Shown: positions 1 to 64,000, numbered from the stretch's first letter. The stretch is 64,000 nt of DNA from Candidatus Parcubacteria bacterium (GCA_021414235.1 JAIOOV010000004.1:473591-537590), one strand, 5' to 3'. The notes: generated from the sequence alone by a model not told the origin. A program made the numbers and translations.

Positions 1-2300
1 CCCTTCATGCCCACCATCTGGGTGATGTTACCCATGGAGCCGCGGGCGCCGGAGCGAAGCATGTCGTAGACAGAACCGTGCTCTTCGAGGGTAGCCGGGA
101 TGAGCTTCTCGATGTCGTTCTTGGCAGCGTGCCAGATCTCGATGTTGGAGCGGTATTTCTCTTCTTCAGAGAGGAGACCTTCGTTGTACTCACCGAGCAC
201 CTTCTCGGACTTCTCCTTGGCCTTGCGGATGACCTCATACTTCCCTTGCGGGACCTTGATGTCATCAATACCCCAGGTGATGCCGGACTGCGTGACGAAG
301 CGGAAGCCGAAGGCCTTCATCTTGTCGAGGATGGCAGGCACGCGCTCAATGCCATATCGGTCGATGAGGTCGTCCACAGTGGAGGACATGATCTTGCGGT
401 CCACTTCCTTGTTGAGATACGGGTAGTCAGACGGGAAGACGCTGTTGAAGAGGAGGCGGCCAACGGTCGTCTCGAAAGGTACTCCTCCGAACGCCTGGTA
501 CTTGATACTCTCAGTCGGCATGACCTTGATGCGGGCGCGGTAGGAGACGACGCCGAAGTCGGCTGCGGTGATGGCGTGGTTCGGGCTCGCGAAGACCTTG
601 TCCTGACCCTTCTCGCCTTCGATGACCTTGGTCATCCAGTAGGCGCCGAGCACGATGTCGAGGAGCTTGTTGGTGACAGTAGGCTCACCAGAACCAGGCT
701 TGAGGATGTTCTTGTCCGCAGCCATGATCTCGCGGGCTTCAGCCTGCGCTTCTTCGCCCAAGGGAACGTGCACAGCCATCTGGTCTCCGTCGAAGTCGGC
801 GTTGAAGGCCGTACACACGAGCGGGTGCACCTGGATTGCATTACCTTCGATGAGCACCGGGCGGAACGCCTGGATACCGAGACGGTGAAGAGTCGGAGCA
901 CGGTTGAGGAGGACGCGCTTGTCGCGGATCACATCTTCAAGGATGGCCCACACCTCAGGGATACCTTCGTCGATGAGACGATTGGCGCCGCGGATGTTGA
1001 AGGCGAGTTCCTTGCGGAGGAGCTGCTGGATGACGAACGGACGGAAGAGCTCAAGGGCCATGTGCTTCGGCAATCCGCACTGGTCGAGACGGAGGTCGGG
1101 ACCAACCACGATCACGGAGCGACCGGAGTAGTCTACGCGCTTACCGAGGAGGTTCTGGCGGAAGAGACCCTGCTTGGTCTTGAGGTTGTCGGCGAGCGAC
1201 TTCAGCGGGCGACGCTGGGCCTGATTGACCGCGCCGGAAGAGGCCGCGCCATGACGGATGGAATTATCTATAAGAGAGTCTACTGCTTCCTGGAGGATGC
1301 GCTTCTCGTTGCGGAGGATGACGTCCGGCGCATTGATGTCCTTCAGCTTGCGAAGACGATTGTTGCGGTTGATCACACGACGATAGAGGTCGTTGAGGTC
1401 GGAAGTAGCGTGACGGCCACCGTCGAGCGCCACCATCGGACGAAGTGCCGGCGGGATGACCGGGATACGCGAGAGGAACATCCACTCAGGGCGGATGTTA
1501 GCCGCGATCATGCCGGTGATGAGGCCGAGACGCTTGTGCGTCTTCTCACGCTCGGCTGCCGGAGCCTTCTCAAGGGAAACCTCGAGTTCGGCCTTCAATT
1601 TCGGAAGGTCGAGCTTCTTGCAGAGCTCGTGGATGGTCTCTGCGCCGATGCCAGCTTCGAACATGGTGCCGTAGCGCACGCTGAAGCGGTGATAGGTCAT
1701 CTCGTCGAACACGCGTCCAGGGACGATGCTCTCGATGTCGTTCTTGGCGTTAAGAAGGAGTTCCTTGACCTTCTCGCGGCTCTTCTCATCCGAGAGAGAC
1801 TTCACTTTCGACTTGTACTCCAGATCGAGGTCGCGAAGGATGCGATCGCGCTCATCCGGCAGGATCTTGGTGACGATGTAGCCCGCGAAGTAGATGACAC
1901 GCTCGAGCTCGGCTGCAGGGATACCCATGACGAGAGCGATACGAGAAGGCACGCCGCGGAGGAACCAGACGTGAGAGACAGGGGTAGCAAGCTCGATGTG
2001 ACCCATGCGGTCACGACGGACGATGGAGCGAGTCAGCTCGACTCCACACTTCTCACAGACGATGCCCTTGTAGCGAATGCCGCGGTACTTTCCACAGTAA
2101 CACTCGTAGTCCTTCTCCGGTCCGAATATCTTCTCGTCGAAGAGACCGGCACGCTCAGGACGCTGGGTGCGGTAGTTGATGGTCTCCGGCTTGGTGACTT
2201 CACCAAAGGACCACTCCAGGATGCGCTCAGGAGAAGCCAACTTGATCGATACCAGATCAAACTCGTTCTGATCAAACACTTTGCGTGTGGGTGTATTCAT
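1..2300 (-). CDS. rpoC: DNA-directed RNA polymerase subunit beta' (5' part; runs off the window)
   Basis: Not in the ORF track. Manual translation from ATG at 2300 gives [49 protein letters not shown]; catalytic NADFDGD motif at ~785-805; directly downstream of rpoB. Confidence 0.98.
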
Positions 2301-2311
2301 AGAAGAGTTGA

Positions 2312-5300
2312 TTAATTGGCGCTTCCCGAACGCTTGTCGAGAGTGACGTCAAGCGAGAGGCCGCGGAGGTTGTTAAGCAATACGTTGAAGGATGCAGGCA
2401 CGTTCGGCTGGAGGATCCTCTCCCCTTTCACAATCGCATCGAATGCCGCGGAGCGGCCCACGATGTCATCGGACTTGATGGTGAGGATTTCGCGAAGGAT
2501 GTGAGACGCACCATATCCGAGGAGCGCCCAGACTTCCATTTCTCCGAAGCGCTGACCGCCGCCCTGCGCCTTGCCGCCCAAGGGCTGCTGAGTAATGAGA
2601 GAGTAAGGACCGATGGAGCGCATGTGGATCTTGTCCTCCACCATGTGATGGAGCTTGAGGATGTACATGTAGCCCACTGCGATGGCCTGATGGAAGGCTT
2701 CGCCCGTGCGACCGTCGAAGAGATTGATCTTGCCGGTCTCCGGGAAGCCTGCCTTCACGAGCTCCTGCTTCACTTCCACGTCGGTAGCTCCAGCGAACGG
2801 AGGCACCACTGCCTGGTAGTTGAGGGTATTGGCGGCCATACCGAGGTGAAGCTCGAGGATCTGTCCGAGGTTCATACGAGAAGGCACGCCAAGCGGAGTG
2901 AGGATCACGTCCACCGGAGTACCGTCTTCCATGTACGGCATATCCTCTTCAGGAAGGATGCGGGAGATAACACCCTTGTTACCGTGACGTCCGGCGAGCT
3001 TGTCACCCACGGAGATGTTACGGAGCTGGGCGATTTCGATGTAGATCTTCTTGATGATACCGCTCTCCAGGTTGTCGCCCTTCTCGCGAGAGAAGACCTT
3101 GACCGAGATGATGCGTCCGCGCTTGCCGTTCTCCATGCGGAGAGAGGTGTCCTTCACGTCGCGGGCCTTGTCTCCGAAGATGGAGCGGAGCAGGCGCTCT
3201 TCCGGGGTGAGCTGAGTCTCACCCTTCGGGGTGATCTTGCCCACCAGGATGTCGCCGGGCCTCACTTCCGCACCGATGCGGATGATGCCGTCCTCATCCA
3301 AGTTCTTAAGCTTGGCTTCGCTGATGTTAGGAATGTCGTGAGTAGTCACCTCAGGACCGAGCTTGGTGTCGCGCACAGAGACTTCGAACTCCTCGATGTG
3401 GATAGAGGTGAACTTGCTCTTCTTGACCAAACGCTCGGAGATGATGATGGCGTCTTCGTAGTTGGCACCAGACCAGGACATGAAGGCAACGAGCGCGTTC
3501 TGACCGAGGGCCATCTGACCCATATCGGTAGAAGAGGTGTCTGCGAGGAGATCGCCGCGCTTGACCTTGTCACCCACAGAGACGGACGGACGCTGGTGGA
3601 AGGCGGTGAAGCCGTTAGTACGAGAGAAAGAAACGAGAGGATATTCGTGAGTGTGCTTACCCTTCACGATGACATGGCGGGCATCCGCGTGAGTGACCTC
3701 GCCGTCCTCCTTGGAGAGAATGAGGCGGCCAGTGTCGCGCGCAGCCGGGCCTTCGATGCCAGTAGAGACGAGCGGAGCTTCAGGCACGACGCAGGGCGTT
3801 GCCTGCTTCTGCATGTTCGATCCCATGAGCGCACGGTTGGCGTCGTCGTGCTCGAGGAACGGAATCATGGAAGTAGCCACGGAGAAGGCCTGGTTGGTGT
3901 CCACGTCTATGTAGTGCACATCCTTCTTAGCGACGATGCCCGGCTCGCCGTGCGAGCGAACTTCTACCTGCTCCACGGTAATGAGGCCATCCTTGTCGTA
4001 CGGAATGGCGGCGTGCGCGATATTGAACTGCTCCTCTTCGAGGGCGTTGAGGTAGGCGATCTCGCCAGTGATCTTGCCATCCACCACCTTGGCGTAAGGC
4101 GTCTCAATCATGCCGAATTCGTTCAGCTTGGCGTAGGTAGAGAGGCGCAGGATGAGACCAATGTTCGGACCTTCCGGCGTGTGAATAGGACAGAGGCGGC
4201 CGTAGTGGGACGGATGCACGTCGCGCACTTCGAAGCCGGCGCGCTCGCGAGTGAGTCCGCCAGGACCGAGGGCCGAGAGGGTGCGGAGATGCTCCATCTC
4301 AGAGAGCACGTTCTCCTGCTGCATGAACTGGGAGAGCTGGTTGGTGGTGAAGAATTCCTTGATACCAGCCTGGAACGGACGAGGGTTGATGAACTGTATG
4401 GGAAGAGTGGAATCCGTGTCGATGGTCGACATACGGTCCTGGATGTTGCGCTTCATGCGTGCCATGCCGATACGCATCTTCTGCTGGAGCATCTCGCCAA
4501 CGTAGCGTACGCGGCGGGAACCAAGGTGGTCGATGTCATCCGGTACTGCGCCCGGAGTGACGTTGAGGTAGACCACGTGACCTACGGTGACAGAGAGGTC
4601 GTCGAGAGAGAGCGTGCGCTTGCCGAGTTCCTTCTCCTCGAGGGAGTAGCCAAAGCGCTTATTGAAGCGGAAGCGGCCCACGCGGGAGAGGTCGTAGCGA
4701 TCCGCCTCGAAAATGGAATCCACGAAGTTGCGGGCGTTCTCCGGAGTGGCGAGGTCGCCGTCGCGGAGGCGCTTGTGTATCTCGATGTATGCGGAAGAGA
4801 GATCCTTGGCGGGATCCTTGGCGAGGGTCTGCTTGAGAGCGTTCTCGTACGCCTCGTTACCCTTGGCGAGCGCGAGGATGTCGGTGTCAGTATGCGCGCC
4901 GCGGATACGGAGAAGACTGGTGACTGGGAACTTACGCTTGCGGTCGATGCGGGCGTAGATAGCGCCATCGGGATCTGATTCGATCTCGATCCAAGCACCG
5001 CGAGAAGGAATGACGCGGGCACCGAAGAAGGTGCGGCCCTTCACTTCAAGGGAGGCAAAGAATATACCGAAGGAGCGTGCGAGCTGCGGCACAATGACGC
5101 GCTCAACACCGTTGATCACGAAAGTACCGTGATCGGTCATGAGCGGGAAATCCGCCATGAAGATCTCCTGCTCCTTCACGGAGCCGATCATGCGGTTCTT
5201 GAGGCGCACCATGGCGCGAAGAGGAGCTTCGTAGGAGAGCTTGTTCTCCTTAGCGTAGTGCTCGCCGAACTTAGGCTCACCGAGCTCGAAGCTCGCGAAC

Positions 5301-5473
5301 TCCAGGTCGAACTTCTTCTCGGAGTAGTCGCGGATAGGAGAAAACTCCTTGAAGATTTCCTTCAGGCCATTCTCTACCAGCCACTTATACGAATCGATCT
5401 GCGCCTCTACCAGGTTCGGAAGCGTCGCCAGCGGTTTCTTGAAACGTCCGAAGGTCTTCTGGGTAGTAAACAT
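2312..5473 (-). CDS. rpoB: DNA-directed RNA polymerase subunit beta
   Basis: Motifs GTFVINGVERV, RDVHPSHYGRLCPIHTPEGPNIG, GDKLAGRHGNKG, GGQRFGEME; ATG at 5473. Confidence 0.99.
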   Translation of the reverse strand: MFTTQKTFGRFKKPLATLPNLVEAQIDSYKWLVENGLKEIFKEFSPIRDYSEKKFDLEFASFELGEPKFGEHYAKENKLSYEAPLRAMVRLKNRMIGSVKEQEIFMADFPLMTDHGTFVINGVERVIVPQLARSFGIFFASLEVKGRTFFGARVIPSRGAWIEIESDPDGAIYARIDRKRKFPVTSLLRIRGAHTDTDILALAKGNEAYENALKQTLAKDPAKDLSSAYIEIHKRLRDGDLATPENARNFVDSIFEADRYDLSRVGRFRFNKRFGYSLEEKELGKRTLSLDDLSVTVGHVVYLNVTPGAVPDDIDHLGSRRVRYVGEMLQQKMRIGMARMKRNIQDRMSTIDTDSTLPIQFINPRPFQAGIKEFFTTNQLSQFMQQENVLSEMEHLRTLSALGPGGLTRERAGFEVRDVHPSHYGRLCPIHTPEGPNIGLILRLSTYAKLNEFGMIETPYAKVVDGKITGEIAYLNALEEEQFNIAHAAIPYDKDGLITVEQVEVRSHGEPGIVAKKDVHYIDVDTNQAFSVATSMIPFLEHDDANRALMGSNMQKQATPCVVPEAPLVSTGIEGPAARDTGRLILSKEDGEVTHADARHVIVKGKHTHEYPLVSFSRTNGFTAFHQRPSVSVGDKVKRGDLLADTSSTDMGQMALGQNALVAFMSWSGANYEDAIIISERLVKKSKFTSIHIEEFEVSVRDTKLGPEVTTHDIPNISEAKLKNLDEDGIIRIGAEVRPGDILVGKITPKGETQLTPEERLLRSIFGDKARDVKDTSLRMENGKRGRIISVKVFSREKGDNLESGIIKKIYIEIAQLRNISVGDKLAGRHGNKGVISRILPEEDMPYMEDGTPVDVILTPLGVPSRMNLGQILELHLGMAANTLNYQAVVPPFAGATDVEVKQELVKAGFPETGKINLFDGRTGEAFHQAIAVGYMYILKLHHMVEDKIHMRSIGPYSLITQQPLGGKAQGGGQRFGEMEVWALLGYGASHILREILTIKSDDIVGRSAAFDAIVKGERILQPNVPASFNVLLNNLRGLSLDVTLDKRSGSAN

Positions 5474-5704
5474 TGGCAAGATGTTTTAGGGGAATTAGTA
5501 AATCCGCTCCTGCGCAAACGCAAAAAAGAAAACTGCCCTGACACCGAAGGCTGTCTTCAATTACGTTCGAGAACTCTGTACTTCCTTCGTTATTACTTAA
5601 AACCTCGCAGCCAGGACTCAATCAAAAAGGTTGGAAGAAGTGTACCGGAAAGGTGGAATTATGTCAAACCTGTCAATACCGGCTATCCCCAGGTCTTTTA
5701 AGTC

Positions 5705-6355
5705 CTAGGCCTTCCCGTCCTTCTCCACCTTCCAGGCATCCATTTTGGCGTGATGACCCGAAAGGAGGATCTTGGGCACGCGGTATTTCTTCTTCTTGTA
5801 TTCAAAGACTTCCGGACGGGTATATACCTCGGAGGAAGACACACGACGCTCCTCTACAGATAGTTCGTTGCCGAGCACTCCGGGAAGCTTGCGGGAGACT
5901 GCGTCCATGATGGCAAGCGCCGGAAGCTCCCCTCCAGTGAGCACATAAGGACCGACGGATACCTCCTCCGCCTTTAATATCTTCTTCACCCGCGCGTCTA
6001 TCCCCTCATAGCGGCCAGAGATCATCACGATATCGGAGTATTTGGAGAGCTTCTCTGCCATGGCCGTATCAAACTGCTTCCCTCCCGGGCTCATGAGGAG
6101 CACCTTGGTCTTCTTGCCTTTGATCTTCTTGAGCGCTGCTTCTGCGGCATTAAGCATCGGCTCCGGCGCGAGCACCATTCCAGGGCCGCCACCATACGGG
6201 CGCCCATCCACCTTCTTATGCTTACCCATGCCGAAATCACGCAGATTATAGAGATCCACTTTGACGATACCCGCCTTGATGGCCCGCGCGATGATGGACT
6301 CCTTCAGGTAGGAATCGAAGGCGCCTGGGAATAGAGAGATGAGATGGAAACGCAT
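5705..6355 (-). CDS. trmD: tRNA (guanine37-N1)-methyltransferase
   Basis: VDGRPYGGGPGM, GRYEGID, SVGPYVLTGGE motifs. Confidence 0.97.
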   Translation of the reverse strand: MRFHLISLFPGAFDSYLKESIIARAIKAGIVKVDLYNLRDFGMGKHKKVDGRPYGGGPGMVLAPEPMLNAAEAALKKIKGKKTKVLLMSPGGKQFDTAMAEKLSKYSDIVMISGRYEGIDARVKKILKAEEVSVGPYVLTGGELPALAIMDAVSRKLPGVLGNELSVEERRVSSSEVYTRPEVFEYKKKKYRVPKILLSGHHAKMDAWKVEKDGKA

Positions 6356-6411
6356 AAATGAAAAACGCGGTACTTTTTACGGTACCACGTTTTTCTAACT
6401 CTGTCACTCTC

Positions 6412-6720
6412 TTAGAGTTTCAGGTCTGCCATCGCCTCATCCACGGTCTTCGAAGGAGAATAGGCGGGCTTTCCTGCCGGCTCGTTGATTTTGAGGTTCA
6501 CACGAGCGTTGTTCTTCATGCCGACGACGCGGAGGAGGGTGCGGATCGCCTTGGCGGTATTGCCGTCGCGGCCGATGACCTTGCCCATGTCTTCCCCATT
6601 CACATCAAGGAGGAGAAGAACTCCCATCTCGTCCACCGTGCGCTTTATCTTCACCTCTTCCGGATGTTCTACGAGAGCCTTCACGACGTATTCAAGGAAT
6701 GCTGTATCCTGATCTGCCAT
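6412..6720 (-). CDS. khpA: KH-domain RNA-binding protein
   Basis: DMGKVIGRDGNTAKAIRTLL KH motif; conserved rpsP-khpA-trmD order. Confidence 0.92.
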   Translation of the reverse strand: MADQDTAFLEYVVKALVEHPEEVKIKRTVDEMGVLLLLDVNGEDMGKVIGRDGNTAKAIRTLLRVVGMKNNARVNLKINEPAGKPAYSPSKTVDEAMADLKL

Positions 6721-6875
6721 ATAAGTATGCCGTTACTATGAGGGAATCGAGTTTTCCCTGGTAACACCAGAGTACCACAAAAGCTGAAGTAAAGGAAGTG
6801 CTGTGCACAACCTCGTGCTAAAAACAAAACACCGCCTTCTGGCGGAGTTTTGAGCGAAAGACAGAGTAGAAAAAT

Positions 6876-7319
6876 TTAATTGGAGACAGAAGCGTCGCCA
6901 GAAGCTGCAGCAGCGTCTGCGGAAGCGTCGGCAGCAACCTCAGGAGCCGGAGCTTCTTCAGCGACTGCTTCCTCGGGAGCAGCAGCAACAACTGCAGCAG
7001 CGGCAGCGGGAGCCACAACCTCAGCAGCAGACTCTTCCTTCTTCGGCACAGTCTTCTTCGGAAGGACGTTCACCTTCTTGCCGGTGAGGATACCCTTGGT
7101 GACGAGGAGGTTATGAACGGTGCCGGAAGCCTTGGCGCCCTTACCGATCCAGAAGAGGATGCGCTCGCCATTGAGAACCGGATCGCCCTTGCGCGCATCA
7201 TGAGAGCCGAGCACTTCGAGGAAGCGGCCGCTCTTGGTGGAATTGTGGGAATCAGTAAGAACCACACGGAAGGTGGGCTCGTGCTTGCGGCCAGTGCGCT
7301 GAAGACGGATCATCAACAT
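6876..7319 (-). CDS. rpsP: 30S ribosomal protein S16 with Ala/Glu-rich C-terminal tail
   Basis: MLMIRLQRTGRKHEPTFRVVLTDS...GRFLEVLG; ATG at 7319. Confidence 0.97.
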   Translation of the reverse strand: MLMIRLQRTGRKHEPTFRVVLTDSHNSTKSGRFLEVLGSHDARKGDPVLNGERILFWIGKGAKASGTVHNLLVTKGILTGKKVNVLPKKTVPKKEESAAEVVAPAAAAAVVAAAPEEAVAEEAPAPEVAADASADAAAASGDASVSN

Positions 7320-7369
7320 AAGTACGTGGGACTCTACCAAAAGTATGGATAAGCGTCAATAAAGACTAG

Positions 7370-7397
7370 GGGGCCAGCCGTGCGCACGGCTGGCCCC
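7370..7397. terminator. Perfect 28-bp palindrome, probable terminator hairpin
   Basis: ggggccagccgtgc|gcacggctggcccc just downstream of the 7409 ORF. Confidence 0.55.
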
Positions 7398-7408
7398 TGA
7401 GGCTTAGA

Positions 7409-8005
7409 TTATCTCGGGCTTTTGCCGCGAGAAGTTGGGTGGACTCCCCTATGCTGGACTTGGGAGCCCTTGATCTGGGTGGCGCGACCCGGAGACAGGA
7501 CAGAGCCGGGGTAACGGGTTCCCGATCTCGTCTTAACTGAAGGCAGATCAATCATTGAGGCCGGTCCGAAGGCGCGGGCTTCCGCCAAGAACCCATTCGC
7601 CAGAGCCCCACCGATGCTGTGATGAAGAACCCCGAGGCCGTTGAAGGCAATAACGTCCACGATAGCCTGAGACCCTTTCCGTTCTGCTACCTGGAGCAGT
7701 GCATGATCCCTCAGGAAGAGGAGCCTTGCCTCATCCGGCATACCCAGAGGCTCTCGAGACACCGTGCAGAGATAGTCACCGGCGCCGACGATGTCCGGGC
7801 TTTTCTTGCCCTCCCATACCGGTCGGAACCAGATTACGATCCGGAAATTATCGAGCACGAGGTTGGCATCTTGCAGTTCGCCCATCGAAGGCTCGCGAAA
7901 GAACTGGAATCGGCAAACATCGTCGAGCTTCAGAAATATTGCGCAGAACGCGATGCGCGAAAAGCCCCTGGAGAGGGTCCGCAATTTCGACATTCCAACG
8001 ATCAT
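7409..8005 (-). CDS. Hypothetical protein (orphan)
   Basis: Longest ORF filling the rpsP-rnr gap, followed by a hairpin; no motif recognised; start uncertain. Confidence 0.5.
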   Translation of the reverse strand: MIVGMSKLRTLSRGFSRIAFCAIFLKLDDVCRFQFFREPSMGELQDANLVLDNFRIVIWFRPVWEGKKSPDIVGAGDYLCTVSREPLGMPDEARLLFLRDHALLQVAERKGSQAIVDVIAFNGLGVLHHSIGGALANGFLAEARAFGPASMIDLPSVKTRSGTRYPGSVLSPGRATQIKGSQVQHRGVHPTSRGKSPR

Positions 8006-8098
8006 TGGATTCCCCCAATTGTTGTGCGGACCTCATCCAATCACGAAACCAGATTGCCAGCAAATGCTATGAAATGGCTCTCTCCCGTGCTAATTTAG

Positions 8099-10051
8099 AT
8101 GCCTATGCCCCCCATCTCTAAGTCCTCCTCGAGCAAAGCTCTCGAAGGTGTCATCAGCATCTCAAGCCGCGCGGTGGGCTACCTCAAGACCACCCCTCCT
8201 TCTGCAGTAGATATCGAGATCCAGCCGGAGAATCTCAGTGTCGCCATGCATGGTGACACTGTGTTGGTAGAGCCCCTGCGCGAGCAGGTCCGAGGCCGTG
8301 ATCAGGGCAAGGTCATCAAAGTGGTGAGCCGCGCACGTACCCGCTTCGTAGGCTTCGTCGCCATGACCCCGATGGGTAAGGCGCTCATCCCCGACAACTA
8401 CCGTATCCATGTGGCACTCATCTTGCCTGCTGATGACAAGACCCCCCTCAACTACAAAGCGCAGGTAGAACTCGGAGAGTGGAACGAGGGCGAGACTAAT
8501 CCCCGATGCCGCGTGGTGAAAGTCATCGGCCCCAAAGGCAACAACGACGTGGAGATGGAATCTATCGTGCTCGAGAAGGGCTTCGAAACCGGCTTCCCTA
8601 CTGCCGTAGAGGCGGAAGCGGAGGAGATCAAGAAGCATTCTGCGGAGAATATGCGCAAAGAGCTCGAGATACGCCGCGACATGCGCAGCGTCCTCACCAT
8701 GACCATCGATCCGAAGGATGCCAAGGACTTCGACGACGCCATCTCCATGCAGACCCTCCCCTCCGGGGATTACGAGATCGGCGTACACATCGCGGATGTA
8801 GCGCATTACGTGACCCCTGGCACCGAGCTCGACAAGGAAGCCCAGAAGCGCGGCTGCTCCATCTACCTGGTGGATCGCACCATCCCGATGCTTCCCGAGG
8901 TTCTCTCGAATGACCTCTGCAGCCTCAACCCCAACGAAGACAAGCTGGCCTTCTCTTCCATCTTCGTGATGGACAAGAACGGGAGGATAAAGGATCGCTG
9001 GTTCGGCCGCACCGTCATCCGCTCGCATAAGCGCTTTACCTACGAAGACGCGCAGCAAGGCATCGTCACCGGAGAGGGCCCCCATGCCGCAGAACTCCAG
9101 GAGCTCAATCGCCTGGCGAAGATCATGACCAAGGAGCGCTTCGAGAACGGCGCCATCGAATTCGAACAGGACGAAGTCAAATTCGAGCTCGACGAAACAG
9201 GCAAGCCCATCCGCGTCTTCCGCAAGCAGCGCCTCGACGCCCATCGTCTGGTGGAAGAGTTCATGCTCCTCGCCAACCGCGAAGTGGCTACCTACGTGCA
9301 TCGCTTGCCAGGCAACGAGAACAAAGATGCTCCTATCTTCATGTACCGCATCCATGATCTTCCGAAAGAAGATCGTATCGCTGAACTCGCCATCTTCCTG
9401 CGCGCCCTCGGACACGAGGTGCACGTAGACAAGAAAGGCATCTCCGCCAAGGACATCAATGCGCTCTTCAAGCAGATCGCAGGACACGCAGAGGAAGGCA
9501 TCGTAAAGACGGCGGCTCTCCGCAGCATGGCCAAGGCTATCTATTCCACCCGCAACATCGGGCACTTCGGCCTCGGCTTCACCTACTACACCCACTTCAC
9601 CTCCCCCATCCGCCGCTACCCGGACACCCTGGTGCACCGACTCCTCGCCATCTACCTCGCAGGCTCACGCGTCTCCAAAGAAGAATTCGCTTTTTATGAA
9701 AAGATGGCGGCCCAGAACACCGAGTCCGAGATCCGCGCAGTCGAAGCCGAACGCGATTCCATCAAGCTCAAGCAGGTGGAGTACATGAGCACGCGCGTGG
9801 GCCAGGTATTCGACGGCGTCATCTCCGGCGTCACCGAGTGGGGCATGTATCTTGAAGAGAAGGAGACCAAATGCGAAGGCATGGTGCGCCTCCGCGATAT
9901 TGGGGATGATTTCTATACGTTGGACGAAAAGAATTACTGTCTCGTGGGCGAGCGCACCAAGCGCAAATTCTCCCTCGGCGACACCGTGCGTTTCAAAGTG
10001 GTGAATGCGGATACCGAGAGGAAGACCTTGGATTACGCTTTGGCGGCATAA
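8099..10051 (+). CDS. rnr: Ribonuclease R (RNB plus S1 domain)
   Basis: TIDPKDAKDFDDAIS, HFGLGFTYYTHFTSPIRRYPD, C-terminal S1 domain. Confidence 0.96.
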   Translation: MPMPPISKSSSSKALEGVISISSRAVGYLKTTPPSAVDIEIQPENLSVAMHGDTVLVEPLREQVRGRDQGKVIKVVSRARTRFVGFVAMTPMGKALIPDNYRIHVALILPADDKTPLNYKAQVELGEWNEGETNPRCRVVKVIGPKGNNDVEMESIVLEKGFETGFPTAVEAEAEEIKKHSAENMRKELEIRRDMRSVLTMTIDPKDAKDFDDAISMQTLPSGDYEIGVHIADVAHYVTPGTELDKEAQKRGCSIYLVDRTIPMLPEVLSNDLCSLNPNEDKLAFSSIFVMDKNGRIKDRWFGRTVIRSHKRFTYEDAQQGIVTGEGPHAAELQELNRLAKIMTKERFENGAIEFEQDEVKFELDETGKPIRVFRKQRLDAHRLVEEFMLLANREVATYVHRLPGNENKDAPIFMYRIHDLPKEDRIAELAIFLRALGHEVHVDKKGISAKDINALFKQIAGHAEEGIVKTAALRSMAKAIYSTRNIGHFGLGFTYYTHFTSPIRRYPDTLVHRLLAIYLAGSRVSKEEFAFYEKMAAQNTESEIRAVEAERDSIKLKQVEYMSTRVGQVFDGVISGVTEWGMYLEEKETKCEGMVRLRDIGDDFYTLDEKNYCLVGERTKRKFSLGDTVRFKVVNADTERKTLDYALAA

Positions 10052-10055
10052 AAAA

Positions 10056-10083
10056 TCGCCGCCGAGACAAGCTCGGCGGCGAC
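10056..10083. terminator. Hairpin between convergent genes
   Basis: tcgccgccgag-acaag-ctcggcggcga, preceded by an A-tract. Confidence 0.6.
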
Positions 10084-10610
10084 TACCAGACACTCTCCTT
10101 AACAGAGAGATTGTCTGCCAAAATATCTTGCGGTTCAGAAAGAAAGAGCCAGACATTGGCTGCAACCCTCGCTGACTCAGTCATCTCGTGGAACTCGTCA
10201 GACCGCGCGAGCCTAAAGGAACGATCCTCCAGATTTTCAACGGCTACTGATTCCCGAGCCGTCATCGCTTCTTGTAGAATTTTTACCGCAAGCGGTATCT
10301 TCTGAACATCAAGAGAGGTATGTCTTCGATGCATCCTCTTTTCTCTTCTACGAGTCCACCACTGCTCTAGAAAATTCATGGGGGCTAAATAGAGAGCGAG
10401 GATTTCGTTGCGCTCCTGTGCAACCCCGGCAAGATCCGTAACGAGCTTGGTAATAACTCCTCCCCGATCAAAAAACCTTACTACCAGTTTTATACTTGAA
10501 CCGTCCATGCGGCGTTCGAGGGATTCACGAAACATCCCCTCAAAAGTGGTGATGTGCCTCGGCCGCAGGATAAATTCAGCCTGCACGAGGTTGGGCCGTT
10601 CGCTCACCAT
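10083..10610 (-). CDS. Hypothetical protein (orphan)
   Basis: 175-aa ORF with upstream GAGAGGAGG RBS-like sequence; lower GC than flanks. Confidence 0.6.
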   Translation of the reverse strand: MVSERPNLVQAEFILRPRHITTFEGMFRESLERRMDGSSIKLVVRFFDRGGVITKLVTDLAGVAQERNEILALYLAPMNFLEQWWTRRREKRMHRRHTSLDVQKIPLAVKILQEAMTARESVAVENLEDRSFRLARSDEFHEMTESARVAANVWLFLSEPQDILADNLSVKESVW

Positions 10611-10661
10611 GGTACAACCTCCTCTCTATTTTGGTTCTGGGTGGAGCCTAACGCCATTAAA

Positions 10662-10716
10662 CATAAAAAGAAAGATGGCCCGGACACTTGTCCGGGCCAT
10701 ACCCTATTCGGGATTT
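10662..10716 (-). repeat. Repeated terminator element, copy 1
   Basis: cataaaaagaaagatggcccggacacttgtccgggccataccctattcgggattt; near-identical to 13305-13357. Confidence 0.85.
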
Positions 10717-12261
10717 CTAATCCTTGGGCACGAGTCCCGCTAGCTTTTCAGCGCGCTTAGCAATCTTGAGAAGCTTCTCGCGAGTCCCCAGGCGTTCGCC
10801 AGGAGTCCTGGCGCGAAGTGTGCTGACGAAGCCGGCCTGATCATGCTCGAGACTGATTTCAAGCATCTCCAAGTGACGATCGAGCCGCTCTGTCAGCACC
10901 CTGAAAGCAGTGGAAGGTTTCTGCTTCCTGGTCCGACGCTGCACCCCGAGTTCTTTGGCCATCTTGCGGATTTGCACGACGGCCATGGCTACGGAAAGCC
11001 CTTTCACCAAAAGAGCAGCTTTCATCTGCGACTCAGGAGGAAGGTCGGAGATAGCTATGGCCACATCCGTGACCAACTTATCCGTCGTCTTGCTCTCCTC
11101 GCCGGCTTTCAGGGCGACGAGCGCCCTGACCTCAGGAACGAGGTTAGTCAATCGGAGAAATCGTGAGACGTTGACTTGATTTTCCCCAACCAACGCTGAA
11201 ATCTGCGTTTGAGTGAGGCCATCCTTCCTGAACTGCTCGAACGCCAACGCCTTCTCCATAGGCGTATGAGTCTGACGGTGGAAGTTCTTCATGACCGAAA
11301 GGGCGAAAAGGATTCTCCTGTCCGCCGGGTCATCGCAGACCACGGCAAGGTAGGTAGGTATCCCCGCTGTAAGACACCCTTGCCACCGACGCTCGCCATC
11401 CACGATCATGTAGAGCTTGCCCACCTCGCCATCGTAGGGCACGACCAATGCAGACTCTTGTTGCCCGACCAGCTTGAGCGAATCGACCAAGGCCACCATC
11501 GCAGCCGGATCGAAATATTTCCGAGGCTGATTCGGATTCGGACAAACCTGAGAGGTGGGCACCTCTATAGCTCCCCGAAACCTGTACTTTTCGCGAAGCT
11601 CTTTTAGCGAAGCGATGTATGCTTCCGAGATTGCCGCGGCTTTCCGGGAAGCAGACAATTCCAACGCTTCCGTTTCTAGAGGAATCCGAGCTGACACCGC
11701 GATAGGCTTCGGCTCGGGTTTCGGCTTCGAAGAAGGCGCCTGTTCCGCGACGCGCGGTTCATGAGGAACCTCCTTGTTAACAACCTCGGGCTTGAGTGGT
11801 GCCGACTTTGGAGCGGACGCAGGAGAAGTCAGTGCTGATTTCGCTTGAACCGGTGGCTGCACAGGCGCAGCTGCCGGCTTAGACGGAGCAACCAATACTG
11901 GTCTTTCCGAGGGCGGATCCTTACGAAGAGTTGATCCTGGCCTCGCGGGCAAAGTCGGCCTAGCAACCAGCGAGCCTCTGGACTGATGCACAACTCTGGA
12001 ACGACATGCGTCTGTCCCCTGACTCTCGTGGAATTCGCAGAGACCCTTGATAGGATCCTTCACTCTCGCCTTAGGGTCCACGAAGCCCTGCAAGATACAA
12101 AAACCGCAGAGCCTCCAACGTGAGGTGCATCCTCCGCAGAACTCGCTGTTTTTCCGGTAGACACTCGTAAGCCCTTCGCAGGTAACCTGAGGAACCGGTT
12201 TACCAGCTTGCGCCTTGCACAGATGTGTCTGCCCCGAAGGGCCGACGGACGTATCAGTCAT
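10717..12261 (-). CDS. ParB/Spo0J-family protein with N-terminal Cys-rich region and Pro-rich linker
   Basis: PNPNQPRKYF, YMIVDGERRWQG, NFHRQTHTPMEKA and an HTH-like segment (LTQTQISALVG); N-terminal CxxC motifs. Confidence 0.85.
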   Translation of the reverse strand: MTDTSVGPSGQTHLCKAQAGKPVPQVTCEGLTSVYRKNSEFCGGCTSRWRLCGFCILQGFVDPKARVKDPIKGLCEFHESQGTDACRSRVVHQSRGSLVARPTLPARPGSTLRKDPPSERPVLVAPSKPAAAPVQPPVQAKSALTSPASAPKSAPLKPEVVNKEVPHEPRVAEQAPSSKPKPEPKPIAVSARIPLETEALELSASRKAAAISEAYIASLKELREKYRFRGAIEVPTSQVCPNPNQPRKYFDPAAMVALVDSLKLVGQQESALVVPYDGEVGKLYMIVDGERRWQGCLTAGIPTYLAVVCDDPADRRILFALSVMKNFHRQTHTPMEKALAFEQFRKDGLTQTQISALVGENQVNVSRFLRLTNLVPEVRALVALKAGEESKTTDKLVTDVAIAISDLPPESQMKAALLVKGLSVAMAVVQIRKMAKELGVQRRTRKQKPSTAFRVLTERLDRHLEMLEISLEHDQAGFVSTLRARTPGERLGTREKLLKIAKRAEKLAGLVPKD

Positions 12262-12364
12262 GATAGCCTCCCGGGGCTTTTGTGGTTGGGGGCGCCGACG
12301 TCAAAGACCTCGGTCTGCGGGGAATTATGTCCGAGAAGGCTTTAAAAGCAAGTTAGTGCTTAAC

Positions 12365-12817
12365 CTAAAAAATATAGAAAGCACAGGCCGCGGCGCTGAG
12401 CCAACAGATAGTAGAGATGGCTCCGCTCGCGAAAAGCCAGAATTTTTCATTCTTCGAGAGCGCAGCGAAAGAGCGTTCGAAGGCTACATTCATGAGCCTG
12501 CCGATGAAGAGTGCGTTCACCGCGAGTACCGCAACGAAAAACATCTTCTTGAAGAAGGTCGGAGACTGCCCCGAGAGGAGATAATCGCGCGTGGGCCAGA
12601 AGAGCAGGAAGCCAGTAGCGATCATGCCGAGCAAGCCTATCCAGACAAGACGATGGAGAAGCATTGTCTTCTTCCTATCAAGCACCTGCTTTGTGCCGCG
12701 GAAATAAGTGAAGGCGTCGTGGTCAGCAAGCAGAATCGCGAGTGCGGTCAAACACAAGATACCGATATGCACCGGCAGGATAGGGAGCTGAGAAAGCGTG
12801 TCGAGAAAAGAGATCAT
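12365..12817 (-). CDS. Four-helix integral membrane protein
   Basis: Four hydrophobic segments with several His; 5 bp downstream of the cytochrome b5 gene. Confidence 0.75.
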   Translation of the reverse strand: MISFLDTLSQLPILPVHIGILCLTALAILLADHDAFTYFRGTKQVLDRKKTMLLHRLVWIGLLGMIATGFLLFWPTRDYLLSGQSPTFFKKMFFVAVLAVNALFIGRLMNVAFERSFAALSKNEKFWLFASGAISTICWLSAAACAFYIF

Positions 12818-12822
12818 TCTTG

Positions 12823-13197
12823 CTATTGAACTAACGTACCGATCTTGAAGGCAGCGAGCACGTCATTGGGCTGCGCCTGGCTTCCATGCTGGCCATTGAA
12901 TGCAGCGGAGCCATCCTTACCGCATATCTTAAGTATATTCCTCTCCCCTCCCGGATGCTGGCTTATCCACGCAGTCAGATCGTAGACTCCGCCATCAATG
13001 GCGCTCCAGCAGCTCTCCTTCGCAGCGTGAGTGGCTACATCCGCCAGGGTATAGGTCTTGGAAGTATCAACGGAAGTAGTGCCTATGGGCTGACCGTCTT
13101 TCCCTACAAAAGAGCTGGAATTGGTGCTGCTAAAATACCAATAGCCTACGCCGCCCAATACTGCTACCGCGACGAGTCCGATCAGAATTTTGTTCAT
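12823..13197 (-). CDS. Membrane-anchored cytochrome b5-like heme-binding domain protein
   Basis: YTLADVATH...CWSAIDGGVYDLTAWISQHPGG...CGKDGSAAFNGQH; N-terminal TM segment. Confidence 0.92.
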   Translation of the reverse strand: MNKILIGLVAVAVLGGVGYWYFSSTNSSSFVGKDGQPIGTTSVDTSKTYTLADVATHAAKESCWSAIDGGVYDLTAWISQHPGGERNILKICGKDGSAAFNGQHGSQAQPNDVLAAFKIGTLVQ

Positions 13198-13304
13198 TGG
13201 ATAGCTAAACTAGAGTTAGATGTCTTCTATTATAGTACAAAATAACTTCTTATTTATTTCAAAAATAGATACCGAGAAAAAGACTTTCGATTATGCATCG
13301 GTGT

Positions 13305-13357
13305 CATAAAAGAAAGACGGCCCGGACATTTGTCCGGGCCGTACCCTTTCGGGATTT
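13305..13357 (-). repeat. Repeated terminator element, copy 2
   Basis: cataaaagaaagacggcccggacatttgtccgggccgtaccctttcgggattt; compensatory base-pair change relative to copy 1. Confidence 0.85.
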
Positions 13358-13361
13358 AATA

Positions 13362-13742
13362 CTACCCCTTGGAAACCGCCCTTGCAGGAACTCTCTGCGC
13401 CAGCCTGGAGGCAAGCTGGGAAAGATGGAAGATCCTGGCCCGGAGATCGTTGGACTCCTGGATAGGCATCTTCCCAAGGGCGGATTGAAAAGTGCCGATA
13501 GGTACCTGGAGATTGCGCTCCAGTTCGGCGCACATCTTATCGACGCGCTTCTGCAGAGCCTTGGCACTCACGGGAATCGCGCCGTCTTTGGGCGACGATC
13601 GCAATACTCCCGGCTTCGATGCCGAGGTAGATTGGGTTCTCGGTCTTTGTGCCAATCCCGAACTCGCAGCCCCCGCCCGCCCAGCGGAACGAATCATGGA
13701 CGGACGCCAGTTCTCATTTCCACCCATCTGACTAACGCTCAT
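13362..13742 (-). CDS. Hypothetical basic protein (orphan)
   Basis: 126-aa ORF with GAGGG RBS-like sequence, ending at the repeated terminator. Confidence 0.55.
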   Translation of the reverse strand: MSVSQMGGNENWRPSMIRSAGRAGAASSGLAQRPRTQSTSASKPGVLRSSPKDGAIPVSAKALQKRVDKMCAELERNLQVPIGTFQSALGKMPIQESNDLRARIFHLSQLASRLAQRVPARAVSKG

Positions 13743-13846
13743 TGGTGCCCTCGTAGCTGATGTGATTGTTCCCGAATTACGATTCGTATTGTTTATAACA
13801 CTAAAATTGTGTCAGGTCAATGTTATCAAAAGAAGGTAACGTGGAT

Positions 13847-16069
13847 CTATTTCGCCACCGCAACCGCTTCATCAAAACGAACCGAGAGAAGCTTCGAAGC
13901 TCCTTCACTACCCATGGTCACACCATAGAGGACACCTGCACGGCTCATGGTCTCACGGTTGTGAGTGATGAGGATGAGCTGGGAATATTTGGAAAGACTC
14001 TCCACCATATCGCCGTACTTGCGGGAATTAGCTTCGTCGAGCGCCGCATCTGTCTCATCGAGAATCACAAAAGGCGGCGGATTAACCTGAGAGATAGCAA
14101 AGAGGAGCGCGATGGAGGTAAGAGCGCGCTCGCCACCAGAGAGCATCTGGAGACCCTTGGTGCGCTTATTGGGAAGAGAGACGCTGATGTCTATTCCCTC
14201 CTCCGCTTCCTCCTGCGGCGCCTCCCCTTCGAGATCCTCCGCTGCCTGCCGGCGACGCTTAGGTGCCTCGACAGTAGAAAGCGCGGCCGTGCCTCCGCCG
14301 AACATGAGCGCAAAGAATTTCTGGAAAGCGCTATTTATCTTCCCCATACCTTCGGTGAATTCTTTCTCGAGTTTCTCAGAGAGCTCTGCAATCAAACCTC
14401 GTAGTGTCTCAGCGGAGTGCGCAAGATCTACCAGTTCTTTTTCAAGATAGGCATCGCGTGTCTTGGTATCCTCGTACTCCTTCTCTGTATCAGCTCCACC
14501 TGCTCCACCCATCTCCTCCAAACGGATCTTCATCTTCTCCAAAGTCTTGCGGCGCGTCTCCTGTTCAAAGCGCGCTTCGCGGCCACCACTCAGCACCACT
14601 TCGTTGTAACGCAGCACCGGGAGCCCAAGAAGCGCTTGGCCCTCCATGAGTTCTGATTTGAACGCAGCTTCGTCACGCTTCAATGTATCCTCACGAGAAC
14701 GCAGTACGAAGAGCTGCTGAGAAAGATCGTTGCGCTTAGAGACCAGCGCAAACATCTCACGCTCCGCGTCGCGGCCAGAGCGCTCATCAGCTTCGATAGC
14801 TTCTTTCAGTTCCTGGTAGTGTTTACGCGCCGCTTCGCTCTTCTCCTTGGCAGCCGATGCCTTACCACCAAGCGCCGCCTTCTCCCCCTTCAGCTTCTTT
14901 ATCTCCGCCTCAATCTCTCCGGAGTGATCATCCGCCGCACGCTTGCCGGAGACGAAAGAGCGGACCAGGCCAGCTATAGTATTCAAAAGTTCACGGAGAA
15001 CTGAAATGTTCTCCTCGCGCGAAGCCTGCGCTACGAAATTCTCCGCCTCCTTCACTACCCGCTCAAGCTCGGAGCGTGGAATAGTGACACTCTCAGACTG
15101 AACACTGTTTGCCGCGCGCGCGAGTGCTTTCTCTTCGGCGAAGATGATACCGTCGAGACGGCTCTCCTCGCGACGAAGCGATTCCATCTCCTCTTCTGCT
15201 TGGCGTAGCGCTCTTTCCGCTTCTGCGAATTCGCGACCCTCTTTGTCCCGACCCTTGCCGGAGAGCAACGACTCGATAGCTTTTACCCGTTCATCCACAG
15301 CCTTCAATTCCGCTGTAGGTCCTTCAAGGGAGGAGGCAAGTGACGCGCGCTCCTCCCCAAGATATGTCTCCTCGCGCTTGAGATATTCCTGATACAGCGT
15401 CTCGAGCTCGCGCTTCAGCGCTTCCGCCTTACGCACCTTCTCCATCTGCTTCTCCAGGAAGCGCAGATGCGGTGCCAATTCCTTACGAAGCGATTCCACC
15501 TGCTTCATGTTCTCGGCAGTCTTCTCCAATTTGCGCTCACTCTCCTCGCGCTTGTACTGATACACCTTGAGGCCGAGTGCATCCTCGATCATCGCTTTGC
15601 GCTCCTTGATGGAGGCATTCAGGATCCGATCCGCTTCGCCCTGAGAGATGATGTGATGGCCGGAGGCGCCGATGTTGGCAGACGCGAGAAGTTCGAGAAT
15701 ATCCTTGAGGCGCACTTGAGTGCCGTTGAGGCGGTATTCGTTGGTACTATCGCGGAAGACCGTACGCTCCAGAGAGACTTCATCGAAGTCCACATTGAAG
15801 ACCTTGGGATTGTTGTTGAAGACGAGCTTCGCAGAAGCACGTGCAGGCTTGGGCAAGGTCTTGGAGCCGGAGAAGATGAGGTCCTCGCCGCGCTTGCCAC
15901 GCATGCTCTTCATGGACTGCTCGCCCAAGACGAAGCGGAATGCTTCGGCCACGTTTGATTTACCAGAGCCGTTCGGCCCCACGATGCCGGTGATCGGCGT
16001 AGTGAAATTGAGCTCAGTCTTCTTGGCGAATGACTTGAAGCCGTAGAGTTCGAGGCTCTTTAGATACAT
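13847..16069 (-). CDS. smc: Chromosome segregation SMC ATPase (short form)
   Basis: MYLKSLELYGFKSFA, Walker A GPNGSGKSN, signature LSGGE, Walker B LDETDAALD, coiled coils. Confidence 0.93.
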   Translation of the reverse strand: MYLKSLELYGFKSFAKKTELNFTTPITGIVGPNGSGKSNVAEAFRFVLGEQSMKSMRGKRGEDLIFSGSKTLPKPARASAKLVFNNNPKVFNVDFDEVSLERTVFRDSTNEYRLNGTQVRLKDILELLASANIGASGHHIISQGEADRILNASIKERKAMIEDALGLKVYQYKREESERKLEKTAENMKQVESLRKELAPHLRFLEKQMEKVRKAEALKRELETLYQEYLKREETYLGEERASLASSLEGPTAELKAVDERVKAIESLLSGKGRDKEGREFAEAERALRQAEEEMESLRREESRLDGIIFAEEKALARAANSVQSESVTIPRSELERVVKEAENFVAQASREENISVLRELLNTIAGLVRSFVSGKRAADDHSGEIEAEIKKLKGEKAALGGKASAAKEKSEAARKHYQELKEAIEADERSGRDAEREMFALVSKRNDLSQQLFVLRSREDTLKRDEAAFKSELMEGQALLGLPVLRYNEVVLSGGREARFEQETRRKTLEKMKIRLEEMGGAGGADTEKEYEDTKTRDAYLEKELVDLAHSAETLRGLIAELSEKLEKEFTEGMGKINSAFQKFFALMFGGGTAALSTVEAPKRRRQAAEDLEGEAPQEEAEEGIDISVSLPNKRTKGLQMLSGGERALTSIALLFAISQVNPPPFVILDETDAALDEANSRKYGDMVESLSKYSQLILITHNRETMSRAGVLYGVTMGSEGASKLLSVRFDEAVAVAK

Positions 16070-16089
16070 TGTCTTGTATTGTAACGGTA

Positions 16090-16114
16090 AACCGGCCTCG
16101 AGGGGAGGCCGGTT
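16090..16114. terminator. Hairpin downstream of rnc
   Basis: aaccggcctc-gaggg-gaggccggtt. Confidence 0.5.
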
Positions 16115-16135
16115 CTGTTAGAAAGTCTTGATATT

Positions 16136-16831
16136 TTAAAGCCACGCCCTCGCCTTAAGCCCCGCCCTCGCCGCAGACTGCTCGGCCTCCTGCTTTGACT
16201 TGCCATCGCCCTTGGCAATGAGATCGCGACCGATGTAGACCGCCACAGTGAAGTGTTTGTCGTGATCCGGGCCCTCTTCCTTCATCACCTGATAGGAAGG
16301 CGTGGTACCTTCGATCTCCTGAGCCTTCTCCTGGAAGTGACTCTTGGCATCGAGCCAGAGCTTGTCGCTCACCACTTTGTCAGTAAGCGGGAACACTGTG
16401 CGAGAGATGAATCCGCGCGCAGCTTCGTAGCCCTGATCGAGGAAGATGGCGCCTACAAAGGCTTCGAAAGTATTCGCCAGGATGTACTGGCGCGCGCGAC
16501 CCTTGTCCTTGGCTTCTCCTTTGGAGAGCAGCAGGTACTTATCCATATGAAGATCCGCAGCGATGTCCGAGAGGGTGTTGGCGTTCACGAGTGCCGCACG
16601 GTACGAGGTAAGATCACCTTCAGTGTCTTCCGGGAACTTGGCGTAGAGGAATTCGGTGACCGCAAGCTCAAGAACAGCATCCCCTAGGAACTCCAGACGC
16701 TCGTTGTGCCCTACGGAGAGTTTCTTGTGTTCGTTTAAATACGAGCGGTGCGTAAAAGCCTGCTTGAGGAGGTTAGCATCCTTAAAGGGGACGCCTAATT
16801 CTGTTGCGAATTCAGGGACAGTGGCTGGCAT
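16136..16831 (-). CDS. rnc: Ribonuclease III
   Basis: HNERLEFLGDAVLEL signature and dsRBD (GPDHDKHF...GKSKQEAEQSAA); start ATG 16831 or TTG 16867. Confidence 0.97.
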   Translation of the reverse strand: MPATVPEFATELGVPFKDANLLKQAFTHRSYLNEHKKLSVGHNERLEFLGDAVLELAVTEFLYAKFPEDTEGDLTSYRAALVNANTLSDIAADLHMDKYLLLSKGEAKDKGRARQYILANTFEAFVGAIFLDQGYEAARGFISRTVFPLTDKVVSDKLWLDAKSHFQEKAQEIEGTTPSYQVMKEEGPDHDKHFTVAVYIGRDLIAKGDGKSKQEAEQSAARAGLKARAWL

Positions 16832-16871
16832 GAGGGTTACGCTACTAGATTGAGCCTTTTCGGGCAACTCG

Positions 16872-17774
16872 TTACTTTTTCAATAAAAGGTTGATGGCTT
16901 TGGTGACGATGGCCAGGATATCGTCATAGAAATTGAGGTTGAGGATATCGGAGAGCTTGAACCACTGAGTAGCATCGAGTCCGCCCGTCTTCTGGAGCGT
17001 CACGTTCTGGAAGGGACCCTTGGCGAGATAGTAGGTGACCTGCTTGCGGAGCTTGCCCTTGTCCGGGTCCGATGCGATGTACTCGTTGTCCCCCAGCTTG
17101 TCCTCTACCACTATAGGCAGATCTATCTCCTCCTTGATCACGCGCACCACGCCCTCCTTGAGATCCTCGTTCTCCGCCACATGGCCCTTGGAGAGCGTCC
17201 AATGTCCAAAGATGTCGTGTACGAGAGCGAGGTAGACATCGTCTCCCTCCTTCGCATACACCACCGCTCCGACTAATTTCTCAATGGGCATCTGCTCGTA
17301 CGGAATGTCCTCAATCTTCTTACGCTTCCTCTTCGAGACCTCGTCTTTCCCCGGCTCACCAATCTCCTTATAGACCGCTCCCAAGACGCCGTTCACGAAC
17401 TTACCGCTGTTCTCCCCGCCGAAGGTCTTAGCAAGCTCGATAGCTTCGTTGATGGCCACCTTGGCGGGCACCTCTGCCCTATCCGCAAAGAGGAGCTCGA
17501 AGAGCCCGATACGCAGAATATTGCGATCCACCGGGGCGATCTTGTCGATCGGCCAGTCCGGCGCAGCGCGTTCGATGATGAGGTCGAGGTCCGGACGCTT
17601 GGCGAGCACATTTGCCCCTAGCTCCAGCATGAAGGAGAGGTCCCCGCCGCCAGGCGCAAATTCTTCGGCATTCCTATTTACCACTTCCGGGAGAGCCTCG
17701 TTCGGCAAACCGCGACTATCCCACTCGAAGAGGGATTGCATCACGATAGAACGGGAGAGGTGTCTATTTGCCAT
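16872..17774 (-). CDS. nusB: Transcription antitermination factor NusB fused to a Nudix-fold domain
   Basis: VDRNILRIG...VAINEAIELAKTFG...FVNGVLG, then WTLSKGHV...EGVVRVIKEEI (degenerate Nudix box). Confidence 0.93.
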   Translation of the reverse strand: MANRHLSRSIVMQSLFEWDSRGLPNEALPEVVNRNAEEFAPGGGDLSFMLELGANVLAKRPDLDLIIERAAPDWPIDKIAPVDRNILRIGLFELLFADRAEVPAKVAINEAIELAKTFGGENSGKFVNGVLGAVYKEIGEPGKDEVSKRKRKKIEDIPYEQMPIEKLVGAVVYAKEGDDVYLALVHDIFGHWTLSKGHVAENEDLKEGVVRVIKEEIDLPIVVEDKLGDNEYIASDPDKGKLRKQVTYYLAKGPFQNVTLQKTGGLDATQWFKLSDILNLNFYDDILAIVTKAINLLLKK

Positions 17775-17851
17775 ACGTGTGGTGCGGGAGTACCGAACCG
17801 GCCGTCAAAGAACTTTTCATATATGCCCTTACGGGACTTTGTGGAGAGTTA

Positions 17852-18079
17852 TTACTTCGAGTCCGGAGTAGCCTTCGCCTTTGCCTTCTTTGCCTTGCGT
17901 GCCTGCTTCGCGACGACGTCTATGACCACGCGGCCGCGATACTTTCCGCAAGTAGCGCAAGCACGGTGGGAAGAACGCATCGCTCCGCACTCGCACTTGC
18001 TAGTGCGCGGCGCTACAAGCGCATGATGGCTGCGGCGATTGGCCGTGTGGGCCCGAGTATGTCGCATTCGTACTACCAT
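17852..18079 (-). CDS. rpmF: 50S ribosomal protein L32
   Basis: RRSHHAL...CECG...HRACATCGKYRGR. Confidence 0.95.
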   Translation of the reverse strand: MVVRMRHTRAHTANRRSHHALVAPRTSKCECGAMRSSHRACATCGKYRGRVVIDVVAKQARKAKKAKAKATPDSK

Positions 18080-18198
18080 ACGGAGACTTTAGCAGATATG
18101 GGTTAGAAAATCAAAAGCGCCGGATTTTACTCCGGCGCCGGGCAGACCCCTAAGTCAGATACATTGTTATTGTTTTGAACCAAACAGAGCTCAGCCCC

Positions 18199-18609
18199 CT
18201 ATTGCGGAGGATGATCCACCTTGAGCCTCAAGAGGATTCGGCCTTCGACCTCCTTGATGTGATCCGCCGGGTTAAGTTCTTCCGACGAGGTGTTGGGCGG
18301 CATCACCAGCAGGAAGTCTGAGCAGTAGCCGAGGACACGGGTGGTTGGTGAATCAGCCCTCCCACAATCGGCGAAGTTTCGACAGAAATCCCTGCAGAGA
18401 GCTTTGCACTCCACACCATAGGGAGTGTCTTCAAGAAGTTTGCACAGATTCTCTGGGTCCGCCAGAGTGGAAAGGTAGCGCTGGTCCGTCTCCTGACGAG
18501 AGACAGCCAGAGGTATTGCAGGCATTTTTCCCCCACATGGACTTAGTTGCACGAAACGAACTAGGAAATAGCAGACCCCACTATCCCACAGACTGTGACT
18601 GTAAGTCAA
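18199..18609 (-). CDS. Hypothetical protein (orphan)
   Basis: ORF downstream of rnhB; true start may be the internal ATG (MPAIPL...). Confidence 0.45.
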   Translation of the reverse strand: MTYSHSLWDSGVCYFLVRFVQLSPCGGKMPAIPLAVSRQETDQRYLSTLADPENLCKLLEDTPYGVECKALCRDFCRNFADCGRADSPTTRVLGYCSDFLLVMPPNTSSEELNPADHIKEVEGRILLRLKVDHPPQ

Positions 18610-19208
18610 ACGTTACGGCAGAAGGAAATCCGATGCTCCGGGGATAGCCCGAACGCCCGTATGGCAGTCCTGTGTACTAAAGTTCCATAACCCTTATGCA
18701 CCTCAAATGCGTACTTGGGATACTTCTTCGCTAAACGCTTCATCAGGCGATCGCGCGAAACCTTGGCGGCAATGGAAGCGAGCGCGATAGAAGGTTCTTT
18801 CTCATCCCCTTTTATGATCGTCTTCTGATTCTTAAATTCCGAAGGAGCCTTGAGCCCGCCATCGAGGAGAACTTGGGTATTCCCAGAGTCGGGGACAAGC
18901 TTACCGAGCGCCCGAGCGAGCGCGCTCCGTACCGCCGGCACTATCCCCTCCCTATCAATCACTCTCGCAGAAGCAAAACACACTGCGTAATCAATCACCC
19001 CCTCCTTCTTCCACTCCCTCATACGCAAAAGCCAGGCTTCGCGATTCTTCTCAGAGAGCTTCTTAGAATCACGGAAACCAGCAAAGCGACGCTCTTCTCC
19101 CCTTCGGATACGACACGCTCCCACTGCTACCGGACCCGCGAGCGGCCCTCTTCCCGCCTCATCAATTCCCACCACAAAAATATGCTTCTCGGGAGAACTT
19201 CGCGACAT
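18606..19208 (-). CDS. rnhB: Ribonuclease HII
   Basis: VGIDEAGRGPLAGPV, RDSKKL, IALASIAAKVSRD, HKGYGT. Confidence 0.97.
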   Translation of the reverse strand: MSRSSPEKHIFVVGIDEAGRGPLAGPVAVGACRIRRGEERRFAGFRDSKKLSEKNREAWLLRMREWKKEGVIDYAVCFASARVIDREGIVPAVRSALARALGKLVPDSGNTQVLLDGGLKAPSEFKNQKTIIKGDEKEPSIALASIAAKVSRDRLMKRLAKKYPKYAFEVHKGYGTLVHRTAIRAFGLSPEHRISFCRNV

Positions 19209-19230
19209 ACCCCTACGGTATACTAGGCAC

Positions 19231-22200
19231 GTGAGTTTCGTCCATCTCCATACCCATAGTCACTACAGTCTCCTCACTGCGCTCCCCAAAGTGAAGCAGC
19301 TCGTGGCTGCAGCCAAGAAAGACGGCGCTACTGCGCTCGCCCTCACCGACAACGGCAACATGTATGGCGCGATCGAGTTCTACAAGCGCTGCAAGGACGA
19401 AGGTATCAAAGCCATCCTGGGAGTAGATTTCTACCTCGCGCTCCGCACCCGCTTCGACAAGCAGCCGGGCGTGGATAACCGCCGCTTCCGCCTGGTGCTC
19501 CTCGCGGAGAATCTCGCGGGCTACAAGAACCTCATAAAGCTGGTCACTGCTTCGAACCTGGAGGGCTTCTACTACAAGCCGCGTGTAGACAAGGATCTCT
19601 TGCGCCAACATTCCGAAGGCCTCATCGCTCTCATTCCTTCTTTTTCTGGTGACACTACGCTGGCGCTTAAGAGCGGAGACATCGAGAAGGCAGATTTCCT
19701 CGTCTCGGAATACAAATCAATATTCGGAGAGAATAACGTCTTCCTGGAACTCTCCCATCATCCGGAAATTGAAGGTCACGAAGCGACCGGTACGCTCATA
19801 AAAGAGCTAGGGAAGCGCACCAACACCCCGCTCGCCGCCGCCCACGATACGTATTACATCCACCCCGAGGACAAGCGCGCCCGCGAGACGCTCGTCTCCA
19901 TCCAGAGCAACACAGATTTTGAAAAGAATGGATTCCAAGAGGATGCCTCTGACTTCTCATTCATAACCGAAAAGAAAGCCTTAGAGCTCTTCAAGAATGA
20001 GCCAGAGGCACTCGCCAACACTGCAGCCATCGCGGAGCGCTGCAATGTGAGCCTCGACCTCGGCAAGTGGGTCTTCCCTAACTTAAAGATCGAAGAAGGT
20101 AAGACGTATGATCAGGCGCTCCGCGACGTGGTCATGCTGGGCTTTGAGCGCCGCAACGTAGTACAGGACGAGACGACCATGAAGCGCGTCAATTACGAGC
20201 TTGAGGTCATTGAGAAGAAGGGCTATGCCCCTTACTTCCTAGTGGTAGCCGACCTGCTGCGCTTCGCGCACGAGAACCACATCTTCACCACCATCCGCGG
20301 CTCGGTGGCAGGCTCCATGGTGACCTACCTTGCAGGTATCACCAACGTGAACCCCCTCGAGTACAAGCTCCCCTTCGAGCGCTTCCTAAACCCCGAACGC
20401 CCCTCCGCTCCGGATATCGACATGGACTACGCCGATAATCGACGCGATGAGATGCTCGAATACGCGCGTCAGAAGTATGGCCGCGACCATGTGGCCCAGA
20501 TCGGTACCTTCGGCACCATGATGGCGCGCGGCGCCGTGCGCGACGTAACGCGTGCCATGGGCTTCTCCTACGCTATTGGCGATCGCATCGCCAAACTCAT
20601 TCCTTTTGGTGCACAAGGTTTCCCCATGACCATCGACCGTGCGCTCGAAGAGACCGCAGAGCTTAAGGAAATCTACGACAAAGAGGCGGAAGCCAAGGAG
20701 ATCATCGAGATGGCCAAGAAAATCGAAGGCTGTGCCCGACACATCTCCATCCACGCCGCGGGCGTGGTCATATCTCCCGTACCCCTTAACGAGATGGTGC
20801 CGCTCCAGTTCGACCCCAAAGAAGGCGACAAGATCATCACCCAGTACGACATGCGCGCAGTGGAAGAAGCTGGCCTTCTCAAGTTCGACTTCCTCGGTAT
20901 AAGAAACCTGGCCATCCTCGCGGACGCGGTGCAGCAGGTGAATGCGCGCCACGGCGGCAACCTCGATATCGAACGGATCCCGCTTGATGATCCCAAGACT
21001 TTCGCCATGCTCGCCAAGGGCGAGACCATGGGTCTCTTCCAGCTGAACGGCTCCGGTATGACCCGCTACCTCAAGGAGCTCAAACCCACCACCATTCACG
21101 ACATCAACGCCATGGTGGCGCTCTACCGCCCAGGCCCTATGGAATCGATCCCCATGTATATTGAGCGCAAGCAGGATGCGAGCAAAGTAAGCTACCTCGA
21201 TCCCCGTCTCCGGACGATACTCGATCAGTCCTACGGCGTGATCACGTACCAGGACGACGTGATGCTCATCGCCATCGAGCTCGCAGGCTACTCCTGGCTT
21301 GAAGCAGACAAGCTGCGTAAAGCCATGGGCAAGAAGATCCCAGCAGAGATGGAGGCGCAGAAGGAGCACCTCCGCCAAGGATTCGTGGAGCACGGGCTCA
21401 CGCCCGGGAAAGCTGAGGCACTCTGGAAGCTCATCGAGCCCTTCGCTTCCTACGGTTTCAACAAAGCGCACGCCGCAAGCTACGGCCGCGTGGCCTACCA
21501 GACAGCCTTCATGAAGGCCAACTACCCTGGGGAGTATATGACTGCTGTGCTCACGGCAGAATCGGGCAATACGGAAGAAGTAGCCACCATCATCCATGAG
21601 TGTAAGCGCATGGGCATCCCCGTGCTCCCGCCGGAGATCAATCAGAGCTACAAGGACTTCACCTTGGTAGAAGAGGGCGGCAAGCCTGCCATCCGCTTCG
21701 GCCTCGGCAGCATCAAGAACTTCGGTGAAGGCATCGCGGAGGCACTCATCACCGAGCGCGAAGCGCGCGGACCCTTCAAGAGCTTGGCTGATTTCCTAGA
21801 GCGCCTGCAGAATCGCAATCTCAACAAGAAATCCTTGGAGTCCCTCATCTACGCCGGAGCCTTCGACAACTTCGCGGAGCGTGCGCGGCTCCTCGCCTCC
21901 GTCGAAGACCTCCTCACTTACAATCGCGAGAGCGGCAAACAGAACAGCGATCAGAGCTCCCTCTTCGGAGGACTCGCCATGGCCCCGAGCACCATCCGCC
22001 TCCAGGAAGCGCCGCCCATGGAGATGGCGGACAAATTACGTTTTGAAAAAGAATTGCTCGGCCTCTACGTCTCCGGGCACCCGCTCGATCGTTTCCAGGA
22101 GAAGCTCTCCAAGGCCATGACCATCAAGCATATCCGCGAGGAGATGAAGCCGGGAATGGTAGCAGTCGTCTCTGGAATAGTGGAAGAGGTCAAACCAATC

Positions 22201-22404
22201 CTCACAAAGAAAGGAGACAAGATGATCTTCCTGAAGATGTCCGACTTCACTGGCGTGATCGAGCTCGTAGTCTTCCCCAAGATATATCAGCCGCTCCAGG
22301 AGCTTTTCATACCGGATCGCTGCATCGCGGTGCGCGGCGCCATCAGTGCCCGCGAAGGCGAACTCTCCATATTGGCGGATGCGGCCAAGCCGCTGACCGT
22401 CTGA
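19231..22404 (+). CDS. dnaE: DNA polymerase III alpha subunit
   Basis: FVHLHTHSHYSLL PHP domain, FERFLNPERPSAPDIDMD, YGFNKAHAASY, OB domain. Confidence 0.98.
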   Translation: MSFVHLHTHSHYSLLTALPKVKQLVAAAKKDGATALALTDNGNMYGAIEFYKRCKDEGIKAILGVDFYLALRTRFDKQPGVDNRRFRLVLLAENLAGYKNLIKLVTASNLEGFYYKPRVDKDLLRQHSEGLIALIPSFSGDTTLALKSGDIEKADFLVSEYKSIFGENNVFLELSHHPEIEGHEATGTLIKELGKRTNTPLAAAHDTYYIHPEDKRARETLVSIQSNTDFEKNGFQEDASDFSFITEKKALELFKNEPEALANTAAIAERCNVSLDLGKWVFPNLKIEEGKTYDQALRDVVMLGFERRNVVQDETTMKRVNYELEVIEKKGYAPYFLVVADLLRFAHENHIFTTIRGSVAGSMVTYLAGITNVNPLEYKLPFERFLNPERPSAPDIDMDYADNRRDEMLEYARQKYGRDHVAQIGTFGTMMARGAVRDVTRAMGFSYAIGDRIAKLIPFGAQGFPMTIDRALEETAELKEIYDKEAEAKEIIEMAKKIEGCARHISIHAAGVVISPVPLNEMVPLQFDPKEGDKIITQYDMRAVEEAGLLKFDFLGIRNLAILADAVQQVNARHGGNLDIERIPLDDPKTFAMLAKGETMGLFQLNGSGMTRYLKELKPTTIHDINAMVALYRPGPMESIPMYIERKQDASKVSYLDPRLRTILDQSYGVITYQDDVMLIAIELAGYSWLEADKLRKAMGKKIPAEMEAQKEHLRQGFVEHGLTPGKAEALWKLIEPFASYGFNKAHAASYGRVAYQTAFMKANYPGEYMTAVLTAESGNTEEVATIIHECKRMGIPVLPPEINQSYKDFTLVEEGGKPAIRFGLGSIKNFGEGIAEALITEREARGPFKSLADFLERLQNRNLNKKSLESLIYAGAFDNFAERARLLASVEDLLTYNRESGKQNSDQSSLFGGLAMAPSTIRLQEAPPMEMADKLRFEKELLGLYVSGHPLDRFQEKLSKAMTIKHIREEMKPGMVAVVSGIVEEVKPILTKKGDKMIFLKMSDFTGVIELVVFPKIYQPLQELFIPDRCIAVRGAISAREGELSILADAAKPLTV

Positions 22405-22444
22405 CCCTTTGTCTTGAGCCGGGGAATTGATACTATGTCCGAAT

Positions 22445-23677
22445 ATGAACGCAAATCCGGACGAAATCGCTAAAGACCACGATCACCGCACCTTGGGCAA
22501 GGAGCTCGACCTCTTCACCTTCTCCGAGCTCGTAGGTCCGGGACTTCCCCTCTGGACCCCCCGAGGCACCATCCTCCGCGAAGAGCTGGACAAGTACGTC
22601 TGGGAACTCCGCTCCCGCTATGGCTACCAGAAGGTGACCATCCCGCACATAACCAAGCGCGAGCTCTACGAGACCTCCGGCCACTGGGAAAAGTTCGCTG
22701 GCGACCTCTTTCGTATTGTCTCCCGCGAAGGCAAGGACTACGCGTTGAAGCCGATGAACTGCCCGCATCACACGCAGATCTTCGACCGTAAGCCCCACTC
22801 CTACCGCGAGATGCCCCAGCGCTACGCCGAGACCACCATGGTGTATCGCGACGAGCAGTCCGGCGAATTGGGCGGCCTCACCCGTGTACTCTCCATCACC
22901 CAGGACGATGCGCACGTGTTCTGCCGCATGAGCCAGATTCGCGAAGAATTCCTCAACATCTGGGATATCGTGGATACCTTCTACAAGACGTTCGGCTTCA
23001 GCCTGCGGGTACGCCTCTCCTTCCGCGACCCCAGCACTCCGGAGAAATATATCGGTACCAAAGAAATCTGGGACAAAGCCGAAGCAGAACTCCGAGAGAT
23101 GGCGGAGGAGCGTGGCGCTGACTATATCGAAGGCCCTGGTGAAGCCGCCCTCTACGGACCAAAGCTCGACTTCATGGCTAAGAACGCCGCAGGGAGAGAG
23201 TGGCAGGTAGCCACCATCCAGCTCGACCTCAACCAGCCAGAGCGTTTTAATCTCACCTGCGTAAACGAGAAGGGAGAGAAGGAGCGTATCGCCATGATCC
23301 ATGCCGCTATCACTGGCTCCATCGAGCGCGCTACCGCCGTAATCCTGGAACACCTCGGCGGCGTACTCCCCGCCTGGCTCTCACCAGTACAGGTAGCCCT
23401 CCTCCCTGTGAGCGACAAGCACAAGGAATATGCGGAGTCCGTGCACAAAGAACTCATAGCTGCGGGCGTACGCGCAGAGCTCGCAGCGGATAATGAAAGT
23501 CTGGGTAAGCGTATCCGCGAAGCCAAGCTCATGAAGATCCCCTATCTCCTCGTCGTAGGAGACAAGGAGGTGGAGAGCAATCAAGTCTCTGCAGAGAATC
23601 GCTCAGGCAGCCTCGGCGCGATGAGTCTTGGAGATTTCAAAGGGATGATTTTGAAGGAGATACAGGAGAGAAAGTAA
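22445..23677 (+). CDS. thrS: Threonine--tRNA ligase (lacks N-terminal TGS/editing domains)
   Basis: DHRTLGKELDLF, LKPMNCPHH, GEAALYGPKLD, anticodon-binding domain. Confidence 0.96.
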   Translation: MNANPDEIAKDHDHRTLGKELDLFTFSELVGPGLPLWTPRGTILREELDKYVWELRSRYGYQKVTIPHITKRELYETSGHWEKFAGDLFRIVSREGKDYALKPMNCPHHTQIFDRKPHSYREMPQRYAETTMVYRDEQSGELGGLTRVLSITQDDAHVFCRMSQIREEFLNIWDIVDTFYKTFGFSLRVRLSFRDPSTPEKYIGTKEIWDKAEAELREMAEERGADYIEGPGEAALYGPKLDFMAKNAAGREWQVATIQLDLNQPERFNLTCVNEKGEKERIAMIHAAITGSIERATAVILEHLGGVLPAWLSPVQVALLPVSDKHKEYAESVHKELIAAGVRAELAADNESLGKRIREAKLMKIPYLLVVGDKEVESNQVSAENRSGSLGAMSLGDFKGMILKEIQERK

Positions 23678-23687
23678 GAAAAGTTCG

Positions 23688-23721
23688 AACGGCCGTCCCA
23701 AGCATGCTTGGGACGGCCGTT
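23688..23721. terminator. Perfect 34-bp palindrome between convergent genes
   Basis: aacggccgtcccaagca|tgcttgggacggccgtt. Confidence 0.6.
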
Positions 23722-23746
23722 TGGCGTTGAAGGACTGCGACTGGCT

Positions 23747-24163
23747 TCACCAGCCGTTGGGGCAAGCTCGCGTCCTCATTTCGTCCGTGAGCTTGTACTT
23801 CTCGGCATCTGCCGAGTAATCGCGGTAGAGACCGGTGGAGCTGAAGGCCGAAACCTGCCGCGGAAGCAGCTGGCCGGCGTCATAGATCAGGTCGTAGAAG
23901 TTCCCGCCGGCGTCGTTGATGAAGACGTGCATGGGGTGACCGAGCTTCTGAGGGCAGTTGAATCGCCAGAAGTTCGGATGCCGCTCGACCCTCATACTGA
24001 TCGTGCCGGACTCGCGAGCCCAGCTGTAGTCGTGGCCAAGGTGGGTCACCTGGCCATAGACGACCGGTGGATACTGGGCGAAGCTTGCCGAGACACTCGC
24101 CAACGACACCAGCAAGCTCAGCGCGACCAAACGGAACAACTTGAGCATTTGAGACCTCCTCAT
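23747..24163 (-). CDS. Hypothetical secreted protein
   Basis: Signal peptide (LVALSLLVSLASVSASFA-Q); AGGAGG RBS before an internal ATG (MLKLF); upstream promoter. Confidence 0.7.
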   Translation of the reverse strand: MRRSQMLKLFRLVALSLLVSLASVSASFAQYPPVVYGQVTHLGHDYSWARESGTISMRVERHPNFWRFNCPQKLGHPMHVFINDAGGNFYDLIYDAGQLLPRQVSAFSSTGLYRDYSADAEKYKLTDEMRTRACPNGW

Positions 24164-24188
24164 TCTGCTCGTTGAAACACTGCTTTAT

Positions 24189-24217
24189 ACTATACACTAT
24201 AAATATACATAAGTCAA
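24189..24217 (-). promoter_or_regulatory. Sigma70-type promoter
   Basis: TTGACT-17 bp-TATAGT on the minus strand, upstream of the 23747 ORF. Confidence 0.65.
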
Positions 24218-24230
24218 GCTAAGTGAAGCA

Positions 24231-24265
24231 AGCAAAAAGCCGCTCCAAAGGAGCGGCTTTTTGCT
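24231..24265. terminator. Intrinsic terminator
   Basis: agcaaaaagccgctcc-aaa-ggagcggctttttgct. Confidence 0.75.
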
Positions 24266-24281
24266 TTAGTAACAAAGTGAA

Positions 24282-26123
24282 TTATGCCTCAGGGAATTCC
24301 TTGCGGCTCTCGCGAGCAGCCATGTCCATGACACGGGATACTGCGAGACGTGCGCCCAAGAGCTTCGAGCTGTAGCTCTCATCCCCTGCTCCGATGAGTG
24401 CCGTGATGGCGGACTCGAGCGTCTGGAGGCTCCAGCCGGCGGTCGCAGTAAGCGACTGCTCGTTGGCACCAATCTCACGCACAGTGCGGAAGCGGTGTAC
24501 CTTGTCGAGCTCGTAGGAAGCCGCCTTGAGGAACTCAGGGATGTTGTGACCCTGCGCATCGAGCATGTGGAGGAGCGCAGAACTCTTGGTGCTGTTCCCT
24601 GCTGCGAGCCAGCGTACGAACATCGGCACCATAGAGAGATAGGTGGAGAAGAGCATCTCGCGGACACGCGTTGCCGAGAGCGAGAGCCAAGAGTATTCCG
24701 GCTTCTCGTACCAGGCATGCGCCACTTCGGTGAGTTCAGAGAGAACATTCTGGGCCTGCTCTGCCTTACCATCCGCTGCAGAGAGGATGAGGGCAGCTGC
24801 ATCCTCGGAGAGGAGGATTTCCTTCTCACGAGCGTAGCTTACGAGCATCTCATAGATGCGAGTCTTCTCCTCATTGCTCATGCCGGTCGCAACCTTAGGT
24901 GCTGCAGGAGCCGCCTTGAGGGTGCGAATCTGGCTTACGAGATCAAGCGGTGCATCAGCTTCCTTGCGGAGAGCGAGTGCTGCCGGAGCTGCCACTACCT
25001 CAGGGGTAGCAACTGGCTCTGCAACCTCTTCAACAACAGGAAGCGAGACTTCCATCACCGAGCTTAGAGCGACAGTGCGCGGCAGCGGCGTGAACGGATT
25101 AAGGAGATCTGCATAAGGCTTGAGTGCAGCGCCCACGGAGAGAGCGTAGCGGGACATGTCATCCCCCATGGAAGCGAGAGGCTGGAATACCTGCATCGAG
25201 CGCGAGATACCACCGGCATAGACCATGCCGTAGGAGAACATCGCGGAGAGACCAAGAAGCCCGAAGAGGAAGAAATACGTGAAGAGGGTGTCGCCTACGC
25301 CGGTGTACGGGATGGAACCGAGGTTCACCGAGACGAAGGATGCGAGCGGAGAGCTGCCAGTCACGCGGGTGAGCTCGACGTTCGGCATCGTACCGCCGCC
25401 GCCGGTGGAGCTACCGCCACCAGAAGAACTGGAAGACGAGCTGCTACCACCGCCAGAGGAAGATCCTGGAGGAGGCGGAGGAGGTGGGGGCGGAGGAGGA
25501 GGCGGAGGCACTTCTATACCGCCAGAGGAAGAACCGGAAGAAGAACCCGGAGGAGGCGGAGGAGGTGGGGGCGGAGGAGGTACCTCTATACCACCAGAGG
25601 AAGAGCTAGGAGGTGGTGGTGGGGGCGGCGGAGGAGGCGGAGGGGAAGGAGGTTCGATGTTCGGACCCGCTTCTATAGGACCACCAGAGGAGGAACTACC
25701 TGTCTCGCCGCCGGAAGATGAGCCACCGCAGCCCTCGCAGCCACCCGAAGAGGAGCCCATACCATCGCTGGAGCCGCCACATCCTTCACAACCGCCAGAG
25801 GAAGAACCCATGCCGTCGCTAGAGCCACCACAACCCTCGCAGCCACCGGAAGAGGAGCCCATACCATCGCTGGAGCCGCCACATCCTTCACAACCGCCAG
25901 AGGAAGAACCCATGCCGTCGCTAGAGCCACCCTCGGCTCCGCCACCGTCGCCGCCACCATCCGAGGAGCCCATGCCGCCACCGTCGCCGCCTTCCTGAGC
26001 AAAGACGCTGGAAATGGAATTACCAGTAAAATTATTCGAAAGAGAAAAACCGACCACGAATGAGGCTATGGTGAGCACGAGGGCACTGCTGATGATTAGA
26101 TTTTCTTTAAGGAATTGGTTCAT
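24282..26123 (-). CDS. Surface protein with Gly/Ser/Cys repeats, poly-Pro stalk, IPYTG motif, TM helix and C-terminal domain
   Basis: N-terminal hydrophobic segment, 4x GGSSDGMGSSSGGCEGC, three poly-Pro runs, IPYTG at 25299-25313 followed by a hydrophobic helix. Confidence 0.85.
   Translation of the reverse strand: MNQFLKENLIISSALVLTIASFVVGFSLSNNFTGNSISSVFAQEGGDGGGMGSSDGGGDGGGAEGGSSDGMGSSSGGCEGCGGSSDGMGSSSGGCEGCGGSSDGMGSSSGGCEGCGGSSDGMGSSSGGCEGCGGSSSGGETGSSSSGGPIEAGPNIEPPSPPPPPPPPPPPPSSSSGGIEVPPPPPPPPPPPGSSSGSSSGGIEVPPPPPPPPPPPPPPGSSSGGGSSSSSSSSGGGSSTGGGGTMPNVELTRVTGSSPLASFVSVNLGSIPYTGVGDTLFTYFFLFGLLGLSAMFSYGMVYAGGISRSMQVFQPLASMGDDMSRYALSVGAALKPYADLLNPFTPLPRTVALSSVMEVSLPVVEEVAEPVATPEVVAAPAALALRKEADAPLDLVSQIRTLKAAPAAPKVATGMSNEEKTRIYEMLVSYAREKEILLSEDAAALILSAADGKAEQAQNVLSELTEVAHAWYEKPEYSWLSLSATRVREMLFSTYLSMVPMFVRWLAAGNSTKSSALLHMLDAQGHNIPEFLKAASYELDKVHRFRTVREIGANEQSLTATAGWSLQTLESAITALIGAGDESYSSKLLGARLAVSRVMDMAARESRKEFPEA
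25720..25931 (-). repeat. Coding tandem repeat, 4 x 51 bp (organised as 2 x 102 bp)
   Basis: Unit encodes GGSSDGMGSSSGGCEGC; alternate units share codon usage. Confidence 0.9.
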
Positions 26124-26273
26124 ATCTGTCTTAAAATTCTCGTGTCATAGCACCTCGACGAGATGCTATAGCGCAAAAATTGAATGTGCTTAATTGGCAC
26201 GATTCAATATAGAAGTGATGGCGGAGCGCGCCGAAACGCGCTCCGCACACCAGAAGTTCAGTCCCCTTCCCGG

Positions 26274-27422
26274 TCAGATCGTGCCGACTCGGAAGCTGAG
26301 CACCCCTCGGCCGGAGCCGGAGAGCACTTTCTCCCCGAGGTTGTCCTGCGCACGAATGCGCAAGGCTCCGGTGTTCTTGTCACCGTAGCCATCAGGCAGA
26401 CAGTCGCAGGCCTGAGGATACCCCGCCACGTAGGCGGGATTCTCCGACCACACCGCTGCGCCCATTCCCTTCCGACCAAGTGAAGGAGGGATGTAGAGCG
26501 CGACTTCGCCTGCGAACGGGAATTCGCCGAGGAAATCACCCTTGTCCCCTTCCTTCTTGATGAGCGTGAGGGTCGCAGTACCGCCCGAAGAGAGCGGCAC
26601 CTGGACCTTCATGCCGAGGGGTTTCCCTGCCGCGTTCGCCTCTTTAAGGGCGATGTGCATGATGACGTGCCGCGTATCGAGCGGCACGGTCTTACGCAGA
26701 TGGTCCGGGGAGAGGTTTCGAGAATCCTGCGCCTCGCACCAGAGCTTGTTGGCATCGCCGACCGGCTGGAAGGCCTGGAGGCAGAGACGGAAGTGGCCCC
26801 GCATCGAGGCGACGCAGGCGCCGGTCGCCGAAACTTGCAGCGGCGGAGACGCGACAACGGGCCTCTGCCCACGGGCATCCACCCGCCAGAAGTTTTTGCA
26901 CCCGTTGAACTGGCCGATGTACATGCCATCGATCAGGCAGACTTTGGTGCCCCGATCCGAATGACCTTCAGGGACGTTCCCGATGGCCACCCTTACATGC
27001 TCCTGGACCACATGTTCCTCTTTCTTGGTCCGAGGATTCTCCCGAGTGAAAGTGAGACGATCGAGCACGACGCCATTCGGCAGAACTGCGTCGGCACACT
27101 CGTTGTTGTTGATCATCCGCTTGAAGCGGATGCACTGACCGACGTTGAGGCCGAGCAATCGACAGTTGGTGTCGACGTCAGCCTTGTTGCCATTGGCGTG
27201 CATGGTCTGCCACGCCTTCCCCAACGCCGTAGAGACCGGCGCGCTGGGGAAAGCTTCAACAGGAACCATAGCGGTCACATGCTCCCCCGAGACCCCCGGG
27301 AGAGAAAGCTGACCCACGCTGACCGCCGAGCCGGAGCTCGCGCTCTGGCCGATGCCCTGCGGGGCGCAGGCTGCAAGCCCGAAGGCCAGCAGCACAACAA
27401 GAAGACTGTATACTTTCTTCAC
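26274..27422 (-). CDS. Hypothetical Cys-rich lipoprotein
   Basis: GTG start giving MKKVYSLLVVLLAFGLAAC (lipobox LAA-C), AGAGAGGTGG RBS. Confidence 0.75.
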   Translation of the reverse strand: MKKVYSLLVVLLAFGLAACAPQGIGQSASSGSAVSVGQLSLPGVSGEHVTAMVPVEAFPSAPVSTALGKAWQTMHANGNKADVDTNCRLLGLNVGQCIRFKRMINNNECADAVLPNGVVLDRLTFTRENPRTKKEEHVVQEHVRVAIGNVPEGHSDRGTKVCLIDGMYIGQFNGCKNFWRVDARGQRPVVASPPLQVSATGACVASMRGHFRLCLQAFQPVGDANKLWCEAQDSRNLSPDHLRKTVPLDTRHVIMHIALKEANAAGKPLGMKVQVPLSSGGTATLTLIKKEGDKGDFLGEFPFAGEVALYIPPSLGRKGMGAAVWSENPAYVAGYPQACDCLPDGYGDKNTGALRIRAQDNLGEKVLSGSGRGVLSFRVGTI

Positions 27423-27522
27423 GACACCACCTCTCTTCTTGATATGGGATTCTGAACTTCTTACGACAAACAACGGTCCGCAATTCTTATGCGGAGCTAC
27501 CCGATCAAGAAAAGGTGTTTAG

Positions 27523-28176
27523 TCAGTTCTCGAACGGATAGCTCTTCACAAAATGCGCTGTGACTACGAAGCGCTCTTCTTTCGCTCCCCACACGTTACA
27601 AGTAGACAGGATGAGCTTCCCCTCCTTCTTCCCTATCTCCACAGTCTGATTCCCTGCGAGTACCTTCTCCACGGAATCCACTACATAGAGAAAGGTGGTA
27701 TTCGCCCCCGAGAGCTCGATCTCATCCCCGCGCTTCAGCTCCTTCAGCCGATTAAACACCTTGTAGGCCTGGTTGTGCACTACCGGAAGCCCAGAGCTGT
27801 GGCCGAACAAGAGGATGTTCTGATTGCTCCCCAGGAGCCCTGAGCCGGGATAGTGCACCGGGCCCTCCTGGAGGGCCTTCTCCAGCACCGTGTCGTCCTG
27901 GGTCGAAGGGCTCCGCACTGCGGTCGAGAGTTTGATTGCGGGGATACTCACGGCCCGTACTACGCCGAGTTCTGCTGAGATAGACGGAAGAGTAGCCACT
28001 TCCTTTCCGAGGATGAGCCCCCTCCAGAATTCCCGGAGACCTAAGGGAGCCAACCCGATGGCCGAGAGAGCGAAGGAGAGGAGAGCGAACACGACGAGCA
28101 GAAGGAGGAGAAAACGCCTACGCTGAGGCTTTTTATCTGTATCTTCATTCATCTGGTGCTCATTCTTAGCTTCCAT
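27523..28176 (-). CDS. Sortase
   Basis: N-terminal TM helix; GPVHYPGSG, LFGHSS, LILSTC, ERFVV give the His/Cys/Arg catalytic triad. Confidence 0.9.
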   Translation of the reverse strand: MEAKNEHQMNEDTDKKPQRRRFLLLLLVVFALLSFALSAIGLAPLGLREFWRGLILGKEVATLPSISAELGVVRAVSIPAIKLSTAVRSPSTQDDTVLEKALQEGPVHYPGSGLLGSNQNILLFGHSSGLPVVHNQAYKVFNRLKELKRGDEIELSGANTTFLYVVDSVEKVLAGNQTVEIGKKEGKLILSTCNVWGAKEERFVVTAHFVKSYPFEN

Positions 28177-28246
28177 GGCTGTTATGTCAACGTTCGGCGT
28201 TAGACGCACATTGCTATTTTTTTTAGATAAAGTCAAGGGCTCTCTC

Positions 28247-28284
28247 GCGCCTCTTCCCACTTTTCTAAAAGTGGGAAGAGGCGC
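28247..28284. other. 18-bp inverted repeat in a structured intergenic region
   Basis: gcgcctcttcccactttt-ct-aaaagtgggaagaggcgc. Confidence 0.7.
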
Positions 28285-28430
28285 CCTTCTCTGGTACTTG
28301 CAGGGAGGACTCGGGATTGTCATACTCCGCCCATACCAACGTCCTTCCTGCTAAAGGCACTTGTACCCGCAGAGCTGTAGCTCAGGAATGACTTGACAGG
28401 AGCATAAAATTATAGTAGTTAGAACACATT

Positions 28431-29504
28431 ATGAATAGAGATACCGAGCAGTACCGGGACATCGCCATCAAGAGCTTGGCAGTCCTCGGCCTCATGACCA
28501 TCCTCGCTTTGGGCAGCTTCCTCACGCTTACCGCGCTTACCTACATCCCCAAGGTAGTCCGCTCCGTCGGCACCTTTGTCGCGAGCACCACTCCGGACGT
28601 GACCACCACCGTGGCCAACGTGAAGAATGCAGTCCAGGGCAACCTCGGCTTCGCCTCCAACAGGACCGCGCTTTCGAACGGCTCTTCCGTAACCCTCTTC
28701 TGGGACAAGACCAGCGCTGAGGCTGGCGGCTCCTACGCGCTCACCTACCCGTGCGTCAGCGGCGTCTCCGTCTCCTACAAGGGCACCACCCTCTCCTGCA
28801 ATGTCCCCTTCTATCTCGACCAAGACGCAGAAGAGGTCACCCTCTCGGTAAATTCTAAGAAGGTGCGTAACGCGGAAGTAGCCTTCGCGCTCCACTTCAC
28901 CAAGAACGGCGAGAATCGTGTCACTTCTACCGATACCACGGCCGTCTCTGTAACGAACTCCGCCATCGCTTCGACGGATGAGGCTCCTGCAGCTCCAGCC
29001 AAGCCGACAGTGACCGCCACCCGCCCTCCGGTCTACAACATCGTCAACTCCTACATCCCGGGCATCCCGACCACCTACTCCACCGTCTACATCCCGGGTA
29101 ACACTACCTACGTTCCGACTCCAGGAGCAGAGTGGGGTCAGGCGGATCTCCGCCCGGTGATCCTCGAGGTAGGAGTCATGGACCCGTACAGCAAGGTCAT
29201 CACTCCGACCCGCTACATGAGCCGCACCAGTAAGGTGGCCGTACGCTTCGCTGTCGAGAACATCGGTACCAAGACTTCCCACCCATGGGTCTTCAACGCG
29301 GTGCTTCCTACCTCCCCTCGCTACACCTACCTTCCTGAGTTCCAGCCACCTCTTCGCCCAGGGGAACGCATCGAGTACACCCTCTCCTTCGACCGTGTCG
29401 TAGAGGACAACAACTCGATCATCGTCACCGTAGACCCGGCAGGCACGCTCGCGGAAGCCACTAAGGCCAACAACTCCGTCACCGCGACCTTCACAGCGTT
29501 CTAA
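28431..29504 (+). CDS. Membrane-anchored protein with C-terminal CARDB/Ig-like domain
   Basis: N-terminal TM helix; ADLRP...VRFAVENIGTK...VTVDPAGTLAEATKANNS. Confidence 0.8.
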   Translation: MNRDTEQYRDIAIKSLAVLGLMTILALGSFLTLTALTYIPKVVRSVGTFVASTTPDVTTTVANVKNAVQGNLGFASNRTALSNGSSVTLFWDKTSAEAGGSYALTYPCVSGVSVSYKGTTLSCNVPFYLDQDAEEVTLSVNSKKVRNAEVAFALHFTKNGENRVTSTDTTAVSVTNSAIASTDEAPAAPAKPTVTATRPPVYNIVNSYIPGIPTTYSTVYIPGNTTYVPTPGAEWGQADLRPVILEVGVMDPYSKVITPTRYMSRTSKVAVRFAVENIGTKTSHPWVFNAVLPTSPRYTYLPEFQPPLRPGERIEYTLSFDRVVEDNNSIIVTVDPAGTLAEATKANNSVTATFTAF

Positions 29505-29517
29505 TATCGCAGTAGTC

Positions 29518-29555
29518 AAAACAAAAAACTCCCCCAACGGGGAGTTTTTTGTTTT
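29518..29555. terminator. Bidirectional intrinsic terminator
   Basis: aaaacaaaaaactcccc-caac-ggggagttttttgtttt between convergent genes. Confidence 0.8.
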
Positions 29556-29573
29556 ACGGGAGCAAGAAGTTGG

Positions 29574-31625
29574 TTAAATATCCAAAGTCGCGAGCTTCGC
29601 ATTCGACTGGATGAACATCTTGCGGCTCGGCACGTCTGTGCCCATGAGAATGTCGAAGACCTTGTCTGCCTCGACGCCGTCCTCGATGTTTACCTTCTTG
29701 AGCACGCGACGAGCAGGATCCATGGTGGTCTCCCAGAGTTCTTCTGGGTTCATTTCTCCCAAACCTTTGTAACGCTGTATGGAAATCTTCGGCTTGCGCT
29801 CCTTTCCTTTTGCAGGAGTTTCTTCCTCTTCAGGTTCTTCTTCCAATCCTTCGGTCTCCGTCACCTCAGTGACAAGCTCAGCATCCTTACCGAGGAACTT
29901 GATCTTCTCTTCGTCGGTATAGGCGTAGGCGATCTCCTTGCCGCGCTTGATCTTGTAGAGCGGCGGCTGGGCGATGTAGATGAAGCCGCCGTCGAGGAGA
30001 GGACGGAAATGACGGTAGAAGAGTGTGAGGATGAGCGTGCGGATATGCGCGCCGTCCACGTCGGCGTCCGTAGCGATGATGATCTTGTGATAGCGGAGCT
30101 TCCCGATATCGAAGGTGTCTCCGATGAGTGTACCGAGCGCAAGCACCAGGGATTTAATCTGCTCAGAGGCAAGCATCTTGTCGAGACGAGCGCGTTCCAC
30201 GTTCAATATCTTGCCGCGGAGCGGGAGGATGGCCTGCGTGCGGCGATCTCTTCCCTGCTTAGAAGAACCTCCGGCAGAATCTCCTTCCACGATGAATAGT
30301 TCGGACTCAGAAGCGTCCTTGGACTGACAGTCTGCAAGCTTTCCTGGGAGCGTGAGACCCTCGAGGGCGCCTTTGCGCAGGATGGAATCCTTTGCGGCCT
30401 TTGCGGCCTTGCGGGCGCGCTGTGCCAAGAGCGCCTTGCCGATGATGAAGCGGGCGTCCTCCGGATTCTCTTCAAGAAAAGCAGAGAAAGCTTCTGAGAA
30501 GACGGTTTCCACCGCACCGCGCGCTTCCACCGTACCGAGCTTGGCCTTGGTCTGGCCCTCGAACTGGATCTCGGGAATCTTGACCGAGACCACCGCAGTG
30601 AGACCTTCGAGCACGTCGTCACCAGTAAGGGTGTCGTCGCTATCCTTTACTATATTGTTCTTGCGGGCGTAGGTGTTGAGCGTACGAGTGAGCGCCGTCT
30701 TGAAGCCGGTGACATGGGTACCGCCTTCTGCAGTGTAGATATTGTTGGCAAAGGCAGAGAGGCGAGAGCTGATGTCGTCTACATACTGGAGCGCTACTTC
30801 CACCGCCACGCCATCCGCCTCCTTCTCTACATAAAAGACGTTCTTGTGGATGGGCTTCTGGAACTCGTTGTAAAAACGCACCAGGGATTGAAGTCCCCCT
30901 TCGAAATAGAAAGAGGTGGAGGGGACCTCCAGGCGCAGATCGCGCATATACACCACATCGTCGAGATCAAGCTTCCCTTCATACTCAGCCGCATTGATGA
31001 TGCCAATGCGCAGTCCTTTCACCAGGTAGGCTTGCTGGCGGAGGTGCGCGACCACTCTCTGCCAATCGAATTTGATCTCCTTGAAAATCTCGATATCCGG
31101 CTCGAAGATGGTGATGGTGCCGTGGAACTTGGAGCTACCCAATTTCTTAACTGCCGCCTTGCGCACGCCCTGCTTGTATTCCTGCATGTACCTGCCGCCA
31201 TCGCGGTGCACTTCCACCTTGGTGTAGATGGAAAGTGCATTCACTACTGATGCACCCACGCCATGGAGACCGCCAGAGACCTTGTAGCCTTCCCCACCGA
31301 ATTTGCCGCCCGCGTGAAGCGTGGTCATGATGGTCTCAAGCGCAGAGACCTTGGTCTTGGAGTGGATGTCTACGGGGATACCGCGGCCGTTGTCTACGAC
31401 GCGGATGCGATTGCCCGGCAGGAGGGCCACTTCGATGTCGTTGGCGAAGCCGCCCATGGCTTCGTCGCGCGAGTTATCGAAGATCTCCCAGATGAGGTGA
31501 TGGAGGCCATCGGGACCGGTGGTACCGATGTACATGCCCGGACGCTTGCGCACCGGCTCAAGGCCCTCGAGGACGGTGATATCTTCAGCTCCGTAGCCGC
31601 CCTTTTTCTTCTTTTCTTCTGCCAT
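29574..31625 (-). CDS. gyrB: DNA gyrase subunit B
   Basis: LEGLEPVRKRPGMYIG, SGGLHGVG, EGDSAGG, TDADVDG, QRYKGLGEMN. Confidence 0.97.
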   Translation of the reverse strand: MAEEKKKKGGYGAEDITVLEGLEPVRKRPGMYIGTTGPDGLHHLIWEIFDNSRDEAMGGFANDIEVALLPGNRIRVVDNGRGIPVDIHSKTKVSALETIMTTLHAGGKFGGEGYKVSGGLHGVGASVVNALSIYTKVEVHRDGGRYMQEYKQGVRKAAVKKLGSSKFHGTITIFEPDIEIFKEIKFDWQRVVAHLRQQAYLVKGLRIGIINAAEYEGKLDLDDVVYMRDLRLEVPSTSFYFEGGLQSLVRFYNEFQKPIHKNVFYVEKEADGVAVEVALQYVDDISSRLSAFANNIYTAEGGTHVTGFKTALTRTLNTYARKNNIVKDSDDTLTGDDVLEGLTAVVSVKIPEIQFEGQTKAKLGTVEARGAVETVFSEAFSAFLEENPEDARFIIGKALLAQRARKAAKAAKDSILRKGALEGLTLPGKLADCQSKDASESELFIVEGDSAGGSSKQGRDRRTQAILPLRGKILNVERARLDKMLASEQIKSLVLALGTLIGDTFDIGKLRYHKIIIATDADVDGAHIRTLILTLFYRHFRPLLDGGFIYIAQPPLYKIKRGKEIAYAYTDEEKIKFLGKDAELVTEVTETEGLEEEPEEEETPAKGKERKPKISIQRYKGLGEMNPEELWETTMDPARRVLKKVNIEDGVEADKVFDILMGTDVPSRKMFIQSNAKLATLDI

Positions 31626-31723
31626 ATATGTCCGCTAATTATATCACAAACAAGGCCTTTTTACCTGTTACAAAACTGGATAAATATGCTCTGGTATAGG
31701 CCTAAAGCAGCAATCTAAAGAAG

Positions 31724-33241
31724 CTAACTCAGCTTAAGGGAATAGAGCTTCCCATACTTCTTTTGCAGATATTCTATGAAAAACCTGCTCGAAGGCGCCT
31801 CACCAGTGACTCTCTTCAAGAGATCCGCTGCCTTGTAGGTCTTCCCGTGGAGATGCACGTGCTTACGCAGCCATTCACGAGGAACTGAGAGTTCTCCCTT
31901 CGCGATCTTCTTCGCAAGATCAGGAATGTCCCGCTCCATGGCAGCGTACCATTGCGCCGCATACAAATTTCCCAGAGTGTACGTCGGGAAGTAGCCGATG
32001 TATCCAGCGGACCAATGCACATCTTGCAATACGCCAAGAGTATCATTCGGCACCTCGATACCCAGATACTCTTTCATCTTAGCTCTCCACACCTTTGGCA
32101 GATCCTTGGGATCGATCGTACCCTCTACCATACCCTTCTCGACCTCGAAGCGCACGATGATGTGGAGATTGTAAGTCACCTCGTCAGCTTCCGTACGGAT
32201 GAGAGATGGCTTTACCTCGTTCAATATCAACATAAACTCCTCGAAAGAGAGTGCTTTGAATGGCTTCGGGAACTTCTTCTGTAGCTTGGGATAGAAATAT
32301 TTCCAGAACGGGATACCTCGGCCGATGTTGTTCTCCCAGAGGCGCGACTGCGATTCGTGCACGCCATACGATATGGCGTCCGCCAAAGGTGTCCCGAAAT
32401 GTTCTGAAGGGAGGCCCTGCTCATAGAGGGCATGGCCAGTCTCATGGATAGTGGAGCCGAGCGAATAGAGGAGATCATCTTCTCGGAAGCGAGTAGTGAT
32501 ACGCACATCATGAGGATGGAAAGCCGTAGTGAAAGGGTGCGTACTCTCGTCCATCCGACCTGCAGTAAAATCAAAACCCATGGTCTCAGCGACCATTCTA
32601 TTGAAAGCGAGCTGCTCTCCGAGAGGAATCTTTCCTTTGGTCTTCTTCGGGTCAGCCTTCACCTTCGAAGCCTTAATCTCCTGGAGGAATGGGATGAGGA
32701 AATCCCTCAGGTCACCCAGCATCGCAGAAGCATCCCTGGTGCTGAGCCCCGGCTCGTAGCTATCAATGAGAGCATCGTAGGGAGACTCCTTATAGCTGAT
32801 GAAGGCAGCTTCCTTCCTCTTCATCTCCACTATTCTGCGCAGATACGGCAGGAACATCTTAAAGTCATCCTTCTTGCGCGCCTGCGCCCAGACATTTTGA
32901 GCTTTAGAGACAAGCTCCGAATATTCCTTCACAAAGGAAGCTGGTAGCTTTCTCTCGCGCTCGTATGTCCGCCAGGTCTCCTCTACGATGATCGCGTCTT
33001 TACCTTTGAGCTTCTTGCCATCGACCTCCTTCTTCAGGTTCGAAAGAAGCTGGTCATCATCGAGGGCAACCAGTCTCCCGTGCACAATGCTACTGAGATG
33101 GGAACTTGCGATTGCTCGCGCATCCGCACCCTTCTCCGGCATATGCACCTCCTGATCCCAGCCGAGCACCGCTCCGGCAGAGCCTAAATATGAAATCTCC
33201 AAGAGTTTCTCCTTCAACGCATCTATCGGCCGAGCTTTCAT
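31724..33241 (-). CDS. Carboxypeptidase M32 (carboxypeptidase Taq family)
   Basis: HPF, DVRITTR, HETGH, HESQ, IRTEADE, GVLQDVHW, GYFPTY; ATG at 33241. Confidence 0.95.
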   Translation of the reverse strand: MKARPIDALKEKLLEISYLGSAGAVLGWDQEVHMPEKGADARAIASSHLSSIVHGRLVALDDDQLLSNLKKEVDGKKLKGKDAIIVEETWRTYERERKLPASFVKEYSELVSKAQNVWAQARKKDDFKMFLPYLRRIVEMKRKEAAFISYKESPYDALIDSYEPGLSTRDASAMLGDLRDFLIPFLQEIKASKVKADPKKTKGKIPLGEQLAFNRMVAETMGFDFTAGRMDESTHPFTTAFHPHDVRITTRFREDDLLYSLGSTIHETGHALYEQGLPSEHFGTPLADAISYGVHESQSRLWENNIGRGIPFWKYFYPKLQKKFPKPFKALSFEEFMLILNEVKPSLIRTEADEVTYNLHIIVRFEVEKGMVEGTIDPKDLPKVWRAKMKEYLGIEVPNDTLGVLQDVHWSAGYIGYFPTYTLGNLYAAQWYAAMERDIPDLAKKIAKGELSVPREWLRKHVHLHGKTYKAADLLKRVTGEAPSSRFFIEYLQKKYGKLYSLKLS

Positions 33242-33242
33242 A

Positions 33243-35006
33243 CTAACGGACCTCCCAAGCCTTCTCCTTGATCGCCGCGATGACTTTTTCCATGACCGCA
33301 TTCACCTCCGCATCTACCAGCGTCTTCTCAAAAGATTGGAATATCAGACGGAAGGCATATGAGATGCGATCTCCTTTTTCGAAGCGGTCGAAAATATAGG
33401 TCTTGAGGAGAAGAGGATCGCCGGCTGCATCTCGGATGACAGTCTGCACCTCATCCGCCTCAGTACCCTTCGGCACCCACAGCGCGATATCGCGCGAAAT
33501 GTAAGGATAGCGGGAGAAAGGCTGATAGCGCATCGTCTCAGTGAACAGAAGACGTTCGTAATTCTCCGCAGCCACATTCTCGATCTCTTTCTCAGATGCA
33601 GGCTCCTTCTCCCCGATCTTCCCTAGCATCAATTTCTCCATACCGTCCTTCCAAACGATACCGATTTCAAAAAGCTTCACTTCCTTAAGCTCAAGCAGCG
33701 CCTTATTAGGCACGTTCTTGGCGAGCGCCTCCGTAAGGCCCGTAAGGAGGCTGGCACGCAGATACGGCTTATCTCCCCCTATCTTATTCGCTACTGCACG
33801 CTCGCCTTTCTCTACGAATACAGAGGTCAGTATTTCGGAATAGCCAGCGCTACGGAGCTCTTCACGCGCCTGCTCAGCGGCGACGAAGCGTCCATTGACC
33901 GGCGTCTTCCCAGGAATCGGCGGAAGGGGCACAGCCGGCACATGCTCATAGCCAATGACGCGACCCACCTCCTCTACGAGATCCTCGGGGATGGAGAGAT
34001 CCAGGCGTTCAAACGGAGGAGTGACAGTGAACACGCCACTCTCTTCCCTACAAGCAAGACCTAAGCTGGAAAAAGCCTCGAGTACCTTCTCCTTGGAAAT
34101 CTCCGTGCCAAGCATCTTATTAATCTTCTCGAGAGAGACGCTTACCTCCGCAAGTTTTTGCGGAACAGGATACGAATCTACAAAACCTACGAGCTCACCG
34201 CCTGCGACCTTTTGAATGATCGCCACCACATCCACCATGCCGTAGGCGGCAAGTTCAGGAGAAAGCACCTGCTCGAAACGACTTGAAGCATCCGTGCGTA
34301 GCGCCAGCGAGCGAGAGGCCTTGCGGACAGAGGGTCCGTCAAAATTCGCAGACTCGATGACGATATCGACAGTAGATTCATCCACTGATGCTGGCATGCC
34401 GCCTTTTATTCCCGCGATGCCTACTGGGACATCGCCTGCGGTGATGAGGAGCATCGTGTCAGTGAGAGAATATTTCTTGGCATCAAGCGTCTCAATCTCT
34501 TCTCCGGCGTGCGCAGTACGGACCCCGATCGAAAGACTCGGAAGTTTCTTAGCATCAAAGGCGTGGAGAGGCTGCCCCAGCTTGAACATTACGAAATTAG
34601 TAGCGTCGACCACGTTATTAATGGAACGCTGGCCGATGGCTTCCAGGCTTTCTTTGAGCCAGGAGGGCGAAGGACCCACCTTCACACCCTTCATGTATCC
34701 GGCTATATAGCGATTGCAGAGCGGCGACTCTAGGGAGACAGAGACCTCAGTCGTAACCTTTGAAAGATCCGGCTTTTGCAACAGAGGATCATAAGTCATC
34801 TGGAGCTTGAGCACGGCGGCAAGCTCTTTGGCCACAGCGCGATGCGAGAGCGCATCGTGGCCGCGGTTAGGCGTCACCTTCACGTCCAGAACTTCCCCCT
34901 CCACGCTATCTATCTCAAACGCATGGAACGTAAGGGCGTCAGCTATTACCGCTGCTTCGGGCAGATCGGGAACGAATTTCTGGAGCCACGGGCGTAAGAC
35001 TTTCAT
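33243..35006 (-). CDS. pheT: Phenylalanine--tRNA ligase beta subunit (compact)
   Basis: VTPNRGHDALS, INNVVDATN, DLVEEVGRVIGY, C-terminal FDX-ACB domain. Confidence 0.95.
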   Translation of the reverse strand: MKVLRPWLQKFVPDLPEAAVIADALTFHAFEIDSVEGEVLDVKVTPNRGHDALSHRAVAKELAAVLKLQMTYDPLLQKPDLSKVTTEVSVSLESPLCNRYIAGYMKGVKVGPSPSWLKESLEAIGQRSINNVVDATNFVMFKLGQPLHAFDAKKLPSLSIGVRTAHAGEEIETLDAKKYSLTDTMLLITAGDVPVGIAGIKGGMPASVDESTVDIVIESANFDGPSVRKASRSLALRTDASSRFEQVLSPELAAYGMVDVVAIIQKVAGGELVGFVDSYPVPQKLAEVSVSLEKINKMLGTEISKEKVLEAFSSLGLACREESGVFTVTPPFERLDLSIPEDLVEEVGRVIGYEHVPAVPLPPIPGKTPVNGRFVAAEQAREELRSAGYSEILTSVFVEKGERAVANKIGGDKPYLRASLLTGLTEALAKNVPNKALLELKEVKLFEIGIVWKDGMEKLMLGKIGEKEPASEKEIENVAAENYERLLFTETMRYQPFSRYPYISRDIALWVPKGTEADEVQTVIRDAAGDPLLLKTYIFDRFEKGDRISYAFRLIFQSFEKTLVDAEVNAVMEKVIAAIKEKAWEVR

Positions 35007-35008
35007 AC

Positions 35009-35752
35009 TTAAAATTGATTCACGAAACGGAGATCCGCAGAGTGCATGAGACGCACGTCATCGATACCCCAACGGAGTATGGCCAGACGATCAAGCCCCA
35101 TGCCGAAAGCGAATCCACGATACTTCTCGGGATCTACCCCCGCATTACGAAGCACGCTCGGATGCACCATGCCCGCTCCCATCATCTCAATCCAGCGATC
35201 ACGCAGCTTCTCTGGGACGTTCTCACCCACGAGACGCATGTCCACTTCGACCCCCGGCTCCACGAACGGGAAGAAGCTCGGACGGAAGCGCACTTCCACA
35301 GAAGCACCACGGAAGAGCTCCTGGAAGAACTGCTCGATCGTTCCCTTGAGATTGGAGAGGGAGATATCTTCGCCCACGACCAAACCCTCGAGCTGGAAGA
35401 ACTCGGCTTCGTGGGTCATGTCGGTAGCTTCATTCCGGAAGACTTTGCCCGGCACGATGATGCGATATGGCGGGAGGATGCCCTTCTTCATCTGGGCTTC
35501 CATATATCGAGCCTGTACGTTCGAGGTGTGCGTACGCAGCACCATTCCCGGCTCATCCTTGATGAAGAAGGTGTCCTGCATGTCCCGCGCCGGATGATCC
35601 TTGGGGACGTTCAGAGCATCGAAGTTGTACCACTCGCTCTCAAGGAGCGGACCTTCAGCGAATTCGAAACCCATCCCCGCGAAGATGCGGTTGGTCTCCC
35701 GTATGAGCAAAGAGAGGGGGTGGAGGTGTCCCTGCGGATATTTTGGGTCCAT
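35009..35752 (-). CDS. pheS: Phenylalanine--tRNA ligase alpha subunit (no N-terminal coiled coil)
   Basis: HPARDMQDTF, LRTHTS, FRPSFFPFVEP, GFAFGMGLDRLA. Confidence 0.96.
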   Translation of the reverse strand: MDPKYPQGHLHPLSLLIRETNRIFAGMGFEFAEGPLLESEWYNFDALNVPKDHPARDMQDTFFIKDEPGMVLRTHTSNVQARYMEAQMKKGILPPYRIIVPGKVFRNEATDMTHEAEFFQLEGLVVGEDISLSNLKGTIEQFFQELFRGASVEVRFRPSFFPFVEPGVEVDMRLVGENVPEKLRDRWIEMMGAGMVHPSVLRNAGVDPEKYRGFAFGMGLDRLAILRWGIDDVRLMHSADLRFVNQF

Positions 35753-35885
35753 TGAGTCGCATTGTATCGGAAAAGAGCTTTTTATCAACGCGATTCAGGG
35801 AAAAAGAGTCTCGACCGGTAGAAAGGCAGGGGTGACCAAAAAGGTTGAAAAAATGGCCTAAAAATCGTATAATGACCGTCATCCT

Positions 35886-37124
35886 ATGAACTCCTTCTTC
35901 GGAGAAATACTCCCTCATATCCTGGTGTTCATATCCCTCTATTTCGAGGTTTTCCTCCTTGTGACCTTCCTGGAGCGCCGTGGTGAGATCCGCAAGGAAT
36001 CCCCAGAGCCGAAAGCGTACCCTTCGGCCACGGTCATCGTCCCCTGCTTCAATGAAGGCACGACGGTGGCAGGTACGCTCGATTCCCTCCTCGCCCTCGA
36101 CTATCCCAAGGAGAAGCTCTCCATCTTCGCCATCGACGACGGCAGCAGAGACAATACCTGGCAGGTCATGCAGGCCTACAAGGACAACCCGCAGATACGA
36201 CTCTTCCAGAAAGAGAACGAGGGCAGCAAATACAAGGCCCTCAACCTCGGCCTCTCGCACGTCACGAGTGAGATCGTAGGCTGCCTCGACGCCGACTCCT
36301 ACGTGGACCCCCAGGCGCTGAAACGTGTCGTCCTCCGCTTCGAGGATCCGACTGTCATGGCAGTGACTCCTGCCATCAAGCTCCACCAGCCCAAGAACTT
36401 CATCCAGATGGTACAGCGGGCGGAATACAGCTTCAGCGTCTTCATCCGCAAGATATTCGCCCTCATCGGCAGCGTCTACATCACCCCTGGCCCCTTCTCC
36501 TTCTTCCGGAAGTCAGTATTCGACACTCTAGGTCCGTACAAGCACGCGCACCACACCGAAGACCTGGAGATCGGCCTGCGCATGCAGACCAAGGACTACC
36601 GTATTGATAATGCGCATGACGCCTACGTCTACACAGTAGCCCCCGCGACATTGCGTGCCCTCTTCAAGCAGCGCGTACGCTGGACCCATGGCTTCCTCGA
36701 GAACGCCATCGACTACCGTGAGATCTTCTTCAAGCGCCGCTACGGTAACCTCTCCATGTTCATCCTCCCCTTGGCCACCCTCTCCGTCTTCTCCGTGCTC
36801 TACTTCACCGGCTACTCTCTCTTCTACGCCGTCAATGCTATCTTCGGTAAAATCTCCGAGATTAGCATCGTAGGGCTCAATCTCGGTTGGCCGCGCATGG
36901 CTACTGACTGGTTCTTCCTCAACACCGGGACCCTTACGCTCCTCTCGGTGATAATGATCCTCATCACTCTCACGCTCCTCATCACCGGGAAGGTCATCGG
37001 CCGGGAGAAGCCCTTCTCCCGGGATATTGTTTATTTCCTAGTCTGCTACGGCTTCATCGCGCCTTGGTGGCTGCTGAAGTCGGTCTACAATACCGCCTTC
37101 TCCCGTAAGACTACTTGGCGCTAA
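35886..37124 (+). CDS. Membrane glycosyltransferase family 2 (PgaC/IcaA/cellulose-synthase-like)
   Basis: VPCFNE, DDGS, DAD, TED and QRVRW motifs plus TM helices. Confidence 0.92.
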   Translation: MNSFFGEILPHILVFISLYFEVFLLVTFLERRGEIRKESPEPKAYPSATVIVPCFNEGTTVAGTLDSLLALDYPKEKLSIFAIDDGSRDNTWQVMQAYKDNPQIRLFQKENEGSKYKALNLGLSHVTSEIVGCLDADSYVDPQALKRVVLRFEDPTVMAVTPAIKLHQPKNFIQMVQRAEYSFSVFIRKIFALIGSVYITPGPFSFFRKSVFDTLGPYKHAHHTEDLEIGLRMQTKDYRIDNAHDAYVYTVAPATLRALFKQRVRWTHGFLENAIDYREIFFKRRYGNLSMFILPLATLSVFSVLYFTGYSLFYAVNAIFGKISEISIVGLNLGWPRMATDWFFLNTGTLTLLSVIMILITLTLLITGKVIGREKPFSRDIVYFLVCYGFIAPWWLLKSVYNTAFSRKTTWR

Positions 37125-37135
37125 CTTAGCTTTAT

Positions 37136-37825
37136 ATGAGAACTATTGATTGGAAAAAATACGCCCTGGTGCTCCTGATTACGGTCACAATATTTGCGAC
37201 CGCGCTCTACGTGAGCAACCGGCTGAATGATCGCCGTATCGACGAGATCCGCGACATCGGAGACCAGATCTCCATCGATATCCTCTCCTCCGAGACGCAA
37301 TTTAGCCTGCTTGCGGAATCCTCCTGTAAGGACCTCTCCGGCCAGTCCATCCTCTCCAAGGAGATCAACTCGCTCGCGGAGAGGCTCTCCTACACGGAAG
37401 AGAAGCTGGGGAGCGACAACGACGAGGTCATGAAGCTGAAGCGCTACTACTCCCTCCTCGAGATCAAGGATTACCTCCTCATGAAGAAGGTGGCCTCGAA
37501 GTGCGGCGTTAAGCCCATCACCGTCCTGTATTTCTACTCGAACACCGGCGACTGCGCAGAATGCGAGCGCACCGGCTACGTACTCACCGCCCTCCGAGAG
37601 AAGTACCCTGACCTGCGCGTGTATTCCTTCGACTACCACCTCAACCTCTCCGCGCTCGGCACCCTCATCTCCATCTTCAATATTGAGCCTCGCTTCCCCG
37701 CCATCATGATCGATGACGAAATCTTCTACGGCTTCACTTCCCTGGAGGATATCGAGAAGGAGGTACCGGAGCTTAAGGCGAGCCTAGCGACCACCACCTC
37801 GACGTCCACTCGCAGCAAGAGATAA
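37136..37825 (+). CDS. Membrane-anchored protein with thioredoxin-like CxxC
   Basis: N-terminal TM helix; LYFYS...DCAEC...VYSFD...FPAIMID. Confidence 0.7.
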   Translation: MRTIDWKKYALVLLITVTIFATALYVSNRLNDRRIDEIRDIGDQISIDILSSETQFSLLAESSCKDLSGQSILSKEINSLAERLSYTEEKLGSDNDEVMKLKRYYSLLEIKDYLLMKKVASKCGVKPITVLYFYSNTGDCAECERTGYVLTALREKYPDLRVYSFDYHLNLSALGTLISIFNIEPRFPAIMIDDEIFYGFTSLEDIEKEVPELKASLATTTSTSTRSKR

Positions 37826-37826
37826 C

Positions 37827-38831
37827 ATGGAAATACCGCTTAAGGATCGCGCGCTGTACTTCGGAGCAAATGTGCTCCTGGTCTGGCTCGCTGTTCTCAT
37901 CTACTTCTTAAACGCCTACTACCAGTCCTTCCTCCTCCCCGGTACCAAGCTCATCGTAGTGGGCGCCGCCCTCCTCTACACCGCCTACTTCCCGATCTAT
38001 CTCTTCCTCCACCGCGCTACCCGCCCGAGCAAGGGCTACCTCATCCTGCGCGGCCTCTGGCGCCTCTTGCCGTGGAGCACCGTAGCTCCTGGAGAGACCC
38101 GCTCTCTCACCAAAGAAGAGAAGACTTCTCTCCTCTTCTTCGTAGTGAAGTTCTACTTCCTCCCTTTGATGATCAATTTCGCTGCGGGCAACTTCCAAGG
38201 AGCAGTCGTCACTCTCTCGCAGTTTGACCCGAGCCGCCTCTTAGAGGCGGCCTACTTCATCACCGCCACCTATCCTCTCCTCATCCTGCTCATCTTCTTC
38301 GTCGATACCTTCTACTTCGCCTTCGGCTACCTCTTCGAGTCAGAGAAGCTTAACAACACCGTGCGCTCGGTAGAGCCTACGGTGCTCGGCTGGATCGCCG
38401 CCCTCCTCTGCTATCCCCCCTTCAATGGCGCCATCATGGAGCGCTTCTTCCCCTGGTACCCGAACCTCTACAGTTCCTTCGGCTCCCCTGAAGCGACCTT
38501 GGTCGCTTACGTATTCATACTTCTCGCGCTCTTCGTATACCTCTGGGGCACGCTAGCGCTCGGCACCAAGTGTTCCAACCTCACCAACCGCGGCATCGTG
38601 AGCCATGGCCCCTATGCGTGGATAAGACACCCGCACTATGCCTCCAAGAACCTCGCCTGGTGGATAGCGCTGCTGCCAGTGATGTCCTTCCCCGCTCTCC
38701 TCTCCATGCTCGCCTGGAGCAGCGTGTACTTCGTCCGCGCCCTCACCGAAGAGAGACATCTCCTTGCCGATCCGGAGTATCAGGAATATGTGAAGAAGGT
38801 GAAGTATCGGTTTATTCCGGGGGTTTATTAA
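37827..38831 (+). CDS. Isoprenylcysteine carboxyl methyltransferase/PEMT-family membrane protein
   Basis: GIVSHGPYAWIRHPHY, RALTEERHL, YQEYVKKVKYRFIPG. Confidence 0.85.
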   Translation: MEIPLKDRALYFGANVLLVWLAVLIYFLNAYYQSFLLPGTKLIVVGAALLYTAYFPIYLFLHRATRPSKGYLILRGLWRLLPWSTVAPGETRSLTKEEKTSLLFFVVKFYFLPLMINFAAGNFQGAVVTLSQFDPSRLLEAAYFITATYPLLILLIFFVDTFYFAFGYLFESEKLNNTVRSVEPTVLGWIAALLCYPPFNGAIMERFFPWYPNLYSSFGSPEATLVAYVFILLALFVYLWGTLALGTKCSNLTNRGIVSHGPYAWIRHPHYASKNLAWWIALLPVMSFPALLSMLAWSSVYFVRALTEERHLLADPEYQEYVKKVKYRFIPGVY

Positions 38832-38835
38832 TTCT

Positions 38836-39009
38836 CTAGCGAGTACCGTAACCCAAAGTTCGACGAATATAAGAATTCCCTGCCCCCAACTCACGAGCTA
38901 GTTCCTTGTCTTCCTCAAAAATAAAAGAACGTGTAGGGCGGTGGTAATGCTCAGATACGGAGAATGGCTCGTCGTTGTTAATATTTGCTTTCTTAGTTTT
39001 CTCTTTCAT
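38836..39009 (-). CDS. Small hypothetical protein (57 aa; below ORF-track cutoff)
   Basis: MKEKTKKANINNDEPFSVSEHYHRPTRSFIFEEDKELARELGAGNSYIRRTLGYGTR; starts 2 bp after the stop of the upstream gene. Confidence 0.45.
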   Translation of the reverse strand: MKEKTKKANINNDEPFSVSEHYHRPTRSFIFEEDKELARELGAGNSYIRRTLGYGTR

Positions 39010-39011
39010 TT

Positions 39012-39914
39012 TTATCTGGTTCTTGTTACTGCTTTCTTGGCAACCCTGGAAGCTATCGGAGCTTTTGGAGGAGACGTCGAAGGGGCCGGACAGACAGTAT
39101 CTATGACGTGCCGAGGCGATTGTTCTTTCAGCCGCACAGAAACAAGTTTTTGATAAATCTTCATCACATCTTTCTGATCTGACTTTACATTAAATCCGAT
39201 CTGCTCTGCTTCAGTCGCAAAAATGGGCATGCCATGAGTATAGCCATTATACGTTAATCGGTAGGCTATTCCAGAAGCTTTTTCTGGTTTATACCCAGCC
39301 TTCATTAAGAGCCGTCTGGCACATGATGCTGCTGTAAATAAGACCGTGGTCATTTCATCATGAACCACTGGATCCATTTTTCCAGCCATCTGCTGCCAAG
39401 GGGTTGGTATCTCTTGCGGGCTCATCTCACCGTACTCATCTTTAAGATATTCAGACGCTCTTACAAAAGCGTACGCCGATACACGAGTATCCTTGTATCG
39501 AACTTGAGGATCTATAGAGGTAAGGTTTCCTAAATCACCGATATAGAGATCATCAGCGCCACAACAAAGAATAGTGCCTCCACTAGCGGCTTCATAAGGA
39601 ATAAAAGCCTTTATGTGAGCAAATTTTGAACGAAGAAAACTAGCAATCTTATATGACGTGTGCATCTCTCCCCCTGGGGTATGGATCACGAAATGCAATG
39701 CAGTAGCTCCATTTTTTAATGCCTGCTCTACATGTTCTTCCAAACTATAAATTTCATCCTCTTCAATTGATGCGCTAGCAAAAGTAACCGGTGAAGTACG
39801 CACCCCATGCGGAGCAACGAAACTAATGATCGCTACTTTTTGTTTGTCTGCAATAGACTGCAATTCTGCTCTCAATACGTCATCTAACTTAGAGGGGCCG
39901 TTGGGCTTTGCCAT
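39012..39914 (-). CDS. SDH/ClpP-fold serine protease-like protein (SppA/SDH_sah type)
   Basis: IHTPGG, IPYEAASGGT, GNLTSIDPQ, YTHGMPI; visibly AT-richer than flanks. Confidence 0.85.
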   Translation of the reverse strand: MAKPNGPSKLDDVLRAELQSIADKQKVAIISFVAPHGVRTSPVTFASASIEEDEIYSLEEHVEQALKNGATALHFVIHTPGGEMHTSYKIASFLRSKFAHIKAFIPYEAASGGTILCCGADDLYIGDLGNLTSIDPQVRYKDTRVSAYAFVRASEYLKDEYGEMSPQEIPTPWQQMAGKMDPVVHDEMTTVLFTAASCARRLLMKAGYKPEKASGIAYRLTYNGYTHGMPIFATEAEQIGFNVKSDQKDVMKIYQKLVSVRLKEQSPRHVIDTVCPAPSTSPPKAPIASRVAKKAVTRTR

Positions 39915-39972
39915 GTACTTTAAATACTATCACGGCTGTGTTGACCAGAATAGCGTCATAAAACTGATCCGG

Positions 39973-40045
39973 AGCCGCCTCCCAGAGTCGAACTGGGGAC
40001 CTACTCATTACAAGTGAGTTGCTCTACCAACTGAGCTAAGGCGGC
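39973..40045 (-). tRNA. tRNA-Thr(UGU)
   Basis: Reverse complement GCCGCCTTAGCTCAGTTGGTAGAGCAACTCACTTGTAATGAGTAGGTCCCCAGTTCGACTCTGGGAGGCGGCT folds as a cloverleaf with anticodon TGT; followed by CCG, so CCA is not fully encoded. Confidence 0.97.
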
Positions 40046-40063
40046 GATGCTAGCAGACTACCA

Positions 40064-40471
40064 TTAGACCCGAGGCTCGTCAGCTTCCACTGGAAGCTTG
40101 TAGGCCTCGTCCTTCTTGTGGGATTCGAGGGAACTGAGGAAGACCGAATTACGCTCTGGGAGCTGATCGGTGAAGCGATGATAGCGACCGCGGATGAGCG
40201 TGAAGAATTCCGAGTCACGGAACTTCTTCAAGAGGAAGACGATACCGTGATGGATATGCTCCAGAACGAAGAGAAGTAGCAGCCTAGCGGTGTGACGGTT
40301 GAAATAGACCGTGTAGGAGGAAACGTGCAGGAAGCGCTTGCGCAGGAGTATATCCAAGCGATAACGGAGGGCGGAGAAGGGCTTGTGTCCACGGTGCAGT
40401 TCCCAATCCTTAAGCACGAGCATCACCACCATGGCGCCGAGAGATGCAAAGAAGAGGTACGTGGTACCCAT
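40064..40471 (-). CDS. Hypothetical membrane protein
   Basis: N-terminal hydrophobic helix; directly downstream of tsf. Confidence 0.7.
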   Translation of the reverse strand: MGTTYLFFASLGAMVVMLVLKDWELHRGHKPFSALRYRLDILLRKRFLHVSSYTVYFNRHTARLLLLFVLEHIHHGIVFLLKKFRDSEFFTLIRGRYHRFTDQLPERNSVFLSSLESHKKDEAYKLPVEADEPRV

Positions 40472-40477
40472 ATTTGA

Positions 40478-41059
40478 TTAGAGCGAGAAACGGGAGAAGC
40501 GCGTGATCTCGATGCGCTCGCCGAACTTCTGAACCGCCTGAGAGAGGAGCTCGCGGACGGTACGCTCGGAATCCTTGATGAACGGCTGCTCGAGGAGCGC
40601 CTGCTCGCGGAAATAGGAGGCAAGTTTGCCTTCGATGATCTTCTCCTGCATCTCTGCCGGCTTGTCCTTGGCCTCTTCAGCGAAGACCTCGCGCGCCTTG
40701 GCACGCTCATCAGCATCGATGTCTTCAAATGTTAGGAACTTCGGGTTGGCAGCAGCCACGTGCATAGCAATATCGTAGGCGAGCTTGCGGAACTCCTCGT
40801 TCTTGGAGACGAAGTCGGTCTCGGAGGAGAGAGTCACCATAGCGCCTACCGTGCCGGTAGCGTGCACGTAGGCAGCCACAGCGCCGGAAGCGAGAGTGCG
40901 GTCCCCTTTCTTAGCAGCGAGTTCGCCGCTCTTCTTGCGGAGGATGACACGTGCCTTCTCCACATCTCCTCCTGCCTCTTCAAGTGCCTTCTTGCACTGC
41001 ATCACCGAGATACCGGTCTCATCGCGCAATGCCTTGATCTGCTCAGTGGTTATTTCCAT
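40478..41059 (-). CDS. tsf: Elongation factor Ts (short form)
   Basis: IKALRDETGISVMQCKKAL, SETDFV, LLEQPFIKD. Confidence 0.96.
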   Translation of the reverse strand: MEITTEQIKALRDETGISVMQCKKALEEAGGDVEKARVILRKKSGELAAKKGDRTLASGAVAAYVHATGTVGAMVTLSSETDFVSKNEEFRKLAYDIAMHVAAANPKFLTFEDIDADERAKAREVFAEEAKDKPAEMQEKIIEGKLASYFREQALLEQPFIKDSERTVRELLSQAVQKFGERIEITRFSRFSL

Positions 41060-41101
41060 AGTGAAAGAGAAAACGATACACGGCCCCAGAAGGGCCTGTT
41101 A

Positions 41102-41845
41102 TTAAACCGTCGCGGTTGCGGAAACAGGAGAAGCAGTCGGAGCGGGAGCGCGGCCCTCGCGGTAGGCGGAGGCGATCTCCTCCACGAAATGCGCAACTGA
41201 AGCACGGGAAGAGTCGTTGGCAGGGATGGCGTAGTCCACCTGGGAGAGGTCGCAGTCAGAGTTAGCAAGCGCTACCACCGGGATGTGGAGCCTCTTAGCT
41301 TCCAGGACCGCGATGTGCTCGCGGCGAGGATCTACCACGAAGACAGCAGCCGGGAGGGACTTCATGGACACGATGCCAGCGAAGTTGCTCTGGAGCTTCG
41401 CAATCTCGCGATCGATGAGGAGACGCTCCTTCTTAGTGTAGCGATTGAGTTCGCCAGTCTCGCGCTCAGAGAGGAGACGCTCCATCTTGTCCACGCGGCG
41501 GCGGATCTCAGAGAAGTTGGTGAGGGTACCACCCACGAAGCGGCCAGCAGCAAACGGGAGACCAGAAGCTTCGGCAGCAGATTTAACTACTTCCTTGGCT
41601 TCGCTCTTGCCGCCAACAAAGAGAACCTGCTTGCCCTGAGCGGCCACAGCAGAGACGAAGGCCTTGGCGGCTGCGAGCGCCTTCTCAGTCTCCTCGAGGT
41701 CGAAGAGCTCTACATGATTCTTGGCACCGAAGATGAACGGCTTGGCCGTAGGATGCCTGCGGGCCTTGGCGTAGCCGAAGTGTGCGCCGACCTTGAAAAG
41801 GGCTTCAATGACGGGGCTTTTGGCGGTCGTGTCTGTGGATTGCAT
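41102..41845 (-). CDS. rpsB: 30S ribosomal protein S2
   Basis: GAHFGY, GGTLTNF, IPANDS. Confidence 0.97.
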   Translation of the reverse strand: MQSTDTTAKSPVIEALFKVGAHFGYAKARRHPTAKPFIFGAKNHVELFDLEETEKALAAAKAFVSAVAAQGKQVLFVGGKSEAKEVVKSAAEASGLPFAAGRFVGGTLTNFSEIRRRVDKMERLLSERETGELNRYTKKERLLIDREIAKLQSNFAGIVSMKSLPAAVFVVDPRREHIAVLEAKRLHIPVVALANSDCDLSQVDYAIPANDSSRASVAHFVEEIASAYREGRAPAPTASPVSATATV

Positions 41846-41890
41846 GTCGGACTAGCCTACCAAATATGGCGGATTGTTGCAACGGCCGTC

Positions 41891-44020
41891 TTAACGCTCC
41901 TCGAAGCGGGGGCTCACCCGGCAGGTAAAGGAGGCGGTATTGGAGACCTTGGCATCCCCGACCCGGCAGACGAAGCGGTAGAGAGACTGGACGGAGACCG
42001 GTGGAGTAAGGACCTGACCAAAAGCGCCGTTGGCGCGCACAGAGAGGTCGGGTCCTGAGATGACACAACGGAGGAACTGAGACTGCTCCGGCGGCACCGA
42101 GCTCACCCGCCAAGGGATGGTGCACTGAGAACCCTTCTGGACGAGCTCTCGCTCCGGCATGAGAGCAGTCACCGCGAGCGCACAGGCCTGCTCGCCAGGA
42201 GGCGGAGGAGCATCAGAGGATTCGTCGGGACAATAGTAGAGAGAGCGGGTTACGCCGCAGGAATTAGGGGCAGACTTGGCTTCAGCAGCTGGCTGCATCT
42301 CGTGGCGAGTGCACTCACCGTCCTTGTCAGTCGCAGTGCAGACATTGCACATCTTGGTCGCGCCGCAGGTAGGACACGGGATCTCCTGACAGGAAGGGAA
42401 TCTCCCCGTCTCTCCTACCCCACAGCTTGTGCGCGGCTGACAGGAGCCGGTCAGTCCGAAATTGATCGCAGTAGGATCCGTACAGAGAGAGCGTCCGCTC
42501 GAATACTGGCAGGCGCCGAGCGCACCGCCATTGAGCGCCAACGGATCGTTGCAGCGGACTGCGCCATAGCGACACTCTCCCGTTTCTCCATAATTGAGAG
42601 CGGTCTGGTCCGCGCAGAGACGCGCGACCGGCTGGTCGGTGCACTGCCCGTTCTCCGGATTCCAATTCGGCTGATTGCTCGGACAAGTGAGACCGATGAT
42701 CACGTCTTTCGTCGCGGGGCACTGAACACCGCTCGGCAGAGTCATGGAAGCGGTAGCCCGGAAATGGTACTGCTGCTTAGGCTGGCTTGCCGCCAGGACA
42801 CCCTCAAGAGAGCGACCATCATTCACCACCGCAAGAGAGGAGGGGAAGGACGTATCACCAGAGGAAGGAGTGAGCGAGTAGCTCTGCGCCGGACGCGAAG
42901 TCTGGATGGTATAGCCTCCGAAGCTTCCCCCTATGATTCCCGCAACACTGCCAGAGCTGGTGATGGTGGGCGTAGAGGTGGCGCACACAGAGGCGGGAGC
43001 TATGGTGATAGCCACGTTCTTTGAAGCTGAAAGAGGGGTACAGCCAGGCGCGCTATTCTCCGCTTGAATGGTACAGGAATATGAACCAGCCGATGTGGGT
43101 ACTCCCCCGATCGACAGAGGACTCGTCCAGCTCGTACCGGAAGGTATGGGCAGACAGCTCATACCGAGCGTCGTGTAGTTGCTGGCAGTTGCTTGATATG
43201 AGAAATTCTCGCCCACCACGCCCGCTGCTGTGCCAGAGGAAGTGATCTCCGGAGCTACAGTCGAACACGTTGCCGGAGTTACTTCTATCTCAAGCACATC
43301 CGCACGTGAACAGCTCGGAGAATTCCTCATGTAGTATCTGTCCTCGCCGCTCCCCGCCACCGTACTGCTCTGGTTATCCCCGGCTCCACCTTCATAGACC
43401 CACTCCTCAAGGTCATTACGAGAAGTGAGGGCTACGGAGTATGTCCCTGGAACAGCAGGCACTCCGGAGATGATGAGACCAGTGGAGTCTGGCACCTGGG
43501 TTACGCCCGCACGCGCCTGCACCCGAGCACTCAAGACGTTCGCGGAAAGGCCGGAACCCGTGAGGCCCGCTGGATCAAGCGAAGTGATACCTGCCCCGAA
43601 CCAGCCTGACTCAAATTCCCCCTTCTCCCGGAGCTGCGGATGCTCCCAAGGAGCAAGATCACGAGAAGGATTGGGATTCACCTGAGCGACCATCACTTCG
43701 TATGAAAAAGATTGACCGGCCTGCGTGGTGACACGGAGGGGACTCGAGAAGCGCGGCGTATTGTATTCAGTGCAATACTGAGGGCTGTAACACTGGCTGC
43801 CGGAAGCACTGCAGTCATCTATATTATTCATTTCCGCTCCGCACTGGCCTCCCGTACAGTCACTGTTACCAGCAGGACTTCCTGAGCTCGTTTCGCTGCC
43901 GCCAGCATCCTCAGCAGCAAGAACTGCAGGAATCTGTCCGATCACAGACAAGTGAATTCCCATGCCCCCGAAGAGAGCAAGCGCGAATGCGGTAGCGAGG
44001 ATAAAAGGAATTTTTTTCAT
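41891..44020 (-). CDS. Large Cys-rich exported protein with Ig-like repeats and shared C-terminal PxFEE domain
   Basis: ATG at 44020 (MKKIPFILATAFALAL), PxITSSG..G..G..F.Y repeats, CxDxxALNxG repeats, ends CRVSPRFEER. Confidence 0.8.
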   Translation of the reverse strand: MKKIPFILATAFALALFGGMGIHLSVIGQIPAVLAAEDAGGSETSSGSPAGNSDCTGGQCGAEMNNIDDCSASGSQCYSPQYCTEYNTPRFSSPLRVTTQAGQSFSYEVMVAQVNPNPSRDLAPWEHPQLREKGEFESGWFGAGITSLDPAGLTGSGLSANVLSARVQARAGVTQVPDSTGLIISGVPAVPGTYSVALTSRNDLEEWVYEGGAGDNQSSTVAGSGEDRYYMRNSPSCSRADVLEIEVTPATCSTVAPEITSSGTAAGVVGENFSYQATASNYTTLGMSCLPIPSGTSWTSPLSIGGVPTSAGSYSCTIQAENSAPGCTPLSASKNVAITIAPASVCATSTPTITSSGSVAGIIGGSFGGYTIQTSRPAQSYSLTPSSGDTSFPSSLAVVNDGRSLEGVLAASQPKQQYHFRATASMTLPSGVQCPATKDVIIGLTCPSNQPNWNPENGQCTDQPVARLCADQTALNYGETGECRYGAVRCNDPLALNGGALGACQYSSGRSLCTDPTAINFGLTGSCQPRTSCGVGETGRFPSCQEIPCPTCGATKMCNVCTATDKDGECTRHEMQPAAEAKSAPNSCGVTRSLYYCPDESSDAPPPPGEQACALAVTALMPERELVQKGSQCTIPWRVSSVPPEQSQFLRCVISGPDLSVRANGAFGQVLTPPVSVQSLYRFVCRVGDAKVSNTASFTCRVSPRFEER

Positions 44021-44021
44021 A

Positions 44022-44936
44022 TTAGTTCCAAGAAGAGAGGTAGAGCGTGCCACCTTCGTATGGAGAGAGGTCGAGGATACTCCTACGCTCTCCCGTGTCG
44101 AGCCGCTCGATGACGATCTCGAACTGCGACGCCTCCCCCTTACGTACTCGGAGAGCTGCGTACGCGTTGTCTGGCGAGAACGCCGCATCATACGCTCGCG
44201 CCTCAAGAGTATCGTTGAGAAGAAGCTCCTTCGGATTCACCGGGTTCACCTTGAGCAGCATTACTCGCTCGAGGCCGGGAATGAGCCAGGCAACCAAAGA
44301 GTGATCCTGGCTTGCGGCGAGCTTCATGCCAGCCCCGCTCGCTCCCCAAACCTTGGTCTTGGCGAGAGTCCCTAGGTCGTAGCGCACCAGGCCTTCTGGA
44401 GCGAGCGCAAAGAGCGATTTCCCATCAAGGGACCAGACGGGATAGCTTCCCGCGCCGATGCGGCGTGGAGTCCCTGGGAGATCTATTGCATAGATATCCG
44501 AGCCGCCTCTCGCTTCCTGAGAGTACGCAAGCCCCGTACCCACCGGAGACCAGTCTGGGGAATGCCTAAAGGCTTCTCCACGAGTGATCGGACGACGTTC
44601 CTCCGTAGCGGGATCATAAATGACCACCTGGCTCGCCAGGGCTCCGGGACCGTAGGCGATATGCGCGAGACGATTGCCATCAGGAGCCACTGCCGCATCG
44701 AAATTGGAATTACTATCGCGACCGATACGACGGAGCTCTTTGGTCGCAAGCTCATACTCATACAAATTCACCTCCGTACTCCCTTTATCCGCAAGCGAAA
44801 GGAGAAGTGTGCCCTGAGGATCGAACTTAGCCAAGGACGCAGAGCGCTGATAGAAATACACGCCGAGAGCGGCAGCGAGAAGGAGTATGGAGAGGACTCC
44901 AGCGACGAGGCGAGTACGCGAGGACATTGCGTCCAT
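44022..44936 (-). CDS. TolB-like/PD40 beta-propeller protein, membrane-anchored
   Basis: APDGNRLA, PDWSPVG, PVWSLDGK, FSPDNA repeats. Confidence 0.85.
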   Translation of the reverse strand: MDAMSSRTRLVAGVLSILLLAAALGVYFYQRSASLAKFDPQGTLLLSLADKGSTEVNLYEYELATKELRRIGRDSNSNFDAAVAPDGNRLAHIAYGPGALASQVVIYDPATEERRPITRGEAFRHSPDWSPVGTGLAYSQEARGGSDIYAIDLPGTPRRIGAGSYPVWSLDGKSLFALAPEGLVRYDLGTLAKTKVWGASGAGMKLAASQDHSLVAWLIPGLERVMLLKVNPVNPKELLLNDTLEARAYDAAFSPDNAYAALRVRKGEASQFEIVIERLDTGERRSILDLSPYEGGTLYLSSWN

Positions 44937-44942
44937 TATACG

Positions 44943-44972
44943 GCATAACCCCGCCTTATGGCGGGGTTATGC
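44943..44972. terminator. Hairpin, probable terminator
   Basis: gcataaccccgcc-ttat-ggcggggttatgc. Confidence 0.6.
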
Positions 44973-44994
44973 ACAGCACGATCAGAAATCCGAT

Positions 44995-45426
44995 TTACTG
45001 CTGCACCTCGATTGATCCGCGGAAGCGGGCGTGGAGATGATCATGCATATTCCACTTACCTATCCTCTCGAACTGGAAGGAATAGGTTTCTCCAGGACCT
45101 ACCGGCTTGTCAGAATCGAATTCGGAATAGATTTCGTGCGTCGGATGAAGGTCAGAAGCTGGCCAGTGGAAATCCTTGCCGACATTCACGAACTCTATAA
45201 TCTGGCCCTTCTTGATGACGAGAGTAGAGGGCTCGAAGCCATCGTCAGTCATGTTCACCGTGATCCTAGGGAGAGCAGGCGTAGAAGAAGCGGTATCTGG
45301 CGTAGTAGTAGCTATATTTTCTGTAGGGGTCTCCACGACCACCTCAGGTGCCGTGCGGTTGGTCCAGTAATACCAGCCGCCGCCGAAGACTACGATGACT
45401 ACGGCAAGAAGTATGAGTTTATTCAT
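44995..45426 (-). CDS. Cupredoxin (plastocyanin/azurin-fold) protein with His-rich site
   Basis: GFEPSTLVIKKGQIIEFVN, HWPASDLHPTH, PGETYSFQF, MHDHLH. Confidence 0.85.
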   Translation of the reverse strand: MNKLILLAVVIVVFGGGWYYWTNRTAPEVVVETPTENIATTTPDTASSTPALPRITVNMTDDGFEPSTLVIKKGQIIEFVNVGKDFHWPASDLHPTHEIYSEFDSDKPVGPGETYSFQFERIGKWNMHDHLHARFRGSIEVQQ

Positions 45427-45920
45427 CGTGAACGCAGGGAAAAGTAAGTAATAGCGCCGCCCGCGAAGAACGCGGCGAGTACCGATAATAGCATACCGAG
45501 AGGAACGGATGATTTGGACGTCTCCGCCTTTTCCGCCTCAAAAGTGAAAGTATGTTCTGCCACGGTTCTGCCCCCCTTCTCAAAACGCACATCCATCTCA
45601 TAGGCCCCCTCCTGCGGAAAACGATAAGTAAGCACCGTCTTGCCGATATCCGCCTTAGCTATGCCCGTAGCGAAATACGCGGCGGAGCCTCTACCGAGAC
45701 GCACCCAGATATGGTCGAAGGCTATTTCTTCCCCTCCGGCATCAAGAACGGAGAAATCAAAAATCGTACTCTCCCCCGAGACTGGAGCAGAAGAGTATCC
45801 GATATCCATCAGAACTCCCGAAGAGAGAGTAGCTTCAAAGGAAGCGCTTTCACCGTGTGCCGCAACGGTACACGGGATGAGCAAGATCGCAATAATGTAA
45901 AACGAGAGTGCGTATTTCAT
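45423..45920 (-). CDS. Exported protein with mature N-terminal His and C-terminal TM anchor
   Basis: Signal peptide ending VAA-HGE, beta-rich body (YRFPQEGAYEMDVRF), C-terminal hydrophobic helix; ATG at 45920. Confidence 0.7.
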   Translation of the reverse strand: MKYALSFYIIAILLIPCTVAAHGESASFEATLSSGVLMDIGYSSAPVSGESTIFDFSVLDAGGEEIAFDHIWVRLGRGSAAYFATGIAKADIGKTVLTYRFPQEGAYEMDVRFEKGGRTVAEHTFTFEAEKAETSKSSVPLGMLLSVLAAFFAGGAITYFSLRSR

Positions 45921-45924
45921 GATG

Positions 45925-47133
45925 CTATGGACGAGCGCCGCAATGCTCCTGCCACTTCTCCGGAAGGAGAGAACAGAGACGATTCGACTCTGGGGAGCCG
46001 GCATGGAAGGTGAAGCTTGCAGTGCGCACCATGATGTCATAACAAGTCTCCCCTACCCCCTTCGCTTCCGCAGCAGCACAGAGGGCTACGGAGCGTTCGA
46101 TATTGCGGTAGTCGTTCTCCAGGAGGCGGGAAGCCGCATCCGCATAACAGAGCCCGCGATCCTCCGGAAGCATAGTGTCGCAGAACGCGCCGATCTTCTC
46201 GTTATCGAATTCAAGCTGCGCCACGAAGACGAACACCAAGGCATGCTTGCAGCGCTCGCGAGGGCCGGCTTCAGAGAGCTGGTTGCACCAGCGACTAATA
46301 GCGCCTGGCGCCTTCAGCTCTTCTCGCTGAAGCGGCCAGGATTCGCTCCAGCAAGACGCCTTGTCGTAACCGCTATAAGCGGAACAATACGCACGCTGGG
46401 TCCCCGTAGCCACCTCCTTACCCTTGATGAGGTCGAAGTCGTCCGGCTCGAGCGGCTGGAAGATCTGCATGAACACGCCATCGGAGCAGACCTGACTCAT
46501 ATCCTGCCCCGGCTTTATGGAAAGTTCCCTGCACAGACCGAGCGATTTCGGGATATCCGCGCGAGTGATGTACATAAGCAGATGCCCGAGCGCATGGTAG
46601 CAGCTCGCCTGTTCGAGCCCCGTAGGATTGAAGCTATCCTGCGGCTCGCACACGTTCGCGAATTCGGGTTTGTACTTTTCGATCTCGCTGTCAGAGAGAG
46701 ATTCTGTACGGAAGCGTTCTTGGAACGCGCCGTGGATGCAGCCGTTGGAGCATACGCCAGATGGACAGCGCTGGATCACCTCCGTCCACTTATCCGGATC
46801 CTTGGCGGTTTCCTTGGCGCTGATCTTGTGCCCGAGCACATGGCAGTAGGTGTAGGTCTTGTCCTTGGCTTGAACTACTGCTGCGACGCGCACCGCATCC
46901 TCCATGGAAACGCCCTTGTCCATGAGCTTGGGGATCTCGTCTTCGTAGCAGGTCGGACGATATCGTGCGCTCGCGCAAGCGGCGACGACCTCGTCAGCGT
47001 AACGCACCAGACGCATCCCCGGATCAGGAGCAAGCATGGGAGCGGCGAGTATGTAAATCTCACCAAAGAGGAAAGCCGCGAGGATAACGATAGCGGCAGC
47101 AAACTTCGTATGCTTCTTTAAAAACGAGTTCAT
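45925..47133 (-). CDS. Exported Cys/His-motif protein, paralogue A
   Basis: CHVLGH, GCIHG, CYHALGH, CSDGVFMQ; N-terminal TM helix. Confidence 0.85.
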   Translation of the reverse strand: MNSFLKKHTKFAAAIVILAAFLFGEIYILAAPMLAPDPGMRLVRYADEVVAACASARYRPTCYEDEIPKLMDKGVSMEDAVRVAAVVQAKDKTYTYCHVLGHKISAKETAKDPDKWTEVIQRCPSGVCSNGCIHGAFQERFRTESLSDSEIEKYKPEFANVCEPQDSFNPTGLEQASCYHALGHLLMYITRADIPKSLGLCRELSIKPGQDMSQVCSDGVFMQIFQPLEPDDFDLIKGKEVATGTQRAYCSAYSGYDKASCWSESWPLQREELKAPGAISRWCNQLSEAGPRERCKHALVFVFVAQLEFDNEKIGAFCDTMLPEDRGLCYADAASRLLENDYRNIERSVALCAAAEAKGVGETCYDIMVRTASFTFHAGSPESNRLCSLLPEKWQEHCGARP

Positions 47134-47134
47134 A

Positions 47135-48145
47135 TCAGCGGATTATCTGAGAACCGGCCACACAGCTCTGTCGTGCATCTTCCGAAAGTCCGGCGCAGAG
47201 CTGAGGCGAGAGATCCCGCACGCGAGGCTCTGCGAAGAAGCTCCAGGAAGCCCCCTGGCGGCACAGCAGCTGTTCTTCCGTCCCAACGAGACTATTGCAG
47301 ACAGCGAGAGACTTCTTTACATCATACCCCGACTCCGGAGCCACGATATTGCCGATACCTTTGAAGCACGCCTCCCGCTCGCCCTTCGCACCAACCTCGG
47401 CACAGAGAGCGGCTGCTGGAGCGGCATCTCCATTAAATGTCCGCATCCACCATTGCGGCATATCGAAATAGCAGGCTTCGCGATATATGGAAAGAGCGTC
47501 GCAGGGCGCATGCGCCTTCTTCGGGTCGAACATGCGCGGGGAGGTAAGGTCGGGATCAGCCATCGTATGAAAATTGTACTCCATGAAGACTCCGCCGGAG
47601 CAGCCGCCGATCGGTCCTTTCCAGGTGAGCGTCGCACAGATATCGAGCGCCTCCGCGAGTTTGTCATCGCCGACAGACCACAGGAGGCCGTGCCCGATTC
47701 CATGCGAGCAGCCCAGGCCCTTCTCTCCCCACGCTGCCACGCAGGCGCGATCAAGCTGGCCAAGCACTTCTACCCCATGCTCGCTGATGGCCCGCCCGAA
47801 GAAGCTGTGGTAGCAGCCGAAGCCGAACGAGCTGTCACAGACCGCGACCCCAGGAAGTCCCTCTTTCTCATACAGTAACTCCCCAAAGACATGCGCAAGC
47901 GAATGCGCCGAGCCAGGCGGAAGCTTTCCGTACACCTCCACGAATTTCTGGTACGCAGCCTTCGCACCCAGCGTATCTATGGTCTCTGCCCACTCAGCCT
48001 TCTCACGCTTAAAATATTTGGATTGGAGCCGTGGTGGATCAGGGACCTCGGTGCCGCGCGAGATATACAGATAGTATGCTTCGCCAGCTACGAAAAAGAT
48101 CAGGATAGCGGCGGCGAAAATAAGTTTTAACGGGTAACGGCGCAT
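47135..48145 (-). CDS. Exported Cys/His-motif protein, paralogue B
   Basis: AHSLAH, GCYHS, CSHGIGHG, CSGGVFME; N-terminal TM helix. Confidence 0.85.
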   Translation of the reverse strand: MRRYPLKLIFAAAILIFFVAGEAYYLYISRGTEVPDPPRLQSKYFKREKAEWAETIDTLGAKAAYQKFVEVYGKLPPGSAHSLAHVFGELLYEKEGLPGVAVCDSSFGFGCYHSFFGRAISEHGVEVLGQLDRACVAAWGEKGLGCSHGIGHGLLWSVGDDKLAEALDICATLTWKGPIGGCSGGVFMEYNFHTMADPDLTSPRMFDPKKAHAPCDALSIYREACYFDMPQWWMRTFNGDAAPAAALCAEVGAKGEREACFKGIGNIVAPESGYDVKKSLAVCNSLVGTEEQLLCRQGASWSFFAEPRVRDLSPQLCAGLSEDARQSCVAGSQIIR

Positions 48146-49332
48146 GAGGCAGTATAGGGTTGCGGATAAGCAGCGCAGAACTCTCTCATGTAACGACCAT
48201 CGCGGCCTCTAAAATAACGCGCCATATCTGCGAGCCGGGTGAAGCAATCTCTCTGATCGCCCTCTTCCGGAATCACGCTGCAGTAACGTACCGAGGCATG
48301 GAAATCATTCTCCCCTCCCCAATAAAGCGAAGCGACTGCCTGAAAGGAGCAATCCCTCCTGCCATCTTCCGCTGGCGAGAGCGAGCACCACTCATACATC
48401 GTACGCATAGCCTCATCCGGAAGTGATGTCACCGCACGTACATCGCGAGAAGAGAGGATTACCGGGAACTCCTTACCGAAACCACCGAAGCAGGCGCGCC
48501 GATCCTCTCTCTGTGTGAGCGCGTCACAATAGGTCATGCCAATCCTGAAATCTTCCGCCTTCGGAGCTCCCAGATTGCCTCCGGCAGCCTCCATAAGATG
48601 CGGAGTGAGGTAGGTGTAGCAGAAGCCGCGCACATCCTTCGGCATGAAATCCGCGTCACAGGGATAGAGCGGATCTTCCTCCTTGAAATATTTCTTCGCC
48701 TTCTCCTCGCGGAGCTTAGGATCATGTACGCCGCCGGTCATCTCCATGATGGTGCCGCCGATGCACTCCTGGTATTCGTTCGCCTTGTTACCAGCAGATT
48801 CCCCCGCGCGCTTACAGAGCGGCACCGCCTGATCCAGTTCGTAATCCGTATATGCAAGCACGCCATGCCCCAGGCCGTGATAGCACATGTTGTACGCTCC
48901 GGCACCGCCGGGAGCCTTGCGACAGATCGCAGCCACCTTCTCGAGCACGGGCGGCCCGAACTCGAGAAGCGCGCCGATCACTACCGTATGCGAGCAGGCG
49001 TTGCGCAGATCAGGCGTGCAGTAGGCCATACCCTCGAGGCCATATTGCTTGTAGAGCTCATCCCCCACCGTATGTCCCACGAGATGCATGTCCACACCGG
49101 GGACAGAAGGCATGCGGATGAGCACCTGGTACGCATACGGAGCACCTTTGGCTTCGGCAAGATCCCGAAAGTATCGCGAGAGCTCGGGGAAGGAGCGTGG
49201 TGTCTGGAGTTCAGCGAGTTCCGGATATGAACCCGCGCTCGCAAAGAGAAGATAGCCCCCGAGAGAGAGATTCAGAAGGAGAAGGGCGGCAGCTGAAGAG
49301 AGAATCAGCCGGTACCGGAAGAGAGACCGCAT
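48127..49332 (-). CDS. Exported Cys/His-motif protein, paralogue C
   Basis: MHLVGH, ACSHT, CYHGLGHG, CIGGTIME; N-terminal TM helix. Confidence 0.85.
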   Translation of the reverse strand: MRSLFRYRLILSSAAALLLLNLSLGGYLLFASAGSYPELAELQTPRSFPELSRYFRDLAEAKGAPYAYQVLIRMPSVPGVDMHLVGHTVGDELYKQYGLEGMAYCTPDLRNACSHTVVIGALLEFGPPVLEKVAAICRKAPGGAGAYNMCYHGLGHGVLAYTDYELDQAVPLCKRAGESAGNKANEYQECIGGTIMEMTGGVHDPKLREEKAKKYFKEEDPLYPCDADFMPKDVRGFCYTYLTPHLMEAAGGNLGAPKAEDFRIGMTYCDALTQREDRRACFGGFGKEFPVILSSRDVRAVTSLPDEAMRTMYEWCSLSPAEDGRRDCSFQAVASLYWGGENDFHASVRYCSVIPEEGDQRDCFTRLADMARYFRGRDGRYMREFCAAYPQPYTASCAVTR

Positions 49333-49342
49333 CAAGAAGTGA

Positions 49343-49879
49343 TTACTCCGTCACGAAGATCATGCCAGAGGCGCTTACGGAAGATCCGCAGCCGTAGCCG
49401 TAGATGCCGCCATTCTGGGCAAATGCGACCTTGAACTCCTTGGTTTCTCCAGCAGGAACGGAGTACACGGAATCCTTATTGAAGGCGATGGTCTGCTCTA
49501 CCGTTGCCGTGTTCTTTATTTTAAGAGGCGCGCCTTTCTTTAGCGCGAGCACCACCGGCTTCACAGAACAACTCGTGCCGATCTCAAGCGCCGGGACCGT
49601 TTTAGCTGCAGAGACCACTACATCAAAGAATGCTTTCTGCTCTGCCGCCGTCGCATTCTGGGAAGGAGGCGTAAGCGCTTTCTTCTCCTCAGCAGAGAGC
49701 TCGTAGGAAGAGCCAGCGGGAAGATTCACCCCAGTAGAAGGAGTCTGCGGAGCGTTTGTCGAAGGATTCTGGGAGGTCGTGCCCGCAAGAGGCTTATAAT
49801 CCCGCACATAGATGAGATAACCGAGGACGACAGCGCCGACCGCAAGTACCCCGACGATGATCTTTAATGTTCGCTCCAT
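49343..49879 (-). CDS. Membrane-anchored protein with cupredoxin-like C-terminal domain
   Basis: CSVKPVVLALKKG...VPAGETKEF...GIYGYGCG...GMIFV. Confidence 0.65.
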   Translation of the reverse strand: MERTLKIIVGVLAVGAVVLGYLIYVRDYKPLAGTTSQNPSTNAPQTPSTGVNLPAGSSYELSAEEKKALTPPSQNATAAEQKAFFDVVVSAAKTVPALEIGTSCSVKPVVLALKKGAPLKIKNTATVEQTIAFNKDSVYSVPAGETKEFKVAFAQNGGIYGYGCGSSVSASGMIFVTE

Positions 49880-49937
49880 ATGATTATATTTATGATTACA
49901 GTGAGTATACTCCGTTCGACGTCTCCATTATCCCCAG

Positions 49938-50795
49938 TTAGATCTCCTCAAAAGCAGGATTGACCCGGCAATCCACCGTCTTCGAGGTATTAACTTCAGA
50001 ACCGTTGTAGCAACGTACTGTGTAGGTACTCGTCTCGGTGACATTCGGTACGGATACCGAACCGGATGTCCCTGTCTGGCTCACTCCTGGGCCCGTGACC
50101 GTGCAGGAAGTAGCATTCGTCGCTGACCAGGTGAAGCTGCAGGAAGCGCCTTTGTTGATCACGATGGAGGGAGCGGCAGGAACCGTGGTGATGGTGGGCG
50201 CCGTACAAGAGGATTCCGGCGGAGCCACGGTAGCGGAACACGCACCCGCACAGCTATACGTACCGTAGGTCACCGCGCCGCAGCTATTAGCGGCAGATGT
50301 ACAGACCTGTCCCTGGTTGGCAGAGCAATAAGAAGCTTGGTAGTAGCCCTGGGAGTAGTAGTAGCCTTGATAGTACCCCTGCGAGTAATAGTAAGGTTGG
50401 TAATACCCCTGAGAGTAGTAGTAGCCTTGGGAATAGTAGTAGCCTTCGTAATACCCCTGGTAGTAAGACTGGTAATAACTTTGATAATACGATTGATAGT
50501 ACCCTTGGTAGTAACCCTGGTAGTACCCCTGATAGTAGGATTGGTAGTAGCCTTGGTAATACCCCTCTGCATAAGAATCCCCCGAAGCCGGGAGTATGAC
50601 TCCTCCCTCCTCTCCATTCGGTGAGAGCGAGTTGTAATCAATCTCTGGAGACTGCGGACCAGAGCTCTTCTCCAAATACCCCAAACTTGCTAGAGAGATG
50701 ACGAGAAAGATTGCCACACTCGCAAAGGAAAGGAGCCTGCGCTCGCGGAGTAGGTTAGAAAATCTTTTATTTATTTCACGAAAAAAGTGCCTCAT
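49938..50795 (-). CDS. Exported Tyr/Gln-repeat protein, paralogue 1
   Basis: TM helix, conserved 30-aa segment, (YYQG/YYQS)n then (YYYSQG)n, Cys-rich segment, ends CRVNPAFEEI. Confidence 0.85.
   Translation of the reverse strand: MRHFFREINKRFSNLLRERRLLSFASVAIFLVISLASLGYLEKSSGPQSPEIDYNSLSPNGEEGGVILPASGDSYAEGYYQGYYQSYYQGYYQGYYQGYYQSYYQSYYQSYYQGYYEGYYYSQGYYYSQGYYQPYYYSQGYYQGYYYSQGYYQASYCSANQGQVCTSAANSCGAVTYGTYSCAGACSATVAPPESSCTAPTITTVPAAPSIVINKGASCSFTWSATNATSCTVTGPGVSQTGTSGSVSVPNVTETSTYTVRCYNGSEVNTSKTVDCRVNPAFEEI
50221..50345. repeat. 125-bp exact direct repeat (with 51141-51265)
   Basis: Read base by base; identical including third codon positions. Confidence 0.9.
50571..50660. repeat. 90-bp direct repeat (with 51551-51640; 2 mismatches)
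   Basis: Encodes GPQSPEIDYNSLSPNGEEGGVILPASGDSY in both paralogues. Confidence 0.9.
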
Positions 50796-50857
50796 CGTAC
50801 GTCTTTTATTGTAGCACTATGTAAACCCCCCTGACACCAGCGAGGTACGTCCAATTC

Positions 50858-51775
50858 TTAGATTTCTTCAAAAGTCGGATTGACCTGGCAGTTCACCGTC
50901 TTTGTGGTATTCACCATGGAGCCATTGTAACAACGCACTTGGTAGCTTCTCGATTGCGTGATATCAGGGACAGACACTGAGCCCGAAAGACCAGTGGAAT
51001 TCACCCCAGGACCGGTCACGACGCAAGAAGTAGCATTAGCACTGCTCCAGCTAAAGCTGCAAGCATCGCCTCTATTGATGACGATTGTCGGAGAAGGAGG
51101 CGCAACAGTGATAACTGGGACGACGCAGGAAGATTCCGCAGGAGCCACGGTAGCGGAACACGCACCCGCACAGCTATACGTACCGTAGGTCACCGCGCCG
51201 CAGCTATTAGCGGCAGATGTACAGACCTGTCCCTGGTTGGCAGAGCAATAAGAAGCTTGGTAGTAACCTTGATAATAACCTTGATACGCCGCTTGATAGG
51301 CGGACTGGTAATAGCTCTGGTAGTAGGATTGATAAGCAGCCTCATATCCAGCTTGGTAATACCCTTCGTAATAAGGCTGATAGTAGCTCTCGTACGTAGA
51401 CTGATATTGGCTCTGGTAATACGCCTCGTAGGTCGACTGGTACTGGCTTTGATAGTAACCCTCGTACGTAGACTGATATTGGCTCTGGTAATACGCCTCG
51501 TAGGTCGACTGGTACTGGCTCTGGTAATAGCTTTGGTAAGCAGCTTCAAAATAAGAATCCCCCGAAGCCGGGAGTATGACTCCCCCCTCCTCACCATTCG
51601 GTGAGAGCGAGTTGTAATCAATCTCTGGAGACTGCGGACCGTTATCAATCGGCTGAAGGTAGCTCAAGGCGGAAATCACAGCCAAAACCAGAGCCAATAC
51701 CGCCAGAAAGAGCAACTTCCGATCACACAGCAAAGCGCCCATATTACGCCGCCATCTCTTAAGAAGGTACTTCAT
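50858..51775 (-). CDS. Exported Tyr/Gln-repeat protein, paralogue 2
   Basis: Same architecture; 12-aa units YE(A/G)YYQSQYQST; ends CQVNPTFEEI. Confidence 0.85.
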   Translation of the reverse strand: MKYLLKRWRRNMGALLCDRKLLFLAVLALVLAVISALSYLQPIDNGPQSPEIDYNSLSPNGEEGGVILPASGDSYFEAAYQSYYQSQYQSTYEAYYQSQYQSTYEGYYQSQYQSTYEAYYQSQYQSTYESYYQPYYEGYYQAGYEAAYQSYYQSYYQSAYQAAYQGYYQGYYQASYCSANQGQVCTSAANSCGAVTYGTYSCAGACSATVAPAESSCVVPVITVAPPSPTIVINRGDACSFSWSSANATSCVVTGPGVNSTGLSGSVSVPDITQSRSYQVRCYNGSMVNTTKTVNCQVNPTFEEI

Positions 51776-51784
51776 CCTATTTTG

Positions 51785-52609
51785 TTACTGAATCGCACTT
51801 AAGTCTGCCCCAGAGAGGAGTAGAAGATTTTTCTCTACAGAGCGCAGAGAACCCGCAAGACCTTGTGGATGATATCGAGCGTCGTTCCCAGGGTACGCCC
51901 TACCCCACTCCTCTGGCGTCATGGCTTTGAAACCAGCAAGAGCTTTCTCCAGGGCACTACGAGCCTCTTCCCTCTCTCCGAGATTAAGGAGCGCAACACC
52001 AAGAGAGTTCTGAAGCCAAGGATTCTCCGGATGATAAGAAAGGGCCTTTTCTGCAACCGTAAGGACATCCTTATAGCGACCCTGCCGAAAATAGATCCAA
52101 CAGAGGTCATTCGCTCCCGCCCAGCTCTCCGGTTCCAATTCCAGATACCTAGCGAAGTCACCCTCTGCCTCCGAGAGATTATTCCTATATCCGTACACAA
52201 GCCCACGCATGTAATAAGCGTTGTGGATGGAAGAATCCAGCCGCAGGGTCTCGTTTATAGCCTCGATAGCTTTGCTATAACGCCCCTGAAAGAAATAAAC
52301 CCGGGAGAGACCGAAATGGATATATCCCGGCTCTGGATACCCTAAGTCGAGAGCCCTCTTATAAAGTTCCTCTGCCTTCTTTAGGTCATGAGCATTCTCT
52401 CCGAGATAAAAATTACCCGCGCGATAGGCTAAGCTAGCATCCTCCGGCGCAAGCGCGAGAGCTACGGCAGGCATATGTAGCCTCTCCATAAACACATGGG
52501 CCCACAAGGGTCGATGGAAATCGACATAGGAATAGAGGCTCTTCCAACTAAGAAGAGTCGTGAGAGCGAGGAGAAGACCAAGGAGGCAAAGAACCGCACG
52601 CAGGCGCAT
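51785..52609 (-). CDS. Membrane-anchored tetratricopeptide repeat protein
   Basis: Several TPR units (AYYMRGLVY, LQNSLGVALLNLGEREEA). Confidence 0.85.
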   Translation of the reverse strand: MRLRAVLCLLGLLLALTTLLSWKSLYSYVDFHRPLWAHVFMERLHMPAVALALAPEDASLAYRAGNFYLGENAHDLKKAEELYKRALDLGYPEPGYIHFGLSRVYFFQGRYSKAIEAINETLRLDSSIHNAYYMRGLVYGYRNNLSEAEGDFARYLELEPESWAGANDLCWIYFRQGRYKDVLTVAEKALSYHPENPWLQNSLGVALLNLGEREEARSALEKALAGFKAMTPEEWGRAYPGNDARYHPQGLAGSLRSVEKNLLLLSGADLSAIQ

Positions 52610-52652
52610 AGATATGAATATTGTATAGTAAGGACGCTAAGCGCCCAAGCCG

Positions 52653-54119
52653 ATGAATACCCAGTATCAAAGAGAAGACCCGCGCAGACTTGAGGTTGCG
52701 ATCCGTACAAAAGATTTTGCTTCTCTCTATGTGAAATCTTACTGGAAACGAAGTTTCCTAGAAGCCCTCCTTGGGACCCTGGAGGAACGTCTCGGGATAG
52801 AAATCTTGACCAAAGTACCGGAGAATCTTCGTGATGTTCACCTGCTGATATTCAAGAACCTGACAATCATAGAAAAATTGAGGAGACAGGGAATATTAGA
52901 GAAGGTCGAAGTCCTTAATCCTCCACCAGATGAGCCCCCTCTATACCGCGTTCATACAAAGGGCCATCTTCGCGCCTCCGGTGCAAGCTTCCTTGATCCT
53001 GAAAAAGCCCTGTGGAGCGCGCTCGGGGAGTGCGTCGAACGCTCTCTATGGTCAGGCTCTTCGGAATGGTACGAAAAGAAGATCAAGGTCTCTTCGTATA
53101 AAGAGCTTCCTGGGGATAAGATAGACCCCCGCTCAATTACTGGTTTCTCCGAGGAACAGAAGAGCTTGGATCCGATGCTACAAGTGGATGAATCGACAGT
53201 TCTCGGCTGGGTACAAGCCAAAGAAAAAATCTCCGGAAAGATGATCTGGGTACCTCTCCAGCTTTTCAGCGCCGAATATTGCCAGAAGAGACAGAAGTCT
53301 CCTGAACGACCGGAAAACGTCGAGCCACTTCTCCGTTCCGCCGTAACCACAGGACTCGCGACTTCTTCACATAGCCACGAAGAAGCCGTCCTCTACGGGG
53401 CATTGGAAGCGATCGAACGCGATGCTTTCATGATCTGCTGGCTCAAACGCCTCTCGCCTCCTCGCATCGATATCAATCACCTCGCCGAACAAGACGATGA
53501 TCTGAAAAGCATTCTTGATTCCCTGGCTCGCTACCACCTCCGTGCAGAACTGCTTCTACTTCCGACTGATTTTCCTTTCCTGGTCATCGCAGCCGTTCTG
53601 CTCGATGAAAGCGGAAAGGGGCCGGCGTTTACTATGGGCGCAAAGGCGCATTGGGATATGAAAACCGCCATCCTTGGAGCCCTCTCTGAAGCCGCTAGCG
53701 TACGCTTTTCTCTTAAAACCGCATACGAAGCCCCTGTGGACATGAAGAAGGTCGGTCGCAAGGAGCGCTTGATCTATTGGGCAAAGGAGGAAAACACCCC
53801 GAAACGCAGCTTTCTTACACAGGGGGAAATAAGAAAGATCACTCTAGAAGAGAATAAGAGTGATACTGGCACAGAATCTCTCCGACTGTCGGAAGCCTTG
53901 AGAAATAAGAAATATCCATTGTATGAAGTCGAGATAAGTTCCGAAGCAAGCCGTAGAAGCGGTTTTCGTTCAGTCTGTGTGCATATCCCTGACCTGCAGC
54001 CGATGCATCTCGACGAGCGAGTTCCCGCTCTCGCCGGAAAACGCCTGGCAGAGATTCCCTCTCTCCTCGGATACGAACCCGCCAAAGAAATGAATCCTGA
54101 ACCCCACCCCTTTCCATGA
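52653..54119 (+). CDS. YcaO-family cyclodehydratase
   Basis: SALGECVER, TTGLA...EEAVLYGALEAIERDAF, GALSEA, C-terminal NPEPHPFP (PxP tail typical of azoline-forming YcaOs). Confidence 0.93.
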   Translation: MNTQYQREDPRRLEVAIRTKDFASLYVKSYWKRSFLEALLGTLEERLGIEILTKVPENLRDVHLLIFKNLTIIEKLRRQGILEKVEVLNPPPDEPPLYRVHTKGHLRASGASFLDPEKALWSALGECVERSLWSGSSEWYEKKIKVSSYKELPGDKIDPRSITGFSEEQKSLDPMLQVDESTVLGWVQAKEKISGKMIWVPLQLFSAEYCQKRQKSPERPENVEPLLRSAVTTGLATSSHSHEEAVLYGALEAIERDAFMICWLKRLSPPRIDINHLAEQDDDLKSILDSLARYHLRAELLLLPTDFPFLVIAAVLLDESGKGPAFTMGAKAHWDMKTAILGALSEAASVRFSLKTAYEAPVDMKKVGRKERLIYWAKEENTPKRSFLTQGEIRKITLEENKSDTGTESLRLSEALRNKKYPLYEVEISSEASRRSGFRSVCVHIPDLQPMHLDERVPALAGKRLAEIPSLLGYEPAKEMNPEPHPFP

Positions 54120-54874
54120 ATAACCATTTCGCCAAGCGGTTCCATCATCAAGCCATCGCGAACTGGCGTCTACCCAAAACTCGCGATGCCAAGAATCCGA
54201 TCCCCAGGGAAGATATCTTATTCAAGACATACCCTCGCTCTGAAAACACGGCGCTCGCCGAGCCGCTTCCCCTCAGCCATACACTCGAGAAAACCCTCTC
54301 CGAGCGGAAGACGACGCGCTCCTTCGATCCAGTCTCCGCCGTCAGTTTCCAAGAACTCTCTTCCCTGCTCTTCTGGAGCGCCGGACTTAGAGAGAACCGT
54401 ACAGACCCACAACAGAGCAAACGGTTCTATCCATCCGCGGGAGAACGTTATCCGCTAGAGATATATATAGCTGCGCGCAACGTCGATGGCTTGCCTAAAG
54501 GCCTGTATCACTTCAATCTCCTCAAGAACTCTCTGGAGAAGATAGGTGGTGAGGAATACTGCGATAATTTTCAAAAAAACCTCGGGTACGAATGGTCTAG
54601 GGATACCGCAGTAGCCATCCTCATCACCGGAGTATGGGAGCGGACTTTCTCAAAATACGGGGATTTCGGATATCGGCTCATATGTACAGAAGCCGGACAT
54701 GTGGCGCAAAATCTACAGCTCATAGCCCAATCCCTTGGTCTGGACTATGCCTCTATCGCAGGGTTCAAAGAAAAAGAGATGGATACCCTCCTAAATCTGG
54801 ACTCGGATAAAGAATCATCTCTCTACCTGACCCTCATAGGAAAAGCTACACCTTCCACCCGAACGAACGCATGA
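54116..54874 (+). CDS. SagB/ThcOx-family FMN-dependent dehydrogenase
   Basis: ERKTTRSF, RFYPSAGERYPLEIY, KYGDFGYRL, EAGHVAQN; ATGA overlap with the YcaO gene. Confidence 0.93.
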   Translation: MNNHFAKRFHHQAIANWRLPKTRDAKNPIPREDILFKTYPRSENTALAEPLPLSHTLEKTLSERKTTRSFDPVSAVSFQELSSLLFWSAGLRENRTDPQQSKRFYPSAGERYPLEIYIAARNVDGLPKGLYHFNLLKNSLEKIGGEEYCDNFQKNLGYEWSRDTAVAILITGVWERTFSKYGDFGYRLICTEAGHVAQNLQLIAQSLGLDYASIAGFKEKEMDTLLNLDSDKESSLYLTLIGKATPSTRTNA

Positions 54875-55940
54875 GTGCGGCGAACTCTTCATCTACCAGA
54901 GAAATACGTTCTACATTAAGCCGCGTCTGTACATCGGACAGAGCCTCTTTGCTTGCCAGGTACTTATAGAAACGCTCGTTGCGATACGCAGGATCAGAGA
55001 ACGGCGCAAGGAGGACGGATATCTCTCCCGCTTTTGACTTTCCATACTGTTGAGAAAGATACAGGGCGTATTGATACCCTGTCCAAATGCGCTGATCACG
55101 GTTACCCTCCGTCAGATTCCACGCCTCTTTATAGAGAGCCTCTGCTTCAGCTGCATGATCTTCGCCTGTGAGAGTAGCGATGCCGAGCAGGATAGCCTGT
55201 CGCGTGATGCGCGCGGAAAGCACGGAATTATCGAAGCCCAAGGTACGGGCTGCGATGAGTTCATCGTTGCCTATGCGTATCGCCTCGTGCACCTGGTTCC
55301 ACAGAGACTTAAGATTTTCTTCATCCGCGCTCGTACGAGCCTGCCTCACACTGAGCGCAAGGATCTCAGGGAAGGATTTATCAAAAGAAATACGGAAGAG
55401 AGAGACAGCCGTAGGATAAAAAGAGCTTGCATACTCCGAGAGTCGAGTATATGCCGCCTCAATATTCCCATTGGAGTTGAAGGCAGAGTACGGGGTCTTG
55501 TCGAAGACGTATTTCGAATATTCCGGATCTTTGTTATTAGCCAAGTAAAGCTCGCCCATAAGCTGGATAGACCAAGCGCGAATGATGTCCGCATAATTCT
55601 CATTGGCAGCCACCTCTCGGAGCGTAGCTATAGAACTCTGATATTCCTTAGCGAGTCCCTGAGCATACCCCACATTATATTTGATATACCCTTCTTGATT
55701 GAGATCCTGGGCATCAAGCAATGCCGCTTGGAAGAAGGGAATAGCTTTAGAGAATTCACGGGCCTTCATGTGCGCAAGACCTTTTTTGAAATCCGCATTC
55801 TGCTCCCTAACATACGTCACCGTATTCGGCTTCACAGAGGGTTCTTGCGATTGAGCATAAAGATAATAAATACTCCCCAAGAAGAGAACTAGGAGCAAGG
55901 CGCCGATAATAGTGCGGGATGTGAGATAAGAGCGAAGCAT
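54846..55940 (-). CDS. Membrane-anchored TPR-like helical protein
   Basis: N-terminal TM helix; FKKGLAHMKAREFSKAIPFF and IKYNVGYAQG TPR-like units. Confidence 0.75.
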   Translation of the reverse strand: MLRSYLTSRTIIGALLLVLFLGSIYYLYAQSQEPSVKPNTVTYVREQNADFKKGLAHMKAREFSKAIPFFQAALLDAQDLNQEGYIKYNVGYAQGLAKEYQSSIATLREVAANENYADIIRAWSIQLMGELYLANNKDPEYSKYVFDKTPYSAFNSNGNIEAAYTRLSEYASSFYPTAVSLFRISFDKSFPEILALSVRQARTSADEENLKSLWNQVHEAIRIGNDELIAARTLGFDNSVLSARITRQAILLGIATLTGEDHAAEAEALYKEAWNLTEGNRDQRIWTGYQYALYLSQQYGKSKAGEISVLLAPFSDPAYRNERFYKYLASKEALSDVQTRLNVERISLVDEEFAALMRSFGWKV

Positions 55941-55943
55941 GAT

Positions 55944-56201
55944 TTAGGAACCACCGCACCCCTCGCAACCACAGCCATCGGCGCTACCGCCGCCATCCCC
56001 TCCACCTGAACACTCACAATCCTTCCCGCCTCCCTGCGCAAGCACTGAGGAAATCTTCTGTTCGCTCCAGAAGGAAGCATCTCCATTCGACCTATCAAGC
56101 GCCGCATGAAACATGAAAGCGGCGCTTACCCCCGCCACGACGCCCAACCCCTTCATAATTGTAGAGAAAAAGTTCTTCACGTATGCAATTAATATTAGCA
56201 C
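55944..56201 (-). CDS. Small Gly/Ser/Cys-rich peptide, candidate azol(in)e RiPP precursor
   Basis: Hydrophobic N-terminal segment, ISSVLAQ, then GGGKDCECSGGGDGGGSADGCGCEGCGGS; start GTG 56201 or ATG 56156; stop 3 bp before the TPR gene. Confidence 0.7.
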   Translation of the reverse strand: MLILIAYVKNFFSTIMKGLGVVAGVSAAFMFHAALDRSNGDASFWSEQKISSVLAQGGGKDCECSGGGDGGGSADGCGCEGCGGS

Positions 56202-56242
56202 CCTGCTTCAAGAAGCTTTGTTGATAACTCCCCTTTAATGTA

Positions 56243-56271
56243 TTGACATAATTGTTTATATACTATATAAT
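56243..56271 (+). promoter_or_regulatory. Consensus sigma70 promoter
   Basis: TTGACA-17 bp-TATAAT, followed by an AGGAGG RBS of the 56310 ORF. Confidence 0.8.
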
Positions 56272-56309
56272 TTAATTCGAACTAAGCATCCGCAGACCAG
56301 GAGGTCACC

Positions 56310-56912
56310 ATGCTGAAGCTGTTCTTCGTCATCTTGCTCATCTCGCTCGGCAGCGCGACCGCTGCCAGCGCCCAAACCAATAGTTGTAACACTGAGACGA
56401 GGCCCCACCTTTGCATCTGCAAAGTGGCGCTGCTCCAGGAAACTATCGGGGAAGAATCTCCAATCAGCAAAGAAGATGATCTAGACGCACGCGGGGCCCA
56501 CGAAGGATACTTCATGCCCCAAATGAAATGCGTCGGCTTCTACATCCAGCGAAAATGGTACGACACCACGACGGAAAAGTGGCTGATCAAATACATATAC
56601 GTCTGGAACATGGGCGCGCTCCGTGGACAGCGGGTCTCCCGAATCGAAGTCATGCAAAAAGGGGGAACCTACTTCAAGGTCACCGGCCTCGACGCCTGTC
56701 GCGATGACCACTACTTGGGAGTCACTTTCACCTACAAAGACTCCCTCCGTGGCGACTGTGACGGCACGACGTTCTCTGCGCAAATCCATAAGATGCAAGA
56801 AGCGCGAGTCCGAGCCCCTCTCGGCAGCTCCACAGCGGCGGTGCCGATTCCCGACACCTCGACCGTCGCATCCCCTCCCCCAGCTACCACACGAGGAGGG
56901 AGCAAGGATTGA
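56310..56912 (+). CDS. Hypothetical secreted protein
   Basis: Signal peptide (ATAASA-Q), strong RBS, own promoter and terminator. Confidence 0.75.
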   Translation: MLKLFFVILLISLGSATAASAQTNSCNTETRPHLCICKVALLQETIGEESPISKEDDLDARGAHEGYFMPQMKCVGFYIQRKWYDTTTEKWLIKYIYVWNMGALRGQRVSRIEVMQKGGTYFKVTGLDACRDDHYLGVTFTYKDSLRGDCDGTTFSAQIHKMQEARVRAPLGSSTAAVPIPDTSTVASPPPATTRGGSKD

Positions 56913-56929
56913 AAACGGCGAGATCGACT

Positions 56930-56964
56930 GGCGGGTGCCCTTCGGGGTACTCGCCGGTTTTTTT
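56930..56964 (+). terminator. Intrinsic terminator
   Basis: ggcgggtgccc-ttcg-gggtactcgcc followed by a T-tract. Confidence 0.7.
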
Positions 56965-57035
56965 ATTTTCATGAGCGTTGACAGTATTTAAAAAATGTTA
57001 TAAAAAGATTTCGTAGTCAACCCCAGGAGGTCGTT

Positions 57036-57488
57036 ATGCTGCGATTCACGCGAGTATCGTTCCTTCTAAGCCTTGCCGTGCTTCTCCTCATCGGCCGTCC
57101 GACTTTCGCCGATCAGGAAATCTGCGGCATCAAGGTCACCTCAGCCACGCTCGAGGCCGCCGCCGGGAATCCCCTGGCTCAGGTCGCGACGGACCCGTCT
57201 CCCAAGATCTATATCGGCAAGTGGAGCAGCGGCTGCGCCGGCCTCGTCTTCCCGAAGGAGGGCACAGTCGCCGGAGCACGCTACGCTCAGGTGAGTTACA
57301 CTTACAATCTTTCCGCAGCCGATCAAGGGACCCTAAAGACAGAGGTCATCCCCGTGGAGAATGACGGGAAGATGATCATCAGCGTTCCCGGCTGTCGGAG
57401 CAAACAGATGCAACTCGTGCCGGACGGCACCGCCTTCAAGGGAACTTGCACAACGTCGGCCTTCAGCATCAAGTTCGAGAAGCAGTGA
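57036..57488 (+). CDS. Hypothetical secreted protein
   Basis: Signal peptide (PTFA-D), AGGAGG RBS, TTGACA upstream at 56978. Confidence 0.75.
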   Translation: MLRFTRVSFLLSLAVLLLIGRPTFADQEICGIKVTSATLEAAAGNPLAQVATDPSPKIYIGKWSSGCAGLVFPKEGTVAGARYAQVSYTYNLSAADQGTLKTEVIPVENDGKMIISVPGCRSKQMQLVPDGTAFKGTCTTSAFSIKFEKQ

Positions 57489-57503
57489 GACTCTCGAAGT
57501 GTC

Positions 57504-57538
57504 GGCGCGGTCCTCCGGGACCGCGCCCTTTCTTTTTT
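57504..57538 (+). terminator. Intrinsic terminator
   Basis: ggcgcggtcc-tccg-ggaccgcgcc followed by ctttctttttt. Confidence 0.7.
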
Positions 57539-57540
57539 AT

Positions 57541-58521
57541 TTACTCCTCCACCTCTCCTTTGTTTTCAAAACCTCCTTTCGCTGCCTCCGCGAGAGCGTT
57601 AATTATATCCTCGACATTCCCCGCCATGATCTTAGGGATATTGTGCCAAGATTCCTTGATACGGTGATCCGTGATGCGATCCTGCGGAAAATTGTAGGTA
57701 CGGATCTTCTCAGACCTGTCCCCTGTTCCTATTTGTGATTTACGCTCACCGGCATATTTAGCTGCATCCTGTTCATCTTTCAATGCCTGAAGCTTGGCCG
57801 AAAGAATCGCCATAGCTTTTTCTCTGTTCTTCTGCTGACTACGCTCTGAGGTACAACGCACGTCGATCCCAGTAGGCTTGTGTATCAAACGAACCGCCGT
57901 CTCCACCTTGTTCACATTCTGACCACCCGCACCTCCCGAACGGGAGAACTCCATCTCGATATCCCCTGGATTTATCTCCATCGGTGCCGTCTCACGAAGA
58001 GGCAACACCGCCACAGAAGCAGTAGAGGTATGAATACGTCCCATCTTCTCCGTAGCCGGAGTGCGCTGCACGCGATGCACTCCCGTCTCGTAACGCAGCT
58101 TGTCATAGACACCCTCGCCCGAAAATTCAAAAGAAGCCTCCTTGTAGCCGCCAAGCGCGCTCTTGGATTCATCGAGTACGCGCACGTCCCAGCCCTCCCT
58201 CTCAGCGTAGAGGCGATACATATTGGCGATCTCTTCCGCAAAAAGCGCCGCCTCTTCTCCGCCCGCGCCCGCGCGCACTTCCAGGATGATCTGATTGGGC
58301 GATTCTATCGTGCCCGCTGCCTTGTTCAAGATCTCTTCCATCTGAGCGACCAGCGCATCTCGCTCCGCAGAGAGACGCGTCAGGTCTTCTCTCCCGAGTT
58401 CTGCCATGGAAGGGTCGCTCGTGATGAGGGTCTCTAAGTCGTCTATCTCCGCAGAAAGCCGCTCGGCCGTTTCCGCCAAGTACTGTGTCTTCCTATTCTC
58501 TTTGTATTTGGAAAGGTCCAT
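57541..58521 (-). CDS. prfA: Peptide chain release factor 1
   Basis: GAGGEEA, PATE (PxT), [23 protein letters not shown]. Confidence 0.96.
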
Positions 58522-58572
58522 ATGGGTAGGACAAAGCCCGCCCCGGAGTATGCCGGGGCGGGCTTTGAATCG

Positions 58573-58803
58573 TTACGCCTTCTTCTTGGCAGGCTTCACC
58601 TTGGCGCTTGCAGCGCGCGTCTTGAAACGCTCCACGCGGCCGGCGGTGTCGAGCACCTTGTCGGCTCCGGTGTAGAAAGGATGGCACTTGCTGCAGATTT
58701 CCACAGAGAGACTCTCCTTGGTGGAAAGCACGGAAAACTCAGCTCCGCAGGCGCAGAGAGCCTTAGCAGCGAGATGGGTGGTCGGATGGATATCTGCCTT
58801 CAT
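58573..58803 (-). CDS. rpmE: 50S ribosomal protein L31
   Basis: MKADIHP...CACG...[12 protein letters not shown]...GRVERF. Confidence 0.97.
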
Positions 58804-58854
58804 GCCGGACTTTATAACATACTGAAATTAAAAGGGCAAAGGCTCTGGTATAAT

Positions 58855-59919
58855 ATGGCTATGTTCCTTTCCTATCGTAGCCTCTCCGCGCTCAGCCTGA
58901 TCCTCCTCGGGCTCATCTTTGGCTTCGGCTGGTATCTCACCAAGGCACCCTCGGAAGGAGAGCTCGCGGAAGGCCGGAAAGAGGCCCTTGGGTACCTGCT
59001 CCGCTCGTTTGATGAGGATATACACTTCGTGACCCGCTACGGGCTCGACAGCAGCCCCCCTCCCGTCACCCGGGAAGAGCAGTTCATCGCGGAGCTAGAG
59101 GCCGCCACTACCCTCGCAGATGCCTCCCGCGGAGACACCACACTCGCCGGAGCGCACCGAGAGAATCTCCACATCATCCTCACGGATTGGTACGTAGAAG
59201 CGGGTAATGACGCATATCTCACCAACGGCACTCCCTTCATGGAGCAGAATGGCCGAGGATTAGCACTCCTCGCAACAAGCCCGCTCTTTGAAGAAGAGAG
59301 AGCCAAAGCGGAGAAGCTCGCCACCCCTATCGCTTCCTGGGCACGAAAGGAATTCACTACCTACTGGAAAGCTGCGAGCAGCACCGCCGCAGAGAGCCTC
59401 GGCTATGGCATCCTCGGCATAAGCGCGCTCTACCTGCGCACCGGCTCTCCTGAGCACAGAGAGACACTAGAACTGCTCGCTGCCCGCTATCGCCTTCTTC
59501 TTGACCCCTCCCCGCTCCGCTTCGCGGTACGCAGCACTCTCTACGAGTCGCTCCGCGGAGACGAAGACCGCCGCAGCCTTCTTCTCATCGCCAACTCATA
59601 TCTCCCTCTCCAGGACAAGAACTTCTTCTCCGCCTCCTACGGGCTCTTCCGGGATACTGACGGCACCTACTACCCTCTTGCCGAGCAAGCCATGATCACC
59701 CGAGGACTAGTACAGGCTTCTGTACTAGTCGCAGAGAGCAATGATTCGGCCTCTCATTCATACAAGCAAGCAGCGCTCCGTAGCGCTGGTGCCCTTTTAC
59801 GTATGCAGATGGACGCTCCAGAGCAGCTCAAAGGAGGAGCGCTCGGCAGCATCAAGAGAACATACGTGGATACCTACGCTACTGCGCAGCTCATAGAAGC
59901 GCTCGATTCATTTAAATAA
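58855..59919 (+). CDS. Hypothetical membrane-anchored helical protein
   Basis: ATG at 58855, N-terminal TM helix; no catalytic motif recognised. Confidence 0.65.
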   Translation: MAMFLSYRSLSALSLILLGLIFGFGWYLTKAPSEGELAEGRKEALGYLLRSFDEDIHFVTRYGLDSSPPPVTREEQFIAELEAATTLADASRGDTTLAGAHRENLHIILTDWYVEAGNDAYLTNGTPFMEQNGRGLALLATSPLFEEERAKAEKLATPIASWARKEFTTYWKAASSTAAESLGYGILGISALYLRTGSPEHRETLELLAARYRLLLDPSPLRFAVRSTLYESLRGDEDRRSLLLIANSYLPLQDKNFFSASYGLFRDTDGTYYPLAEQAMITRGLVQASVLVAESNDSASHSYKQAALRSAGALLRMQMDAPEQLKGGALGSIKRTYVDTYATAQLIEALDSFK

Positions 59920-59924
59920 ATCTC

Positions 59925-61268
59925 CTACTGCGCCTTCTTCAAGATATCTATCTGCGCCTGGAAACCGTCAGCCAGACTCATCACCTGATCACCATAAAAG
60001 GCGTATGCTGCTTTCTCCGCGTTCTTCCAGCCTGCGAGATATCGGAGGGCAGCGAGACGCTCTGCTGCACGCGTACCGCGATTAGCACCGTTGTCCTTCA
60101 TGAGGAGCGCAGAAGCCATGAAGGCATCGCGCGGGTTCCACGGATTCGGCGGGTTCGTCCCGGTGATAGCCGAGATACGCTTTTCATACAAAAGCCAGGT
60201 GGAAGGAATGAACTGGGCGGGGCCCATGGCACCTCCCCAGCCGTAGCCGCAGGCTACTCCGGGGCCGACCCGTTTCCTCTCCGCAGCCGAGCAAGGACGC
60301 GCGGAGATAGGCATCGCATCAGGATCGAGTCCTAGGCGGCTAGTGATGGATTGGAAGTCTGCCCAGTCTCTCTGCGCCATATCGGCTCTCCAGGTGCCCG
60401 TACCAAGGTTCTTACCGAGATCGGTCTCGGTAGCGATGATGCCGAGGATGACCGCCGCACGTACCCCCGTCTTCTGCGATGCTTCGGTCGCATATTCATA
60501 CGCCTTCTGGAATGGGATGGGGCCCGCTCCCTGCAGATTGAAGAGACGTGCGCGGATAGTGGCGGCACTCTGCTCCTGGGACTGGATTACGCGCTGATAT
60601 TCGGCTTCCTGCCCCTTAGAAACGTTCAGAATGCGTTTCTTCTCCGCCTCCTGGTCCTGGACGGCTTTCTTCTGGAGTTCCTGGATGCGACGAAGCTGCA
60701 GTTCCTCCGACCGCTTGTCCTCTAGGCTGTCCTTGGCTGCCTGCGTGTCATCACGCGCTTCGCCCAATTCGTGCGAGGATTCCTGCAGTTGTTCCTTCAC
60801 CGACTGGAAGGCGTCGAGGTCAGAGAAGAAATCAGAGAGATTACGACCGGAGAGAGCGAACTCGGCGATGGAATAGTCATCGATGACAGCAGTCTTGCGG
60901 ATGAGCTGAGCGAGGGACTCCCGCTCCCGCTCCATCTTGGAAGAGAGCACGCCGATAGTCTGCTGCTTGCCGTCGATCTCGCGAGAGAGGCGCTGGATGG
61001 AGAGGTTGCGGGCCTGGAGAGAGAGCTGGGCCTCTTTGATACGGGCATTGAGAATGGCCACGTCACGCTGGAGAGAAGCGGACTGCTGGCGGGTTGAATC
61101 CAGAATCTTGCGCTGGCCAGCAATCTGATTTTCGATATTGCGGAGCTCCGCCTCAAGCGCCGCACGCTCAGCCGGAGAGAGTTCCGCAGCAGAAGCCGAC
61201 CCGAAGAGAGAGGCTACGAGCAGAAGCAAGGCGCAGAGGGCGCCGACAATACGAAAAACGCGAGGCAT
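59925..61268 (-). CDS. Coiled-coil protein with C-terminal lytic transglycosylase/lysozyme-like domain
   Basis: Signal peptide, long coiled coil, IIATET and GGAMGPAQFIPSTW...NPWNPRDA. Confidence 0.85.
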   Translation of the reverse strand: MPRVFRIVGALCALLLLVASLFGSASAAELSPAERAALEAELRNIENQIAGQRKILDSTRQQSASLQRDVAILNARIKEAQLSLQARNLSIQRLSREIDGKQQTIGVLSSKMERERESLAQLIRKTAVIDDYSIAEFALSGRNLSDFFSDLDAFQSVKEQLQESSHELGEARDDTQAAKDSLEDKRSEELQLRRIQELQKKAVQDQEAEKKRILNVSKGQEAEYQRVIQSQEQSAATIRARLFNLQGAGPIPFQKAYEYATEASQKTGVRAAVILGIIATETDLGKNLGTGTWRADMAQRDWADFQSITSRLGLDPDAMPISARPCSAAERKRVGPGVACGYGWGGAMGPAQFIPSTWLLYEKRISAITGTNPPNPWNPRDAFMASALLMKDNGANRGTRAAERLAALRYLAGWKNAEKAAYAFYGDQVMSLADGFQAQIDILKKAQ

Positions 61269-61335
61269 ACTTTTCAAGGATAGCACAAAGGCGCTCCCCT
61301 CGGAGCGCCTTTGTGTGGAATTTCTGTAAAAAGTG

Positions 61336-61989
61336 TTACTTGTCGCCCTTTTCCTCTGCTCCTTCTTCTCCTTCCTCTTCCTTCTTGCCCTTCTTCTCCA
61401 CTTCGATGTCCTCCAGGTTCATCGGAGTCTCGTCCGCCTTCTCTTCGTGAGGCTGAGTGATAGCAGCGACTACTTCCTCAGGATCTGCCATAGCGACGAC
61501 ACCTGCTGGGAGGACGATGTCCTTCACCAGAATCTGGCTCTCAAAGGTAGAGAGACCGGTCACATCCACCGTGAGTGCGTGCGGGAGATCCTTCGGCATC
61601 GCTTCAACCTCAAGCTCATGGAGCACTTTCACCAGGATACCGCCGAGGCTCTTGACCGCCTCCGGTACGCCTTCGAAGTGTATCTGTACGGCAACCTGCA
61701 CCTTCTTGCCCTTCTCTAGTACGTAAAAATCAGCGTGGCGAGGCTCGCCCTTGATAGGGTCAAAGTCTACCGCCTGGATGAGGGTCTCGAGTTCGCGCTC
61801 GCCGTCCTTGAGGATGACCACGGAAGACTCGCCAGCCTCCTTCCAGGCCTTCTTGAAGAGCCCGCGAGAGAGCTCGATCGGGGTGGTCGCCTCCTTGTGA
61901 CCGTAGAAAACAGCAGGCATAACCGTCTCGGGAAGGCGGGATCCGGCCTTACCGATGATTGTGCGGCGTTTGACTTCGAGAGTAATCAT
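61336..61989 (-). CDS. rplY: 50S ribosomal protein L25 (Ctc type)
   Basis: PAVFYG, DPIKGEPRHADFY, acidic tail. Confidence 0.95.
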   Translation of the reverse strand: MITLEVKRRTIIGKAGSRLPETVMPAVFYGHKEATTPIELSRGLFKKAWKEAGESSVVILKDGERELETLIQAVDFDPIKGEPRHADFYVLEKGKKVQVAVQIHFEGVPEAVKSLGGILVKVLHELEVEAMPKDLPHALTVDVTGLSTFESQILVKDIVLPAGVVAMADPEEVVAAITQPHEEKADETPMNLEDIEVEKKGKKEEEGEEGAEEKGDK

Positions 61990-62044
61990 GAGGAGCAGTC
62001 TACCTAAAAGGCCAGATTTTGCAACCCAGGATGGGCTGGAGAGG

Positions 62045-63016
62045 CTAGGCCTTGACCGCGTTCGGTGCTATCCCCGTCTCAAAGAAGGAAAGGACGTTCT
62101 CCGCCGCTATGGTACTCATCTTCTCGCGGGTCTCCCCTGTAGCCGAAGCTATATGCGGGGTGAGGATGACATTTGGGAGCGAGGCTAAGCCCGGAGCGAG
62201 CGCAGGCTCATTTTCGAACACATCGAGCGCCGCGCCGCGGATGACTCCTCCCTTAAGGGCCTCTACCAGCGCCACTTCATCAATGACCGGACCCCGGGAA
62301 GTGTTCACCAAAAAAGCAGACGGCTTCATCATTCCCAAGCGCTCCTTATTAAGAAGGTGCTGAGTCGAAGGCAGTAGCGGCACGTGGATGGTAACCGCAT
62401 CCGCAACAGCGAGCACTTCCTCCGGCGTCGCGTAATAGGTGGCGCGGTATTCCTGCTCCAGCTGTTCGTTCCTCTTCACGTCGTAATAGGCGACATTCAT
62501 ATCGAAACCGCGGCTGAGATGATGTGCCACGCGCGCACCGATACGACCCGCTCCGAGAATACCGAGCGTCTTGTGCGAGAGGTCCGTACCAAGAAGAAGG
62601 AGCGGATCCCAGCCTACGTACTTCCCTTCCTTGGTGAAGCGATCCCCCTCCGTCACCCGCGAAGCCAGCGCCAAGAGAAGCGCCACCGTGTGTTCCGCCA
62701 CCGTCTCGGTGAGCACGTCCGGCGTGTTAGAGACGATCACCCCGCGCTCCTTTGCCGCCTCCAGGTCTATATTATTGAAACCCACCGCATAGTTGGCGAA
62801 GATCTTCGCCTGCGGAGCCGCATCAAATACTTCCCCATCTATCTTATCCGTAAGCAGACAGAGCACTGCGTCATAGGGCTTCGCCCTGAGAGCGGAGACA
62901 AGCTCCTCTTTGCTAAGCACGCCATCCTTGGAACTCACGTCTACCACACATCCTTTCGATTCCAGTAATTTAATGCCGCTCTCCGGTATGCGACGGGTCA
63001 CGAAGACTGTTTTCAT
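62045..63016 (-). CDS. D-isomer-specific 2-hydroxyacid dehydrogenase (glyoxylate reductase/D-glycerate dehydrogenase)
   Basis: AVGFNNID, GAGRIG, NTSRG, ALDVFENEP, LTPHIAS. Confidence 0.93.
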   Translation of the reverse strand: MKTVFVTRRIPESGIKLLESKGCVVDVSSKDGVLSKEELVSALRAKPYDAVLCLLTDKIDGEVFDAAPQAKIFANYAVGFNNIDLEAAKERGVIVSNTPDVLTETVAEHTVALLLALASRVTEGDRFTKEGKYVGWDPLLLLGTDLSHKTLGILGAGRIGARVAHHLSRGFDMNVAYYDVKRNEQLEQEYRATYYATPEEVLAVADAVTIHVPLLPSTQHLLNKERLGMMKPSAFLVNTSRGPVIDEVALVEALKGGVIRGAALDVFENEPALAPGLASLPNVILTPHIASATGETREKMSTIAAENVLSFFETGIAPNAVKA

Positions 63017-63040
63017 GCGAGAAGTATATCAAAAAGAAAA

Positions 63041-63067
63041 GCGGCGCCCCCGGTGAGAGGGCGCCGC
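63041..63067 (-). terminator. Intrinsic terminator
   Basis: gcggcgccc...gggcgccgc with an A-tract on the plus strand (U-tract on minus). Confidence 0.65.
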
Positions 63068-63086
63068 CGTGCCGCATTTCTGCAGC

Positions 63087-63743
63087 CTAGAAATTCCTGC
63101 CGACGTCGCCGCCGTCACTTCCTCCGCTTTGAACCGGCTCAGGAGAGAGGTCGACCGTGTCCATGAGCACCTCGCAGGTGATCCTCTGGTCCACGAACAC
63201 GACCCTGAGATATCCATCGATGGGATACGGCCAGTAGGGAGCGGGCTGAATGGCGATTACGACTCCGGGGACGATATAGCGAGCCGAATATTCGTTGCCG
63301 AAGACCATGAAGACCCAGCGGGTCAGCGAGCGGATGTCTTTACCTGCGAAGTTCCTGATGACACCCCCCGCTTCCAAAGGCAGGCTCGGACAGAAGGCCG
63401 ACATGTCTTTCAGCGCCCCCGCGAGAAACTCGCGGGCGTCTCCTTTCGGATCCGCCTTACAGTGAGCGCGCAGAAGGCCGGTATCTCCGAGAAGACCTCC
63501 GCCAATGAAGCTGAGGCGACACCGATCCTCCCGGACAGAAGCAGAGGAGACACAGTGCGGCGGCTCGAGTTCAGTGAATGTGCACCGAATCTCCTGCCCG
63601 TTGACATAGACAGTGAAGCCGCCGCCAGCGGGAGGCAGAGGAGATGACCCAACTTCTTTCGGGACAACCGTGATGCCCGCAGAAGCCGAGATCGAACTTG
63701 CGCAAAACGCGATGGCAAGGAACAGAAGGGACAGAATACGCAT
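63087..63743 (-). CDS. Hypothetical secreted protein
   Basis: ATG at 63743 (MRILSLLFLAIAFCASSISASA), AGGAG RBS. Confidence 0.7.
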   Translation of the reverse strand: MRILSLLFLAIAFCASSISASAGITVVPKEVGSSPLPPAGGGFTVYVNGQEIRCTFTELEPPHCVSSASVREDRCRLSFIGGGLLGDTGLLRAHCKADPKGDAREFLAGALKDMSAFCPSLPLEAGGVIRNFAGKDIRSLTRWVFMVFGNEYSARYIVPGVVIAIQPAPYWPYPIDGYLRVVFVDQRITCEVLMDTVDLSPEPVQSGGSDGGDVGRNF

Positions 63744-63854
63744 TAGGAATCTCCTGTGAGCGCAGTGATGTTTCGCGTCTGACATTACCACACTTTACAT
63801 ATATTTGTCAAGCATTCGAGTTTGCCTAACACGCTTGTGTGATAAAATACTTAT

Positions 63855-64000
63855 ATGTCGAAGCCCTTTGATCTCGTAGCTATCGGCGACACCGCCACTG
63901 ATGCATTCATCCGCCTCAAGGAGGCGCACGTCAATTGCCGTATCGATACGAAAGCCTGCGAGATATGCATGAGCTTCGGGGACAAGATCCCCTACGAATC
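63855..64000 (+). CDS. PfkB-family carbohydrate kinase (5' fragment)
   Basis: MSKPFDLVAIGDTATDAFIRLKE...MSFGDKIPYE; PfkB-like N-terminal strand; truncated by the window edge. Confidence 0.7.
   Translation, partial: MSKPFDLVAIGDTATDAFIRLKEAHVNCRIDTKACEICMSFGDKIPYE

Follow-up and report, generated by a model that had tools for sequence, protein, structure and literature searches.

A putative azole-forming YcaO-SagB pair and a precursor peptide with a signal-type leader on a TPR and secreted-protein cassette of Patescibacteria

The locus described here lies in a window of 64,000 nucleotides (the whole stretch of DNA that was analysed) from a Candidatus Parcubacteria genome of 695 kb, assembled in five contigs with a completeness score of 100%, and combines a YcaO, a SagB-type oxidase and a small Cys-rich ORF with genes for membrane-anchored TPR-like and secreted-type proteins. 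One DNA contig corresponds to positions 51611-56500 with zero differences; it probably comes from the source sample and so is not independent. The features, in window coordinates, are:

24282..26123, minus strand: 613-aa membrane protein, 30 kb away, with an N-terminal helix, an AxA-like ISSVFAQ and four GCEGCGGS repeats
49938..50795, minus strand: second tandem c4 paralogue, with Tyr/Gln/Gly repeats
50858..51775, minus strand: c4, secreted-type protein with a membrane helix, conserved linker, ILPA|SG site, Tyr/Gln repeats and a C-terminal Cys-containing domain
51785..52609, minus strand: c1, membrane-anchored TPR protein (274 aa), divergent from YcaO and preceding the c4 genes
52653..54119, plus strand: YcaO cyclodehydratase (488 aa), residues 63-488 forming the canonical YcaO fold with a PHPFP end
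52653..52838, plus strand: YcaO N-terminal extension (residues 1-62), predicted strand-helix-helix-strand, found only in the clade with membrane-helix leaders
54116..54874, plus strand: SagB-type FMN azoline oxidase (252 aa), with K180-Y181
54846..55940, minus strand: c2 (364 aa), an N-terminal membrane helix and an all-helical TPR-like body
55944..56201, minus strand: precursor ORF, with basic N-region, hydrophobic helix, linker, VLA|Q site and core
56097..56150, minus strand: precursor hydrophobic helix, residues 18-35 of the 85-aa frame
55947..56036, minus strand: precursor core, 30 residues, QGGGKDCECSGGGDGGGSADGCGCEGCGGS, with 5 Cys and 3 Ser, following the conserved Ala55

The YcaO, the sole one of its genome, matches PF02624 in a Pfam profile scan (E 1.6e-48), and residues E126-x-x-E129-R130, E252-x-x-E255-R256, E346 and R372 are conserved together with the C-terminal PHPFP across 133 homologues. 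It scores 198.7 bits against TIGR03604, slightly under the cut-off of 219, and 76.4 against TIGR03266, far below the cut-off. The SagB-type protein exceeds the TIGR03605 cut-off (140.9 vs 78.4 bits), contains PSAG, K180-Y181 and EAGH motifs, of which KY aligns with the KY of the oxidase BmdC, and its start shares 4 nt (ATGA) with the YcaO stop; sequence analysis finds a signal helix in neither enzyme. The coupled pair with these motifs had been described in a first-pass annotation of the same DNA, and both the description and its assignment to an azoline-type YcaO with an azole oxidase are upheld by the profile matches. Two enzyme features of LAP/TOMM systems are thereby present, an azoline-type YcaO with ATP-binding Glu motifs and a PxP end, and an FMN dehydrogenase with a Lys-Tyr motif.

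The precursor ORF, correctly anticipated as a 70-85 aa frame with a hydrophobic N-segment and the core given above, has three possible starts, the first GTG (85 aa), the GTG at 56180 (78 aa) and the ATG at 56156 (70 aa), of which GTG 56180 is likely the true one, judged by best fit to relatives. It is convergent with YcaO-SagB and 1.8 kb from YcaO, whereas the usual arrangement in its family is divergent; the 1.07-kb gap between SagB and the peptide is occupied by c2, which begins 3 nt past the peptide stop codon. In the window peptide and its same-genus relative AQG replaces ADxP. A filter for the peptide motif returned 3 matches in the whole 695-kb genome (the window peptide, the 613-aa ORF and one other) against 70 in 2.0 Mb of YcaO loci, so the motif is not a matter of chance. 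No curated family covers the precursor in NCBIfam (searched with 18 relatives and the window peptide) or Pfam (window peptide), and a single-protein scan of metagenome contigs gave no match. A promoter scan found 4 sites where 3.4 were expected and is uninformative for these genes. No read of one small polyA RNA run aligned here, which speaks neither for nor against expression.

To place the peptide among relatives, 199 YcaO loci were gathered and reduced below 90% identity to 169, many of them short or of other clades. The motif filter gave its 70 matches in 63 of these loci (about 4 matches are larger c4-type proteins), and a precursor profile adds 11 loci. Members share a basic N-terminus (net-positive N-region in 99%), a hydrophobic helix, a linker of about 23 residues (helix to AxA, median 23.5, n=70), an AxA|DxP-type site and an acidic Gly/Cys/Ser core; at the site Ala occupies -3 in 39 and -1 in 57, Asp +1 in 46 and Pro +3 in 30 of the 70. 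The precursor lies less than 500 bp from YcaO in 39 of the 70 matches and on the opposite strand in 55. Core composition is 33% Gly, 16% Ser, 13% Asp and 12% Cys, with 450 Asp/Glu vs 16 Lys/Arg among 2,987 residues; the earlier label 'microcin-B17-like' thus holds for the Gly/Cys/Ser make-up but not for the strong acidity, which is unlike an antibiotic LAP. At YcaO loci the cores have medians of 4 Cys and 13 Cys+Ser+Thr, with two or fewer Cys in 17/64, none in 3/64, an odd Cys count in 33/62 and a C-terminal Tyr in 18/64. Cores are fused to Hint domains in four loci: L038 (twice), L080, L174 (Pfam) and L181 (by eye). A Cys/Ser/Thr-rich precursor, encoded nearby and conserved, is a further LAP/TOMM feature present here.

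A FastTree tree of the 140 full-length YcaO rows, 29 partial rows being left out, maps the membrane-helix precursors to an 84-row clade (local support 99; 59 rows with a precursor) and an 8-row clade. In the large clade, 42 rows extend 3 kb or more to either side of YcaO, and of these 36 have the precursor, 22 c2, 30 c1 and 40 SagB; the leader of signal or TM type proposed at first pass is therefore kept beside homologous YcaO-SagB pairs, and the non-conservation that would have refuted the proposal is not observed. A sister group of 26 rows holds mostly shorter YcaOs without an N-terminal extension, and in the 16 of its loci that we viewed the candidates adjoining YcaO lie on the same strand and have leaders that are short and polar; an M16 peptidase or C39-like gene is often present as well. 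YcaOs of the precursor-bearing Patescibacteria clade carry an additional N-terminal module of about 40-60 residues: ORF start and DEP motif are a median 88 aa apart in the membrane-helix-leader group (n=67) vs 47 in the sister group (n=23), and the extension's profile, built from the window YcaO's own homologues and hence secondary to the start-to-DEP length as an independent measure, matches 50/67 vs 0/23. Because length and profile divide in this way, the extension tracks leader type, which suggests leader or membrane recognition as its role and makes it a candidate binding module. An RRE or E1 fold for residues 1-62 is not supported by the structural model: it lacks the strand/helix order of an RRE, the residues do not align to LynD/TruD, and the extension is predicted to be neither RRE nor E1, contrary to the idea that the YcaO N-terminus might supply one.

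An E1-like/ThiF-like partner with an RRE is a usual, not obligatory, LAP feature. The first-pass annotation recognised no such partner and no dedicated protease or transporter, and broader searches agree. In the window genome ThiF/E1 gave one 37-residue match below cut-off and none above, and PqqD/RRE, TIGR03882 and TldD were not found, a very divergent partner being conceivable. Across 67 precursor loci there was no match to an E1-like partner (the queries being N-terminal parts of seven longer YcaO rows, putative E1) and no dedicated peptidase, and an ABC ATPase occurs in 3. TfuA is absent from the annotated recurrent neighbour families and the scanned window proteins, as are MNIO (DUF692) and a DUF2063 partner from the 17 window proteins scanned. 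SecA and signal peptidase I are present in the genome.

What does recur beside these YcaOs is a set of membrane and secreted proteins. Neighbours among the 169 loci include c1 (TM+TPR) at 52, c2 at 48 and another TM-TPR family at 26, in addition to Cys-repeat proteins, AMP-ligases, rhodaneses, DsbA-like, PRTase-beta-propeller and AMMECR1 proteins; the rhodaneses have a membrane anchor, and DsbA-like genes occur in 5 of 67 precursor loci. In 37 of the 70 filter matches c2 follows downstream of the precursor at no more than 150 bp. The model of c2 (pLDDT 93.2) consists of helices throughout, with a membrane helix at the N-terminus; the protein is TPR-like by Atlas and PDB profile, the profile resembling LapB, and its charge bias is weak (62% N-in). 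c4 repeats the plan of the precursor (helix, conserved linker of about 25 aa, IPA|SC) and follows c1 in 20 of 25 cases. The window also has cupredoxin and His/Cys-repeat genes upstream.

We surveyed a sample of 301 genomes of the order with profiles that contain rows from many of the surveyed genomes, so that kin are not independent. YcaO occurs in 27, 16 of them of the long type as assigned from top E-values and loci; c4 occurs in 20 and c2 in at least 17, the best six candidates per genome being scored. With c2 scored in that way, c2 or c4 is present in 15 of the 16 long-YcaO genomes and in 8 genomes without a long YcaO, and c2 has no match in 5 of the 16. Any cassette part plus precursor or c2 is found in about 22 genomes. 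The precursor profile itself matched 44 genomes at E<=0.01, mostly weakly and to any membrane helix; two of the 17 genomes with E<3e-4 (G258, G288) proved false on inspection, and the real precursors of G051 and G190 were missed. Among the six of these 8 genomes that were inspected, the cassettes of G283, G276 and G249 end at contig edges, and in G051, G190 and G257 the precursor, c2, rhodanese, PRTase-propeller, c1 and c4 lie within long contigs from which YcaO is absent; G051 belongs to the same family as the window genome and has its cassette in the same prfA/rpmE neighbourhood. These YcaO-free cassettes are the main result against the simple reading, and adjacency alone is no proof of substrate. 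The locus is not the 'minimal' three-gene unit first described, since the peptide has closer links to a TM-TPR gene and to a cassette of secreted proteins that is kept without YcaO. The four precursors from YcaO-free loci (G051, G190, G257, probably G249) have 2 Cys each and 3-6 Cys+Ser+Thr, and this contrast with the YcaO-locus median favours the core as YcaO substrate when YcaO is present. Because YcaO-free cassettes exist, with cores poorer in Cys/Ser/Thr, YcaO and SagB look like an optional plug-in tailoring module on a Patescibacteria export cassette.

The reading we prefer, with somewhat better than even confidence and from sequence, is cytoplasmic azole formation on the precursor followed by Sec export. 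The clade-specific YcaO extension, in place of an E1/RRE, would engage the leader or the membrane; YcaO would carry out ATP-dependent cyclodehydration of core Cys/Ser and SagB an FMN-dependent oxidation to thiazoles/oxazoles. The precursor helix would act as a Sec signal, N-in/C-out, so that general Sec export takes the place of a dedicated transporter; signal peptidase I, or a different protease, would cut at AxA|D/Q, and membrane-anchored c2 might hold or display the product on the surface. That the precursor is the YcaO substrate is likely, and if it is, azole chemistry is highly probable; an outward topology is also likely. Modification is put in the cytoplasm because YcaO and SagB have no signal helix. 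The precursor has an N-region, a helix and an AxA pattern; in ordinary signal peptides, however, the helix-to-AxA linker is usually shorter than about 10 aa, and cleavage is the weakest step of the mechanism because the linker is so long. Bulky modifications make poor Sec substrates according to the bufferin paper. The acidic, Lys/Arg-poor core together with the upstream cupredoxin and His/Cys-repeat genes leads us, weakly, to prefer metal binding or surface recognition over antibiosis.

The same long linker would also suit a peptide that is modified and then stays membrane-tethered and uncut, or whose core stays cytoplasmic, with AxA-D-x-P serving as a recognition motif and c2 as a LapB-like cytoplasmic adaptor that replaces E1/RRE. 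The TPR domain of LapB is cytoplasmic, and the LapB-like profile and weak topology bias of c2, its frequent position directly downstream of the precursor and the failure to find E1/RRE all agree with such a role. We nevertheless consider it unlikely: the charge bias of the precursor is N-in/C-out, its -3/-1 residues obey the signal-peptidase rule, c2 persists in YcaO-free cassettes and has no match in several long-YcaO genomes (as scored above), and the DsbA-like and membrane-anchored rhodanese neighbours point outward.

The YcaO-free cassettes, with exactly 2 Cys per precursor, raise a different prospect, that the small ORF encodes an ordinary secreted peptide of the TPR cassette, rich in Gly and held by disulfides, and that YcaO-SagB, though frequent neighbours, act on another substrate. 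Gly-rich segments behind AxA sites start large surface proteins in YcaO-negative genomes as well, and the DsbA-like genes would fit. Against this, loci with YcaO have cores richer in cyclisable residues, the Cys number is odd in about half of the cores, precursor and YcaO are usually divergent and close together, and the window has no other Cys/Ser-rich small ORF near YcaO (two other filter matches lie in the genome), which makes the generic peptide rather improbable. Least credible is that YcaO makes thioamides or amidines with the rhodaneses as sulfur donors, as the accessible text of PMC12153355 proposes for CPR YcaOs, read there as thioamidation enzymes: the coupled SagB with its KY counters that reading, as do the PHPFP C-terminus, the TIGR03604 score exceeding that of TIGR03266, the lack of TfuA among annotated recurrent neighbours, and rhodaneses that are membrane-anchored and also present in YcaO-free cassettes. 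A TfuA partner and the lack of an azole oxidase are the marks of thioamitide/MCR-type YcaOs.

Cytoplasmic modification followed by export may extend beyond the small peptide. The 613-aa ORF has ISSVFAQ where the precursor has ISSVLAQ, and its GCEGCGGS repeat is identical to the eight residues that close the precursor; no other ORF of the genome carries the motif. Synonymous codons differ among all copies, and a recent DNA duplication is therefore an unlikely origin. Body homologues of the protein occur in 10/12 family genomes, including YcaO-negative ones, with differing N-termini, so this is a generic protein whose likeness to the peptide is confined to the N-terminal repeat; we regard it as a candidate second YcaO-SagB substrate. 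Less probably, the cassette could be a general surface-decoration platform, in which helix-linker-site substrates, each with its own membrane-anchored TPR protein, meet interchangeable tailoring enzymes; YcaO-SagB would then also put azoles into the N-terminal repeats of big surface proteins, the 613-aa ORF among them, and Hint fusions would attach or release the core by autoprocessing. Azole modification would in that case reach Sec-exported proteins on the surface of episymbionts and need no E1/RRE.

These results name likely substrates for many of the YcaO clusters counted in CPR genomes. If the preferred mechanism is right, a YcaO that needs no E1/RRE and acts on signal-type leaders would recognise its substrate in a new way, and the two enzymes would make a compact tool for putting azoles into secreted peptides. 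The keeping of the cassette in reduced-genome symbionts points to a surface chemistry, still unexplored, that serves contact between CPR bacteria and their hosts or the handling of metals.

With LAP/TOMM systems the locus shares a PxP-type YcaO, an FMN oxidase with Lys-Tyr and a Gly/Cys/Ser-rich core; it differs in that no E1/ThiF/RRE partner, TldD or exporter was found, in a leader made of membrane helix, long linker and AxA, in the acidic core, and in a YcaO with a small, predicted non-RRE extension. Microcin B17-type systems have a short polar leader, TldD/E and a dedicated exporter, in contrast to the hydrophobic leader and missing TldD here. Bottromycin involves a follower peptide, a macroamidine and one thiazoline, and we know of no SagB-type oxidase beside its YcaOs. 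These stand-alone YcaOs work without a partner protein (PMC7136475). In CPR genomes, Sharrar et al. 2020 (PMC7298704, as far as its text is accessible) count 110 LAP clusters in 93 genomes, 89 with a nitroreductase and 51 in Parcubacteria; there too YcaO adjoins a nitroreductase, and many of our loci are probably among those counted. Their Microgenomates example (YcaO, nitroreductase, peptidase, 84-aa precursor) agrees in gene content with our sister clade with polar leaders and M16 peptidase. The accessible text does not mention membrane-helix leaders, TPR partners or a missing E1, and its figure or supplements may list some of these precursors. The accessible parts of PMC8939145, PMC10885120 and PMC12710340 do not describe the family, and a literature search, with most subscription journals outside it, found no paper on this cassette or on a Sec-type leader in a YcaO substrate. 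From the accessible text on bufferins, oxazolins and chryseobasin-type peptides (PMC11626156, PMC13056109), our locus would share with them a Sec-type precursor signal, a cytoplasmic Cys heterocycle enzyme and export by a general pathway; MNIO substrates there are small peptides or a 34-kDa secreted protein, and modification before Sec export works. They differ in using an MNIO (DUF692) with an RRE-containing DUF2063 partner, where our locus has YcaO/SagB, a very long c-region and a low-complexity core. CPR LAP clusters and Sec-exported MNIO RiPPs are thus already known, and the combination of a YcaO with a signal-type leader is the part for which we found no literature counterpart. Judged by its sequences, the system has the testable core features of a LAP and appears LAP-like in chemistry and bufferin-like in export, set on a CPR-specific TPR/secreted-protein cassette.

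The membrane-helix-leader precursor is accompanied by c4 proteins, a secreted-type family of its cassette with a conserved linker, which occur here as a tandem pair:
49938-51775, minus strand, two c4 paralogues
The linkers of the two paralogues are almost identical, and long Tyr/Gln repeats occupy the place where the SCPSxPH Cys pair usually stands. YxQxxY-like repeats also lie within precursor cores at six YcaO loci (L034, L080, L100, L193, L202, L280), and sulfotransferase-like genes flank L033 and L034; these repeats and neighbouring genes make Tyr a possible second target of modification.

Precursors are also found fused to further domains:
L038:5474-7064, L080:6746-7588, L174:2307-3125, L181:7065-7742, core-Hint fusions
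L026:8051-8842, L083:6843-7718, L084:1-612, L031:7203-8822, precursor-type leader and core with other, unannotated C-terminal domains
The Hint (intein-like) domains start at Cys, are joined directly to the cores, and could serve in release or ligation of the core C-terminus. The L028 core ends in GCF, resembling a truncated remnant.

Further features, among them secreted or membrane-anchored proteins and recurrent cassette neighbours, are:
41891-44206, minus strand, secreted-type protein (771 aa)
44995-49335, minus strand, one cupredoxin-like gene plus three membrane-anchored paralogues
56243-56271, plus strand, perfect TTGACA-17-TATAAT site
L026:13429-16677, L029:11042-12700, L034:10328-12217, PRTase-like/beta-propeller and AMMECR1/alpha-toroid proteins
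G000:C1:4017-5168, minus strand, open frame with long TTTGG repeats
In the 771-aa protein, a Gly/Ser/Cys segment comes after an AxA site; the protein also carries numerous Cys repeats, and its C-terminus (PRFEER) resembles that of c4 proteins. Repeated Cys/His motifs characterize the three paralogues, which matched nothing in Pfam; their family occurs at 15 of the 169 YcaO loci, nine of them with a precursor. The TTGACA-17-TATAAT site is directed away from the precursor and precedes a 200-aa secreted-type ORF at 56310. The PRTase-like/beta-propeller and AMMECR1/alpha-toroid proteins recur in the cassette with YcaO present or absent. In the G000 frame, CxxC in a Gly-rich context follows the repeats.

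Two other YcaO arrangements were encountered, one consisting of fusion proteins:
L041:3742-6119, L043, L045, SagB-YcaO fusions (726-743 aa)
All three come from the same taxonomic order as the window, one is accompanied by a 43-aa polar precursor, and they constitute a separate system. Upstream of the shorter YcaOs of the sister clade lie Cys/Pro-rich polar-leader precursors and an M16 peptidase (L110, L111, L119, L120, L124, L129, L199); these loci are probably of the type described in the CPR survey of Sharrar et al. (2020; PMC7298704).
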